A stretch of 63,817 bases of DNA, filler included, from Choristocarpus tenellus KU-1152 (taxonomy: Eukaryota; Protista; Phaeophyceae): NCBI GenBank assembly GCA_964200185.2. It is 7 parts of 7 records of this genome, joined end to end, with 100 filler letters (N's around TTAATTAATTAA, not from the genome) between each part and the next. Parts side by side here need not be neighbours in the genome. Positions count along the whole stretch, not along the records: positions 52,947 to 61,198 come from CAXNAD020004934.1; 6 more parts are not named here. The stretch is one strand, 5' to 3'. The first letter of the stretch is position 1; every line of letters begins with the position of its first letter. Position numbers and translations under genes: made by a program. The notes beneath the pieces are model-generated. The model was not told the origin of the DNA and did no database searches. It was given only the letters and a program-made list of their open reading frames with translations. Below, piece by piece: positions 1-63,817 of this stretch.

Positions 1-182
1 TGGCCATCGTGTTTGTTAAAAGGTGTCAATATACATGTTTCGGACACACCTTTTTATAACGTTTATATTTTACCTACTCCTAAACATTTTGGATTAGGAA
101 AATGTCATAAACAACCCCATGGGATCCAAGCCCCAAATGGAGAAAAAGGGAAAAATTCATACCCTCTAAGATACTTTCACTC
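1..182 (+). mobile_element. MITE family A, copy truncated by the window start
   Basis: Ends in TACCCTCTAAGATACTTTCACTC; interior aligns with the full copies at 590-848 and 10836-11094. Confidence 0.9.
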
Positions 183-589
183 GAACACGACGAGAAGAAA
201 CTCTCACGCTATTCGCCTGTAACATTACGTTGTTCAATGGGATGTGCTGACCTCATCATTTTCACCACGGCAACTACCTTTCCCATAGATAACGTGATGG
301 GCTTGATCTTATGTGCATACATGTGTGTTTGAGAGTGTGTGTGTCTGTGTGTGCACCTATGGCAAAACGTTCTGACACCAATCTCATTCTGTGTACATCA
401 ACATATTTTCACAACAACCCATTGGTACCAAATCAAAATCACACAAGCACACACACACACGCACACGCATATTTGTCCTACATGGTCATGTACGACTGTT
501 TGTACAAATTGGCATACTTTTTCCGTTTCTCGGAATCCTTAGAATGCAATCCTGCCCACCCTTCAGTTGGTCCGACTCTCAGGCAATAC

Positions 590-848
590 GAGCCAAAGTA
601 TCTCAGAGGGTAGAGCCGCGTCCACTTGGGAGCCCAACGTCAATGTTGCGATTTTGATGTAATTTTGGATATAATGTTTGTTAGGAAGTGTCAAAATCAA
701 TGTTCCGAACACACCTTTTCAGGACTTACACATTTTGCCTACTGCGAAACGTTTTGGAGTCGGAAAATGTCATAAAATACACCATGGGAAGTCAAGGTTT
801 AAATGGACAAACAGGGCAAAACTCGTACCCTCTAAGATACTTTCACTC
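590..848 (+). mobile_element. MITE family A (Sola2-like, non-autonomous), full length 259 bp
   Basis: TIRs GAGCCAAAGTATCTCAGAGGGTA ... TACCCTCTAAGATACTTTCACTC; perfect 4-bp TSD ATAC (586-589 and 849-852). Confidence 0.92.
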
Positions 849-1653
849 ATACATCCCCCTGCTCAACATAGGCTCCCAGGCACCACACAAAAACTTTAAG
901 GAGGACTTTAAGTCAAACTAACAGAGAGGAGGGTGCTGCTGAGATTCAAGGGCCCCTCTGACTTTGTAGTGGCAAACGTTTTTGGAGTCACGAGTCTGGG
1001 GGTCATTCTTCTGTCTGTATTGTGGGTGAGTACACTCAGTTTGCAGAGGCAAGTTATCGTTTCGGACACCCTTTCTCCATGCCTGCATCTCTTTTGTTTG
1101 AAGAAAATTGAAAAAAGCCTTAAAACTCAAAACGGCCAGAACAACCCTTCTTGTCATCCTGGTTAGTTTAACTCCTTGCGAGTGTGTGCCACCAGCGAAA
1201 TATCTCTATGGTAGACACGTTCAGCACTGTCCTTCTTCCTGCAAGGAGTTTTGACGATCACGCCTTTCCATCACTGTGGTGCATTGTCCGACCGCCACAC
1301 AGCATATACGTTTTGTAGAGAACCTACACAAGAAGGGACTTCTTACCAAGCCCCAGATTCAGGATTTCCATAAGATGAACTTCTCAGTAGGCCCACCAAG
1401 CATACTGATTGCCAAAGGATGTATGTTGCGCTTCACCTCCCCTGTTGTAGGCTCATGGGCGCGAGTGGCATGTAAGGGAACAATGGTTCGAGGAAGTTAG
1501 TGATAGCGCGGTCGAGATCGACCGATTGGGCATTCGTAAAAGACCCCAAATGGCCAATCCATCGCTCAAAAATAGGTCGTAGGTCTGGAAGGTTGTGAGT
1601 AGTATGATTAAGGAAATATATAATTGTTCACGATAATGAAAGATATCAGAATG

Positions 1654-1726
1654 GGGGCGATGGTGAAGGGGTCAGCACATTCCGCTTGCATCGACAAGAT
1701 CGGGGGTTAAAATCCCCCTCGCTCCA
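1654..1726 (+). pseudogene. Degenerate tRNA-Ala(TGC)-like sequence
   Basis: Acceptor stem GGGGCGA/TCGCTCC, CT-TGC-AT loop, T arm GGGGG-TTAAAAT-CCCCC, then a T-rich run; anticodon stem mispaired and TTC mutated. Confidence 0.6.
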
Positions 1727-2258
1727 TTTATTTTTGGTGTCCTATCCTAGTATTGCAGTTCCTTCGAAGGGATCGTTGGTTCAAAAACCCACCAGTCGAT
1801 GTCAGCTTTGCTGTTGACCGGGATTTGAAATTTGAGACTTGGAATTTGATTCACTTTACTCTGAGGACTATTGTATCCCGATCTGTGGTCAGATGCACTA
1901 CACACTGCACTATTCTTCTCATACTATCATTAACAACTACCCATTGTAACTATAACTGTCGCACTTGTTCACGTGCGTTGGGTTTGCAGCACTCCCACCC
2001 CTCTCGTGCCTCCATCCTCCATCTCCTCCCTCGAATCTTGGCCTGAACTCTGCTCGACATCGCCACCTCGATATTGATTTGGCGTTCTTGTGGTACAGAG
2101 ACAGACAGGATCATCCACAGGTACAAACCGTTCTGATACTCAGAATTGGATATAGAATGGAAAACCAGGTTTCTGTGAAAAGCTCTGGCGTCGATAGGGT
2201 TCGAACCCTCGAAATTCATTGAGGGACAACCACAAGTCAGAGGAAACCCCCAAAATAA

Positions 2259-2342
2259 TGGAGAATGTGGGTATCGATCCCACCCACTAATTCTTCAACG
2301 CTAAGGAAGCGCTCTACGATTTGATTTGTCAGCTACACCTAG
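2259..2342 (-). pseudogene. Degenerate tRNA-Ala(AGC)-like sequence
   Basis: Reverse strand reads GTGTAGCT..CAAATCGTAGAGCGCTTCCTTAGCGTTGAAGA..GTGGGATCGATACCCACATTCTCCA, resembling eukaryotic tRNA-Ala(AGC) including the GATCGATA T-loop, with indels. Confidence 0.65.
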
Positions 2343-2915
2343 AACGAGTGGCATTTCTGGTAATATTGTTCGGATAATGTAGTATGTGAAATGTAATTCA
2401 GTGAACACAACAGGGGGAGCTACTGCTGTGACGTTACTCGAATGTGAATATACCTCTGCCAGACAAGGTATTGCATATTTGTGATAATTGCATACCTCAA
2501 CAAAGGTGAAACCACAGGTGGTGTCTGCCTACGGTATGTAAATTAATTGATAAGTGTTAATGAAAGGATCATAGTTTTACTGACTTCCCCAATGTAATTA
2601 CACGTGTAACAAATAGCACATGGCGGATCTGGTGTGACTTTCGAGATAAATGTCATGGTGAAGGATGTGAAATATTCACTCTCACCACGGATGAGGAAAG
2701 GGTGGTGTTGATTTAGTTGAAGTAACATTCCCTCAAGAGTTTTGTGGAGGATGAGACGACCTCACGCATGTATGAGACCAAACAGTTCCGTGTAAGTACA
2801 GCCCTTAACCACCTTGGTACACAAAGCTTCACAGGACCTGACCCGCAGAATATGTCATGTCTTCACCTGTTATCTTGTCTCAGAACAAATATACTATGCC
2901 AGTCGGTTTCGTGCA

Positions 2916-2954
2916 GACCCAAAGTATCTGGGGGGGGGTGGGGGTCTACACCAG
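2916..2954 (+). mobile_element. MITE family B terminus at contig end
   Basis: GACCCAAAGTATCTGGGGGGGGG; matches termini at 21341, 44628 and 63791. Confidence 0.6.
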
Positions 2955-3054
2955 NNNNNNNNNNNNNNNNNNNNNNNNNNNNNNNNNNNNNNNNNNNNTT
3001 AATTAATTAANNNNNNNNNNNNNNNNNNNNNNNNNNNNNNNNNNNNNNNNNNNN
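2955..3054. other. Artificial contig linker (N-TTAATTAATTAA-N)
   Basis: 100-nt block of Ns around the six-frame-stop 12-mer TTAATTAATTAA; the same block occurs six times. Confidence 0.97.
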
Positions 3055-5703
3055 CCGTCTTGCCCGGTGATTCTCTTCGCCACCCTTGCCTGAGTGAACC
3101 ACGCCGTCACAGAATCACACGATTCACACGAGCAATCAATGATATTATTAGCACTACTTCTAATCTATGTAGTAGCTGCTGTTGTTGGGTTTCCTAGTGA
3201 TCTTGTGTGACCTCTGTCTGGCGCGCTCAACAATTCTAAGCAAATATTACCCTTATCTTATTTACCTGTCGTCAGCAATAGTTTCTACCAGCAACCATTT
3301 GTGGACATAAGATCTGAACTAGAAATGGGTCTGGAGATCTGGATCCAAAATAAGAGGACTTACCGCCGTTAGCAGTATGTACAACAGACCATACTCGGCT
3401 GAACAAATAGGGCGAGACAAACAAACGTAATAATTACTAGAGCTCTGCTACAGTACTCTTGAAGCACATCAGTGACTAAGATTCTAGCCTCAACGCAGAA
3501 GGAGATGTAAGGGGCTGATTTGCAGTGCATTGTTTCTCGGTGAACCTTTATTATAAAATAGCAACAACGAATACTGACACCAGTCCAATTCTCCATCTAT
3601 TTGGCTGTAGACTTTGAGGATAACAAGGAATGAGTAATGTGTGTGATGACACACAGCGGTTACAAATGCCGCGCGATAATCAAGAAAGGTAGGTAGGTAT
3701 CCATGACAAGTTTTGTCCATAGCAATAGTCTATACTATCAGAAGAAAGTTCAAGAATTACTTGTCATCCTGGTCAGAATAGGGGCCACGAAGGAGAGTGC
3801 AGCGAGTCTGTGCAGAGATACATGGCCAGAGGTTCATTTTTAACCTGGGCAACTGATACGTTACTTACCTACCCAGTTGTACTTCGAACATTGGATCTGT
3901 ACCAATATCTAGCTCTCAGGTGTGATGGAGGCATAGGAGTTTGCTCCTTGTCTATCGATGGTACAGCAACCATGAGTTAAGCTCTGAACAAAACACCTCA
4001 ACTACCCGCTTCTCAAAGTAAAACTCTCCCTTCTCATATTGTGAATTTTCCTGTACGTTCCAATCTCGTAGGCGACCAGAATGTCACCTCGCCTCTAATC
4101 TATTAATTATTTGTAACTGAATGGTCGAATCGCCTCTCACTGTTCTGACCATGTCTAAGGCTAGAATGTGAGACGTCTCTATGCTCGTGTCAAAAGTAAA
4201 CGAAGAGATAAAAGCACCAAAGCTGTTGTATACTGCACTACCTCTTTTATGTGCAGTGTATTGGAAACTCGAATGTAATCCTACAAAAAAAAGTCCTATA
4301 CACATTAATACATGAAGAGTTGTCAATACATGTTCACCCTTCATCTCTCAGGGAAAAGAGGGGCACAAAGCGCAGACCTCTGGACCGAAGTATCAATAGA
4401 TTTTCCGTTGTTTGTTCGCTGTGGTCACAGACAGAGAAGTTCTTCTTCAATACTGCAACAAAACTTCTTCCTACCTTCACGTGTGAGGAGAGCAAAATTA
4501 AAAAAGCATATATAGAGGAGGTAAAGGAAATGACTAAAATATAGTTGTCGCCCAACATGTATGGCAATCCTGGAAGAGCAAATTAAGTTGATACAAAACT
4601 TAACAAATATAATTTTCAAGAGATGTGGCCATGGACAGATTTTGTTCAGGCGTTTGAGGGGTGTGCTCACTTGTCCTGTAACCAAAATTCCCTTGTACAT
4701 TAGCCTATGTTGGTCATCTTATATAGAAAGGAGAGGGATAACAACTGCATGAAGGACATGGTGTGACATGAACACAAATAGGCTAGAATCAGTATGTGGT
4801 ACTGAACATCGCAACAAAAAGCCCAGATTAAAATACTGTGATAATACATTACACTTCTTTCGACTTCAAAAGGATAAAATCAACTTCCTCCTTTGCGACT
4901 AAGATAGGAATTCTCTACAACCTGCAAGATTCAGCCATACAGATTTGTCATTGATATGTACGCATCCACACAGCACATGAAGTAAGTCGTGAAAAAAAGC
5001 GCGTGCATTGCTTCTTGGCTGTGTAGAGGCGGAAAGAAACAGGAGGAATGGATACCTAATTATCCTGGGACGCCCAGGTACTCTTTGCGTCCAGCACATG
5101 TTCACTTCAGACATTTTGAAATAATGGTCTTGTTTCTCCCTTGTTAACCGCTGCAGTACTCCAATTCTATGCATGATATACGAGTACGATATAACCTAAC
5201 CACAAGTGTCACTGTCACCTAGAGTCCTATGGGGCATGAACAATAATCTCATGTGATTCTGATCACCATTTCAATCTCGACATGCACTACTACTACCAAT
5301 GATGCTGAGGTTACGACAATAAAGAAGTAATGATGGGTGCCTTAATTCATCAGAAAATGCATTCTACTTCAACTTCGAAGTATTAAAATGTACAGTACAC
5401 GCATACATATACACACTTCCAACCACAACATGTCAGAGTATTTACACAACAATATGATCCCAAGTAAGGATGCTGGAACGACCACCAACCAACAAAGACA
5501 GAGATAGATAATATGTATCCCTCTCCATCCTGTCATCGATAGTGTTTGCTAAATAAGAATATGAGTGAGTACCAGTACAATCAAGACAGAATCACTGTAC
5601 CCTTCCCTGGGGTATCTTGAGGTGAGCCCTCGATCTCCCTCTTCTTTTGTTGTACTCTGGAGTAATACAAACACAGTACCTACCGCCCCCGGCTAACACT
5701 CAC

Positions 5704-5930
5704 TTATTCCAGTGTACTTGCTAACACCCATCATCAACACAACAAAATCTTCTAGGAAGAGAGCACCACGCATGGAAGATTCCCTGTGCGATTTTGTGAT
5801 GTGTCCTTTGCCATGACAAGTACTGGTAGTCTCCAAGTTTCCGCCTTTTGCCCCACACTTCCCTCACCAAAAAATACCCTACCACATCATGACCATACGG
5901 TTGATCATAGAACCCATACATTCTGTCAAC
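5704..5930 (-). pseudogene. Putative exon with a frameshifted chromodomain-like motif
   Basis: tag|...|gtgagt-bounded segment reading GYFLVREVWGKRRKLGDYQYLSW, then (shifted frame) GHITKSHRESSMRGALFLEDF, similar to the chromo pattern Y.VE.I...R......YLVKW.G. Confidence 0.4.
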
Positions 5931-7854
5931 CTATCCGGTAACCAAAATACAACAAATCCAGAATACCCTGTAACATAGAGGGCACTCACTCAATGAGTAA
6001 ACTAAGGTAAGAGTCTCTCCTCAACAAACACTTCAATCAGTGGCTTGCTGCCAACCGTACAAATCTGGTGTCGGCCAATAGAGGGGGTGGCTGCACCTTG
6101 CAGAGATACATTGCCTCAACTTCAACTTCAACTTGCTTGAAATATCTAAAGCACAGATATACACTGGCGCTATCCATGGTAGTACAATGTAGCTAGTTTG
6201 TGACATATTCCTTCATCCGTAGTTCCTTTGTCGCCCTGTAGCCCTGAAGCTCATATTTACACAAGATTCACAGAACACACCAAACTTGTCCTCGGGAGTG
6301 TGTCCTCAGTCTTGTGCATGGGGTGGGTCTTCTCCTCTGGTCCTTGCATGTCTCAGGCATACAATCACATGCATATGTGGCCTGAGTTGGTTGGCTCGAA
6401 GGAGAAGCGCCTTCCTTCTGCTGACGGGATTGGCCACACCTCCATTTAATCGCCATCCCTTCCCTAGCTCTATTCAAAATAAGTGCCCGACTAGAAATAC
6501 AATTAGCGTTCATCAAAGGTCACCCGATTGCCAGCCCATTGTGATATGAGCAAACATCAATTGCACCTTCAACATTGTTCAGCCCCTGCCCCTACAAAAC
6601 AAGAAGCGTCCCTCCCACCCAAGTGACAATTGCAGCTTCCTTTGGCCCGGGCTGAATGCATCAAGTTGACAGAGCTTGTGGCCCCTCTAACTTCGCCACC
6701 TTGGGACTGATCTCTTGGTCTCTGCCAACCTCTTTGATCTGACAATGTATGAGCCAAAGTAAACGAGAGATGGCAAGGTTTTGGTCGTTTTGTATTTCAA
6801 TCCATTTCTTTAGATTTTTTTTACAATTCACCCATATTTCTGTGGATCAAGTGCTATGTTTGACTTTAACGTGTTGATTTTTCCATTGCTTGAGACTTCT
6901 TGACACAATTCAGAAAATGACCATACACATTTGTAAAAAAAGACGAACTATGCACATGTTTGTCAGCATCCTCAAATTGCAATTGAAATCAAGAGGTAGA
7001 GAGTGAGGAATAGCATGAGGATGATTGTAGAGTGTGTGCAGGCTGGGATAATGATTTTTCACCACCTTTGCGACACATTCAGAGTACATGCCCTCACAGT
7101 AGTACAGCAGGCAATCTAAGAAACACACCTTCTGCACTGAGACACTGCACGGTCCTTCTCTGAAGCCTCCCCTGAGTCATGTGCCCTGATGACCCTAAAA
7201 AGGAGGGTGTCAGCAAGAATCTCGGTTTGCTTGTGGGGTTTGTTCGTTGGAGGTTAGTACCACCTTTGCTGGTGTCAGTGGGGATTATGGGACAAAATAC
7301 GATAATGTATCCCAATTCAGCTATTACTACACACTATTAATACTCTACGTGCGACAAAAAGAGAAGTACAGATACAAAGTCGCTTGCCAGCTACAGTCCG
7401 GTACCGCTGTGATAAAATGGTACATTCCTGGTCCTCTGAATTCAATACAGTATTCATATTGCTGAATCATGATTGCATTTTCAACCGAATATTCACAATA
7501 GTCAAACTACTATATATGCAACCGTAACTAGGCAGGCAACAGTAAGAAACACCACCCTATCCTATTTCAGCAGATAATTGGAGGGCAGGGCGGGCAAGAC
7601 TGAGACCCCTGACACACTACTCAATGCCAAACGGATCCTCAAGGCAATCCCTGGAACAGATAACTCCCCGAATGGACCCCAAAGGGGAAATCGTGTGCTC
7701 AGTGCCATAGGAACAAGAGAGGGTAATGTAAAGAAACACCCAATTTTCTTTTGGCAACACCATTGTGGTGGTACCCGCACTGCAGCACAATATCAGCATG
7801 TTTCAACTTCACTCCCCCTTCCCCAACCTGCTCTAAGAAACAACATCGACTCAC

Positions 7855-10568
7855 CTCTCGCCTGAGGCTGACACCCTAGACTCTCCCACCCCTCTCTTAG
7901 CCCCTTTCCTACCTCCACCCTCAAGGGCACCAGAGGTATTCCCAGAAGTGGAGACAGCCCCCCTCCTCCAGCGTCCACTTCTACCAGCCCCTTCAGGCAC
8001 AACCACAGACCCAGGGGCACTTCCAGAGATCATTCCGGAGATGTGCCCCTCCCCCATTGCTGTTGTGGTCCTCTGAACACACTTAGGGACGCCAGGGGTG
8101 TCTGCAGAGGCCTGGGTAGCCATCTTCCTCAAGCCCCTGCGAGTGTTGACCCTGGGAGGCACCTCCACGGAACCAGAGCCATTCCTGGAGATGACTCTAT
8201 TGGTCTGTCTCTTTCCCGTCACCTTTACTCTCCTCCCCGCACCCTTGAGGACGCTGGGGTTACTCTCACAGGTGTAGGCAGCCCTGCTCTTTGTGTCCCC
8301 CTGCACATTTTCCTTATCAGACTCGTCCACAAACTCGTGGGAATTCTCCTTCCCCATCTCCCTTACCCTCGTACTCCTCCCAGCACCGTCAAGGATACGG
8401 GGAGCATCCCTTGGGGTGTGGGCAGCCTCCCCATTTGCATTCCTCTGAGCCTTGATCTCCTCTGATTTCTTGCGGTTCCCAAGGGTGTGCGAACGCAGAA
8501 TGGGTGGACTCATTTGTGAAAAAGTCTGACCCTGAACCTGTGGAGATTGAACCTGAAGAGGCTGCCAAGGTGCAGACCGTCCCACCGCCCCTGCGGTGCA
8601 AAACATCCTTGAGTCATCCTCTGAAGTAGCAGGGGCCTGCAAAACTGCAGGGCAGGTGGTGTCATCCAACAGGAAGTGCTGCCCAGACACAGAGCATGAC
8701 GCTGCCCTGGCAGCACGGGGGGCTCCATCACCATGCCCAGGGGTGGGTTCAGGCCCATGCAGGAGAGAAGGGCTGGCCACATAACCAACCTGAGCAGGCT
8801 GGTTCAGGCCAGATGATCGCCGATCGTTGGTGGTGCCGGGCATGCCCAAGGCATCCCAAAAGGTGGGGTCCCACACCACAGAGGGACTGACCATGCTGCC
8901 AAACTCTAAAGACTCGTCCAGTCCCGTAGGACAGACCCTTGAGGTGCCTGTTGGAGGAGCACCAGAAGCAAACCCTGAGGTGAGGTTCTGCACAACGGAG
9001 GGTATGACAGCGGAGTCTACCTTGGAACGACAGACCCTTGGGGTGCTTGTTAGAGGAGCACCAGAAACAAAACCTGAGGTGAGGTTCTGCACAACGGATG
9101 GTGTGACAGCAGAGTCTACCTTGGGAGGACAGACCAGTCCCGTTGATGGCTGAGCCTTAATGGGGGACAGGATAGGAGAGGCTTTCCAAAAGTTGGGGTC
9201 CAGAAGGACAGCTGGGGACACAAAGCAACCAGACTCAAGCAGTCGTGAGGAAGGCCGAGACTCAGAGGAGGGGTGGACATCCAACAAGGTGGGGTCCCAG
9301 AAGGCAGGGGGGGTAAGGATGGGGTTCCGAAGGATAGAGGGGCTTACCAAGCACCCAACCTGGGGAGAATCGTCCATCTCTGACAAAGGTCGAACCTTAG
9401 CAGCAGAGGGCACAGCAGAGGAAGGATACCCAGAGGTGAGAGCATGCAGGACCACACGGTGCTCAGCTGGTGAAGACCTCAAGTCGGATGACAATGGGAT
9501 ACCTCTGGTGGGGGATGGGGTTGTGGGCTCATAACCACTGGTGAGGGCACGGATGATTGCAGGGCTGGTGCAGTACTCAACCCGGGACGACCTTCCCAGT
9601 CTAGGTGAGGACATAGCCTTGACAATGGACGAGGTGAACCCAGAGGCACCTCCAGTGCCGCAGGGTCGTAAGATGGCTGGGCTAGAACGGTGCTTGGCTG
9701 TACGGGCGCAGGTGCAGGGTGTCTCCAGCCGAGTGGGCAATGTCAACACGTTCTTGTGCTCTTCCAACCCATTTTTTTGTCCCTGAGGCGTGAGAGGGTG
9801 CAAGGATCGATCAAGGCAGCAGCAAAACAAGTCAAGGTCAACACCTAGAGGCAAGAGGAGATTCAGATATGACAGGTATTGATAATAGAATTCCCAAGGG
9901 TGGGGGGGAAGGGGGAAACGGAGGCAAAGGTGACCGGTGGGCAGGGATTTATCTGGGGAAAGACGTTGACTAGGGCACCTGTCACTCTACATGCGCAAGC
10001 AGGGTCAGGTACACGCCTCTTGGTGTGTACAAAACTGCCTTTCCGTTGCCTTTTCAGACCTCTGCTGGTCCACATGGCTAAATGGAATTTAGTTGCGAGA
10101 CCTATCCTAGCATACATGGGGTAGTCACAACATATTCGTTCAATTCAAACACTACACTGCATATACCAAGGTTGAAATTTGGATGAAGAACAAAGCACCC
10201 TTCAGCAAAACCACCCACACCTACACCCCCTCTTCAACAGAAACCAAGGCCCAAGGGGTGTTTTTCAGTGTAATCTTTTCTTTCAAATTCCTTCCAAGGT
10301 GCACACATGTGTTGTCCTACTATGCCTGCAGAAGCACCTGTTTGACAAGAGGCTCAATAGCCATGGACGCTTTCTCTGCTGCTGACGCTTGCAGCAGGGC
10401 CTGGTCCCTCTCAATCTCCATTGCCCTTTCCTTCCGCAAGGCCTGGTCTCTCTCTGTCTGCATTGATTGGAGCTTCTCTTTGACGTGCTGGAGCTCTGCG
10501 TAGAAGCACTGTGCCCTTTCCTCGGCCTCGGTTGTCTTCTGATGGGCTTCGCTTACAAGGGAAGCCAC
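7855..10568 (-). CDS. Two internal exons of an uncharacterised protein: coiled coil followed by a long Ser/Pro-rich repeat region
   Basis: Exon 10568-10338 (77 codons; acag|GTG ... CAG|gtgctt; heptad-like HQKTTEAEERAQ..ELQHVKEKLQ) joins in phase 0 to exon 9782-7855 (cctcag|GGA ... GAG AG|gtgagt), which covers most of the 667-aa ORF. Start and stop not identified. Confidence 0.65.
8932..9135. repeat. 99-bp in-frame tandem duplication (33 aa) inside the large exon
   Basis: Units start at 8932 and 9031; both encode KVDSAV.PSVVQNLTSGF.SGAP on the minus strand. Confidence 0.9.
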
Positions 10569-10835
10569 CTGTTATACCAGCATTTTAAGGGTCCATTGCA
10601 TCAACAAGGTAGCTTGTTGCATTAAGATGGATGGAGCCACGCGCACACACCGGCGGGTGCAGCACTTGCAAGAACAACCATAAACAGACATTGGAAACAG
10701 GTGATGAGAGTTCTACGAAATCTGGTACCTGATCCCTGGGAGGCAGAAATTATACTATGACAGTGACTTCATTATACTAAACTGACTTTAGCTTGAGTGG
10801 TGAACACCATATTGTCATGGCACTGAGTCCCCTCA

Positions 10836-11094
10836 GAGCCAAAGTATCTTAGAGGGTAGAGCCGCGTCCATTTGGGAGCCACAATCCATGTTACGATTTT
10901 GATGTAATATTTGCTATCGTGTATGTTAGGAAGTGTCAAATATCTATGTTCTGGACACACCTTTTTCATAACATACACACTGTACCTACTCCTAAACATT
11001 TTGGAGCAGGAAACTGTCATAAAAGAAGCCATGGGAAGCCAATCCCAAATGGACAAAAAGGGAAAAACTCGTACCCTCCAAGATACTTTCACTC
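10836..11094 (+). mobile_element. MITE family A, full length 259 bp
   Basis: Same TIRs; perfect 4-bp TSD CTCA (10832-10835 and 11095-11098). Confidence 0.92.
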
Positions 11095-11359
11095 CTCAGT
11101 ATCAATAGGGACACAGTACAATTAGGCATAATTATTTTTGGTGACCTCCTCCTTATTCAACACCCTCTGGGTCGGCGTGGAATCCAACATAAAACTGTGT
11201 GTGGAGTACTGAGAGTTGAAAAAAACTCACATAGCAATCAACCCGCTGTGATTAGAAAACGATACACAATAATGTGTACATCCTAATTTCATGTCGAAAT
11301 TAATTTCCTTGCACACATTTTGGATATCAATAGGGCACAATCATCATCCACTGTACTCT

Positions 11360-14300
11360 GTCAATGTTGAGTGGAAGGCTTGAAAGGAGAATGCTTTAGC
11401 CCTTTCAGGGGGTTCCTTTCAATGAACCTTTGGTAGCTTCTGTCTGTTTTGGGCGGGCCCAGCTCATAGTTGTGGGTCAGAAGCATTACACATCGACAAA
11501 TCTCCAAAGACTCAACTGCCAGGAGCTTCAAACTATTACTACATGGCGCCCTCTCCATTGTACTCAACATCCATTTTTGCAGTCATTGAAAGCAACGGAG
11601 TCAACGTATGGGTAGTGTTTGCTGAAGTGTACCCCACCTCACCAGCTTGGTTATGATGGTGCTCATATAATCAGTCTTTTAAATGTCTTTCCACACTTCG
11701 GGGCAGCTTTGGATGCTACCTACACCTACGGTACTTGTAGTCAAAGCAGCAGAGGAGTCCCACGGTTGCTCCTCATGGATTGGCAAGGGAAGAGGTACAG
11801 GGAGACACACTAGATTCCCACAATTAACAGGATTTGAAGTGTTCCACGTGCTATGAGGCTTGGAAACAACATAGCAAAGTGAGACTTGCAAGTACAGCAC
11901 AAAATACCCTACCACTTGGAAAACTGGGGGTGCATGGGCTCTAGGCCACACCCAAATCCCCCTGTAAACAATGACCTGAAAGTACTGCACCGACAGTGGT
12001 CTTTTGGTTATTACTAAGCACCAGCAAAGCTTCTGATCTGGCAGTTGCAGAGCACCACCACTTGAGTTTTCTATGTGATTGTGAGGCGGCTTCCACAATT
12101 TAGATGCATTGAACCTGGTTGTGATACGTGCATCATTCCTTGTTTTATTTTAATCCACATACCTTTTTCCCTCAAGCTGACTGCTGGCTAGGTTGTGAGT
12201 CCACCTCACCTTTTCTTGGCCATCCGTGTGTTTCTTCCTCTTTTTTTTTCTACTTGTCAGGTTTCTGACAAAACTATGCTTTCAAATTTAGCCATAGCTA
12301 CAACTCTCTTGGAGACTCTTTGTTCACAATTTCCACATCAGATTACAGTATTGTGGGACAGAGGGATTCCAGGAAATCTAAGAATTTTCGAAAACTTGCC
12401 ACAAAAATGCAACACATCTGCTCCTACACTCACTGAACTTTTGCAGGTGAACCCAAGTCCAAAGACGAGTTGAAATAAATGGCAAAATCAAAACAGGCAT
12501 GTTCTACAGAATATGTACACGATTGTGCCGTAACCCTTAACAGCATTGTTAACCTTTCGCTTCTCTTCTGACCATCATCTGGGAGATAATGGGACAACTG
12601 TGCCTGACAGCGCTAGACCCTTAAGGTACTCTTCTAATTCTCATCGACACTAAGGTCGTGCACCTCTACAATCAAGCGAAGATTGTTATCAGATACAATA
12701 TTTCAGATAAAAGACGTCCATCTCTACAGACAATAACTTGGAGGTCGGAAGCAGTTCCTTGACTAACAGAGCTGGTAGTCATATGGAGGGCTTGCCCTCG
12801 GTGATACACCACATTGGACTGACTGGTGCCGATGACTTCATTGCCAGGATATGGAATTGTGTTGCAGTTACCACGGCTGCCTTAGGGGGTTGTGATCTCC
12901 GTGAATGAAGAGGTGCAATCCGTAGGAAAGTGCAAACCATACGAGACACAACAAGTACCATTGATTGGCAGAGACCCAGATTTCAGCTTCATCAAGGTAG
13001 GTTGATCCGACTGTCCAAACCATTATTACAACACATTTGCTACTGACAAAACACAGCACTAGTGTATAAGAGAGGGAGCGGTTCCATCTTCGGCCAGGCC
13101 CGCCCAGAGTTCCTGGAGGTCTTTTTATTGGAGGCTATCTGAAACATGAGCTCTGATGAAATGGGCAATGATTGCCAGACTGGCAAGCCTTATGTTGGCA
13201 CATTGCATTGCACACAACCCAACCATTAGCCACCCACACACAGCAAAATGCCAAGCCATACCTGGTTCCTCACAAGAGGGCGAAGGTTTTTGGTGATGGT
13301 TGTCATCACGTGTTCTGTAACCTGCTCGATGGAGGTAGCTGCATCTGTTGCCTTGTGGAACAGACGGGAAGTGGGTGATGCACTGAGGGCCTCGAGCTCT
13401 GCACAATCATCACAGACAATTCTTGCATTGAATCCGACTGCAACAGGCTTGTCGGTCAGCCCACAGGTGCTGCACTGCTCTCCCTGCTTGAGTGCCGTCT
13501 GTTGTATTCCACACAACCCAGGGAGAAGGAGGGCATGTGTTGGGAGAGAGAGCAAGGGAATGGGTCGCAAATAATCAGTGGCATGAGACCATGGACATTT
13601 CAAAGAACACAAAAGGCAGTTGGAGAGGCAGTTTTGTTTTCCACAAGGCAACAGTGACTTGCGAAAAGATCCTACGGATCAGTCAGAGGAGAAACACCTG
13701 GAATATGAACGCTAAACTCTGAAGATGAAAAAAAAACAGTAAGAGATTTTTTTGGTCGGGGTGTGGTGGTGAATTGACTGTGGCCCTGAATGGAATCGTT
13801 CACCTTGGCCTCTAGCGAATGTCGATCCACCAAGGCAACCATGCCATTTTGTAGCTTGACGAGGATAGAGGTAACCACCTGGGCAGCACAAACATGAACA
13901 TGATTTACGTTTGGAGTGGTGATCTTCCATTTGATAACTAACTTCAAACATTGTTGTAAGAATTTCCTTGGGTGTTGTGGGCACTTGATGAGCTGGGGGG
14001 GAGGCAAAACAATACAAATATGATTTTGTAGCCTTAACACAGAAAAATGCTATATATATATATCAACATCAGGCTGGTAAAATTGCTGCAATCTAGTGTT
14101 CAGGGGGGCGTCTTCTTGCGAGTACCTCATAAGTTCACAGAGTACAAAAGATGAAGGAAGGTAGGTAGTGAACGTTGTACTAAGTGCTGTTGTCCCACTC
14201 TCCATCACATGCTCACAACTAGAATTGCACCCAGGGCACTCAACTCCACGTGGCACAAGGACCAATCAATAGCACCATGCAACAATAGCTAGAACAGTTG

Positions 14301-14510
14301 GCTTACATCACCGCTCTTCCCATCATCTTCCTTCATGACAACAGCTGGTCTAAAGCCATGGATGCCACAGACCCATACCCTCTCTCCCACAGTGACATTG
14401 TATGTAGAAGGGTTGATGTCGGCGACCTCCCGGTTGGTGTTGGAGAGTTCATTGCCCTGCTGAATAGACGAAGGGGTCACATTGGATAGGGATAGATCAT
14501 TTGCATTCAT
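11360..14510 (-). pseudogene. Decayed, apparently intron-less Cys-rich coding region (possible transposon or viral cargo)
   Basis: Chain of co-oriented broken ORFs with CxxC pairs (CPGC, CSTC...CDDC, CSCLCC) and an N-terminal VGERVWV...FRPAVV motif; many stops and frameshifts; family not recognised. Confidence 0.3.
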
Positions 14511-15519
14511 TTAATTTTTTTGTGGAAGGATGCCATGGGCAGACGGAAAGCTGTGGTGGATCTTAAGTCGTTTTGAATAAAGTATTGAAACATGCGATTG
14601 AATTAGTTGTGCTCTTGTACAGTGACAGGTTCGTTGTGGTGAAGGGGTGTCATAGTTCAATGAAGCACTGGTAAAGCCATGCTGACGAACCTAGTGACAT
14701 GTTGTGCACAGTCAGAGGTTATCTGGTACAGAGATGTAGGATATTCCTTGTTGCATTCAACGTAAAAGATTCACGCTGATGAACCTTGTGACATGCTGTG
14801 AAGAAGGGTTTTGTGGATATTTTAACTTCGAATACATTGCATTGCATGCAGTTGTGTGTCAGGTACGCTTAGTGCAGAGTTAACTCGAAGTCCAAGTGAG
14901 GGCAAAGATAACTATAGAAGAAAGAATAATCAGCATATGATATACAACTGGTGGTTTTGATGTGAAGATCAAAAAACAAAGAAACAAACTCGAATCAGTA
15001 TCTGGGATAACTCATATGGCACATACTATGCTTGTATGTTTGACAGATGTCGACTGTTCCATACTGCCTACGCACCATTAGGTTTTAACAGTAATTGATG
15101 ATGGTATGATCAGGTACCAACGACGAAATGTGAGTAATGACCAGTACCGATGTGCGAATCAATAGTCAGTATGAACTGGTAATATTGTATTGTATCAATG
15201 GTACAAAAGATGAGTAGCCTATGTTTTAACATAAATATCGTGGTCTCAACTTGCAAGAGAAGGATGTATACCCAAGCAGGAGAAGGTGCACACGCACCTG
15301 AACTCACCAACATTCCATCTGATCTTTGCTTCAAGCATTCAATGGTTGGGTTTGTATACACTATGCAATGCCCCATTGGTGCAATTTTTTGGGAAATCAC
15401 TGTGGAGCCATGATTGTATCCTGTGTATACTCTTCCAAAGGTGAAGTCCTGGCGGCTGTTGAAATAGAACTTATTCGAAGGGCGTCAGGAAAGGAATTTG
15501 TCTTCCGTTCCGGCACCTT

Positions 15520-16270
15520 CTAGGGACCCACCCCCTGCCCCGGAACACGAGCGACCCACAAGATATTCCTACTCGTTGACTCACCCCAAACCCAGCCGCC
15601 ACCCTCTCCATGTCGAAAGACAGGTCGCCGATGTCCAAGATGGAGCTGTAGCATAGGCCATTCTCCTTCGGATGTTTGGTCGCATCCGGAGAAGGAGGAC
15701 AAGCAGAGAGGATGGTCAGTAGGGTGAACGCAGGAGTACTTCACAGGGTTGAGGACAGCAGAATGTGCGGAACGAACGCTTGCTGGTGGAGGTTGAAGCT
15801 TGATGCACAAACGGAGGAAGTGCTTAGAATCGAACATACTGAGTGGCCTTGATAATACTGATATCCGACTTTCCCTGCAACTGTGTGCGCACTACCTTCG
15901 AACTTCGGGTCCAAGACGACCGAGGGAGTAATCGCAGATAGATACGGATGGGTTGGAATTTGAGCCAGGGACGGGCGAAGGATATCCTGAAGTGGTTTCA
16001 CCTCTAACGTGTAAGGGGAGAAAGGATGGGGCATCAACAGGTGCATCGATTTTCCAGTCTACCTCTGCTTGTCCACCCCTACTCCGTATACCTGCATCAG
16101 ACCCCCTTGTTCTCTTGGATCTAACCAAAGTACATATTTGTGTTTGGGGTATCTTGTCATCTCAGAGGGACGGACTCTTTCCCTCACCTCGCCAGGAGTA
16201 CGGTGCGACTCCATCCTGGGCTCAGGACCTGGACTGAGAACCTCTTGTGTCGAATTAAAAAGAACTGTTT
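15520..16270 (-). pseudogene. Frameshifted segment encoding the same repeat motifs as the 667-aa ORF
   Basis: TTSGYPSP and AITPSVVLDPKF in adjacent frames versus LTSGYPSS and VSPSVVWDPTF in 7855-9782. Confidence 0.45.
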
Positions 16271-17596
16271 AATGGCGTGTACCAGCCGAAACAAGCTGTT
16301 CAGATTTTCGACTTAGAAGCCCTCTTCCTTGATCTTGTGGGGCTAGGTGGAACGAACAACAAATCACTCTTTCCGTATCATGAACGTATCACACCACCTC
16401 GTCACAATGTGAAGTATGATTCTCCTGTATTAATTATATGTAGTATTATTGTAGTGTAATATATTTATTTCATCATACAATTTCGACACTTAATAATATT
16501 ACTACTACTACCACCATTACTACTGTTGTATTGATACAGTGCCGACAGTTACAGAGGAATTTGTAGATGGACCGTATCATAGAAGGGGGAATAAAGAAGA
16601 ACTATACTTGAAAGTTCAAGGTGTGTGAGGAACGCAACACCAACAACACATAAGACAACAGTCTGTTTTTAATGAACCTGAGCTCAAACTTTGGCGGTGG
16701 AAAGGTTCAGACGCCTAAGCACGCAACAGGCAGAGCAATACCTGGATCACCTGGCAACAGTTGATCTGTACTTTTTTTTTTTCATTATCGTTCTCGTGAA
16801 ATACGTGATGAGTGACGTCTTGATGGAAGTGATGCAAGACTCAGCTTTTGCTTTTTCCTGTTGGACGCTAGCAATGGTGGCGGCATTAATGGCAATATTC
16901 CCCAACTACTTGGATTGCCTTGGTCTTGAGTGCCTCTTAGTTATTGTGTATCGATTTTTCTCTTCCACTTACCTCTTTTTTGTTTCTGTCCTGTAAGAGT
17001 GTTGTTCTTGTCCGTGGTGATGACTTGGTGTACTTCATTGAGCGCTCCCAAATTTATCATATTACAACTAGGACAACGTAACATTTGCAGACACTAGTTT
17101 TACAAACAATGGAAGACTCTCCTGACAAGTGTTCTAAGAGCAAATGACCCCAAGAATTTGTTGGAGAACAGGTGCTGTAGATCAAGTAGGCTTGACTACT
17201 TGCCAAACAAACAACAGACATTGCAGAGCAAGTGGAGCCAAGAATCCTCCTTGACAACGAATGCTCAGAGCAAAAGACCCAAGCTGACTGTTTGCTGGAC
17301 AACAAACAATATTATAGAGCAAATGGCATGAAGAGATTGTTGGACACAATGGATATTATTATCAATAGTATTGTGGACAATCACACATATTGTCCCTCTG
17401 GCATCGTCTCTTCCATTGTCGCTTTCTATGCTGTACAACCTCTGACCAGAGGTTTGATAAGTCCTAAACAATGATGACTGGTCCTTCATTGCTCTGTCAG
17501 TGTTAATCCTGCTCCTTTTTGCTATAAACAGCGGATTTTAGAAATTGAGGATGGAGCGTACTATTGAGGATGGTTTTGACCGAAAATGTTGCGGAA

Positions 17597-17696
17597 NNNN
17601 NNNNNNNNNNNNNNNNNNNNNNNNNNNNNNNNNNNNNNNNTTAATTAATTAANNNNNNNNNNNNNNNNNNNNNNNNNNNNNNNNNNNNNNNNNNNN
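17597..17696. other. Artificial contig linker
   Basis: Same 100-nt N/TTAATTAATTAA/N block. Confidence 0.97.
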
Positions 17697-18276
17697 AACA
17701 AATCCAACACGAAAGTACACAAGGGGCGAGCCAGCAAGTGCCATGTGTGAGACTCTCAAAAAGTATAACCCCCCCCCCCTCCCCCCCCCCATGGGACTTG
17801 AAGGATCGTTGTAAGTCTCACTCTTTGTCATTGAATGTAACGTGATCGGCAAAAACCTCTCCGTCCCTGAGTACCACCTAACCAACAATTGCAGTTCAAT
17901 ACGAAAAAAAAAAAGAAGGAAAACCAACAACAAATATTCGATTCAAATTCTCGATATCATAGTAGTGTCCAGGAGAGCTGAAAACAATCCATGCTCAACC
18001 CTTCAACCTCACAGCAATACCGTATGACAAATGACCAATCAGGATTAAAACACCACTTGCTGCACAACTGAAACTTTGACCTCTCCAACGCCACATACCT
18101 CCTCAATGCCACCACAAACACCGGTAAATCTGTTGCTTCAACCCCAACCCTTCACTTCACTTCCCTGGAAAACACACACACACACGCGCGCACACACACC
18201 ATATAAAAAAAAACAGGAGTGGACCTGCCTTCAAACACTCTCCTCTCTTTGCAATCTGAAAACAAAGAACTCTTCC

Positions 18277-18280
<4 letters not shown>

Positions 18281-18312
<32 letters not shown>
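18281..18312. repeat. (AG)n microsatellite
   Basis: About 16 AG units. Confidence 0.95.
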
Positions 18313-18314
<2 letters not shown>

Positions 18315-18697
18315 GTAGACAGGCTAAACAACGGAAATGTGACAAAACAAGACAACAGTAGGGATGAGAACAAAACCAGTGTCCGATTAATGCACACATT
18401 CAATACCGGGGTCCCCTGAGATAAAAAAAACAAATGGTATGCTTGGTGGCTTGCTATCGATGAATTAACAATACATGACTTCATGTCACACCAGCAGCAG
18501 GTGCCTTGGCCTCCAGGCACAATTCAAAGCCCAAACATGATGTGCCCTAACCCTCACTCAAATGTCAACGTAACTATCAGAAAAAAAAAAAATCGTCTCC
18601 CGAACATGAAACCTAGACGCGGATCTGGAGCCCTCTATTCTCGCCTCTTGCATAAGCAAATGACCTGACCGATTGATAGGGTCATCATCCAATCTCG

Positions 18698-21132
18698 TTA
18701 CTTGATGATCACCACCTGTTTGGCCCACCAGGAGCTCAGAGACTTCTCCAGGAAACCGGCCTGGAACCCCCCCTTTGATCTCATCGATACCTTCTCCTTC
18801 TGAAGAGCAAAAACACCAGAGAACGCTGTTGTCTCCACAACCATCACCACATAGCCTGCCAAGGTGGCGAGCATCACACAAACGTTAGTAAGGCCCACTG
18901 GTCCAACACCATCTACGGGACGAAGTTGACAAAACATGGATAGGCCAAAATGTATTTCCCACAGAAAGGACATAGGCACCTTTGGCAAGCCTGCCTGCTG
19001 CCTACAGAGGCCTATCCGTCTTACCCCTGTAACAGCCTCTACATCACTGTAAGAACCAAAACACTTCCTCAACGACAAAATTTGCGTTGTCCCTTCATCA
19101 ATGTGCACATCTTCAAGGGTTGGGAGCGGTTATTGCTCCTCACATTGTCACACTGTCCACCTTATCTATTCCATGCACTAGCTATTCAAGATACAGCTGC
19201 AGAAGTCTTGGTTTGATGATAAAAATAATACTACTAATGATATGGGCGCTTCGATTTTTTTTTTCTTCAATACCTACAATAATAGATACAAATATCATTT
19301 ATCTCTCATGGATATAAAATTTGAATATTTGCATAACAAGATGTACACAGGTATTTTATGTGCACTATACCTCAAATAGGGTAGCATCTGCAATCCCAGC
19401 TGATGTGCTTGTTGCACTGTAAAAGGTGGTCCTGTGCCCTCATCGCTTGTCACTCTTACCAGTATTCACACCACCCACAACAACCCAAGTGAGGAGAGGC
19501 AACACCCTTCAAAATAACCACGCAAACTTGGCACATAATTGTACAAATGCAAATGCATTACATTTGATATCCCTCTCTACTGTTGAACCTGGCATCCGAA
19601 TATAACTCTCTCAACAAAAACACATAAACACCACCGACCGTAAACCACCCTATGTAGTTCACCAAGGATGGTTCTAACATGAACCGCACCAATAGAACCT
19701 TCGCCTTCATCCTTGTACCACACCTCAGGTAAGAACTTTGGTACCACTTCTCTCACACCAAGTACCTCAAGTAAGAACTAGATGCCGTGCGGTTCAAGTC
19801 TCTCTCTTTTTTTTTTTTCATCAGTGATGAAAGACATACAACTAGATAGGGGATAGGAGGCAATACATAACAGAAGTAGTAGCATCCATGTAAGTAACTT
19901 GACCTAAATATCCCAACGATTGAAATCAGAAACGCTCACTGCAAAGCACCCCCTTTTAGCCACAACAATAACATTTTACCGCTCCCATTGCTACACTCAA
20001 AATTCACTGCATATACCCACTCCAACAAAGACAAATCACTAGTGTCATTGAACTTCTTGAAAACATGCAAACCGCCTACACACTAACAAAAACTTGTGAG
20101 CAGTAGACGGCCGAAGGTTTAAAAAAAGTACAGTTGAAACATAGTTCAATTAAAGTACTACACAGTGTGGTTATATTGTCCTAAAATAGCCACTAGAAGA
20201 GCAAAATATCTTATCCCGTTACACCTCTTACTCACCCTTCTTCATCATATTCTTCATTGCATGCCCCCAAGCAAAAAGGATGGCTGCACCTCCCGACTGG
20301 AGCTGTCGACTGTCCTTGTCCCATAGAGGACCAGCCATGAAACGGTAGCCCAGACCATCCCTCCTCCTACATTCACCACGAGATTCATAACAGCATGCAG
20401 AAGGCATGGTGGATACCAAAACAAGGACAGTTGGTGGCAGGGTATAAAATCTAGTCCTGATATGATTCTGAGGAGACAGACACTACAACATGAGTGACGC
20501 AGTTGATGCTGCAAGGGAACTAGATAATACTGTCTCCCTAACTAGACTCTCTTTTCACGATAGCCATGTGCACCAACAATGCATCATACGGGGGCTGTTG
20601 GCCAAGGTCCCACTTGTTCAATATGCCTCTTCCACTTTCATTGAGGAGGCAACTGAGCAAAAAGCTTATTGGCTCTCCAGCAACCGTCGCCTCAGTCTCT
20701 CCTCTCCTAGATACCCTCTACAAAAACAGCACTAGAGGGATGCTGGTGAAACTAACTTTGCTGAAACTTCGTTCCCCCCTCGATGATACACGTACTCTCT
20801 AACGAACACACTGCATACTGCACTGAAGCCAATTCGTTGCTGGTGAGACCAAAGGGGAAAGGCGCAAAAGTAAAAAATAAAAATAAATATAAATAAAAGG
20901 GGATGATACTATGATACTATGATACTACGATACTAACTACCCAGGACGCCCGCTTATCAAAGGGAGAATGAGAGCAAATGCAACGAGCAGAAGAATTGAG
21001 AATAAAAAATACACCTGAGAAAGGAGAATGAAGACATACCGTGTTAAAGTGGCAGTTACAGTAACTCACATGGTTTCCAGGAACTGGACCGTGGACGAAG
21101 ACGCGTTGATGAAGGCCACCGCCAAGCAGCAG
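18698..21132 (-). CDS. Last three exons of an uncharacterised protein (possibly a stramenopile VPS13-like C-terminus); 5' part off-contig
   Basis: Exons 21132-21070, 20366-20236 and 18855-18698 with GT-AG ends and matching phases (AT|G, G|GC) give CCLAVAFINASSSTVQFLETMRRDGLGYRFMAGPLWDKDSRQLQSGGAAILFAWGHAMKNMMKKGYVVMVVETTAFSGVFALQKEKVSMRSKGGFQAGFLEKSLSSWWAKQVVIIK*. Family assignment is from memory of the GGA..F.WG / GFLEKS...WWAK motifs only. Confidence 0.75.
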
Positions 21133-21340
21133 CTAGCGCACAACCCGTTGTGATTGCTGTCCCTAGTCACACATCACACAAACAGGTCGGATTATTTAAA
21201 AGAAAAATATATATTAAAAAAAAACACAAGTTTACACCATGATCACCAAAAGTGACCCTCAGAATGGATACATACACATTGCACATATAAATAAACATTT
21301 ACATACATAAAACATGCATACACATACACATACATCTAAA

Positions 21341-21389
21341 GAGTCAAAGTATCTAGGGGGGGGGGGGGGGTCGGCGGCCGTTTTTCACC
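21341..21389 (+). mobile_element. MITE family B terminus at contig end
   Basis: GAGTCAAAGTATCTAGGGGG... Confidence 0.6.
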
Positions 21390-21489
21390 NNNNNNNNNNN
21401 NNNNNNNNNNNNNNNNNNNNNNNNNNNNNNNNNTTAATTAATTAANNNNNNNNNNNNNNNNNNNNNNNNNNNNNNNNNNNNNNNNNNNN
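21390..21489. other. Artificial contig linker
   Basis: Same 100-nt N/TTAATTAATTAA/N block. Confidence 0.97.
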
Positions 21490-21562
21490 AAAACCTAGAG
21501 GGAAGCCAAGCCCCAAATGGACAAACAGGGAAAAACTCATACCCTCTAAGATACTATCACTC
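21490..21562 (+). mobile_element. MITE family A, right end at contig start
   Basis: CCCCAAATGGACAAACAGGGAAAAACTCATACCCTCTAAGATACTATCACTC. Confidence 0.88.
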
Positions 21563-21906
21563 AACTCAACTAGGCATGCTACTTCACGATGAATGCAAAC
21601 ATTTGTTCACTTCATGAAGCACAAAAACCACCAGTTATCCCTAACCAACCACAACATATTCTAAAATACTTACTGAGCAAAAGCACACGAACATTGATAC
21701 TTCAACCATACTTAAATCTAACCCAAGCCATGTTTTTCCTCCATAAAAGTCCAAATTAAAAAATTGCTCGAAGTAGTGACAGAATATATTTCAATACTAA
21801 CCCTAACCCAACTATAACCAAGTACATGCGCATGTATCTACAAAAAGCACTGTAAATCCCACACATGCAAGCAACTAACCCTAGAATCACGACATGGAAA
21901 AATGGC

Positions 21907-21952
21907 CCCCAAATGGGCAGCCGCCCACCCCCACCCTCAGATACTTTGGCCC
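21907..21952. mobile_element. MITE family B, isolated terminus
   Basis: CCCCAAATGGGCAGCCGCCCACCCCCACCCTCAGATACTTTGGCCC. Confidence 0.55.
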
Positions 21953-22642
21953 AGCTGTACACAAGTATTTGGGGTGGGCTGTGCTGGAGGATAAAGAGGA
22001 GGGAATGTTTTGTCCGTCAATAGTCATGGTGCTCGAGAAGCGCTAGGGGGAAAGGGTACAGTTGGTGGTTGTGTCGGCTGTGCTTGGGAGGAAGAGGGGA
22101 AGCTCGACAATCTCACAGCTACAGTGCTGCAACGGTACCACAAAGAAGGCGCAGGGTGAGGCTGTTCCTGGGTAACGGTGGTAGGCTGGGTCAGCGGGGG
22201 TCTATGCCTGCCTGTATAGGAGCAAATGACCTAACCAGAAGAAGCATATGCAACTTTTGGTGAACATGGAAATATAAAAGAACGAAAGGATCACAGGCCA
22301 GGGCCATGCTACTGTAGGAACCATAAAATCAAACAAATTGCCTTCTTCCTGGTCAACCAATCCTCTCTAATTGTTTCGGAAAATGGTTGGAGTACACCAG
22401 GCAGAAGAAAAGGGGGTGGCGTTGGCAATATAGTCTCGAACATCAACTGCTTTGCATCAAGGGATTGCTACTCAAATAATATCATCATCTATAATTACCC
22501 AACATCACTGGTCTAAGATCTTGTGAACCCCTCCCGAGACTACTGTAAAAAAAAACACAGTTTTATGCACCATGTATCCATACATAGTCCAAATGTTTAC
22601 AGTTCAAATTAAGTAATAATTGTAAGAATCAATACAGGAATT

Positions 22643-22716
22643 GCTCTGGTGGTTTAGTTGGCTATAACGTGTGCCTCACACGCACAAGGTCCCGGGTTCG
22701 AGCCCCGGCTAGAGTA
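22643..22716 (+). tRNA. tRNA-Val (anticodon CAC)
   Basis: Full cloverleaf: acceptor GCTCTGG/CTAGAGT (two G-U pairs), anticodon stem TGTGC/GCACA with CT-CAC-AC loop, T arm CCGGG-TTCGAGC-CCCGG, discriminator A, TTTT just downstream. Confidence 0.93.
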
Positions 22717-22845
22717 CTAAGTACTTTTCGTGTTTTGCGAAAACTTGTAAATTCTTTATTCGAGGTCCTTCCAATATTTATTGGTTTGACTTTTTATTGA
22801 CACTTATCTGGAAAATTTTAGAGGACATAATAATAGAATCCACCC

Positions 22846-23184
22846 GAGGCGCGAAAGCGCACCCACTACGAGGGTTCTTTTGACATTCGTAGTTATAACT
22901 TCACTTTTGTGGTGGAGAGTTTTGAGCACCTTGGTAAGCAAGCGGAAAGTTTTCTGGATGAATTGACTATGCACGTGGTAGGGGGGAGAGGGGCAGGGGG
23001 TTACAACAGGAAAGGGGCTGTCAAATCCTGTCTACGACAAATAGTCCCAGTTACAACGCAGGTAGCCCTATCTAGATGTGTCATACGTTTTAAGCTGGAG
23101 ACACCAGGGAGATGGGTATGGAGGGGCTTGTTAGTTTCTTGGGATGCTTCCCTAGGTCCTCACCCTGGTGTTACAGGCGAATAG
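22846..23184 (+). mobile_element. 5'-truncated 3' end of a CRE-like (RLE-type) non-LTR retrotransposon
   Basis: Reads EARKRTHYEGSFD.RSY..VESFEHLGKQAESFLDEL..HVVGG..RKGAVKSCLRQIVPVTTQVALSR, the K..Y / VE.FG.LG tail typical of restriction-like endonuclease LINEs; second copy at 29319-29675. Confidence 0.7.
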
Positions 23185-23368
23185 CGCGAGCATTTCTTTC
23201 TGTGCGTCAAAATACGCGAACATAATACATACGTTAGAATTCATGTAAGAGAAACTTCGAATTGATAGAAGATGCAGAGTAAGATTCGAAATGCATACAT
23301 AACCTTACAGAATAGACTTCAGTTCCTTGCAGAGTAAAGATTTATGATTGGAGTAATTGCACAACAGT

Positions 23369-23630
23369 GAGCCAAATTATCTTAGAGGGTAAAGCTGCGT
23401 CCATTTGGGGGTCAAAATCCAATGTTGCGATTTTGATGTAATTTTGACTATCGTGTTTGTTAGGAAGTGTCAATATCCTTGTTCTGGACACTCCTTTTCT
23501 TAACAATGTGTACATTTTACCAACTCCAAAATCTTTTGGAGTAGGTAAAATATCATACACACCTCGAGGGAAGCCAAGCTCCAAATGGACAAACAGGGCA
23601 AAACTTGTACCCTCTGAGATACTTTCACTC
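23369..23630 (+). mobile_element. MITE family A, full length
   Basis: GAGCCAAATTATCTTAGAGGGTA ... TACCCTCTGAGATACTTTCACTC; flanks CAGT/AGTT (imperfect TSD). Confidence 0.9.
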
Positions 23631-24304
23631 AGTTGCAGAAGTCATTTAACTCTTTGGCTGTAGAAAAACGGTGAATGACGTTAATAAAAGGCTGAGTTGC
23701 TGACCACACGACTCAGTTCTTTGATTCTTACCCTCTTTTGATAAAGCGAAAAGCAAGATATTGACTGAGCTAAGCATCAACTGACACCGTATGTGGTCAT
23801 CATCTGTGGACCCCCGCGTAGCATTGTTTTAAGGTCGTTGGATTTGAGTTGCATATCCTGTGGAGGCGAATTCAGGGGCATGCTGTAACATAAGCTAGGT
23901 TGGAGGGACAGGAAGGCAAGTGGTGTAGCATAGCTATTTACGACAGCTGACATTTGAATGGTTTTTCTTTGGTTTTTCCCGACACATCTGCAAATGTTCG
24001 AGGGCATAATAATAAAATATAATGTTTTTGTATTACATCTATCCAGATGTGGACGGGACATCTACAGACTGGGTAGCAGCGGGTGTTAATGGTAAGGTCA
24101 ATTGCTGGGGACCACACATTGGTCAACCACCCAGAAATCTGTGTCCACAAAAAGTTCAGATGATTTGTGAACAAGAAGTTTCCTTCCATTTTCTAAAATA
24201 ACCTCATCAAATGATAAAGGATCTTGGTCGTGGAAAGGTGGCAGTAAATGTTGGTCTGGTCCATTCTCTTTGTATTCCTCTGCCATGAACCTCTGAAAAC
24301 GATT

Positions 24305-24355
24305 GAGCCAAAGTATCTTAGAGGGTAGAGCCGCGTCCATTTGGGGGTCAAAATA
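24305..24355 (+). mobile_element. MITE family A, left end at contig end
   Basis: GAGCCAAAGTATCTTAGAGGGTAGAGCCGCGTCCATTTGGGG. Confidence 0.88.
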
Positions 24356-24455
24356 NNNNNNNNNNNNNNNNNNNNNNNNNNNNNNNNNNNNNNNNNNNNT
24401 TAATTAATTAANNNNNNNNNNNNNNNNNNNNNNNNNNNNNNNNNNNNNNNNNNNN
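24356..24455. other. Artificial contig linker
   Basis: Same 100-nt N/TTAATTAATTAA/N block. Confidence 0.97.
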
Positions 24456-26471
24456 CCTGTGCCCCCAGCCAACCGGAATTCTACCGCCCACAAAACTCAG
24501 TTTACTTCATAAACTCTCACCTTGATATCGTTTCACCTCCTTTGTTTATTTCCTCCCATTTAAAGGGGTGATGCGTTGAGTGGTGGGAGTAGATGTATCT
24601 TACCAAACTGATGACCTCAGATCTTAACGACCGAAATAGTAAGTAGTGATTGCGCCTAAAATCCTGTCGACAAAGCAATGAAAGACAAATAACACAATAG
24701 ATGTAACGGCAGACTGGAACAACATGATACCTTCATACATAGTAGTCCATTAGAAAAGAGTACTTTGGAAATCGTGACACATTCAACTGTACCCCGACTT
24801 ATTGTGTAGTATTACACGCATGTGTGATGAACAGGAATGTTGTCAAATGTTGAAGTGTGATTAATCTCAAGGAGGTTGGCACCTGGCATTTTGAATTAAC
24901 GCCTTGAAAAAAACTCAAGTCAATTCCTATCCATCCATTCATATGCCAGAACAGTTCTGGATTTACCAACTAATAATTGTTGTATCCTAACTCTACATAT
25001 TCGCTGGTAGTGGTCTCTGATTAGTTGAGCGGTCATCAGGCTATGTATCCTTGAAAAATACCTATGAGCCAACGCCGCCGAGAAACAACACAGCACAACA
25101 CAAGAGCAAAATACGGAACCACTGAATGGTATTCCAAACAGATGTGAAGAAATCCAAATCCAACAAGATCAGCCTATGCACTGCACATAGCTAGTCCTCT
25201 AAGCTCAGCAAAAACTCAACATGGAACTCTATCTAAGTTAGATGAGGCATATGCGATCAGACCGGCCATACAAACTTCACTACTTTGAACTAGGTGCCAG
25301 AAAAGACCAACCCATTTAAGGCAAAGCTAGTACAAAATCAGGAATTTACCTTCAGATTGATGGACACCTACCTTTGTACAATACTGTACAACTTCAAGTT
25401 GATAACCATGCAAGAGCATTGCAATACAAACAAACACAGCTTCTTGAAGACCAGCGGTAATGCCAAGCTCAAAAATCAACCTAAAGCCCATCATAATAGA
25501 CTGTTCATCAGGAGGACCAGTGATAATCTTGATCTGAACAAACTACTGTGGCTAGGTATCACATCTCATGGGACAGTATGAGTGCGTACAGGTACCATAG
25601 TGACCCCATACTGAGCGAACATAATATATAAAACAAAGAGTGTTGCAAAGGAATATAATCAATCAGCAGTCACAACTGTGAGTTGGTGCTGCTGAAGTAC
25701 CACTTTTGCAGATACATAACACTCTGGAATGAAGCTGTGAATTATGCAAATATTGGTGACAAGACAATGAAATGTATACATCATGCCATTCTGATCAACT
25801 GCAATACTTTCAAAGCAACTTCACTGTAACTCTTCTATGCTAACACTCAAGAACTAAGTGCTATAGAAAAACACTGCAGTCGGCCAAATCATGCCACAAT
25901 TAGTACACGCTAATTAATAGGACATATAACATCCACATGTGGGGCCTAAGTCAAGTAAATTTTCAGTTTCACAACACACTCTCCTGGTGTGAACACAGAG
26001 TGGGATGAACATCCTAGCAGAACAAAGCAACACCATAAACTCATATACAACACTCCCTGGATGCGACATTCTGGGATTGGATTTCATTCTTACAAGACCA
26101 AAATAAAGGCAGGAGGGTAATTCGATATTGAATTTTTCTCAAGGGGTGAATCCCCTTCATAAGCTTACCTGGTGAAAAACCAACAAATATTCACAAATTA
26201 ATGGTACTAGGTTTGGCATGTCTGGTAATAAAAGTTGACTGAACGATTGTACACTGTAAATGTGCTTGCTATACCTGGGGAACAAATTCACAAATTCGAC
26301 CATCCCTTTGTCTGCAACCAATCAGCAATCAACAGTTTGTATGTGTAGGTGTTGACATTAAGAGAGTCATCAATCAATGAATGCACGCCATTACTCAATT
26401 GTAATTTGTAACCAAACAAAATGACAAATCACTCATAGACAAGCAACGCAAAATCCATGCCTCCAGGCCAA

Positions 26472-26754
26472 GAGTAAAAGTATCTTAGAGGGTACGAGTT
26501 TTGCCCTGTTTGTTTGTTTGGGGCTTGGCTTCCCACCAGTTTTCTAAGACATTTTCCTTTTCCGAAATGTTTCAGAATTAGAAAAATGCATACATTTTGG
26601 AGTAGCTTTCATGTATAAAACTATGAAAAGGTGTGTTTGGAACAAGGATATTGGGACTTCCTCACAAATACGATAGCCAAAATTACATCAAATCGCAACA
26701 TTGGATTTTGGCCCCCAAATGGATGCAGCCATACCCTCTAAGATACTTTCATTC
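26472..26754 (-). mobile_element. MITE family A, diverged inverted copy with a small insertion
   Basis: GAGTAAAAGTATCTTAGAGGGTACGAG ... TACCCTCTAAGATACTTTCATTC; no clear TSD. Confidence 0.85.
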
Positions 26755-27426
26755 AAAAATTAATATTATACGTTTTGAGCCACATGCCATTCAGTGTGCC
26801 TCAGCACGACAAAAGAAAGGAGGGAAAAATATGTAAGTGCAAGAGAATTATCTGCATTGTAAACACACTATCTGTCTGGTCAATAAGGGTTCCACAAGTC
26901 TGTCCTAGCAGAATACATAATTAGTGAAGGCTGTCAAGCACAGATGCCAAACACAACTCATCTACTAAGATAAAATTACAATGCTTACTTGACACCGAGA
27001 TTGCACATCCTCCAGCATGCAAAGGTCCTTCTTGTTGCAGAACTCGGGTATGCTCCAACACAACCAAAGCAGCTACTAATCACCCCAAACCCAAATCAAT
27101 CCTACACCTGAAGAGTCGCCATGCCACCTGGATCCTACTTGTAGTCAGCACGAGAATTGAGAAATAAATTATGCACATGAGCTTCAGTCACACAGACCTG
27201 GATATGTCTCTTGTGAGTCCTCTCCAGTCCAGAAGTCAGCCAGGCAACATATGGGAGGACAGGGGTTCCAAGCTTGGCTACCCTTAGCAATATGCCATGG
27301 AACCCTGTCCCATGCTTAGACATCTGAAGCTCAATGCCTGGTGGCCAATGATGGGCACCTTGGAAGTGCTTCTTTTTCCACCTTCTTCGACTTGCAATGG
27401 GTCAGGCAATACTTTAAAGAACGCAT

Positions 27427-27770
27427 GGAAACTCCCCGGCCTTGGGGAACCACCACCATTATCATATTTTGTTAACTTCACCATACGAAGCTGAACGTTA
27501 TTTTTCACACACAGGTTAGGGTTAGAGGTAGGTTGTCGAAAATGAGTTTGAAAAGATGAAAAGTGGTGGATTCATGAGAAGATGTGGTTCCCCAGTGCAC
27601 ACTGCAGTCTTCCACCACTTCTTCTAGAGTGTTTCCTTGGCTCATTAGGGATATTTTCACACACAGGGTAGAGTTAGGGTTACCTTGGGTTAAGGTTAAG
27701 TTTTCAAAATTGTGTGCGAAAAAGTGAAGAAAATATTACAGTGGTGGTTCCCAAAGACAGGGGGGTTCCC
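27427..27770. mobile_element. Probable small inverted-repeat element carrying TTAGGG-like motifs
   Basis: Imperfect inverted ends (..CCTTGGGGAACCACCAC / GTGGTGGTTCCCAAAG..); internal repeat TTTTCACACACAGG followed by (GTTAGG)n occurs twice. Confidence 0.4.
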
Positions 27771-27799
27771 CTGAGCACTGTGACGTGAGGGCACAGTGG

Positions 27800-29050
27800 G
27801 GTTAAGCAAATAATTGGGCCTACTCAACATTCCATGCTTTTTCTCCCTCGTTGAGACTTGTGAAACTCCACATCCCCAATGTTACTATTTTTTGCAGGAA
27901 GTATTTACCGACCACCTGCCTCGCCAGGCACTCCTCCCTGCATGTGTCATCAAGGTCTGCCATCGTGGCAACCAAACCACCTTGGAAACAGTAACGCCTC
28001 CTACCACGGTCGGTTGCTTGGTTCCTTCCCCTTCAGAAGTTGGAGCTTTGGCTTTAGTCATTTCATAAGCGAGCGGAGGGACATGGAAGTTACCATCACA
28101 GAAAGCACGTCGGTAACAGCAATCCCGCCCTCTCCAAGGGTTGCCCGTTTGGCTCCTACTCCATCAGGAGTTAGAGGCTAGACTCTAATCCTTCTACAAG
28201 CGAGCGGGGGGTCGAGGAGGTATGCCATCACGCCAAGAATCAGGTGGAAGCTTGACTACTACTCCTTCCGATGCCCTGTCCCCCTTAGTGGCAGATATAT
28301 TGTTTGCTTTCCTCGCTACTTCAACAAATATCTTGGAAGATACGATTGATGGGTATGCCAGCGAACAATTGTAGTGACTGCTCCAGGTCCATCTGCCGCA
28401 GGCTTAGCCCCAGCTGCAAGCCTATCTTCATTGCCTCGACTATCTCCGTCATCTTGTGTAGGGTTTCCTTCTTAGAATAATGGCTGTTGTCCGTGGATCA
28501 CTATCAACTAGTTTCATGACTACTACCCCAAACATTGTTTTGTCTGCTCTAGCTTTTTTCGTATCTCACGCTTCATCTCGCCAATCCACAAGGCTCGCCT
28601 GGCAACCGGGGTTCATTCATCATACTGCTGATGCTGTCCGAGATAGGGCGACTTGTCCGCACGCCAGGAATGATTCACTGTCTCCTTTCGGAACCCTTCG
28701 CCCGTATGGGATGATCTGTGCCCGACGTCAGCCACCATACGGCCAGTTGGTGGCCAAGTACTATGCACCGTGGCCTGCATGGCGGTATTATGCTCACTCG
28801 ATCAACATTTGTACTATACAGTCGTTCTTTCTCTAGCTTTAACTCGATGAGCGGGTTAGGCAGACCCTCCATAGTAGAAGAAACCTGCTGCAGACAGTCG
28901 TCAGCAGGAGGGGCCTCATTTCTACCCTGCGCATGAAGCGGTATGCCTTTTCCATGCGAATACATGATGAAGCACCACGATATCAATGTAGGATTCCAAT
29001 GTAATTTGTTGAAGGACAGACTCCCTTATGTAGGAGCAGGAGTTACAAAT
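27800..29050 (+). mobile_element. Highly degenerate LTR-retrotransposon-like (Copia?) fragment
   Basis: Broken frames (CYYF..DH..ALLPA.VIKV, Pro/Ser-rich linker, RQSTRL) resembling the post-integrase region of Copia pol; no diagnostic motif intact. Confidence 0.25.
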
Positions 29051-29318
29051 ATAGAAATGTGAAATGTTGTGAAGTGATAGCAGGGAGGTAGGAGGAGTAG
29101 GACCTATACAAATTACGTTCTTCATTTATATATTATATTATTATGCCCTCTTACATTTTACAGATATTTTAGGGGGGAAACCAACGAAAACTATTCACAT
29201 GTCAGTATAGACCCGAAAGAAATAAAATGTCATAAATGTGAGATATAGTAATCTATTTGTTATTTTGCTACTAAAATATACCTATGATGTACCATTGTCT
29301 TCCTGTGCCTCCACTCTA

Positions 29319-29675
29319 CCTATTCCTGTACCCCAGGGTGAGGAGCTAGGGAAGCATCCAAAAAATCCAACAAACTCCTCCGTGCCCATCTCCCTGCTGA
29401 CTCCAGCTTAAAACGCACGACACGGCTAGACAGTGCCACATACTTGCGTAGTTACTGAGACAATTTGGCGTAGCCGGGATTTGACCGCTCCTTTCCTGCT
29501 ATATCCTCCAGTTCCTCTCCCCCCCACCATCTGTGTAGCCAGCTCATCCAGGAAACATTCCGCTTGCTTGCTGAGCCGCCCAAAACTTTCCACCGTGACG
29601 GTGTTGAGGTTATAACTCGAGGATCAAAAGAACCCTCGTGGTGGGAGCGCTTTCGCGCCTCACCTGCAGCACCAG
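29319..29675 (-). mobile_element. Second CRE-like LINE 3' end
   Basis: Minus strand: GEARKRSHHEGSFDP../SYNLNTVTVESFGRLSKQAECFLDELATQMVGGRGTGGYSRKGAVKSRLRQIVSVTTQV; shares the tail GGATGCTTCCCTAG.TCCTCACCCTGG with 22846-23184. Confidence 0.72.
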
Positions 29676-29999
29676 GTATACTATTGCTAGTGGATGAGTG
29701 TGTAAGATGGGAGGTTGCCTGCACTTCTGAAAAATATATATATATAGAGAGAGGATCAAATCCATTCATATCGTAGGACAGTTCTGGGTTTAACAACTAA
29801 TACATTTTTTATTCTCACTACATATTTTTCACACTAGTATTGTCACAGTGATCTCCTATCAACCTGGAGGAATCTATTTGAATATGACATCCCTACATTA
29901 AAAGTCTTACGAGTAGTATGCTAGTGAAGTGTGAAGTGACCAAGTAGAAACTATTTTATTGAAGGTCAGGGAGGAGTGGGAACGAGCGTGACAAAGACA

Positions 30000-31350
30000 A
30001 CAAAGACCCCAAACACACAACCTTCAAACTGGACTTGAAGGTGGACGGCAAATGACACTTTCAAGGAATTTGACACCTCCATAAGGAACATGGAAGATTG
30101 CACTTGCTATGTGGACCAAGGTGGATTCTACCAGCACCTGAAGTATAGAGGACCAGAGAGAGTGCTTTCCAGCACATCCACGACAAACCTGCTAGGCTAC
30201 TGACAGAGGAAGGACTCATGAAAGGGACGATGTAGAGTGAAAGTATCTTAGAGGGTACGAGTTTTGCCCTGTTTGTCCATTTGGGGCATGGCTTCCCATG
30301 GGGTTTTTATGATATTTCGCCTACTCCAAAATGTTTCGGAGTAGGTAATATGTATATGTTATGAAATTGTGTGTCTGGAACAAGGATACTGACACTTCCT
30401 AACAAATACGACGGATAAAATTACATGGAAATCGGAACATTGGATTTTGGCCCTCAAATGGACGCGGCCCTACCCTCTAAGATATGTTGACTCTGCAGGT
30501 GAAACTTTGAGGTCCTACCAAATGCCAAGTTGATCAACCTCAAGCCCAATATCCCTCAACCCCTTAACCAACTTTCCTCTTACATAACACTTGCCGTTGC
30601 ACCAATGGCGCTGGTTGAAGAGGCAGAAGCAATCTATGCTATGGCAAACAGGAAAGGTTATGTATGGGACCAAATGATCTCCCAGTGGAAATTCTGAACC
30701 TTGGCCTCTGCGAGGATTTCTAGATTGTGTGGAATGTATTGGTGTGGCAAGATGTGCCGCAGGTTTTGGTGCTGTGCAAAAAGAAGGATTGGATGGGGTA
30801 GAAACTATACTAACCCTATACGGGAACCTTATCGGTAGTACACGCCGGCAAAGTGTTCGTTGAAGCTGTTGCACGATGACCCTAAAGAAAAGGCCTTCAT
30901 CCCCTTCCACTTCAACATCTTCACTGCAGTGCTAAACATAGCAGTTAAGGAGGTCCACTCTGCCCCAGCCATCTCCAAGGACCTTGTTTTCGCCAAGAGA
31001 GTTGCAAGGAGCAACTAGGTCGGAGAGAGAGAAGTGACAGGGGTTGGGGTAGCACTTGAGCAGTATTTGTGGGACATGCTTCATGCTGACGATTTGGGCA
31101 TTGTACTTAATTCCCAAATCTGGCTGAGATGATGTCTATCATAGTAGCATTGCTCAGTGCCTGTGATCGAGAAGTGTTTGAGAGGTGGCAACGACATTCG
31201 GGCTGAGCATATCTTAGTTGAAGGCAGAAACTGGTGACCTCGACTTACCAACAAGGTCACAATAGTTTGGCAGGTCCGGCCTTCAGGACAAAGCTCCAAG
31301 CAGGCTCACAAGTTTACTAGTCTCTGAGGCGCCGTCAGATTATGCATTTG
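30000..31350 (+). mobile_element. Degenerate RTE-clade LINE (reverse transcriptase region), interrupted by a MITE
   Basis: Remnant motifs in order: DQGGFYQHLK, LPNAKLINLKPNI, KKKD..SVVHAGKVF, PFHFNIFTAVLN, WDMLHADDLGIV (YADD box). Confidence 0.75.
30235..30493 (-). mobile_element. MITE family A, full length 259 bp, nested in the RTE LINE
   Basis: GAGTGAAAGTATCTTAGAGGGTA ... TACCCTCTAAGATATGTTGACTC; TSD TGTA/TGCA (one mismatch). Confidence 0.92.
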
Positions 31351-31419
31351 AAGTGGTAGGAAGGTCGCAAAATGGTCCTCGGCAAAATGGCCTATAAACC
31401 CACTTCTGGCATGGCATGA

Positions 31420-32400
31420 GGGACTCCATTGCTTCTACCTTCAGTGATCAAGAGGGTGAAGGAGATTCTGCTGAATAGATGCAAGGGACGAGATCTGGGG
31501 ACTGCACACAGACTGATGAAAGTGGGAATGAAAGTAATGACTCGGGCATTAATCTGGACTAGAAGCTCTGCTCGGAGAATATTGTCTCGGAAGGTATGGA
31601 ACCGATTATTAGTCGGACACCTCCATCACATTTAGGACTTCTCTCCTAGGCAAGAATAAGAGAAGGAACTGGACAAAGAACGCTACCGATACGCTAGTAT
31701 CTTGGGTAGGTTAGTGTTCCTAGCCGGGATGACACGTCCACATCTCTCCAAAGTGTATGCACGAACTGGGGCGCAACGCTGGATCGCCACACCTTTGCCA
31801 TTGGCAGGGACTGCAGTATGTATTTAGGCACATTTCCTCTATATTGGATGTTTGCGCTCATAATCGTGCTGAGAAGGACGATGGTGATGAAGCACTTGTT
31901 GCATATCCTGACTCTCAATGGCAACCAATCCAGAAACACGGATGAGAGTGGCATGATATCTCCTACTTCTTAAAGGGGGCATCTATCTTGTTGCATTCAA
32001 AAGTACAGGGGGCGTAACTTTCTCCAGCTCAGAAGCTGAGTTAGAGAGCCGTGCTAAGGCATGCGTCATTCGATTTTTATTTGTGGCTCTAGGGGAGACC
32101 AGTCTTCAACAGGATACAACAGCTTGGTACAGGGATAACCGTGGGGTACCATCAACATAACTTCTGAAGGGGTAGGTGGTCGCACTAGACACGTACTCTG
32201 GAGTAGATGTGAAGCTAAAGTGCAGTGGAGAGTATGTAACGTAGAATTCATTTGCAGTGATGTATATTCTGACAACGAGGCAACTAACGGACACTAATCA
32301 GGAGTCTGCTGACAGGTACAGTTCCTGTTTTTCTTAACAGTTGTGTTCTTTTTTGTTTGGAGTGACATTTCGGACACTTGACCTTCCCAATCCTGAAGAA
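31420..32400 (+). mobile_element. Degenerate Ty1/Copia RT-RNase H remnant
   Basis: VKEILLNRCKGRDLG; HELGR..PHLCHWQGLQYVFRHI; LVAYPDSQW..NPETR; SKVQG.VTFSSSEAE; YRDNRG; GRTRHV.DVKLK, matching Copia YADSDW/SSSEAE/DN/KHID motifs. Confidence 0.82.
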
Positions 32401-33499
32401 GTGTGCAGATTAAAAGATGGAAATAACATATATTGGTAGAATATTGGCAAAGACACTGTGATATTCACATGCGAAGTTCAGTAGATTTTGGAAATTTCAA
32501 TTTTCTGGAATGACCAACTTTCTAGGAGTTATTTATTGTGTTTCTCAGGTGTTTGTTTTCTTCCAGAAATATGCTTCGAAGTAGCTGCAAGTGCATACCT
32601 GCGCATCTAGCAATAACAAACCACTTCACAACATCTCAACCATCCATCACAGCCAACATGCTATCTTACTCTGTGCAAGGGGCATTGTGTGAGACTCAGG
32701 ATCTTATCTATATACTCTGGTGCAAATAGAAAATACGGAATTGCTAAACTGCAGTGTATGAGAAAAATGCTTGAGGATCGAGGGGAAAATAGTGCCAGAC
32801 TGCAAATATACATCAGTTGCTGGCCCTACGCAGTGAAGAACCAGCCAATTTTCCCTCAGAATAAAAATCGTTTGTTGCCTTGTATGTGGCATGTGGTGCA
32901 AGGAAATGCAAGCACCGCGCCATGATCCCTTTCATTGATACAGTGGAATAATGAATAGATAAGATGATTTGCCATTGTCAGGTTTGATTGAGGGGTGACA
33001 ATGACCAAGAACTGACTATTCTACCACTATAGGAAGGTAAATACATCGATCTCATTTTGGGGTCCTCTTCAATTACGTCAAATAGCATAAAATAAAATGA
33101 AAGCTCCATCCCACCTCAAAAAGAACAACCAGTTGTGATTTATAGATATCGCTCTAGTTAATTTATTGTAATAGGTCTCTTCAGAAATTACTATGAGACT
33201 CCAAAAGAAATTACTTGGAATGTACAGATACTATACAAGAAGGAAAGTGGTAATAAAGAAGCCAGAAAAAAATAAAAGAGAGATTAATAGAAAGAACTTT
33301 GGTATATCTACAAGGGTGACGAAGAGAACGCAGGTGTAGTGCACTATCACACCCAACAAAAAAGTATGTCATACTGGGTTCATTCAACACAAAAAACACC
33401 ACTCATTCCACGTGACACAAAAGAAAGCAAAGAAAGTGAAAAGGAAGGCTTTTAATAATCAACTCGAAAATAGAGAAAGTTATGTTTGTGGCTGGTGAG

Positions 33500-33960
33500 T
33501 GTGCATGTTCTCTAATTTAATTTGGCTGCCTGCTTTGGAATGGTGTACAGCACCTATCACGGCTTCCTTGGAATGCTACTTTGTCACAGAGCTTGTTATG
33601 CCCTCAACTACGCACTTGTACGACCTTTGTTTAGTTGTCAGTGTGCTCTATCCCTCAACCACAATCCCACAGTTCTTCTCCTGTCCACCTCTTGCGTTCC
33701 GTTTTCTATCTATGAGCTCCCCAAGCATGAACACCTTTGAGAGTCAATCATCTCCATGAGCGCAACTGACCATGTTGATAGGAGTCTCGTTTTGCGCACA
33801 CTCTCCTCAATATTTTCTCGCCCAGGTCTTTGCAAGGGTAACTTCGGGTGCGATCTGCACATTCCTGTTTTGCCAAATCTGATGCAAATCAGGAGGAATT
33901 TGTGGTGATGGGAGTATATCATCATCTAGTGGACCTGGCAGGGTGTACACTACCTTCAAC
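33500..33960 (-). mobile_element. Degenerate RTE LINE 3' region
   Basis: HHKFLLICI...ENIEESVRKTRLL...LSKVFMLGEL..KRNARGGQEK resembles the RTE C-terminal IE..R.RRL...LPK...GEL...R.RGGQ.K signature. Confidence 0.65.
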
Positions 33961-35559
33961 AGCGCACACCATCTCACCTCCGAAAAACCAAATAAACACC
34001 TGACCTTGGGTCGTTTAATATCTTTGCTCCTTTCCATAGATATTTAATAAATAGTACTTATCACTAGACGTGCAGTGGCACATATCTATAACTATCGGGA
34101 GATACCCTCCCTTTCCCTTCTACCTGTAGTCCAAGAGGGTATTGTTAAACCATGTTTTATGAATAACTATTGAGGGGAGGGTCGACCCAGAATGGGATTG
34201 GTAATTGTGCAGTCTGGCAGGTCCCTGACCTGTTATGCCTTCATTACTCTTCTGAATTCCCTGTTGGCCACTTCAATGATCAAAGCTTCACACAAACCCA
34301 TATGTATGTTTTCCTACCTATCACCAATTCTTGCACAGGTGAGAACAGACCCCTCCCTGGTACAGCCCACCCTTCTATACAGACACACCTCATCCCTGCT
34401 ACCCAGGCACAGTCCCACCCTGTGCCATCCCCCCTGGTGCTGCTGGAGCAGCATGCCTGCTGTCTGGTAGAGCATCTCTTCGTTTTCCCAGACACATACC
34501 ACACAGTCCCTCCCTGTGCCTTTTCCTCCTGGTGCTGCTCCAGTACTGGTTAATGACGGATGTTTTCCTTCTCCTCTTCCTCCCCAGCTCAGCCCCCACG
34601 ACTTTACCCAGGCACTACACTCCCCTAACTGTAACTTTACTAACTGATGGAGCTTCCCCTCTTCTTTTCCCCTTCGCGTAGTCCCCAACTGTTACCCACT
34701 CATAATATCGAGCTTATGCAGTAGCCCATTATTAATGTTGTTGCAACTGAACTCAACATATTTATGGATGGACATATTGTCGCAAAGTGTTCGCCTTGAT
34801 CTATGAAATTCTCGAGACGGTAGAATTCTGCCGACAAACCGTAGAGAACACTACAATTGGAGGGAAGGCCACCCAACCACCTCCGTTAGTTGGATCCCGC
34901 AGCTCCTATTACCCGCGTCTTCTATGCGTTGGAAGGTCCGATGGAGGGAAATCATTACCTCCATGCATTCGCATAGACCTTAACTGACACTCTCACAGGT
35001 CTTAGGAGGGGTTTCGTTGGTGGGATTGCCTACAAACCTACTTTCTGACCCGTCACGAGAGACCTCATTTAAATGGGAACAGCGAGTGCGAAAGGGGGGA
35101 CACACATTGCCAGGCTGCTAACGAACGTCAATTGCTGAGGGTACGAAGTACAAACCAAACCAATAACAGATGGAGTACACACCATTTGAGGGAGGAGGCA
35201 GATCGACAGGTGGTGGGATGGCTGAACCTATCTCGCGAGAAAACGTCATCGCATGCACTAAGCAGTGAAATTTGTTCTAGTGCAACAGGTAATTCGTAAG
35301 GTAGAAGAAATAGTGCCGTGTGTAATGCCATCTGACTGCAGGTCGAGGGGCTAGGTAGGATGGAGGTAACAGAGAAGTTATGTAGAGTATAAATGACCAA
35401 ATAACATTCAATAGAAGAAAGAGAACGGAATTATTTTTTGGTCATAGTAATCATAGTGAAAGGAAGATGTGAACCAAGTTAATTAAATTCCAGACGTCAT
35501 CACATAACCATACCCAACATTTGGTGGTGATTGTGGAGGTCCTTCAGGTGGTATCAATA

Positions 35560-38500
35560 ATGGGCGATCGAAAGAAGATGCCCCCCCCACCGCGTGGTCC
35601 AGTCAAGCCACGGGAGAAGTACTTTGTGAAGCCAGGATTCAGCATGTTGGTGGGTACAGGATATAAACGTCCTTCACACACACACACACACACACACACA
35701 CAATACTTCCCATTTGCCACATCCCTCGTATCAATGCGAACTGTTTCTTGAGTACAATTCCAACTTTTCCTTCAAGTCCAGCTTTAAGCCTGTGTGTAGC
35801 AATGTGCCGAACCTTGCCCCGCAGTAAAATTCATTTGGGACATTGAATTGCATGCTTAGGTGTCCTTCTCAGTGGCTTGCTTGCCACTACAAACGGGTAG
35901 GCTTGCTAGAAGATGGAAATGACTTTTAGTTCTTTGCACCAAAAATCACCGAATATTGCGACATTGGTGTCGTTGAATTCAGGACTGGAGCACACTCAAG
36001 ACAAGGACAAAAGATTTGTCTGGAAGGGGCTCGAAAGGAGTACGGGGGATCACCAAGTCGGAGGTTCGAGAGCACAGCTCAATACATGACTGTTGGACCA
36101 TCTTCAGAGGCAAGGTGCGTTGGAGGCAAGAGTGGATGTCCCTTTCTCTTAACATCAAAGTCATTCGTCTATTTGGATTTCCTTGGCATATTTTTTCTTG
36201 CAGCTCTCAACAATCCAAGCCCACACCAAAGTAGTCGGGTTTTTGTCGGTTCGTGTTTTCCCGTTCTCTCCCAGTGCTGCCATTTCCGCCAACCGTGGAG
36301 CAGGTATTGGGTGCAATTCGTACATTTGTATGCTATCTGTTGTGGAACATTCGATTATATTTGCAGTGGATGCGTATTGTTGAAAATGCCCTGGATGGGA
36401 TATGAGTTCATGTTGATACATACATGTGATACGATATGCTTTTGGCATTTCGCTCTTCTTCTCCCTCTTACTCCTCCACAACCATGACAATGACCAGACC
36501 ATACTGAGACATTTTTTTACAGGATGTGGAATAAGAAACAGTTGATTAAAGGATCATTTCCCCGATTGATTGATGCTGCTCTGTCTCATTCTCACATCTG
36601 CCCATACCGGTTGATCTTATCACCGCCTCAATGATTGTTCATTTTTCCTGTTATTGCATTTTTAGCCAACCTAGCGATTGATTGATGCTGCTCTGTCTCA
36701 TTCTCACATCTGCCCAAACCGGTTGATCTTATCACCTCCTCAATGATTGTTCATTTTTCCTGCTATTGCATTTTTAGCCAACCTAGCGATTGATTGATGC
36801 TGCTCTGTCTCATTCTCACATCTGCCCATACCGGTTGATCTTATCACTTCCTCAATGATTGTTCATTTTTCCTGCTAATGCATTTTTAGCCAACCTAGCG
36901 ATTGATTGATGCTGCTCTGTCTCATTCTCACATCTGCCCATACCGGTTGATCTTATCACCTCCTCAATGTTTTTTCATTTTTCCTGCTATTGCATTTTTA
37001 TCCAACCAACCATCAAACCAAGTACTCATTTGCACTCATCCTCCCTGACTACTTCCCTGTATGTGGTAGATTATTATGGCCCATCTATCCCACCTGTGAA
37101 CCGAATCCTATCCCTACCTTATGACCAAACTTGGTCTAGAGTCAAAAGGATGATTCAATCCAATTGGACAAGAAGCTTTGTCTTGTGCCCATTGCGTGAT
37201 TTTTTCCTAGTACGACACCCATACCACTTCCAATGTAGATTTTATTATATGGTGTGATTTTACTATATGTTGTACTCACATTCCTAGTCCAACACCCTGC
37301 CTTGTATCTATCCCCCTCCTGATGACTACAGATCCCCTTGTCTTTTATGTAAACCTTGGCGACACAACAAACAATTCCCCATATTGCTGTCTACATTTAC
37401 TCAGGAGATACTTGATTCTCTCTGTGAGAGCACAGCGCTTTAGTAGCTGCTCGAACCCTAACCCTAACCCCAATAGTATGATACTATTTCACAGAAGCTT
37501 AAAGTGATGTGCCCTGTGTATGTGTAGTCTGTATTTATATGGCGTTGCTGAGTTTTTTTAAAATCTTGCCTACCAGTTGCACTCAACCCGAGCAAAGCAA
37601 ACTGGTCAGACCCATCCTAGATCAATAATGGGGTTTCCAAACCTCTAAAGGGTGTTGTATGTTTCCATATATGCAGGGCCTTACTGCTCTACTGCATATG
37701 CTAAGGGGTTCTTGGGGTTATTCCAAAGAAGATTAATTGTGTTGATTTTTTCCTCTTCTTACTTGTATACCTGTTGTTCCTAAGCTTTCACTCAAGACAA
37801 GTGAGGAAACTTGGGAATGATAAAAGGGATTATTTTTTTTTGCGATTTTTTTAATGTTCGTATTGGCTGTTGTAATATTGTTCGCAAAGATGTGAGCGAG
37901 ATGTAACCATAATGATAAAAAATATATTTGTAGCATTGAGATTAAAATGTTACCTACTTCAAAAAGGCAACGAAACCAGGAATAGAGGGAGAACTTTAGT
38001 CTAAATTTTGTGCTGTCAGGAATGGCCTTACTTTGAGGGTGTACCTTGAACAAAATGTAACCTTTGCTTGAATGTTGTTTTTTTGTTGAAGTACAATAAC
38101 TGTTTTTATAACTGTTTTTTAAAGATGAATGGAAGAGTCTGTGCATCAGAATGGGCCAGAGTGACTCACATCCTGTCGTCTCTGTGTCAGGTGTACAACA
38201 TTACACCCTTCCTTCACTATCACCCTGGGGGGGTGGAAACGGTGATGAGAGGCGCTGGCCGAGATTGCACTGCCTTGTTCGACAAGTATCATCCCTGGGT
38301 CAGCGCAGATAGTTTAATTGGGGTAAGGGGATGAGATAGTTTAATTGGGGTACTAACCCTAACCCTATCTATACCACACGTTAGCATTGGTTGTACTGCA
38401 GCCCATGTCAGTGGATGTGCGTGTTCTACATTTGTCAAATATATGAAGTATGCAAAGTATTGTGTTGCTGTTCATTCTAGAACTCTCCTTTTTGGGGTGT

Positions 38501-39021
38501 GCACAACACTAATTCATGCACTTCATAAACACTATTTATTATACCTTTTTTGTTATGGATTAGATCCTGTGTCACACATACTCACAATATAATTATTTTT
38601 GTTGCTCTCCTCTCTTTCCCCTGGAACATGTCAGGTCTTACTGGCCCTCTTTGTAGTAGTACATCCTCTCTTTGCCATGGATAATATCATCTGAATGTGT
38701 ATAGTTCTGGAACTCTCCATGTCAAGATATATACTCTGTAGTATACCCTTCACATCTCACAGATATTGTCTGGTTTTGCTCAACCTTTTGTTCAGAGAAA
38801 ACATGTATTTCCTACCCTGCCCCCACACCTTTGTTGTTTCCCTGCCATGTCCAAATACACTTGCCATTTTTGTGTAGAATCTCATGCTTGGTCCATTGGC
38901 TTTAGATATGGAGCCCGATGCAGAGGAAGGGAAGGGAAAAGGACAGGATATCACTGTGGGGGGGGGGCTGGATTCGGGGTGGAGGAAGAAAATGGGTTTG
39001 CTGAAGGAGAAAAGTGGTTGA
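35560..39021 (+). CDS. Cytochrome b5 heme-binding domain protein (CYB5R4 N-terminal / Irc21 / RLF-like), 4 exons, ~165 aa
   Basis: Exons 35560-35649, 35983-36114, 38191-38322, 38878-39021, all phase 0 GT-AG. Protein: MGDRKK..REKYFVKPGFSMLDW..ITKSEVREHSSIHDCWTIFRGKVYNITPFLHYHPGG..AGRDCTALFDKYHPWV, with HPGG and the second axial His. Confidence 0.93.
36564..37007. repeat. Intronic minisatellite, 4 x 112 bp
   Basis: Units begin GATTGATTGATGCTGCTCTG at 36564, 36676, 36788 and 36900; nearly identical. Confidence 0.95.
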
Positions 39022-39754
39022 GAAGTGATACCGTTGATGAGCATGATGAAGGCAAGGCAGAAGACAAGAGCAAAGGATAGTGATTACAAGAATTTTGGTG
39101 TGAGTCCTGATGACAAGAATCATGGTGAAACCTTAATCGGAAGTTGGAAAATTGTTGCATAAGAACCTTTTGTGACTAGTGTTGTGAGAGTGGGAGGTGA
39201 AGAGGACTGGCCTATTCATGCTGCAATGCAATAGGTAAGATGTCGATATTTTGTCTATTTGAAATCTCCTGTAAAGTGAAAGATCACAGAAGAATACTTC
39301 TGTAGTACTACCACTAACCCTAACCCTAGTTTTTTTTTTCCTGAGAGTGAAAGAGGGAGACTAGCCCATAGTAGGTAGTGTGCTGATTATGGGATGGCGT
39401 ACAGTGTTTGAATCAGGGTCTTAGTAATACTTTTCTGCATTTGGCATGTGTTGGTGGAATGTAGAGTCTACACCATTAACTTTTAGAAAGTGCATTTGCT
39501 CTTTGAGGTGCTGTAAATATTGCGGTGTTTGGGGGCAGTGATGGTCTGTGTGTGTGTATGTGTGTATGTGTGTATGTCCAAAAATGGATATCAGCACGTG
39601 CAGAATTGGCCTACTCCTGTGTATTTTGTAACTCTAATTCAAGTCATCTTCTTGTTTCATCCCGTTGTACATGGGTGGGGCATTCAAGACGGGCTTTGAC
39701 ACTTTCAAATGTTTCTTGTGCACACTAGAATATTGACATGCATACTTGAAAGTT

Positions 39755-39830
39755 ATGACTCCAATCGCCACTCTAATATTCATTCTAATCATGACTCTAA
39801 TCACCACTCTAATAATCACTCTAATGATCT
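39755..39830. repeat. Degenerate 12-bp tandem repeat (ACTCTAATCAYY)
   Basis: About six units with a CTCTAAT core. Confidence 0.8.
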
Positions 39831-40999
39831 ACTGAGTGAAGTGTGCACCTTAGTGGAAGTAAATGACTATCGAACAAGGTGTCCCAGTTCCAAGTGGTTT
39901 GTCTATTGTCTGTTGGTTACGCCTTCCTAGTATTAGCATATACAAAATGCAGGGGAGTGAAGTTGTCATAACGAGAATATTTATGGCATCTCATTTGTCA
40001 GATTGTTGAGGTAGGTTGCCATGCTTAGGGGTCGAACACCTACTAGTCTGTGAGAAGGGCCACCACAACAGTGCACCTTAGTACTTGGACGATGAAATTG
40101 TTGGAAGAGACGTTTTGAGGCTCTGAGGCGTTAAGAATGTGCTCCCATTGCTGTGAGAGAGTATTGGACAAAGCTAGGATGATGTAGATCCGATAACTTT
40201 CCCTCATTGTACTGGGTGTGTATTTGGTGTAGTTCCCCCTCAAACAGGCTATGTCAAGAATCAGGGTGCCTTGCATCTTGCCTCATTTTTGAGATTGGTT
40301 ACTGTGCTGGTTGATCCTTTTAATGTCCAGATCCGCACCAGTTATGACAAGAGAGTGCTAGTAGCAAGACCGATGCAGGCATGTTGTATGATGAAGGGAA
40401 CAGTTCTATGGTTGTATTTCACATTGAGTTCATGAGATTCATTTTCAGTGTGGTCCTTGAATATTTCATGTAGTGCATTGTTATGTGCTCTGTGCTTCCT
40501 GATAGAGGGTACACCCTTTCATTGTTCAATATTAACCTCCGCTTCAATGACAGAGGTGACTGTCACATGGGTACTGATAATGTTGCAGCAGTTACCAATT
40601 CTGTGCAGGTTTGCTGTGTCTGTGCACTTGTCTGCTACCATACCGATAGTGAGTGGAACTGGATGCATGGCAAGTAAGCAAACCCTGTGTAGTAATGAAC
40701 CTTGGGTTGATTGACAATGCACCTACAAAATAGCTAACGGGAAGTACGCTAGACTTCTTGCCCACCCTCAACTAACTTTGTTGAGTTGTTTGTATTTCGA
40801 TGTTCCACTCCCTGGTCGTGAGTAATTTGTAGTAGGGCAACAGAAAGTAGCTTCAACACCTCAAATATGGCACTGGAATACAACTCAAGTTGAGCGGTTA
40901 CGATTTTTACTATGTATCACACTATACGGAGAAATTGCACCAAAACTGGAGCATAATGTTGGAGGTGGGTATGATAGGTGTGCCCTACAACATTTATTG

Positions 41000-41330
41000 T
41001 GAGATATTATTGGAACAAACAGGGACTTTTCAACTTCCACACCACCTTCACACAGTCGAAGGAAGTATTGGAGTACTCAGAGTACTTACTGTGATTTATC
41101 AATACACCAAGGACAGGGGATCTTACACCTACATGGACCACAAGGGGGGACGGATAGCATTGGATTGGCTACGTCCTCACTTGTCGACCTGAGTGAGACC
41201 TTGTTCAAAACGTTGGTCCATCTCACCTTGAAATTGACAAGGAGTCACACCAAGTGAGAGGTAGGCAGGGTTGCATTTTGAGGATCCTGAGAAAGGGCAA
41301 GAAAATGCCTTTTTGTACAATTGCAGGGAG
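41000..41330 (+). mobile_element. Degenerate RTE LINE APE-endonuclease remnant
   Basis: SYTY..WIGYVLTCRPE*DLVQNV resembles the APE motif IDYILTR..DR.LV.NV. Confidence 0.4.
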
Positions 41331-42399
41331 AACCTTTACTTAATAGTGGCATCACCTTGTGTGTGGAGAGGGGGAATATCTAATTTTTGCACTCTATTGT
41401 GCACATTGAAATAGAGTGTATTACACAGGGTAAGAAAGATGGCTTAGAATGCAAAAGGGTTCACATCTGCCTATCAATTGTGTTGGCTCAAGGCTAGTCA
41501 CTTGATAGATACCATGATATGAGTATGGTATTTGGAAGGTTTTGTATCACATCGTATTTCGATGTAGGAATTTGACTACAGTAATTGATACCGTACTGTA
41601 ATGTGGAAATACGTAAATACACATACTATTGTCGTCCAAGCATTTCAACAGTAATCGCCACAATGTATTGTACCGTATTGTACCATGGAATGCTAGAAAT
41701 ACTGTTAGTGGTTCTCCTACTGCTTATCCCGCTTCCACTTTCCCCCTGGAACTTCTCCAAAACAATTTGGTGCGCTATATATATGGCACAGTTCTGGATT
41801 TAGATTGAAAATAGGTACTACTGTGGTACAACTGAGTGCTCTCTTATTTATTGCTCATTCTGATAGAAGAGGAGTTGAACCATTGTATGTAATGGTACAA
41901 TACAACTCTCCTCATGTACACCCTCTCACACATGTCAGTACTGTGGCGGGACCAAAGAGAGAAAACATAAACACAAAATTCCGATATAATCTATATTGAC
42001 ATCTCTAATTACCATCGACATGAAAATATCAACTGCAATTGCTACCAATCCCCTCCCATGGGAGTGTATAGAAGTATATTGAAAATCAAAGAGAAGCTTT
42101 GTTGCATCGTCTGAAAGCGGGACTCATCTGTACAAATATTGTACCGTACTGTCCAAATCGATTATTATACTTTCGATGGTATACTTCAACATATCATTTA
42201 TTATTTTTGTGCTAAGTGGGAATATATGATTAATGGATACATAAAATATAAATGAGGTTGTGATTTTAGATGGTGACGCCAAAGAGATAGCAGATCATTG
42301 TAAATTGTCCATGTAACACAGCCATGCAAGGTCTCAAGTACTTCAGACTTGAGCGACAAGATATTTGCTCAAGTGATATACTTGTGATCCTGTCACGGG

Positions 42400-43950
42400 G
42401 CGCTGCTTGCATATACTTGTGCAAACAGCTCTAGCCCTTTGGGACCTGTTGACTGACCTTGGTGGGTGACATAAACACACTCATGGTCGTCTAAAGGTAA
42501 ACTACTTTGTCAGTCTGCACCTCTGGCCCCAAGCTCGGATCTGCACAATGTCTGCAGTCTAAATGTGGGTCATGGGACGTCGAAGGAATAACGTTTGTCT
42601 TCATCTCGGACATGGTCAGCCCAAGTCTTAAAGCCACCTTCAGTATCACAGTCATTATCCTTGTCACACTTCCCCTAGGTCTTAGACATAATTCCTGCAT
42701 GTCCGCATTGAGCATACCCCACAGGCTTTGCTCATCAAGAAACATCCCACAACCTGTTGCTTCTCGATCTCTGACCTTATTGTTTCTCACATCTCTCTTG
42801 ATGACTACAAGGTCCTTGGAGATGGCCAATAGCCAAACCAATGGAGAGGTAGGCAGGTTTGGATGCCTTTACATTCCAATCTTTCTGATCCTATACAATA
42901 CGCTCTATTTCATTTCTTTGTGTGCGCAACAGTGTACGCAAAATTGATGTCCCCCTTTTCCATATACATAGTAACACCGAAATTATGCAAAGGTTCTTTC
43001 TGCAATAGTACAAAATGGCTCTTTTTGCCCTTTTTGGGAATGTTTAATGCAACCCTACCGACCTCTCAGTTGGTTTGACTCCAAGTCAGCATAGAACCTC
43101 TTCACCCCTATGCTTAGCACTGCAGTGAAGATGCTGAAGAGACTAGGGGCAAGAACACACGATTGATGAAGGCCTCACCTGACACTGAACAGGAAATATG
43201 CTCTCCATCATTCATGTGTGTGTGTGCCCGCATTCCAAGATGGAAATGGCTGAGACCTTCTCAGGCCCTCTAAGCTTGACAAGCACAGTCCAGAGGAGAT
43301 TGAGGTCAACAGAATAACATTTTTTCTGTAGGTCAAAGAAGCACATGGACAGGGTTATCTACTTTGACTCATAGTATCCTTAGAGGTTGGCGTGGTTGAG
43401 TATAGGAGGCCTCTGCAACTGCCATCTGGTACATGCACCCCTAGCAACCTGGAGGGTGATTTCGTGCTTGGGTTGATGAAGGTTTGTCTCCTCTTATTTT
43501 GTAGCTTTACGAGCCTCCCGATGCGGGTCAACCACATTTGGCAGGGCGTGTGTCTGTCAGACTGAAGATGTCACATGCCCCTTACACCTAAAGGGTCTAA
43601 ATCGACCCCACTTTGGTACACTGTCTCTTTTTGAGACCCATACCCTGGAGGACATGCGTATACATATATGCCTATAGTAGAGCATTGGGACCAGAAACCA
43701 CCTATTCCTCATGTCTTCATGGTGTGTATGTTCTCCCATCTCAGGTATGCTGTAATAGCCTTGAGAAGCACTTTGCCAACATGTGCCACCAATCTACCAA
43801 TCCTTTTTCTTGTAGGGCACCTTCATGACCACATTCTCCCAAACTTGCGGCACCTCTTCCCCATCCCATAAAGCCAACATAATCACGTGGAAACCCTGTA
43901 GGACGTTTACTCATCAACAAGAACCTGACCATAATGGGCGGCAGTCAGAC
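42400..43950 (-). mobile_element. Degenerate RTE LINE reverse transcriptase
   Basis: Minus-strand motifs in order: GRFRPFR, RLVKLQ, LSMCFFDLQK..YSVD, CVLAPSLFSIFTAVL, LWGMLNAD, LGLTMSEMKT, QTDKVVYL; the CTTCA.CATCTTCACTGCAGTGCTAA segment is shared with 30911-30940. Confidence 0.8.
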
Positions 43951-44627
43951 GTGTTAGGTGGACTTGGAGGCTGTTGCAGTAGTTGATGTAAGTGCAGTCT
44001 ACGGTGTTGATGATTGTCGCTTGAACCTCCACCTCTTCCTGCCTTGATTACTACTATTAACCTCGGTTGGCATCTGGATGAAGCAGGGGAAGTTGGATCT
44101 TTTTCACTTCTTTCATTGAGTATTTCATGCATGTACTATTCCATATCCTTGTTTTGTATTCTTATTTTGTTTTGTTTCTCTCCTTCACAGCCTTTCGACA
44201 GGGTGTGCGACCCCTCAAAACCCCTCAAACTAATGTGAAGATGAAAATAATTAATTCGCACAGTGGAGGCCAGGTAGCATTCCTGTTAGAATGTTGTGGG
44301 AAAATGATAAACACAACATTTGAGTTTATAAGTTTCTGTGAGTCAAAGTAAAGGAGAGGTTCCCTGGCTTGAGCATTTTTAGGAATCCCCCAAATATGTC
44401 ATAAATGTTGCTTTTTCACAAATGCATACAAAACATTCTTCGAGTTACATCGAAAATTTCCAAATAATAGAGAAATCGACTCACTCAAATTGTACTCGGT
44501 ACTACAACCGTAGAAATACAAGTGACTTTTTTTGGAGGCTTGACATTTGTTTTCTTGAGAGGAGCTTCATCGTTTTTGAGACTGGACTCCAGTAACGCAC
44601 CTAGCTTATGCTAATAACTCCCATTCA

Positions 44628-44810
44628 GACCCACAGTATCTGGGGTGTGTGTGTGTGTGTCTAAACCATGGTGTCCATTTGGGCCAAAACCAGGAAAAGT
44701 GTACTTATATTATCTATCCAACGTATGCAACCAAATCACCCAAGAATCGCGATATAAAAAATTTTACCCCAAATGGATAGCAGCCACCCTCCCCCTATAT
44801 ACTTTGAACC
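44628..44810 (+). mobile_element. MITE family B, complete ~183-bp copy
   Basis: GACCCACAGTATCTGGGG..GTCCATTTGGG ... CCCCAAATGGA..CCCCCTATATACTTTGAACC; flanks TTCA/TTGA (4-bp TSD with one mismatch). Confidence 0.65.
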
Positions 44811-47800
44811 TTGAGTTTCTAATACTATGAGGGTGCTGAGTTGATATTGTACTTAGGGATTCATTTGTTGAGTCCCTACTTTTGTGGCGACTGATCTTTC
44901 GAATGGGAAAGGGCAGCGAACCATTGAGATATTCTTTAATCGTCCATCCACATCTTCCCTTAACAATGCGGATGGTGGTGGTAAGCAGAAAGAGAATGAG
45001 CATAGGTAAATATAAGGCAAAAATAGGCACTGAAGGGGCATGAATGTTGGTATTGATTTGCCCACTGGAAGAGCAATCAAGTGGCAGTGGTCAATGGCTG
45101 GTGATCCTGAAACTTGGGGAGGTAATGGCAGAATGGCGCTATGCTAGAACCACGTTTGTTGTTGCATTCGAGGAGAACGTCGGATTTCCAGTACACAAAT
45201 ATAGTTGACTTCTGTTGACATCATACGATGTGAAATGAAGGATGTCAGGTGCAAGTTGAGGCACTTTATGTGTACATTCGCTTCACGATCCCTGCACATA
45301 TTTTGAGCACCTTGTGTTGCGTGGGAGAACATCAAGCATGCTACATACATTAATGTAGTAGTATGAAGTCGTATTCCATCTACACGCTCTTCATATACTA
45401 CAGCATATATGTACCGTGTGAGAAGTACCAACATTTATATCTACCTGAGTAACATGTCATTGTTGTTGTCCTTGTATTCTCTTCCCCTGTATACTTTTGC
45501 TTCTAGTCCCCCCATGACAACATTTGCCAAATGTTGGTGGTATGAACTAAAAGTATACTTCCCTTCCATACATTTTCGTTTTGGGTTAACTTTACCATAC
45601 TGTGTGACGATTTCATTAAAGATTATTTTTTTCCACACTTGTGAGTATCCTGTGAAGTATGTTTCTTGTCATGCAATATACTAGTCCGATGGTTTTCACC
45701 TGCATGGTGGATATCATGGCTATTAGGTCTACAGAACTTTCTTCGATATCACTCCATTTAAAGAGCCATATTATACACATGTTGTATAGATTGATATTCC
45801 GGAAGAGTAGCCATGTGTAAATGAACTTTGTCAAATACTGAATATCGGGTAGCAAGAGCCCACTCTTTGATTATTTTCTGGCTTTTGTCAGGGACGGGTA
45901 GAGGTTCTACTTCGAAATATTTGTGATTTCTTTGGCATCATTGTGACCAATTCAAAGGAAGTACAAGTTATGTTGCACCCTCAGACTTTTCCCTTCAAGG
46001 CTGCTGTTTACTCTAACAATCAGCATCAATGATAAGATGATCCAGTGGTGGATCAACATGGACAGTATGGTGGGGCTGACAGTCAAGACTTGGAGTCTTC
46101 TTCTGACTACTCATCACTGGTTCTGTGGGGTCATTCCATGTAATCGAATATCTTCTTGTTCTATTCTGGTTGACTCTGATTTTATTTTTCTTGATATGGA
46201 GCTCAAGATTGCCCAGGTATCTCATTTCTATTCTCCAGGATATACCTCTTCCGGTGATTTCCATCGCCCCCTCTCAAACAGAACACGACAATTCTCACAT
46301 AGGTACTCATGCTGATCTGTCACAGGGGGTTACCCGTAAGAGATGGTAGGATGATGCCAAAAAGGCAGAGAAGGAAGCTGTGCAACCATCACAAAAGGTT
46401 GGCTCCAAGCATGTAAGACCTCCGGAAGGAACATATCATCCCTACCTCATCTCTCATCTACATCCTAAGTGTGGCAAAAGGACACCCCTGGCAGTTTACT
46501 CAACCAAGAAGGATGGCAGTGAAGAAGCTGGTGGACAGTCCTTCTTGCACCCTGGACCATGAGTTCTTAAATATCACGAGTCTCACTGAGGGTTAGGGTT
46601 AGAAGAATAAAAACACTCGACCGCTGCTTACTGTACTCTGGAGTAGAAAATAAAGTTAATATATCAACCATGGACAGGGGCAAGATGCCAACCCTTTGTA
46701 CTCAATGGATCTGTGCCCACCATGGATGCCAAACAGGGATCAAATGGCTGTAATATTTGGTCCCTTCAACTTAAATAATAACAGCACTAATATATGGTTG
46801 GTTGCACCATGTACCATCTAATGTACCATCTACATACCCTAGTCATTTATGTATCAATCGTCGCATACTATGTATTACTGTCAGTAGTGATCTTATGCTA
46901 TACACAAATCCCAACACACATGAGACACTGACTCCAGGATTATTCTCTGTTATATTACTGTTGTTCCTGTTCCTTGAATCTCCAAAACACATCAACTTCC
47001 ACAATTTGTATACTTCCTAGAGTAACATGTACAACACATCATACACATATTTCAACAGACTGAGGTGACAGGAAGGCTATCATACCCAGCAAAACTCTAC
47101 AACATAAGAAGCACTGTCTCAAGGAAGGAGTGGATTCAGTATCACCAAAGAGAGGGCTGCTTTTGTAGTGCATTTACTTGTGTGTAGTGCTTCTTTGAAC
47201 ATGAACACTGCCAAGCACGACTCCTGGTCCTTCTACATATAGCACAAAGATAAGTATTGTGCATGTTTGGTGAACAGGGATGGCACCAAGCATTGATGGA
47301 AACGGACATACCCCTGAGGACTACCCAACCTTCAAAGAGGTCCATCGCCACTGTATTGGACCTTTGCTGCTTTATCACCTTACCTTCACCTTCACCTTCA
47401 CCAACACAATGCTTGGGGGCGAGCATAAGCAGACAACACCATCCACAGGCCAAACAAGATGTGTGGCACAAATGCCTAGACACAGAACTCACCAATCACC
47501 AGGCACATGAAAGAGCCTGCAAAGAATACTTGTTCACATGTAGCAAATTTCTATCAGTCCATCAAACCGACCAGATTATTCACCATCACCTCCAACCCTG
47601 CAGCAGAACCCACAGCACCCGTCTGTCAGAAATCACCAATGATCTTTCCCACTCATCAACACCGATGGTCTGATGACATAGGAAGGAAAATCGAGGTCAA
47701 TACGTACCATTTCAACAAACATTTCAGGCATCAATGGCAACATACACATATACCAGGTAGTCAACAGTAAGTGCATGAAGTACTACTATAGTAGACCATT

Positions 47801-47836
47801 ACATACTTTTCATTGTTCCCTGGTTGAGTAACAAGT

Positions 47837-50800
47837 TCAGCGAAGGCTGGTACGTCCCAGGACCTTTGCACCACTGATCCTACCCTTAGTGGCAGCAGCA
47901 ATGCTTAGTGTCTCCACGAGATCTTCCTTGTCTGTGGTGAAGCCTACCGCCCTCTCCAGTATTGCCACAGCCTCTTGCCCCTCCTCCATAGTTGAGGCTG
48001 TGTTGATCTTCAGATTGCCAAACTGGACAAGGGCCGGCTGGATTGACAATATTTGATGCAATATGATTGTGTACAATCAGTTTTTGATGGACAAGATCAC
48101 ATAAAAATAAGACATACACACAGACACAGACACAGAGACAGACACAGAGACAAGAAAGGATGTATCAGAAGCAGCACCTGTGGGCACAATTGAGTGTGAC
48201 TAAGGGTAGACAAGAACAGCAATTGACCCCAAATGGACAGCCGTCACCCCCTCCAGATACTTTGAACCTCAGATAACCATAAACAAAAACTGCTCCATCA
48301 CATCAGAGGAGATTTTCTAGACAAATTATGTTTGCGCATATATGTATGTAAAAGTTGAAGAAATGGACATCCATTGACTATCAAAAATCAAGAGAAAGCA
48401 AAAAAAACCTCATGAATTTATGTAGAACTTACAATTGCTATCTGTTTCAAAACCACACTATTAAACCTAACCCTAATTCCAATCTTCCTCAATCCTTCAT
48501 TCCATGCACTGTTGCTCCATAAATTACAAGGGAAGATCAATGATCTATTTGCTAGGGTCTGACCCATGCACAATATAAAAGGACTGAAGCAATAAAGTGG
48601 AAGTGGAGGAAGTTTGTGTTAGTAAAACCCCAACCCTTTGATTTGATGGTGCCATAGGGTTAGGGTTAAGGAACCAACACAAATTATGTATATTGTGTCA
48701 TCATGTTTGGATATATGAGCCATAATTAATAGCAACATACATAATATCAGTTTTTTTCAGGCAACTAGACAGATTTTGTGGATAAGGAATTTATCAGGTA
48801 CTGCAACACCAAATGCATCTACTGCATGCGACCAACTCACCACAAAAGTGGGGTCTGTTTGTACAGCCTTTTCTAGTAACCCCATAGCCGCCGGTACATC
48901 TTGAGTTAGCTTCAGTTGTGCAGACCAGAGGAGGAGAGAGGGAGGTATGTAAACAAGATGGATTCGAAAAAACAAATAGCAGTCATCCCCTAACCCTGAG
49001 TGGCATGAGACACTGCACAAAAAAACAATATGATTAGAGTTGGCCACTTGTCTCATTCACCCAATAATACGGAAGCAGTTGCTCTACAGCCTCTTCTCTG
49101 CCTCCAATTCTTAACTCACTCCACAAACATTCTTCTCAACTAGGGTACACTCACAGTCAGGTTGATGTCAATAATGTTGGACACATTTCTCTCACACATC
49201 ACAAGGAAAAAGTATTGAATGAACAAACAAACACACACATACATACACACAAAATGATCCAACATAAACCCAAAGTGAACCTGTTCAATGCCACCTGTTT
49301 TGACATATATCCCATGCAACGCAGAGAAGGCAAAGTTGACAGGAGAGGGCTCGCCTCCTGGTTAATGGATAAATCTAGTGTGATGTAACAAACTCATTGA
49401 CAACACCACACAGGAGTGCATAGGGAAGATCCCACTGTACTTGGGGAACACATTTAAAACTAATTTTCGAGAATATGACTCCAATAGGGTTAGGGAGTGA
49501 AGAAAAGTGTACCCAAAGGACAGTGAGGGCTCCCGAAGATAGGGGTCTCCCAAGTGCACCCAATGCACACATACATAATACACACATGCTGACATTTACT
49601 AAATGATCAAAAACAACACAGATAATAAACATACAAACAAACTATGAGCGCGATTGCTGCACTCCACAAACCCCCCCCCCCCGACACAGCAGTTATGATG
49701 ATGTAGGTACATATGGATCCATACACACCCTCAACCTGTCCCACCTGCAGAAGGGCCAAAGCCTGGTTGGCGTAAACAGCAGGACTGAGGGGATCTGCTC
49801 GGGCAGCCTTCTCAAAGAGAGAAATGATTTTGCCAGCCCCAGATGGATCACCAGACATCATGATCTGGGAGTATCCAAGTTCTGCCTATTGCACAATTAG
49901 CATTACATTCACGGCATGAGATAGTTTGATATTCTTATACTCAGGGGAATAATGGTTAGGGATTTGTGAGGGGGGCATGGCATAGTAAGATATATTTTAC
50001 TTTTAAGGTTAAGGTTAGTGCTATGACATTTTGTCAAGATGGAGGGGGGTTGACCTTCAGCACTATTTTCATTCTTATTTATGCTAAACAAGCAATAAAC
50101 AACGAGAGTCACTCTAAACAAAATAACTGTATTCTAGACAAGGTACGTGCAGGGTATACAATCTATGTACCCTCTCTCTAACCCTATTGGATAGGTTCCT
50201 CCAAAATATTGTATACCCCTAAAACAGGAACAAAGCAAGTTAACTATAGAAGCACTATTATATACTTGAAGTATATCTTTATCTTTGAGGAATGCTGAGT
50301 GTACCTCACCCCATACCAGGCTTCTACGGCAATCTCCACCATGGTTGTCACTGGTATGCCTGCAGGTATGTTTCTGCTGTAACCCAGTAATGCAGAATAC
50401 ACTTCAAACTTCTAAATGAACAGGTATGTGCCAATCTTCCCATAAAAAATGACTTTGTGACTTGGTTGACAGGTAGCTGTACAATAGCCTTCAGGAACAT
50501 GACCATGGTAGTGTGGCTGTGGGGTTGTGCCTTTCAGACAAGATCTCCTCATCACTCATCAGCAAAGGGGTATTATCTTTAACCCTAACCCTAACCCTAA
50601 TGTGAAGCTATTTCTCATTGATGGGAAATGATGATCAAAGCAGTCAAACCCCTTTGCTTTACCCTAACCCTAACCCACCCATTACATTACCCACAGAATT
50701 CTCTGCTTAACCTCAAAAAGTGACCAGAGTGTTCAGATAGGTAAGGGTTAGGTTTTAGTCTTCAGATAAGTCAACCAGGCTCAGGACATGTCTTCTGAGG

Positions 50801-52662
50801 CTGTGAAGGAGTGTGACAAACCAGATTCCCAAATATACTGCAAAGGTGTGAGGTGTGGTCTACGATGGAATAATGCCTCAGAACCTCCTGCAGGTTGATG
50901 CCTTTGTGAAAAGAATTATGTTCCCTCCTTGAGCCCATGCCTGAATACATGACACCATTGCCCTTGTGAGTGAAATACCTATTCCAAAGTATCGCAATTG
51001 TCTTTGTATAGTTTCTAAACACCTCAATAACTTGCTTGAAGTTGCTGCAGGAAAGATTAAAGTTTGTTCTACAAGTACCTTGAAGCAGCCCAATAATCAA
51101 ATCCTAAATCTTGATGATTTTCAGATTACTGTCTTCACTGCCTTAAAGGGGTAACGTTTCATCAGCATGCATGGTCTCTATGCAGGGGGGAAATCTCTCA
51201 TTGATGTGTTTGAGGGAAAGTATCCATATTCTGCACGTTAATCAAAAACGACCAATGCGTTCTCAAAACTTATTCAACCATCTGATAGGCACAGCTAAGG
51301 CCAATCCAATGCAAACACCCCAAAAACTACAAAGCACCTTCCACAAAATGTCAAAGTCACCCCTGTCTCCATCACGCCACATCTCTCAACATCAATACGT
51401 ACATCCTCATTGCAGCATGTCCTTAGTCAGTAGTCAGTACAAACAAGGCTCTATGCTCACCCTAACCCTAACCCATGGCAACGAGGAAGGACCAAGGAAG
51501 GAATCAACAAAATACACCCCACAAAAATATAAGGCAAGTCACTAACCCTAACCCTAACCCCAAACTTCTTCAACATACCTTTCATTCATGCTCTTAAGAT
51601 GAAGGCATGAGGTATGATAGTAAGCTAAGGAAAAAGTAAGAGCACCTAGCAAACTCTTAGTTTAAAGTCATAGTTCCAGTCCCAGCCCTAGCACTTCTCT
51701 GGCAATAATTGACCCTAACCCTAACCCTAACTGACCTTTGCGGTAAGAAGATTGCATGAGTTTGGATTGATGCCAAGTCCAGAGTCCAACGTCTCAATTG
51801 CTGCATTAAGATTTCCAGCCTTCACATTTGCAATGAAACCATTGTTTGTCATGTAAATTTTCAAGAAAGGTTAGGATTAAAAATCAAAATGGGGTTAGGG
51901 ATTGTTAATGGTAATAATAAGAAAATATGAAGTGAGGAGGGTATATCCACTAACCCTAACCTAAACTTTACAAAAATTGGATGATAGCTGGCTATTACTA
52001 TCATCACTGATAGTACAATGCATGGAATGAACAGGATGCATTCACTCCTACGTCACATCACCCTCCTAAAACATTTTGACCATCTTATCAATAAAGTTAT
52101 AATGCCTACAGCACTGTTATTGCATCGATGTATCTTATTTATTTCACAACCAGCAGCATCAAAACACATTGGAACAGGTGCTTCCTCTAACCCTAACCCT
52201 AACCAAAAGAACACCACAAAATGTGTTTAATGGAAGCTTCATGATATGAATCGCAACATCCCATTCCACACTACCACTTCAAAATACTCAAGATATACTA
52301 TAAATACTTACATGTTTTACTCATTCGACACTACCCACTTCAAAATACTCAAGATATACTATAAATACTTACATATTTTACTCACACCAAACACAAATAA
52401 ATACACAGAGTGTGAGCAACAAATCTTAACAATCACCCTCACACCAACCCTAACCCTAGCCAGCAAAAATGGAAACATTGACATTAACTACAGCACCTTG
52501 AAAAACACAAAATAATAGCTAACCCTAACCCTAACCCTTCCCACTTACAGAAATGTGAAGCTTTGTGAGTTGTTCCCAAGAAAATGTGTCATTTTCATTG
52601 AGGGCAATGGCCTTCTGAATGTCTTTCGAGATGGCCTCAGTATCGTCCTTGAGTCCGTGTAG
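47837..52662 (-). CDS. TOM70: Tom70-like TPR protein (mitochondrial import receptor), last five exons, ~202 aa; 5' part off-contig
   Basis: Exons 52662-52549, 51819-51736, 49885-49745, 48909-48841, 48037-47837, all phase 0 GT-AG. TPR helices; the C-terminus YANQALALLQLTQDVPAAMGLLEKAVQTDP..AVAILERAVGFTTDKEDLVETLSIAAATKGR parallels Tom70 C-termini. Exon structure is firm, orthology is inferred. Confidence 0.75.
48226..48268. mobile_element. MITE family B, isolated terminus in an intron
   Basis: CCCCAAATGGACAGCCGTCACCCCCTCCAGATACTTTGAACC. Confidence 0.6.
52268..52385. repeat. Intronic ~60-bp tandem duplication
   Basis: CACTAC(C)CACTTCAAAATACTCAAGATATACTATAAATACTTACAT.TTTTACTCA occurs twice. 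Confidence 0.9.
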
Positions 52663-52846
52663 CTGTAGGTGGACAAAGCAGAATGGTGAATGGGGTGGGT
52701 TCATGCTCTGAATGTCTAGAAAAATGTTGGGTGCACTTCTCAATTGACATTATTCATAGCCCCTACACTTGATACAATCTAGAAACCACAGCAAGCAACA
52801 CCCATGAAGGGTTAGGGTTAGGGTTGAAGTCACTACAAAACTACAC

Positions 52847-52946
52847 NNNNNNNNNNNNNNNNNNNNNNNNNNNNNNNNNNNNNNNNNNNNTTAATTAATT
52901 AANNNNNNNNNNNNNNNNNNNNNNNNNNNNNNNNNNNNNNNNNNNN
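52847..52946. other. Artificial contig linker
   Basis: Same 100-nt N/TTAATTAATTAA/N block. Confidence 0.97.
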
Positions 52947-53166
52947 TTTCTCTTCTCCCCCCCCCCCCCCCCCCCACCATCACCACATCTACCTTTGCAC
53001 CTGCTGTAGTAGATAGATGTTTCCATTACTTTGGCACTGTTTATTTTGTTGCCTTTGGACTCGCCTCCCCCATCGATTCTCCCAAATTTGTTCTGTTTTT
53101 TCACAACACACTGTTGTGGGGATACTTCATCCCCCCTGCCCCTCCGTGATCGTGGTTTGACAACAG

Positions 53167-54796
53167 GCGGCCAGGCAAGGTGCACTGTATGACATGGTGT
53201 ATGTGGAGCGACTTCCAGAAGAGCAACAGATGTCTTCTGGGCTATTCCTACCAACCAAAGAGAACCCTCGGATGCATGTATGCAAGGTGCTGACACAACT
53301 GGTGCTTCTTCAAGTCTGCACACGAGCAAATATAGAAAGCCCATCTGGTTGACTCATAGCATCCACCTGTGCCGCGGTAAATAGATGCCATAATATCACT
53401 TATGTATAGAGCATCTTTGTCTAGACTTGAATCAGTAGGCAGATGATAGATGCACAACAAAATGAAGTGGTTACATGTCAGTCTGTGGGAGTGTTGTTTG
53501 GGTCATTCCCAAAATAGAAAAAAAAAAGTGCACTATTTTATGGTCTCTGATACTGTCTTCGTTCTTGGCAGTCCATCTCGCTTGCCTTGGATGTTTGTGG
53601 GGGTAGACAGAACTACAGCACACCAGAACACCACACTGCCCCCACTGATTTGCGAACATCATCTTTTTAAAAGGCCAAATTGGGTGTTACTGGTCAAAAT
53701 GAACGTAAACGGCACAGGAGTCTCCACAGGGAGATTCATGTTATATTGTATTCTGGGTTACTGGGCATTACAATGCCGTTGATTTCTGAATTTTACCACT
53801 CCGAGAGCTTTTTTTTTATTTGGCTTTCTGATCCTTGAGCAAGCAAAAACTTGCCTTCATCCCTAACCCTAAGTATATTCGTGTGCATAAGCGTAGGTGG
53901 TGTCATTGGGGCATGGACGAGAGGGAGAGAGTGGTGCCCTCACTCCCAATGCCGACCTCAAGCCTGGAGACCTCGTGTACGTCAAGGATCCCTTTGGCAT
54001 TGGTGAGACAGTGCATGTGGGGTACTTTTTTTTGTACATACTCCCTGTACTCACTTTCCTCCACTCCTGTTTTGCATTGCTTGTTCTTGTGGGACTGTGT
54101 TCAGGTTGGATAAGAATGGCACAATTGAGGAAGGACAGGGCTTGCAGTGTTGTAGATGTAGCCAGATGATCTTGCACGAAATTCATACTTCTGAAGAGTT
54201 TTTGGGTGGTGTGTGGTGCATGATGAGTGCGGATGAATGTTGTGGGTGTTTTGTTGAAGGTAGCTCAAGAAACGGTGCTGACAGGGGATTGATTTATGAC
54301 TGCCTGTGAAGGGGGTATTTAAATTGCAGAAGTTCTGGCCTTTGGGAGTCGTCAGAATATCTGAAGACAAAGTTCCATCAGACTGTTAAATGGTGCATCA
54401 ACAGATACGACACCCAAGTTGGATACAACACAAACTGTACACAGTACCATCTGGAGGTTTCCATGGAGCGTGTTCATGTATTCTTGATAGGAGTGTACCA
54501 TCTTCAACTTGATCAAAATACAAATGCTTGTACAGTTTTTATTCAATGCACTCAGTGATAAAATCTGATTCTGCCCCCCCATCACCCACTACCCCTCCTC
54601 CAAAATCTCTCTGCTTTTCACGCAACCCTGACCAGGCCCAAGAGATGACGAGTTTTCCGGGAAGAAGTTTTCCTTTGTGAGATATTCTAGCATCTGTGCA
54701 TTGCTTCCAAACTCAGAGAATTTTGAGGAGGGTGCCAGGGCTGCTGGGGCGCTCCAGGATGAATTGGACCGAGCAGGAGCAACTTTCAAAATCTAA
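53167..54796 (+). CDS. Chaperonin-10 (GroES/cpn10)-like protein, last three exons; 5' part off-contig
   Basis: Exons 53167-53286, 53897-54002, 54636-54796 (phases 0 and 1 match): ALYDMVYVERLPEEQQMSSGLFLPTKENPRMHVCKVVSLGHGREGESGALTPNADLKPGDLVYVKDPFGIGPRDDEFSGKKFSFVRYSSICALL..*, following the GroES PL.DRV.V / GG..LP / VVAVG.G / VK.GD.V pattern. Confidence 0.85.
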
Positions 54797-56022
54797 CTCA
54801 CCCTTCAAGGGGTTGGAGGGCGGAGAATATGTCAAGAGGCCGTCACAGTTGCTATACACATAGAGGACAGAAAAAATGTCATTTGTGGAATTTTTTGTTT
54901 AGTTTTTTTCCATTTTACCCTCTGCAGTTGGAAGTACGGGAGTACAGTCAACTGTGCTGTGGTTAGCAAGGGCTGGTGTGCAAGATGGTCTTTAAACGAG
55001 GGGTATTATCGAGAATGAAAAACTTGGTGTGGACTCAAGGCGATTTTCAGCAAGGGAAAAACATTGCAATTTTTCTGCTCTTGCCTCCTTTCCATACTAG
55101 AAAGGTCAACCCTGTCTCTTCCTCTGCAGTGCAGACTTATCATTTTGGAATTTGTGCATGAAAGGTCTCTAGTGATGCCTTTCCTGTTAGACTACTTGCT
55201 CCAGCAAACCAGCCTCCTGGTTATCGCAACACCCGTAAGTACTCACTCGCGAGCTTTCTCTATTTATATGCTGAAGTGTCCTTTTCTGGAATGTGCTCCT
55301 TATCTAGTTAGGTGGTATTCCAGTACTTCACATTCACTTTGGCTGGAGGTTCATCCCCTGTTTACAATGCCATGAGTTGTCTTGGTCTCAGAAATGACAT
55401 TGGATTTATGTGCAAATTCAAACTTTTTTTCCCACATTCAAAATTTTTACACATTGCAATTAGAATGAAACTGTACTGTATGTCCTTTCTGTCCAGAAAT
55501 ATTGTTGATACGGTTCTCATGTGCTTTAATTAAGTACAGGAGGATAACCCAATACACAGAATGATCCAAGTGTTGCTAGTCTTGTCCACCTCATTGGAAT
55601 GGTTCCGGTTTCAAAATAAAGAGAGCATACTGAAAACTGTCACCCCCTACTCAGTAAACTCAATCTTAGTTCAATCAAATTTCGCATCACTCTTGCCCAT
55701 AAAAGATAGGTACAATGAGGGCACCTCTCCTTGACATGTGCAGGTGTGTACTTACCATTGCCGTCTTACCTTTCATTGAAAGGGCTTGAGTTGACTGTTA
55801 AATGCTCATTTTGTTGCCGTAATTGAAGCCTTCTAAGCGATCAAGAGTAGCATGTGCATAATACTGTGGTTTCCTTGTACTCCCTACTATCCATAGGTAA
55901 ACATCTGCCATCACTGCGTACGTTTGAGGAGATAGCAAACAGAGATGGCGCGTAGATCTCTGAGGATGAGACGAAAATGTGTGCACAAAAGACAGAACTT
56001 TCCTACGGCATCGCCGTATTGT

Positions 56023-57085
56023 TTACCCAGCTGTTGCCTCTCGAAACTGCCACTCCTGTCGACACAACGGGCACTGGTGTGGCCGGTTCTGCTGTGTCGC
56101 AAACTGCAGATGCTTCAAAACACAGTGCATGTGAAATGTGTGATTACACTGCCCCCATACTGTATCATAAGGCAACCAAGGGAGGGAGGGCGGGGGTGGT
56201 GGGGAAGGGAACGGTAAGAGCAGCTCACAGCAGAGTGGATATTTGGTCTGGCATTCCAAAAGCACCATTCCTTTCGAGGAGGTGGAGGTGGCATTTGGGG
56301 TGGCATTTGAAGGATGCCTGAGTGAGAAAGGGGGTATTAACTTAATTTTCAACATAGAACTGATCATAGGTGTGTCAAACATATGGGGGTATCGTTGGGT
56401 ATCCACAGTCGTTACACCATTTTAGCTATAGTACTACCATAAGCTTGACTTGCGGTGGCTAAGTGAAGGAACAAAAGAGTTGTAAGAACCGAAATAAAAG
56501 GTTGAAACTCCGCAATAAGCGACATCAACAATGAACGATGGGATTAATGGGAGTTTGAGAGGAAACTAAAAATGAAGAAAGATGATCAGTGTCTCAAGCC
56601 CAATCATGGTGATCAAGTCTTAGTTGTGCCAAAGATCGAGTCTCACCAGGGGAGCAGCTATCACCAGGGACGGTACAATCGGGACAGCATGCATCGAATG
56701 CCAGGCGGCAGATTCCACATACGTCATCGTTGACATCCCATTTCCACACTGCCACGCCGTGCCACCTACGACATTGGAGATAGTCAGGAACTGGAAGGGT
56801 GAACGATTGCTGGAGAAAATAAGAGTGAGAGGCACATAAAACCCCAGCAATCAACCATGGGTATCACAGTAAGGTGCTCAACCCTCGGCTTTGCTTCTCT
56901 CGTTCCGAGCTCTTCGTCATCGCCTACCCTGGGCGATAGTTGCACGTGAAGGAGAGGCACGGGATGTCGGTTTGGTTAGAAGGCCAATGGTCACGGTGAT
57001 AGATCAAACCTAGATGCCATTACGGTGAGGATGTATGTAACGTGGGGGTATGCTCCAAGCGCTCACTTATGATCTTGACCTTCAT
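56023..57085 (-). CDS. APC11: Anaphase-promoting complex subunit 11 (RING-H2), 91 aa
   Basis: Exons 57085-57067, 56928 (1 nt), 56765-56647, 56159-56023 give MKVKIIRWHGVAVWKWDVNDDVCGICRLAFDACCPDCTVPGDSCSPVWGQCNHTFHMHCVLKHLQFATQQNRPHQCPLCRQEWQFREATAG*, with classic APC11 motifs. Confidence 0.95.
56928..56928 (-). CDS. APC11: Predicted single-nucleotide exon (G) of APC11
   Basis: Minus-strand context ttctaacc...cctctccttcacgtgcaactatcgcccAG|G|GTaggc; resolves the phase-1 donor / phase-2 acceptor mismatch (A+G+G = Arg7). Confidence 0.8.
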
Positions 57086-57371
57086 CTTTAGACCTGTGTT
57101 GGAGGTTGAGGGTGGAAAGATATGTCACAGGAGTGGTTGTTCTCCTTTCTCGTCAAGTCTGTGGTTTTCCTAGATTTACACATAGAACCTGACAATAACA
57201 ATGATACATATAGGAGTACTATATAGTCCAGATAGTAAGTAGTATTGTAGGTCATTAGTTATTATTATTAGTATTGTAGGTAGGTCATTAGTTGGACTTA
57301 TTGCATGTATTTGGAAAAAAATCAAACCGAAAAATTGTCAATAGAAAACAGGTATAGTTCAACCTCTGCCA
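57086..57371. promoter_or_regulatory. Probable bidirectional promoter between APC11 and the quinone oxidoreductase gene
   Basis: Only 286 bp between divergent ATGs; AT-rich, with a duplicated TAGTATTGTAGGT..CATTAGTT motif. Confidence 0.55.
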
Positions 57372-60300
57372 ATGCCAGGTCGTCAATGGAATCCTGGTCT
57401 GGCATGGGCCTTCAAGTCACTCAATCGATTGACAAGCTTAGTCCCCCCACCACCCAGTTCCACCCGTGATCGGGTACTAGTTGTCCAAGTTCACCCTTAC
57501 GGCAAAGGTCCGTGTTTCACCTCCGCCATTGGGAATGCTGTGTGTGAGTCCCTCAACGCAGCAGGTGAGAGGGGAATGGGAAGGCATGGGTACAATTTAT
57601 TCGTTAGGGAACCCTACTCTATACCCACTATACTGCCTAAGAACATTTATAAAAAACAGCATTCTAAACATTAGCGCTGAGACAGCAAATGATATTTCCC
57701 CATCTTGGTCAACTTTGTCCATCATATGACCAAAGCGTTGTTGCAAGAAGATGCCAAGGGGGATATTACCCGTATTTACGATTTTTCTGATTGATTGGAG
57801 AAAAAGAAGTCATTCCTCCGACTAAGTTACTCCCAAAGCAGTTGGTTGAAGGATACTAAACCCCCTGTTTCCTAGGTGGAGGTTCCTTGATCTCTTTTTA
57901 TCTTATCCATTAACTCGCGTAGGGGTATACGAATACCGAACAGGAGACTCATGGGTGCAGTTGGTGGGATACTGAACATGAACCGCAGAACACGTACTGA
58001 GGAGTAATGAGGTTGACCTGGAGAAGTCGCGCCTGGCAGAATCGAGAGTTTCTTTTGATGACAGTCACAGTAGTTGCACAGTACGAAGGAGTACCACAAC
58101 TTCTACCTCGTATGACTTATCCACTCTGAGATTTGTAGTCGACTATGGAGCCATTATCCCAAGCAACCAAAGTAAATTTAGCGCAAATCTCTCGTACTGC
58201 GGAACATTCCCTCACTTCTGCCCTGACTACTCTTGTTCTCTCCATTTTGATGTTGTACACCATCAGGACATGAAGTCCGACTTAGGAACTTGTACGAGGA
58301 TGGTTTTGATCCGGTATTGACAAAGGACGAACTGCGGGAATACCTGACCGTATACAGGGACGATAAATTATCAACTGACATTAGCAATCACGTCCAGGAC
58401 TTGCAGTGGTGCTCTGGACTGGTTCTTGTTTACCCCACCTGGTGGTACTCCTTCCCAGCTGTATTAAAGGTGAGGTGCAGGTTTTGTCATGTTATGTATA
58501 GCAAGGAGGTGGGTGGATGGGTGGGTGGGAAGGGGTTGTATGTGTTGTTGGTGGAGGTAATCTTATGTTGTGCCACATTACCATCATCATACGGTGCAGT
58601 GGGCAGTGCTCAGGCTAGGTGTATTTGCTTGTACTTCCACATATTTCAGTATGTGTGAACTTTTCCCAGAGATCAACAACACACCATTTGCTTATTGAAG
58701 ATGCAAGTTCTAGGTGAACTTCCTAATCAGTCTTCAACCCACTTTTCATAAATGCAAGTTACCATGAAAGTATAGCGGGATACGTTGTACCCTGTAAGCA
58801 ACTACTGTTTGGAACAACCCTTGTCTCTTTGGTGATCCAGCAGTGTAGGCTAGTAATCACATAATCTGGGAACGAACTTCTCAGGAACGCAAAATCCCAC
58901 CATCCCTCAGGTTAGGGACAGCACGATTTCTACCTATTTCTTGATGCCGCACTACATTTGCTTCGCTGGATAATCTGCAGTTTGTGTTCAATGGTGGTCT
59001 CGCCCCCTTATATCATGAAAGTGTGCATGATATATTGCAACATGGAACTTGGCGCCCTGCGACTCTTGAAGTTGTAGATATTCACACTCTTAGTTTGTTG
59101 TTCAGGCATGGTGTGGTGTGGAAACCCATGCTATCCACAGTGGAACCTACTCACTGCATTAAAACATGCATGACTCTCTACTCCTCCTGAAATGGGACTG
59201 TATTAAAATGGTCGATCGTTCCATGCACACTTCAGCTCAACATTCATTCACGTCAGCAAGGCTGAGTTAATGTGTTCGAACTATTTTTCCTGTATAGCAA
59301 CCTGATTTCGATATCCGCAGGCCCATGCCAATCTCCTCTCCTTCTGACCCCCTTGACTGAAACGTTCTACTGACAGGGTTGGTTTGATAGGACGTTTTTG
59401 CCTGGGGTGGCATTTGATCTTCCAAACGGGACTGAAAAACCAAACCCCCAAACTGGCCTCGGAAGTCGGCTCACCAACATCACCAAGGTGGGTAAATATC
59501 ATGAATGCACCACTGGGGTAGATTTTTAGTAGCATAGATTTGACAAAAGAGCTGCACATGTAGTTCTACCTTTCAATGGCGCTAGAGTAAGATAGAATTC
59601 TTCTGCCAAGGTCGGTCTGATTGTAGCACTTGTGTTGATACGCTGGTGTTGTGTTTCTTGACTAGGAGGAGTGCAATTGTGACTCCATCAAGTGAGTGCT
59701 GTTGCAACTCCACATATGCTAATTTTGCCTTTTGGTGTTGTTGTGGAGCATGAGGTAAGCAAGCTAAGAGCCAATGAGTAAGCAAGTCTGAACAGCTATC
59801 AGTCTCCAGCTCCACAGTAGTTCTTTGTTTGCTGAGCATGAATGCAAATTGCTGCAAACAAGGAGCCTAGTGATGCTGTACTGAGTGCTTCAAAGTATGT
59901 TATTGGCTCTGAGGTTGGCAGCATTTGCTTGAGTCCTTCCCAAAATCGAAGCTGCTGTTGAGGAGGGCAATGTTATGGTGTACTCAACGCTCTTTTGAAA
60001 TTTGTTTAAGCTGAACTGTTTGGGGACTAAAATATCTAAGAAAGCTACAAGCTACACAATAGTACGATGCCCTCAAACTAGAGGTGTGTTAAAAGGATAT
60101 ATCGCAAGCTACGGAGATCCAACTTCTTCAGCGCCAGTCCAACCAACTCATTGTCTATTGTACCCACCCTGACCCCCTTCCCTGCCCCCCTTCCCTGCCC
60201 CCCTTCCCTGCCCCAATTCTGTCACTGATTTGTACGTTCTATGTCTCCTCGATGACTGCCCTTCTGTTCACCTATGATGGATGGATTCTTGCTGATGTTT

Positions 60301-60676
60301 CTGTCACTGCAAATATGTGGCTGTCTGTACATACTTGTGTGCTTGTGTGTTTATGTATGTGTCTTTTTCTCCGTCTAATATGCATATGTGTATTGGTATT
60401 TGTGCATGTGAAATGTGTATCCTATGAAAATATATATGGAACGTCTGCTTGTGTGTTGAAACAAAGGTGGGCATGGTGACCACCTTTGGAAATGGATTCT
60501 GGAATGTTCGATATGTTGGTGACCCTGGCAGGAGGATTGTTTGTAGGGGGTTGCGACCTCTGTTCCACCCTGAGTGTACTGTGCTGTGGAAAGGCCTGTA
60601 CAATGTAGAGACCTGCCCACAGCCTGATAGGGAAAAGTTCCTGAGGGATGTTTCCGATGCCTTCAAATCTTTTTGA
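57372..60676 (+). CDS. Flavodoxin-2 family NAD(P)H dehydrogenase (quinone), MdaB/KefF/NQO-like, 4 exons, ~238 aa
   Basis: Exons 57372-57564, 58267-58469, 59377-59487, 60467-60676 (phases 1, 0, 0). Motifs [70 protein letters not shown]. Confidence 0.92.
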
Positions 60677-61143
60677 ACTTTCTCTCTAGAAGTTTGATAT
60701 TAGTGTTCATTTTTCTTATTTGTATGTCAGAGTTGACTGGAATATACGTATCATGTATATTGTACCCTGTATTGTATCATGTATTGTATCATATTTCACG
60801 CACGAAAAAACCCAACATATGAACATTGCAGTTATGACTTCATGTGTACTTTGAGTCCATGCTAGCCAGAGTTTTTTTGTGGTTTCCAGGAAAGGTTCAT
60901 TTTGACAGGAATATCTACTTCGAAATATGATTTTCTTTCAAGTTTCAACCAAAATAGTGGTACGGTAGTAGTTCTATCTGTACCTTGCTTTTTGTAACAT
61001 TCTAAATGCGCACAGTCTGGGACGAGAGGGATGAGGTAGAGGTTATGTGCCTTTGTTTGCTTCGACATATTCCTGGGTTGATCCAGATTCAGGCAGTGCA
61101 TTTGCACACCACATATTTTCTTTAAGGTTATGACTGTAGTACT

Positions 61144-61198
61144 GAGTGAAACTATCTTAGAGGGTACGAATTTTTCCCTGTTTGTCCATTTGTGGGGC
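61144..61198 (-). mobile_element. MITE family A end at contig end
   Basis: GAGTGAAACTATCTTAGAGGGTACGAATTTTTCCCTGTTTGTCCATTTG. Confidence 0.88.
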
Positions 61199-61298
61199 NN
61201 NNNNNNNNNNNNNNNNNNNNNNNNNNNNNNNNNNNNNNNNNNTTAATTAATTAANNNNNNNNNNNNNNNNNNNNNNNNNNNNNNNNNNNNNNNNNNNN
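61199..61298. other. Artificial contig linker
   Basis: Same 100-nt N/TTAATTAATTAA/N block. Confidence 0.97.
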
Positions 61299-61315
61299 AC
61301 CAGATATTCTAGGTC

Positions 61316-62310
61316 TCTAATCAAGATATTTCAGGTGTGAGGTGGCCAGAAGGACTCCAGCAGCTATACCTAGGAGATTATATTCATCAAGACATCTCAG
61401 TGGTGAGGTGCCTGGAAGGACTCCAGCATCTATACTTCATTTAGATTATTTTAATCAAGACATCTCAGGGTTGAGGTAGCCAGAAGGACTCCAGCAACTA
61501 TACTTAGGACTTTCTCTTAATCAAGACATCTCAGGGGTGAGGTGGCCAACGGGCCTCCTTTCGTTGGCATTTGGAGGTCTATTTAACCAAGATATCTCAG
61601 GAGTAAGGTGGCCGGAAGGACTCCAGTTGCTATACTTTGGAGATTCTATTAATCATGACAACTCAGGGGTGAGGTAGATGCGAGTACTAGAGCAGCTAGG
61701 CCTAGGACGTGAGTTTAATCCAGACATCTAAGGGGTGAGGTTTCCAACAAGAAATTTCGACTTAGGATGTGAGTTTACAGGAGACATTTCAGGGATGGAG
61801 TGGACAACAGGACTTTGTATAGCAAAGATATTTTAGTACAGATATATTAAGGGTGGAGTGACCAACAGGACTCTGTAACTTGAAATTTGGATTTGGCTTT
61901 ATTCAAGACATCACGGGGGTGAGGTTGCCAACACGACTCTGTGATTTGACATTTGGAGTTACGTTTTAATGAAGATGTTTCAGGTATGTGGAGTGGCCAA
62001 TAGGACTCCTTTAGTTGACATTAGGAGATTGTTCGATCCAGATATCTCAGGGGCGAAGAGGATAGCAGGACTCTAGCAGCTACCCTTTGAAGATCCTTTT
62101 GATCAAGACATTTCAGGGATGAGGCGGTTGACAGGTCTCCGTCAGTTTACATTTGGATTGAACTTTAAGCGGAATATTTCACTGATGGAGTGGGCAACAG
62201 GGCTTGAGGGGGTAGGATTGGGGGAAATATTTGGATCAAAACATGCTAGGGTTAAGGTGGCTAACAAGCCTTTATAAGCTGACATTCGAAATTTAATCTA
62301 CCCAGGAGGT
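61316..62310 (+). pseudogene. FNIP-repeat (22-aa LRR-like) pseudogene; ~15 x 66-bp tandem units
   Basis: Units translate to FNQDISGVRWPEGLQQLYLGDY (FNIP-type FNQ.I....P.SL..L.FG); several TGG>TAG stops and indels. Confidence 0.88.
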
Positions 62311-63790
62311 GGATGACGCGTTGTTGCTGTCTGGTTTCAGGGTGACGTTTGGATAATTTCGTCACACATACTATTCAGGATGTCACAGTTGGCTGGGAAA
62401 GGGATTTTACTGGACGTTACGCTGGTCATGTACTGAAAAGTGACTATGTTGAGACGTACAAACAGGCTGGTTCAATTCAATCAAATGACAGTACCCCCTA
62501 GGCAACTAATTGGCTTCTATCCTTCAAACGACTTTCAATCACAGCTCCTGTGATGTTCTTTTTTCACTAAACGATGCCTCAAAAATCCAACATCATGGTC
62601 AATACACCTACACTATATTTCTTGTTCTACTTGTGGTTTCCAAATACCCCTCATAAAAGGACTACGCAAACTTTCCCACCTTTGGGATGAGAGGGAATAT
62701 GGTTCATGTATGCTGTGGGCGATGACAGTAGGAGTGTGACTGTTGTATACAGGCAGTGTGCATCCCATGTTGTTTTACTCACCTGTGTGACCACTGTGGA
62801 ACAACATGTTTTACTGGGAGTGGTATGAAGACCATATATGTTGCAGGTGCATTATGATCTTCTATGATGAAAAATTTAGTTCCTTGCTTCCTAACAGTTG
62901 CCTGTCACTGCACCTCGAATAGATGGTGCTACTTGTGAACACGAGGAATCAGTTTCCATCTCCATGTATGAGGAACTCCAATACGTATACTGACCCTCTT
63001 CAGGGTACGCAGTAGTCCAACTTCACCAACATGATATTGCGACCAACACATAAATAATATCACAACAACCTGAATCAATGTTCTCCAACTCACAGTTGGT
63101 GTATGTTACCCAAGACGTTCTGTGAGCACTTTGTTCATCTTCCTCTTGCCCATTGATCGATTGATGTCTGTGATGCCTCTTCTATTTACACCATATCTTT
63201 GCATGTCATGGCATCCAGCTTGAGTGTTCATTGATCATAAGGGCTACAATTATCCCAGGCAGGTTGAGCACTCACAGTGGAAAAAACTATTAACCAAGCA
63301 ATTTAGCTTTGATGTGATGACCTACTTAGTAAGTACAGCTGTATATATATTAGAGACTGTGTGAGCAATACTGCCAAAGAATATCTACTCCAAACTCAGC
63401 AATATGGTTCGTTGACTCCTGTAGCTGGTGGTGGCTGAAGTGGTGGCTTGACCCTGTCCTCGCTTCCACATTTCGAGTGAGGTAGTGCGTTAAAGGCAAG
63501 GAATTCTGATATTTAAATCTACATATGTAGTCTAACGTGGGTGGACAACCTGTTGATACCCGAACCCTTAGGTATCTTGATTGATTCGGACGTCGAAGCT
63601 CTCCTTATTGATTCAGTGTAGAAGGAGCAGTCTAACAATCTCCATCATCTGTGTCATTACCCTCTGCACAGATAAAATAGTCCTGTATAGGGTAACGCTT
63701 GAGTTCAAGTCCATGCCTCTCGTCATTGCCCGGCTCAGTTGTGCATGATTGGGGAAAAATGACAAATGATTGATCTCTTATTTTGCTAGG

Positions 63791-63817
63791 GGGTCAAACT
63801 ATCTGGGGGGGGAGGTG
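63791..63817 (+). mobile_element. MITE family B terminus at window end
   Basis: GGGTCAAACTATCTGGGGGGGG. Confidence 0.55.

What the first reader, a model, noticed from the sequence alone, without database searches (positions are those of the whole stretch)
56765..57085. Single-nucleotide exon in APC11 of a probable stramenopile
Seen: exon 1 is 19 nt (ATG AAG GTC AAG ATC ATA A|gtgagc, phase 1), but the next conserved exon starts cgtag|G TGG CAC (phase 2), so direct splicing frameshifts the gene. Midway through the intervening 301 nt lie a branch-like TTCTAAC, a pyrimidine tract and CCCAG|G|GTAGGC. Including this one G (56928) splits the region into GT-AG introns of 138 and 162 nt and makes codon 7 A|G|G = Arg, giving the canonical MKVKIIRWH start. 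Known: a 1-nt exon has been reported in Arabidopsis APC11 (Guo and Liu 2015), as I recall in the middle of the same codon 7. Inference: either the smallest possible exon is conserved across eukaryotic supergroups or it arose convergently at the same codon. Skipping it would give a frameshifted transcript, a potential splicing switch on the catalytic APC/C subunit. Automatic annotation would be expected to miss it.
Basis: partly seen in the sequence, partly recalled or inferred. Interest (0 to 1): 0.92.

Follow-up and report, generated by a model that had tools for sequence, protein, structure and literature searches.

The report
One-base exon in brown-alga APC11
The APC11 cell-cycle gene of the brown alga Choristocarpus tenellus makes an mRNA with one extra G, best explained by a single-nucleotide exon at the same codon position as the one known in land plants, so this oddity is either very old or arose more than once.

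Summary
Confirmed. The piece is a Choristocarpus tenellus (brown alga) contig with APC11 on the minus strand.

Gene layout:
- Exon 1 has 19 coding nt (57085-57067).
- Exon 2 starts at 56765 in the wrong phase for a direct join.
- AG|G|GT lies at 56928, giving GT-AG introns of 138 and 162 nt.

Evidence:
- An RNA-like contig from the same study skips 300 nt, not 301, between exon 1 and exon 2. The mRNA therefore reads ...ATCATAAG GTGGCAC (MKVKIIRWH).
- This rules out the upstream-acceptor model as the main form. Two DNA-like runs show no indel, which rules out an assembly error.
- The extra G alone cannot separate a 1-nt exon from a single TG-AG or GT-TA intron. However, a pyrimidine tract followed by CAG|G|GTRRG recurs inside otherwise unalignable introns of Ectocarpus, Ascophyllum and other brown-alga loci. 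It is the top-scoring AG|N|GT in all five complete loci.
- Land-plant APC11 has its 1-nt exon at the identical CDS position, nt 20.

Relatives:
- Tribonema has only the phase-2 intron.
- A diatom-like locus has only the phase-1 intron.
- A coral-like locus may have both.

No splicing switch is shown. This is a new member of a known kind, and public annotations miss it.

The parts
57067..57085 (-). Coding part of exon 1 (19 nt, MKVKII plus the first base of codon 7). The transcript contig reaches at least 57095.
   Evidence: Sequence. The RNA-like contig covers 57066-57095. The same 19-nt exon 1 ending in A|gtgag is found in Ectocarpus, L005, L006 and Ascophyllum.
56929..57066 (-). Intron 1a, 138 nt, GT-AG, phase 1. 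Holds a branch-like TTCTAAC at 56981-56975 and a pyrimidine-rich tail.
   Evidence: Absent from the RNA-like contig.
56928..56928 (-). Proposed single-nucleotide exon, G, the middle base of codon 7 (A|G|G = Arg).
   Evidence: The mRNA carries one extra G. CAG|G|GTRRG is invariant in six aligned brown-alga loci. It is the best AG|N|GT by splice-site matrices built from other introns. Shuffle test.
56766..56927 (-). Intron 1b, 162 nt, GT-AG (gtaggc...cgtag), phase 2. CTGAC branch-like site 19 nt before the acceptor.
   Evidence: Absent from the RNA-like contig. The same intron position occurs in Tribonema and L013.
56647..56765 (-). Exon 2, 119 nt (last base of codon 7, then WHGVAVWKWDVNDDVCGICRLAFDACCPDCTVPGDSCSP, plus 1 base).
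   Evidence: The RNA-like contig covers exactly 56647-56765. Translation. Pfam zf-ANAPC11 E 1.5e-10.
56160..56646 (-). Intron 2, 487 nt, GT-AG.
   Evidence: Joint in the RNA-like contig. The NCBI model places a false 14-aa exon inside it.
56023..56159 (-). Coding part of exon 3 (137 nt including stop TAA at 56025-56023). The transcript runs on past 55300.
   Evidence: Pfam zf-ANAPC11 E 7.3e-11.
56883..56883 (-). Second AG|G|GT, an alternative source of the G that is disfavoured.
   Evidence: Purine-rich upstream tract and gttgag donor. Scores 14 bits below 56928.
56790..56792 (-). Rival upstream acceptor: AG at 56792-56791, with 56790 the first base of the extended exon (in-frame 9-aa insertion). 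Not used in the assembled transcript.
   Evidence: Sequence. No such joint.

Best explanation

Shown:
- The mature mRNA has one G between the 19-nt coding part of exon 1 and exon 2.
- That G restores the frame and makes codon 7 AGG (Arg).
- The product is a 91-aa protein starting MKVKIIRWH.

Inferred: the G is the base at 56928, a one-nucleotide exon bounded by a normal 3' splice site (pyrimidine tract, CAG) and a normal 5' splice site (GTAGGC). Two ordinary GT-AG introns of 138 and 162 nt are removed instead of one.

Inferred mechanism: a spliceosome cannot sit on both sides of a 1-nt exon at once, so the two introns are most likely removed one after the other, as at a recursive splice site. 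Removing intron 1a first would create ATAAG|GTAGGC. This fits the 5' splice-site consensus (AAG|GT) better than the unspliced AGG|GT. All brown-alga exon 1 copies end in AA, so this regenerated site is general.

The arrangement is shared by brown algae from the earliest-branching order to Ectocarpales and Fucales.
For: 1. RNA: one contig of run X3 (depth 760, against 5-7 for intron pieces) covers 55300-56159, 56647-56765 and 57066-57095.
- It has skips of 487 nt (GT..AG) and 300 nt, no other letters, and nothing between the sides. A direct GT-AG join would skip 301.
- DNA-like runs X1 and X2 show no joint and no indel.

2. No placement of the 300-nt skip is canonical. The three allowed placements are TG..AG, GT..TA and AG..GT (sequence).

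3. Relatives: exon 1 is 19 nt and the exon 2 acceptor is phase 2 in Ectocarpus siliculosus, Ascophyllum nodosum, L005 and L006.
- Each has Y-tract-CAG|G|GTGAG in the gap.
- L002, L008 and L009 show the same motif upstream of exon 2.
- The 9-nt core is invariant in an alignment whose flanks do not align between lineages. Exon 2 is only 76-96% identical between these loci at DNA level.

4. Chance of YAGGGTRRG behind a Y-tract is 0.2-0.9% per locus.

5. With matrices built only from other introns of these genes, the top AG|N|GT (any N) in all 5 complete loci is the proposed one, and N is always G.

6. Cladosiphon and Nemacystus gene models read MKVTVKRWHG.

7. Precedent at the same CDS position in land plants:
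- blocks 19,1,52, phase 1;
- 19-nt primer and cag|A|gtaggt context;
- the Arabidopsis A-to-G mutant CAG|G|GTAGGT is spliced correctly;
- seen directly in L069 and in the moss-like pair L021/L020, where the extra base is A and cannot come from a splice-site slip.
Against: - The inserted base is G, and both the intron's first base and the acceptor's last base are G. The mRNA alone therefore fits a single non-canonical 300-nt intron equally well.
- No partly spliced intermediate or lariat was seen. X3 has no contig in 56812-57063.
- The RNA evidence is one assembled contig with only 30 nt on the exon 1 side, from a run whose type is not on record.
- The Choristocarpus donor GTAGGC is weaker than the GTGAG of other brown algae. 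Its combined score is only +1.9 bits.
- In L004 and L007 no motif was found in the 1.1-1.6 kb available, and exon 1 is not on those contigs either.
Confidence: 0.85

Rival explanations
1. A single 300-nt intron with non-canonical ends (TG-AG, using the base after the GT as cut site, or GT-TA). The extra G would be the first intron base or the last acceptor base, and the intronic AGGGT would be irrelevant.
For: The joint can be placed in three registers, all giving the same mRNA. G is exactly what a 1-nt slip at either splice site would add, in Choristocarpus and in Ectocarpus alike.
Against: It does not explain a Y-tract-CAG|G|GTRRG kept in five or more diverged brown-alga introns. All other introns seen in these genes are GT-AG. 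In land plants the same position carries A, which no slip can give.
Confidence: 0.08
2. A 1-nt exon, but at the other AG|G|GT (56883), giving introns of 183 and 117 nt.
For: AGGGT is present there. The mRNA would be identical.
Against: The upstream 20 nt are purine-rich and the donor is GTTGAG. It scores -12.3 bits against +1.9 for 56928. There is no counterpart in L005.
Confidence: 0.03
3. The main mRNA uses the upstream acceptor at 56791/56790 (in-frame, nine extra residues). Alternatively, the genome assembly lacks a base in exon 1.
For: The upstream acceptor keeps the frame with one GT-AG intron. Contigs cannot exclude rare isoforms.
Against: The only transcript contig joins 57066 to 56765. 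Contigs of two DNA-like samples equal the window with no indel. The same 19-nt exon 1 recurs in four other brown-alga genomes.
Confidence: 0.02

Closest known systems
Single-nucleotide exon of land-plant APC11 (Guo and Liu 2015, PMC4674806; Yu et al. 2022, PMC8831610, cluster 1 zf-ANAPC11)
   Same: - Same gene.
- Same 19-nt coding exon 1.
- Same position, CDS nt 20, the middle base of codon 7 before the conserved Trp.
- Same flanking phases, 1 and 2.
- AG|N|GT context. The experimentally spliced Arabidopsis A-to-G mutant reads CAG|G|GTAGGT, almost the Choristocarpus site.
- Also missed by annotation.
   Different: - The base is G (Arg, A|G|G or A|G|A) instead of A (Gln or Lys).
- The host is a stramenopile, not a plant.
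- Because the base is G, the mRNA alone does not prove the exon.
- No mutational test exists.
- Common descent is not shown: Tribonema and L013 carry only the phase-2 intron.
Other reported 1-nt exons: plant VPS55 (PMC8831610) and Fusarium CYP621A (PMC12940212)
   Same: One base is needed to keep the frame. It is flanked by AG and GT, conserved among relatives and supported by transcript reads.
   Different: Different genes and positions, so there is no bearing on APC11 ancestry.
Recursive splice sites (ratchet points) of long Drosophila and vertebrate introns, cited in PMC4674806
   Same: A juxtaposed 3' and 5' splice site, (Y)n-CAG|GT.... Stepwise removal regenerates a 5' splice site after the first step.
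   Different: Ratchet points leave zero nucleotides and serve very long introns. Here one base stays in the mRNA and the introns are short (138 and 162 nt). The stepwise order is inferred, not observed.

Membership tests
APC11 / ANAPC11 RING-H2 subunit | zf-ANAPC11 RING-H2 domain and the MKVKI...W N-terminus | tested here: met
   Pfam PF12861 on exon 2 (E 1.5e-10) and exon 3 (E 7.3e-11), searched separately. 95-100% identity to brown-alga APC11.
Single-nucleotide exon (APC11 type) | The mature mRNA holds one base that is not collinear with the flanking exons and is needed for the frame | tested here: met
   300-nt skip instead of 301 in the RNA-like contig, absent from the DNA-like runs. Without it the frame stops after 60 codons.
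Single-nucleotide exon (APC11 type) | That base lies inside the gap, preceded by AG with a pyrimidine tract and followed by GT | tested here: met
   cccAG|G|GTaggc at 56928, with 68% pyrimidines in the 22 nt before the CAG and TTCTAAC upstream.
Single-nucleotide exon (APC11 type) | The site is conserved in relatives whose introns are otherwise diverged | tested here: met
   CAG|G|GTRRG in Ectocarpus, Ascophyllum, L005, L006, L002, L008 and L009. Top-scoring site in 5 of 5 complete loci.
Single-nucleotide exon (APC11 type) | Changing or deleting the base changes the mRNA accordingly (the Guo and Liu test), or intermediates map it | not testable with these tools
   Only assembled contigs were available, and none lies in 56812-57063 in X3.
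Same position as the land-plant APC11 microexon | CDS nt 20, phase 1 upstream and phase 2 downstream | tested here: met
   Blocks 19,1,52 phase 1. The 19-nt APC11-F primer. L069 has a 19-nt exon 1 with A at +333 of a 422-nt gap, as published.
Homologue by descent of the plant microexon | Both flanking introns inherited from a common ancestor | tested here: inconclusive
   - Phase-2 only: Tribonema, L013, L016-18.
- Phase-1 only: L012 and insect-like loci.
- Both: plants, brown algae, coral-like L085 and L037.
- None: Phytophthora.
. The taxonomy of the metagenome loci is not established.

The most novel reading that the evidence does not exclude
The one-base exon may be ancestral rather than convergent. 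Both introns around the middle base of APC11 codon 7 would then date from before the split of plants, stramenopiles and animals.
- The pair would survive in land plants, in all sampled brown algae and perhaps in corals. L085 has a 19-nt exon 1, a single AG|A|GTGAGT in the gap, and a phase-2 acceptor.
- Other lineages would have lost one intron (Tribonema: phase 2 left; a diatom-like alga and insects: phase 1 left) or both (oomycetes, monocots).
Probability: 0.4. Interest if true: 0.85.

Novelty: new member of a known kind. Interest (0 to 1): 0.72.

Why it matters
- Exons of one base are the lower limit of what a spliceosome can define. The paper library turned up only two plant genes and one fungal gene with one.
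- Finding the APC11 case again, at the identical base, in a second eukaryotic supergroup and across the brown algae shows it is stable over very long times.
- This gives a concrete test case for two questions. How are adjacent 3' and 5' splice sites used in turn? Can two introns one base apart be as old as the eukaryotic ancestor?
- In practice, every Phaeoexplorer-type and Ectocarpus model seen here has a wrong N-terminus for an essential cell-cycle enzyme. The same fault appears in coral and termite models.

Tried and rejected
- The look-up of sequencing runs listed no run on record as RNA. X3 nevertheless behaves as RNA, so it was used, with that caveat.
- A second protein search with the exon 3 part gave only 4 hits and no new named outgroup.
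- Exon 1 could not be found on L002, L004, L007, L008 and L009. Their contigs probably end before it, so the motifs in L002, L008 and L009 are only consistent, not complete cases.
- Bad N-termini in coral and termite annotations are not evidence for a microexon. A 19-nt first coding exon alone causes them.
Contigs cannot show a skipped isoform.
- A literature search found no report of a 1-nt exon in brown algae.
Exons were searched apart by reference. A script joined them only to count length and find the first stop of the skipped form.
- Vertebrate-like hits were not followed.

Full report
**Observation**

On the minus strand the piece carries a three-part APC11 reading frame.
- ATG at 57085, then 19 coding nt to 57067, followed by gtgagc.
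- cgtag|G TGG CAC at 56765, running to 56647.
- cag|TA TGG GGG at 56159, running to the stop at 56025-56023.

Exon 1 ends in phase 1 and exon 2 begins in phase 2, so a direct join shifts the frame. The first stop then comes after 60 codons. The 301-nt gap holds AG|G|GT at 56928, which splits it into GT-AG introns of 138 and 162 nt. TTCTAAC lies at 56981-56975. A second, poor AG|G|GT lies at 56883.

**Organism and annotation**

The 100%-identical database protein P0003 sits on a contig of 8252 nt, exactly the length of this piece. It is NCBI CAM9518597.1, 'unnamed protein product, partial [Choristocarpus tenellus]'. This is a brown alga of the earliest-branching order (that placement is my own knowledge). 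The model lacks exon 1 and places a 14-aa false exon inside intron 2. Ectocarpus, Ascophyllum and Pylaiella models also have intron-derived N-termini. Both exons match Pfam zf-ANAPC11 when searched apart.

**RNA evidence**

Three runs of one study hold the stretch. X1 and X2 give contigs identical to the window, with no indel and no joint. They behave as DNA, and X1 may be the source of the assembly.

X3 behaves as RNA.
- One contig at depth 760 covers 55300-56159, 56647-56765 and 57066-57095.
- Its skips are 487 nt (GT..AG on the gene strand) and 300 nt.
- Pieces inside intron 2 have depth 5-7.

The second skip is 300 nt, not 301, so the transcript reads ...ATCATAAG GTGGCAC. The joint can slide by two places, giving TG..AG, GT..TA or AG..GT. 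No single canonical intron fits.

This result removes the upstream-acceptor model as the main form. Together with X1, X2 and the relatives below, it also removes the missing-base idea.

Limits:
- It is one assembled contig.
- Only 30 nt lie on the exon 1 side.
- The run type is not on record.
- Contigs cannot show minor isoforms.

**One-base exon or non-canonical intron?**

The added base is G, so a 1-nt slip at the donor or the acceptor would give the same mRNA. I therefore looked at relatives.

Genomic loci were fetched for Ectocarpus siliculosus (L001), Ascophyllum nodosum (L011) and several unnamed brown-alga assemblies. In L001, L005, L006 and L011:
- Exon 1 is again 19 coding nt ending A|gtgag.
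- The exon 2 acceptor is again phase 2.
- The gap is 813 to 3877 nt.
- The gap contains a pyrimidine tract followed by CAG|G|GTGAG.

L002, L008 and L009 show the same motif upstream of exon 2, but their contigs end before exon 1.

In an alignment of six loci the core CAGGGT.. G is invariant while the flanks do not align between lineages. Exon 2 itself is only 76-96% identical in DNA between these loci.

In dinucleotide shuffles of each gap, YAGGGTRRG behind a pyrimidine tract turns up in 0.2-0.9% of trials.

I also built splice-site matrices only from the other introns of these genes. With them the best AG|N|GT, with N free, is the proposed site in all five complete loci, and N is G each time. 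In the window 56928 beats 56883 by 14 bits.

Gene models of Cladosiphon and Nemacystus read MKVTVKRWHG. A non-canonical single intron explains none of this conservation.

I put the 1-nt exon at 56928 at about 0.85.

**Likely mechanism (inferred)**

Two spliceosomes cannot define a 1-nt exon at the same time, so the introns should go one after the other, as at a recursive splice site. Removing intron 1a first turns AGG|GTAGGC into AAG|GTAGGC. In Ectocarpus it gives AAG|GTGAGT. Both are closer to the 5' splice-site consensus, and all brown-alga exon 1 copies end in AA. The order was not observed.

**Comparison with the known case**

Guo and Liu showed by mutation that Arabidopsis APC11 has a 1-nt exon, A333 in a 422-nt gap.
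- Their primer table gives a 19-nt forward primer from the ATG and the context cag|A|gtaggt.
- Their A-to-G mutant, CAG|G|GTAGGT, was spliced correctly.
- Yu et al. list the cluster as size 1, phase 1, blocks 19,1,52, 'land plants'.

I saw this directly in metagenome loci.
- L069 has the 19-nt exon 1 and A at +333 of a 422-nt gap.
- The moss-like genomic locus L021 and the spliced contig L020 differ by an extra A (MKVNILK) that no slip can supply.

So the brown-alga exon lies at the identical base of the identical codon. It is a further member of that kind, in another supergroup. I found no paper reporting it.

**Ancient or convergent?**

| State at codon 7 | Loci |
|---|---|
| Phase-2 intron only, 20-nt exon 1 | Tribonema minus, the close unnamed relative L013, L016-18, L033/34 |
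| Phase-1 intron only | Diatom-like L012, insect-like loci L049 and L090-93 |
| No intron | Phytophthora, several others |
| Both (candidate 1-nt exon) | Coral-like L085, unnamed L037 |

- L085's exon 2 peptide is closest to Pocillopora and Porites. It has a 19-nt exon 1, a phase-2 acceptor and a single AG|A|GTGAGT in the 483-nt gap, giving C|A|G.
- L037 has introns of 37 and 35 nt around AG|G|GT.

Both intron positions thus occur, singly or together, in plant, stramenopile and animal-like genes. A loss-only history from an ancestor with both introns is as economical as repeated gains one base from an existing intron. However, the metagenome loci lack firm taxonomy and RNA support. I rate the ancestral reading at about 0.4.

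**Not supported**

Nothing shows regulated skipping.

No search used the joined spliced protein. Exons were searched apart by reference.

Noticed in passing
L085:2156-2660: Coral-like APC11 on a metagenome contig. It has a 19-nt exon 1 (..AAAC|gtaagt), a single AG|A|gtgagt at 2297 in the 483-nt gap, and acceptor ttcag|G TGG. The frame needs one base, giving C|A|G Gln. This is a candidate 1-nt exon in a cnidarian-like gene. Pocillopora and Porites models have aberrant N-termini.
   Followed up: partly
L037:1311-1404: Unnamed organism with a 19-nt exon 1, then 37 nt, AG|G|gt, 35 nt, then ttag|C TGG. Two very small introns may flank a 1-nt exon (A|G|C Ser).
   Followed up: no
L003:3355-3610 (Tribonema minus): The 1208-nt first intron holds two degenerate partial copies of the start of exon 2, at about 3355-3410 and 3524-3610. 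They look like decayed exon duplications.
   Followed up: no
L012:149-245: Diatom-like APC11 (MVKVKIKR-YHG) has a 69-nt phase-1 intron in the same Arg codon (C|gtgaga..caag|GC) and no phase-2 intron.
   Followed up: partly
window 57282-57565 and 58290-58658 (+ strand): A Flavodoxin_2-type gene diverges from APC11, about 300 nt from its ATG. Its first exon is expressed in X3, with a splice at 57565. The same neighbour is present in Ectocarpus L001 and in L006, and an ATP-synt_DE_N gene lies on the other side in L001 and L004. Gene order is therefore conserved.
   Followed up: partly
window 56230-56275 (- strand): The NCBI model CAM9518597.1 inserts a 14-aa exon (GMVLLECQTKYPLC) inside what the transcript contig shows to be a single 487-nt intron.
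   Followed up: yes
window 55300-56022 (- strand): The APC11 transcript contig (1702 nt) runs at least 720 nt past the stop codon and beyond 55300. This is either a long 3' UTR or an overlap with the neighbouring gene's transcript.
   Followed up: no
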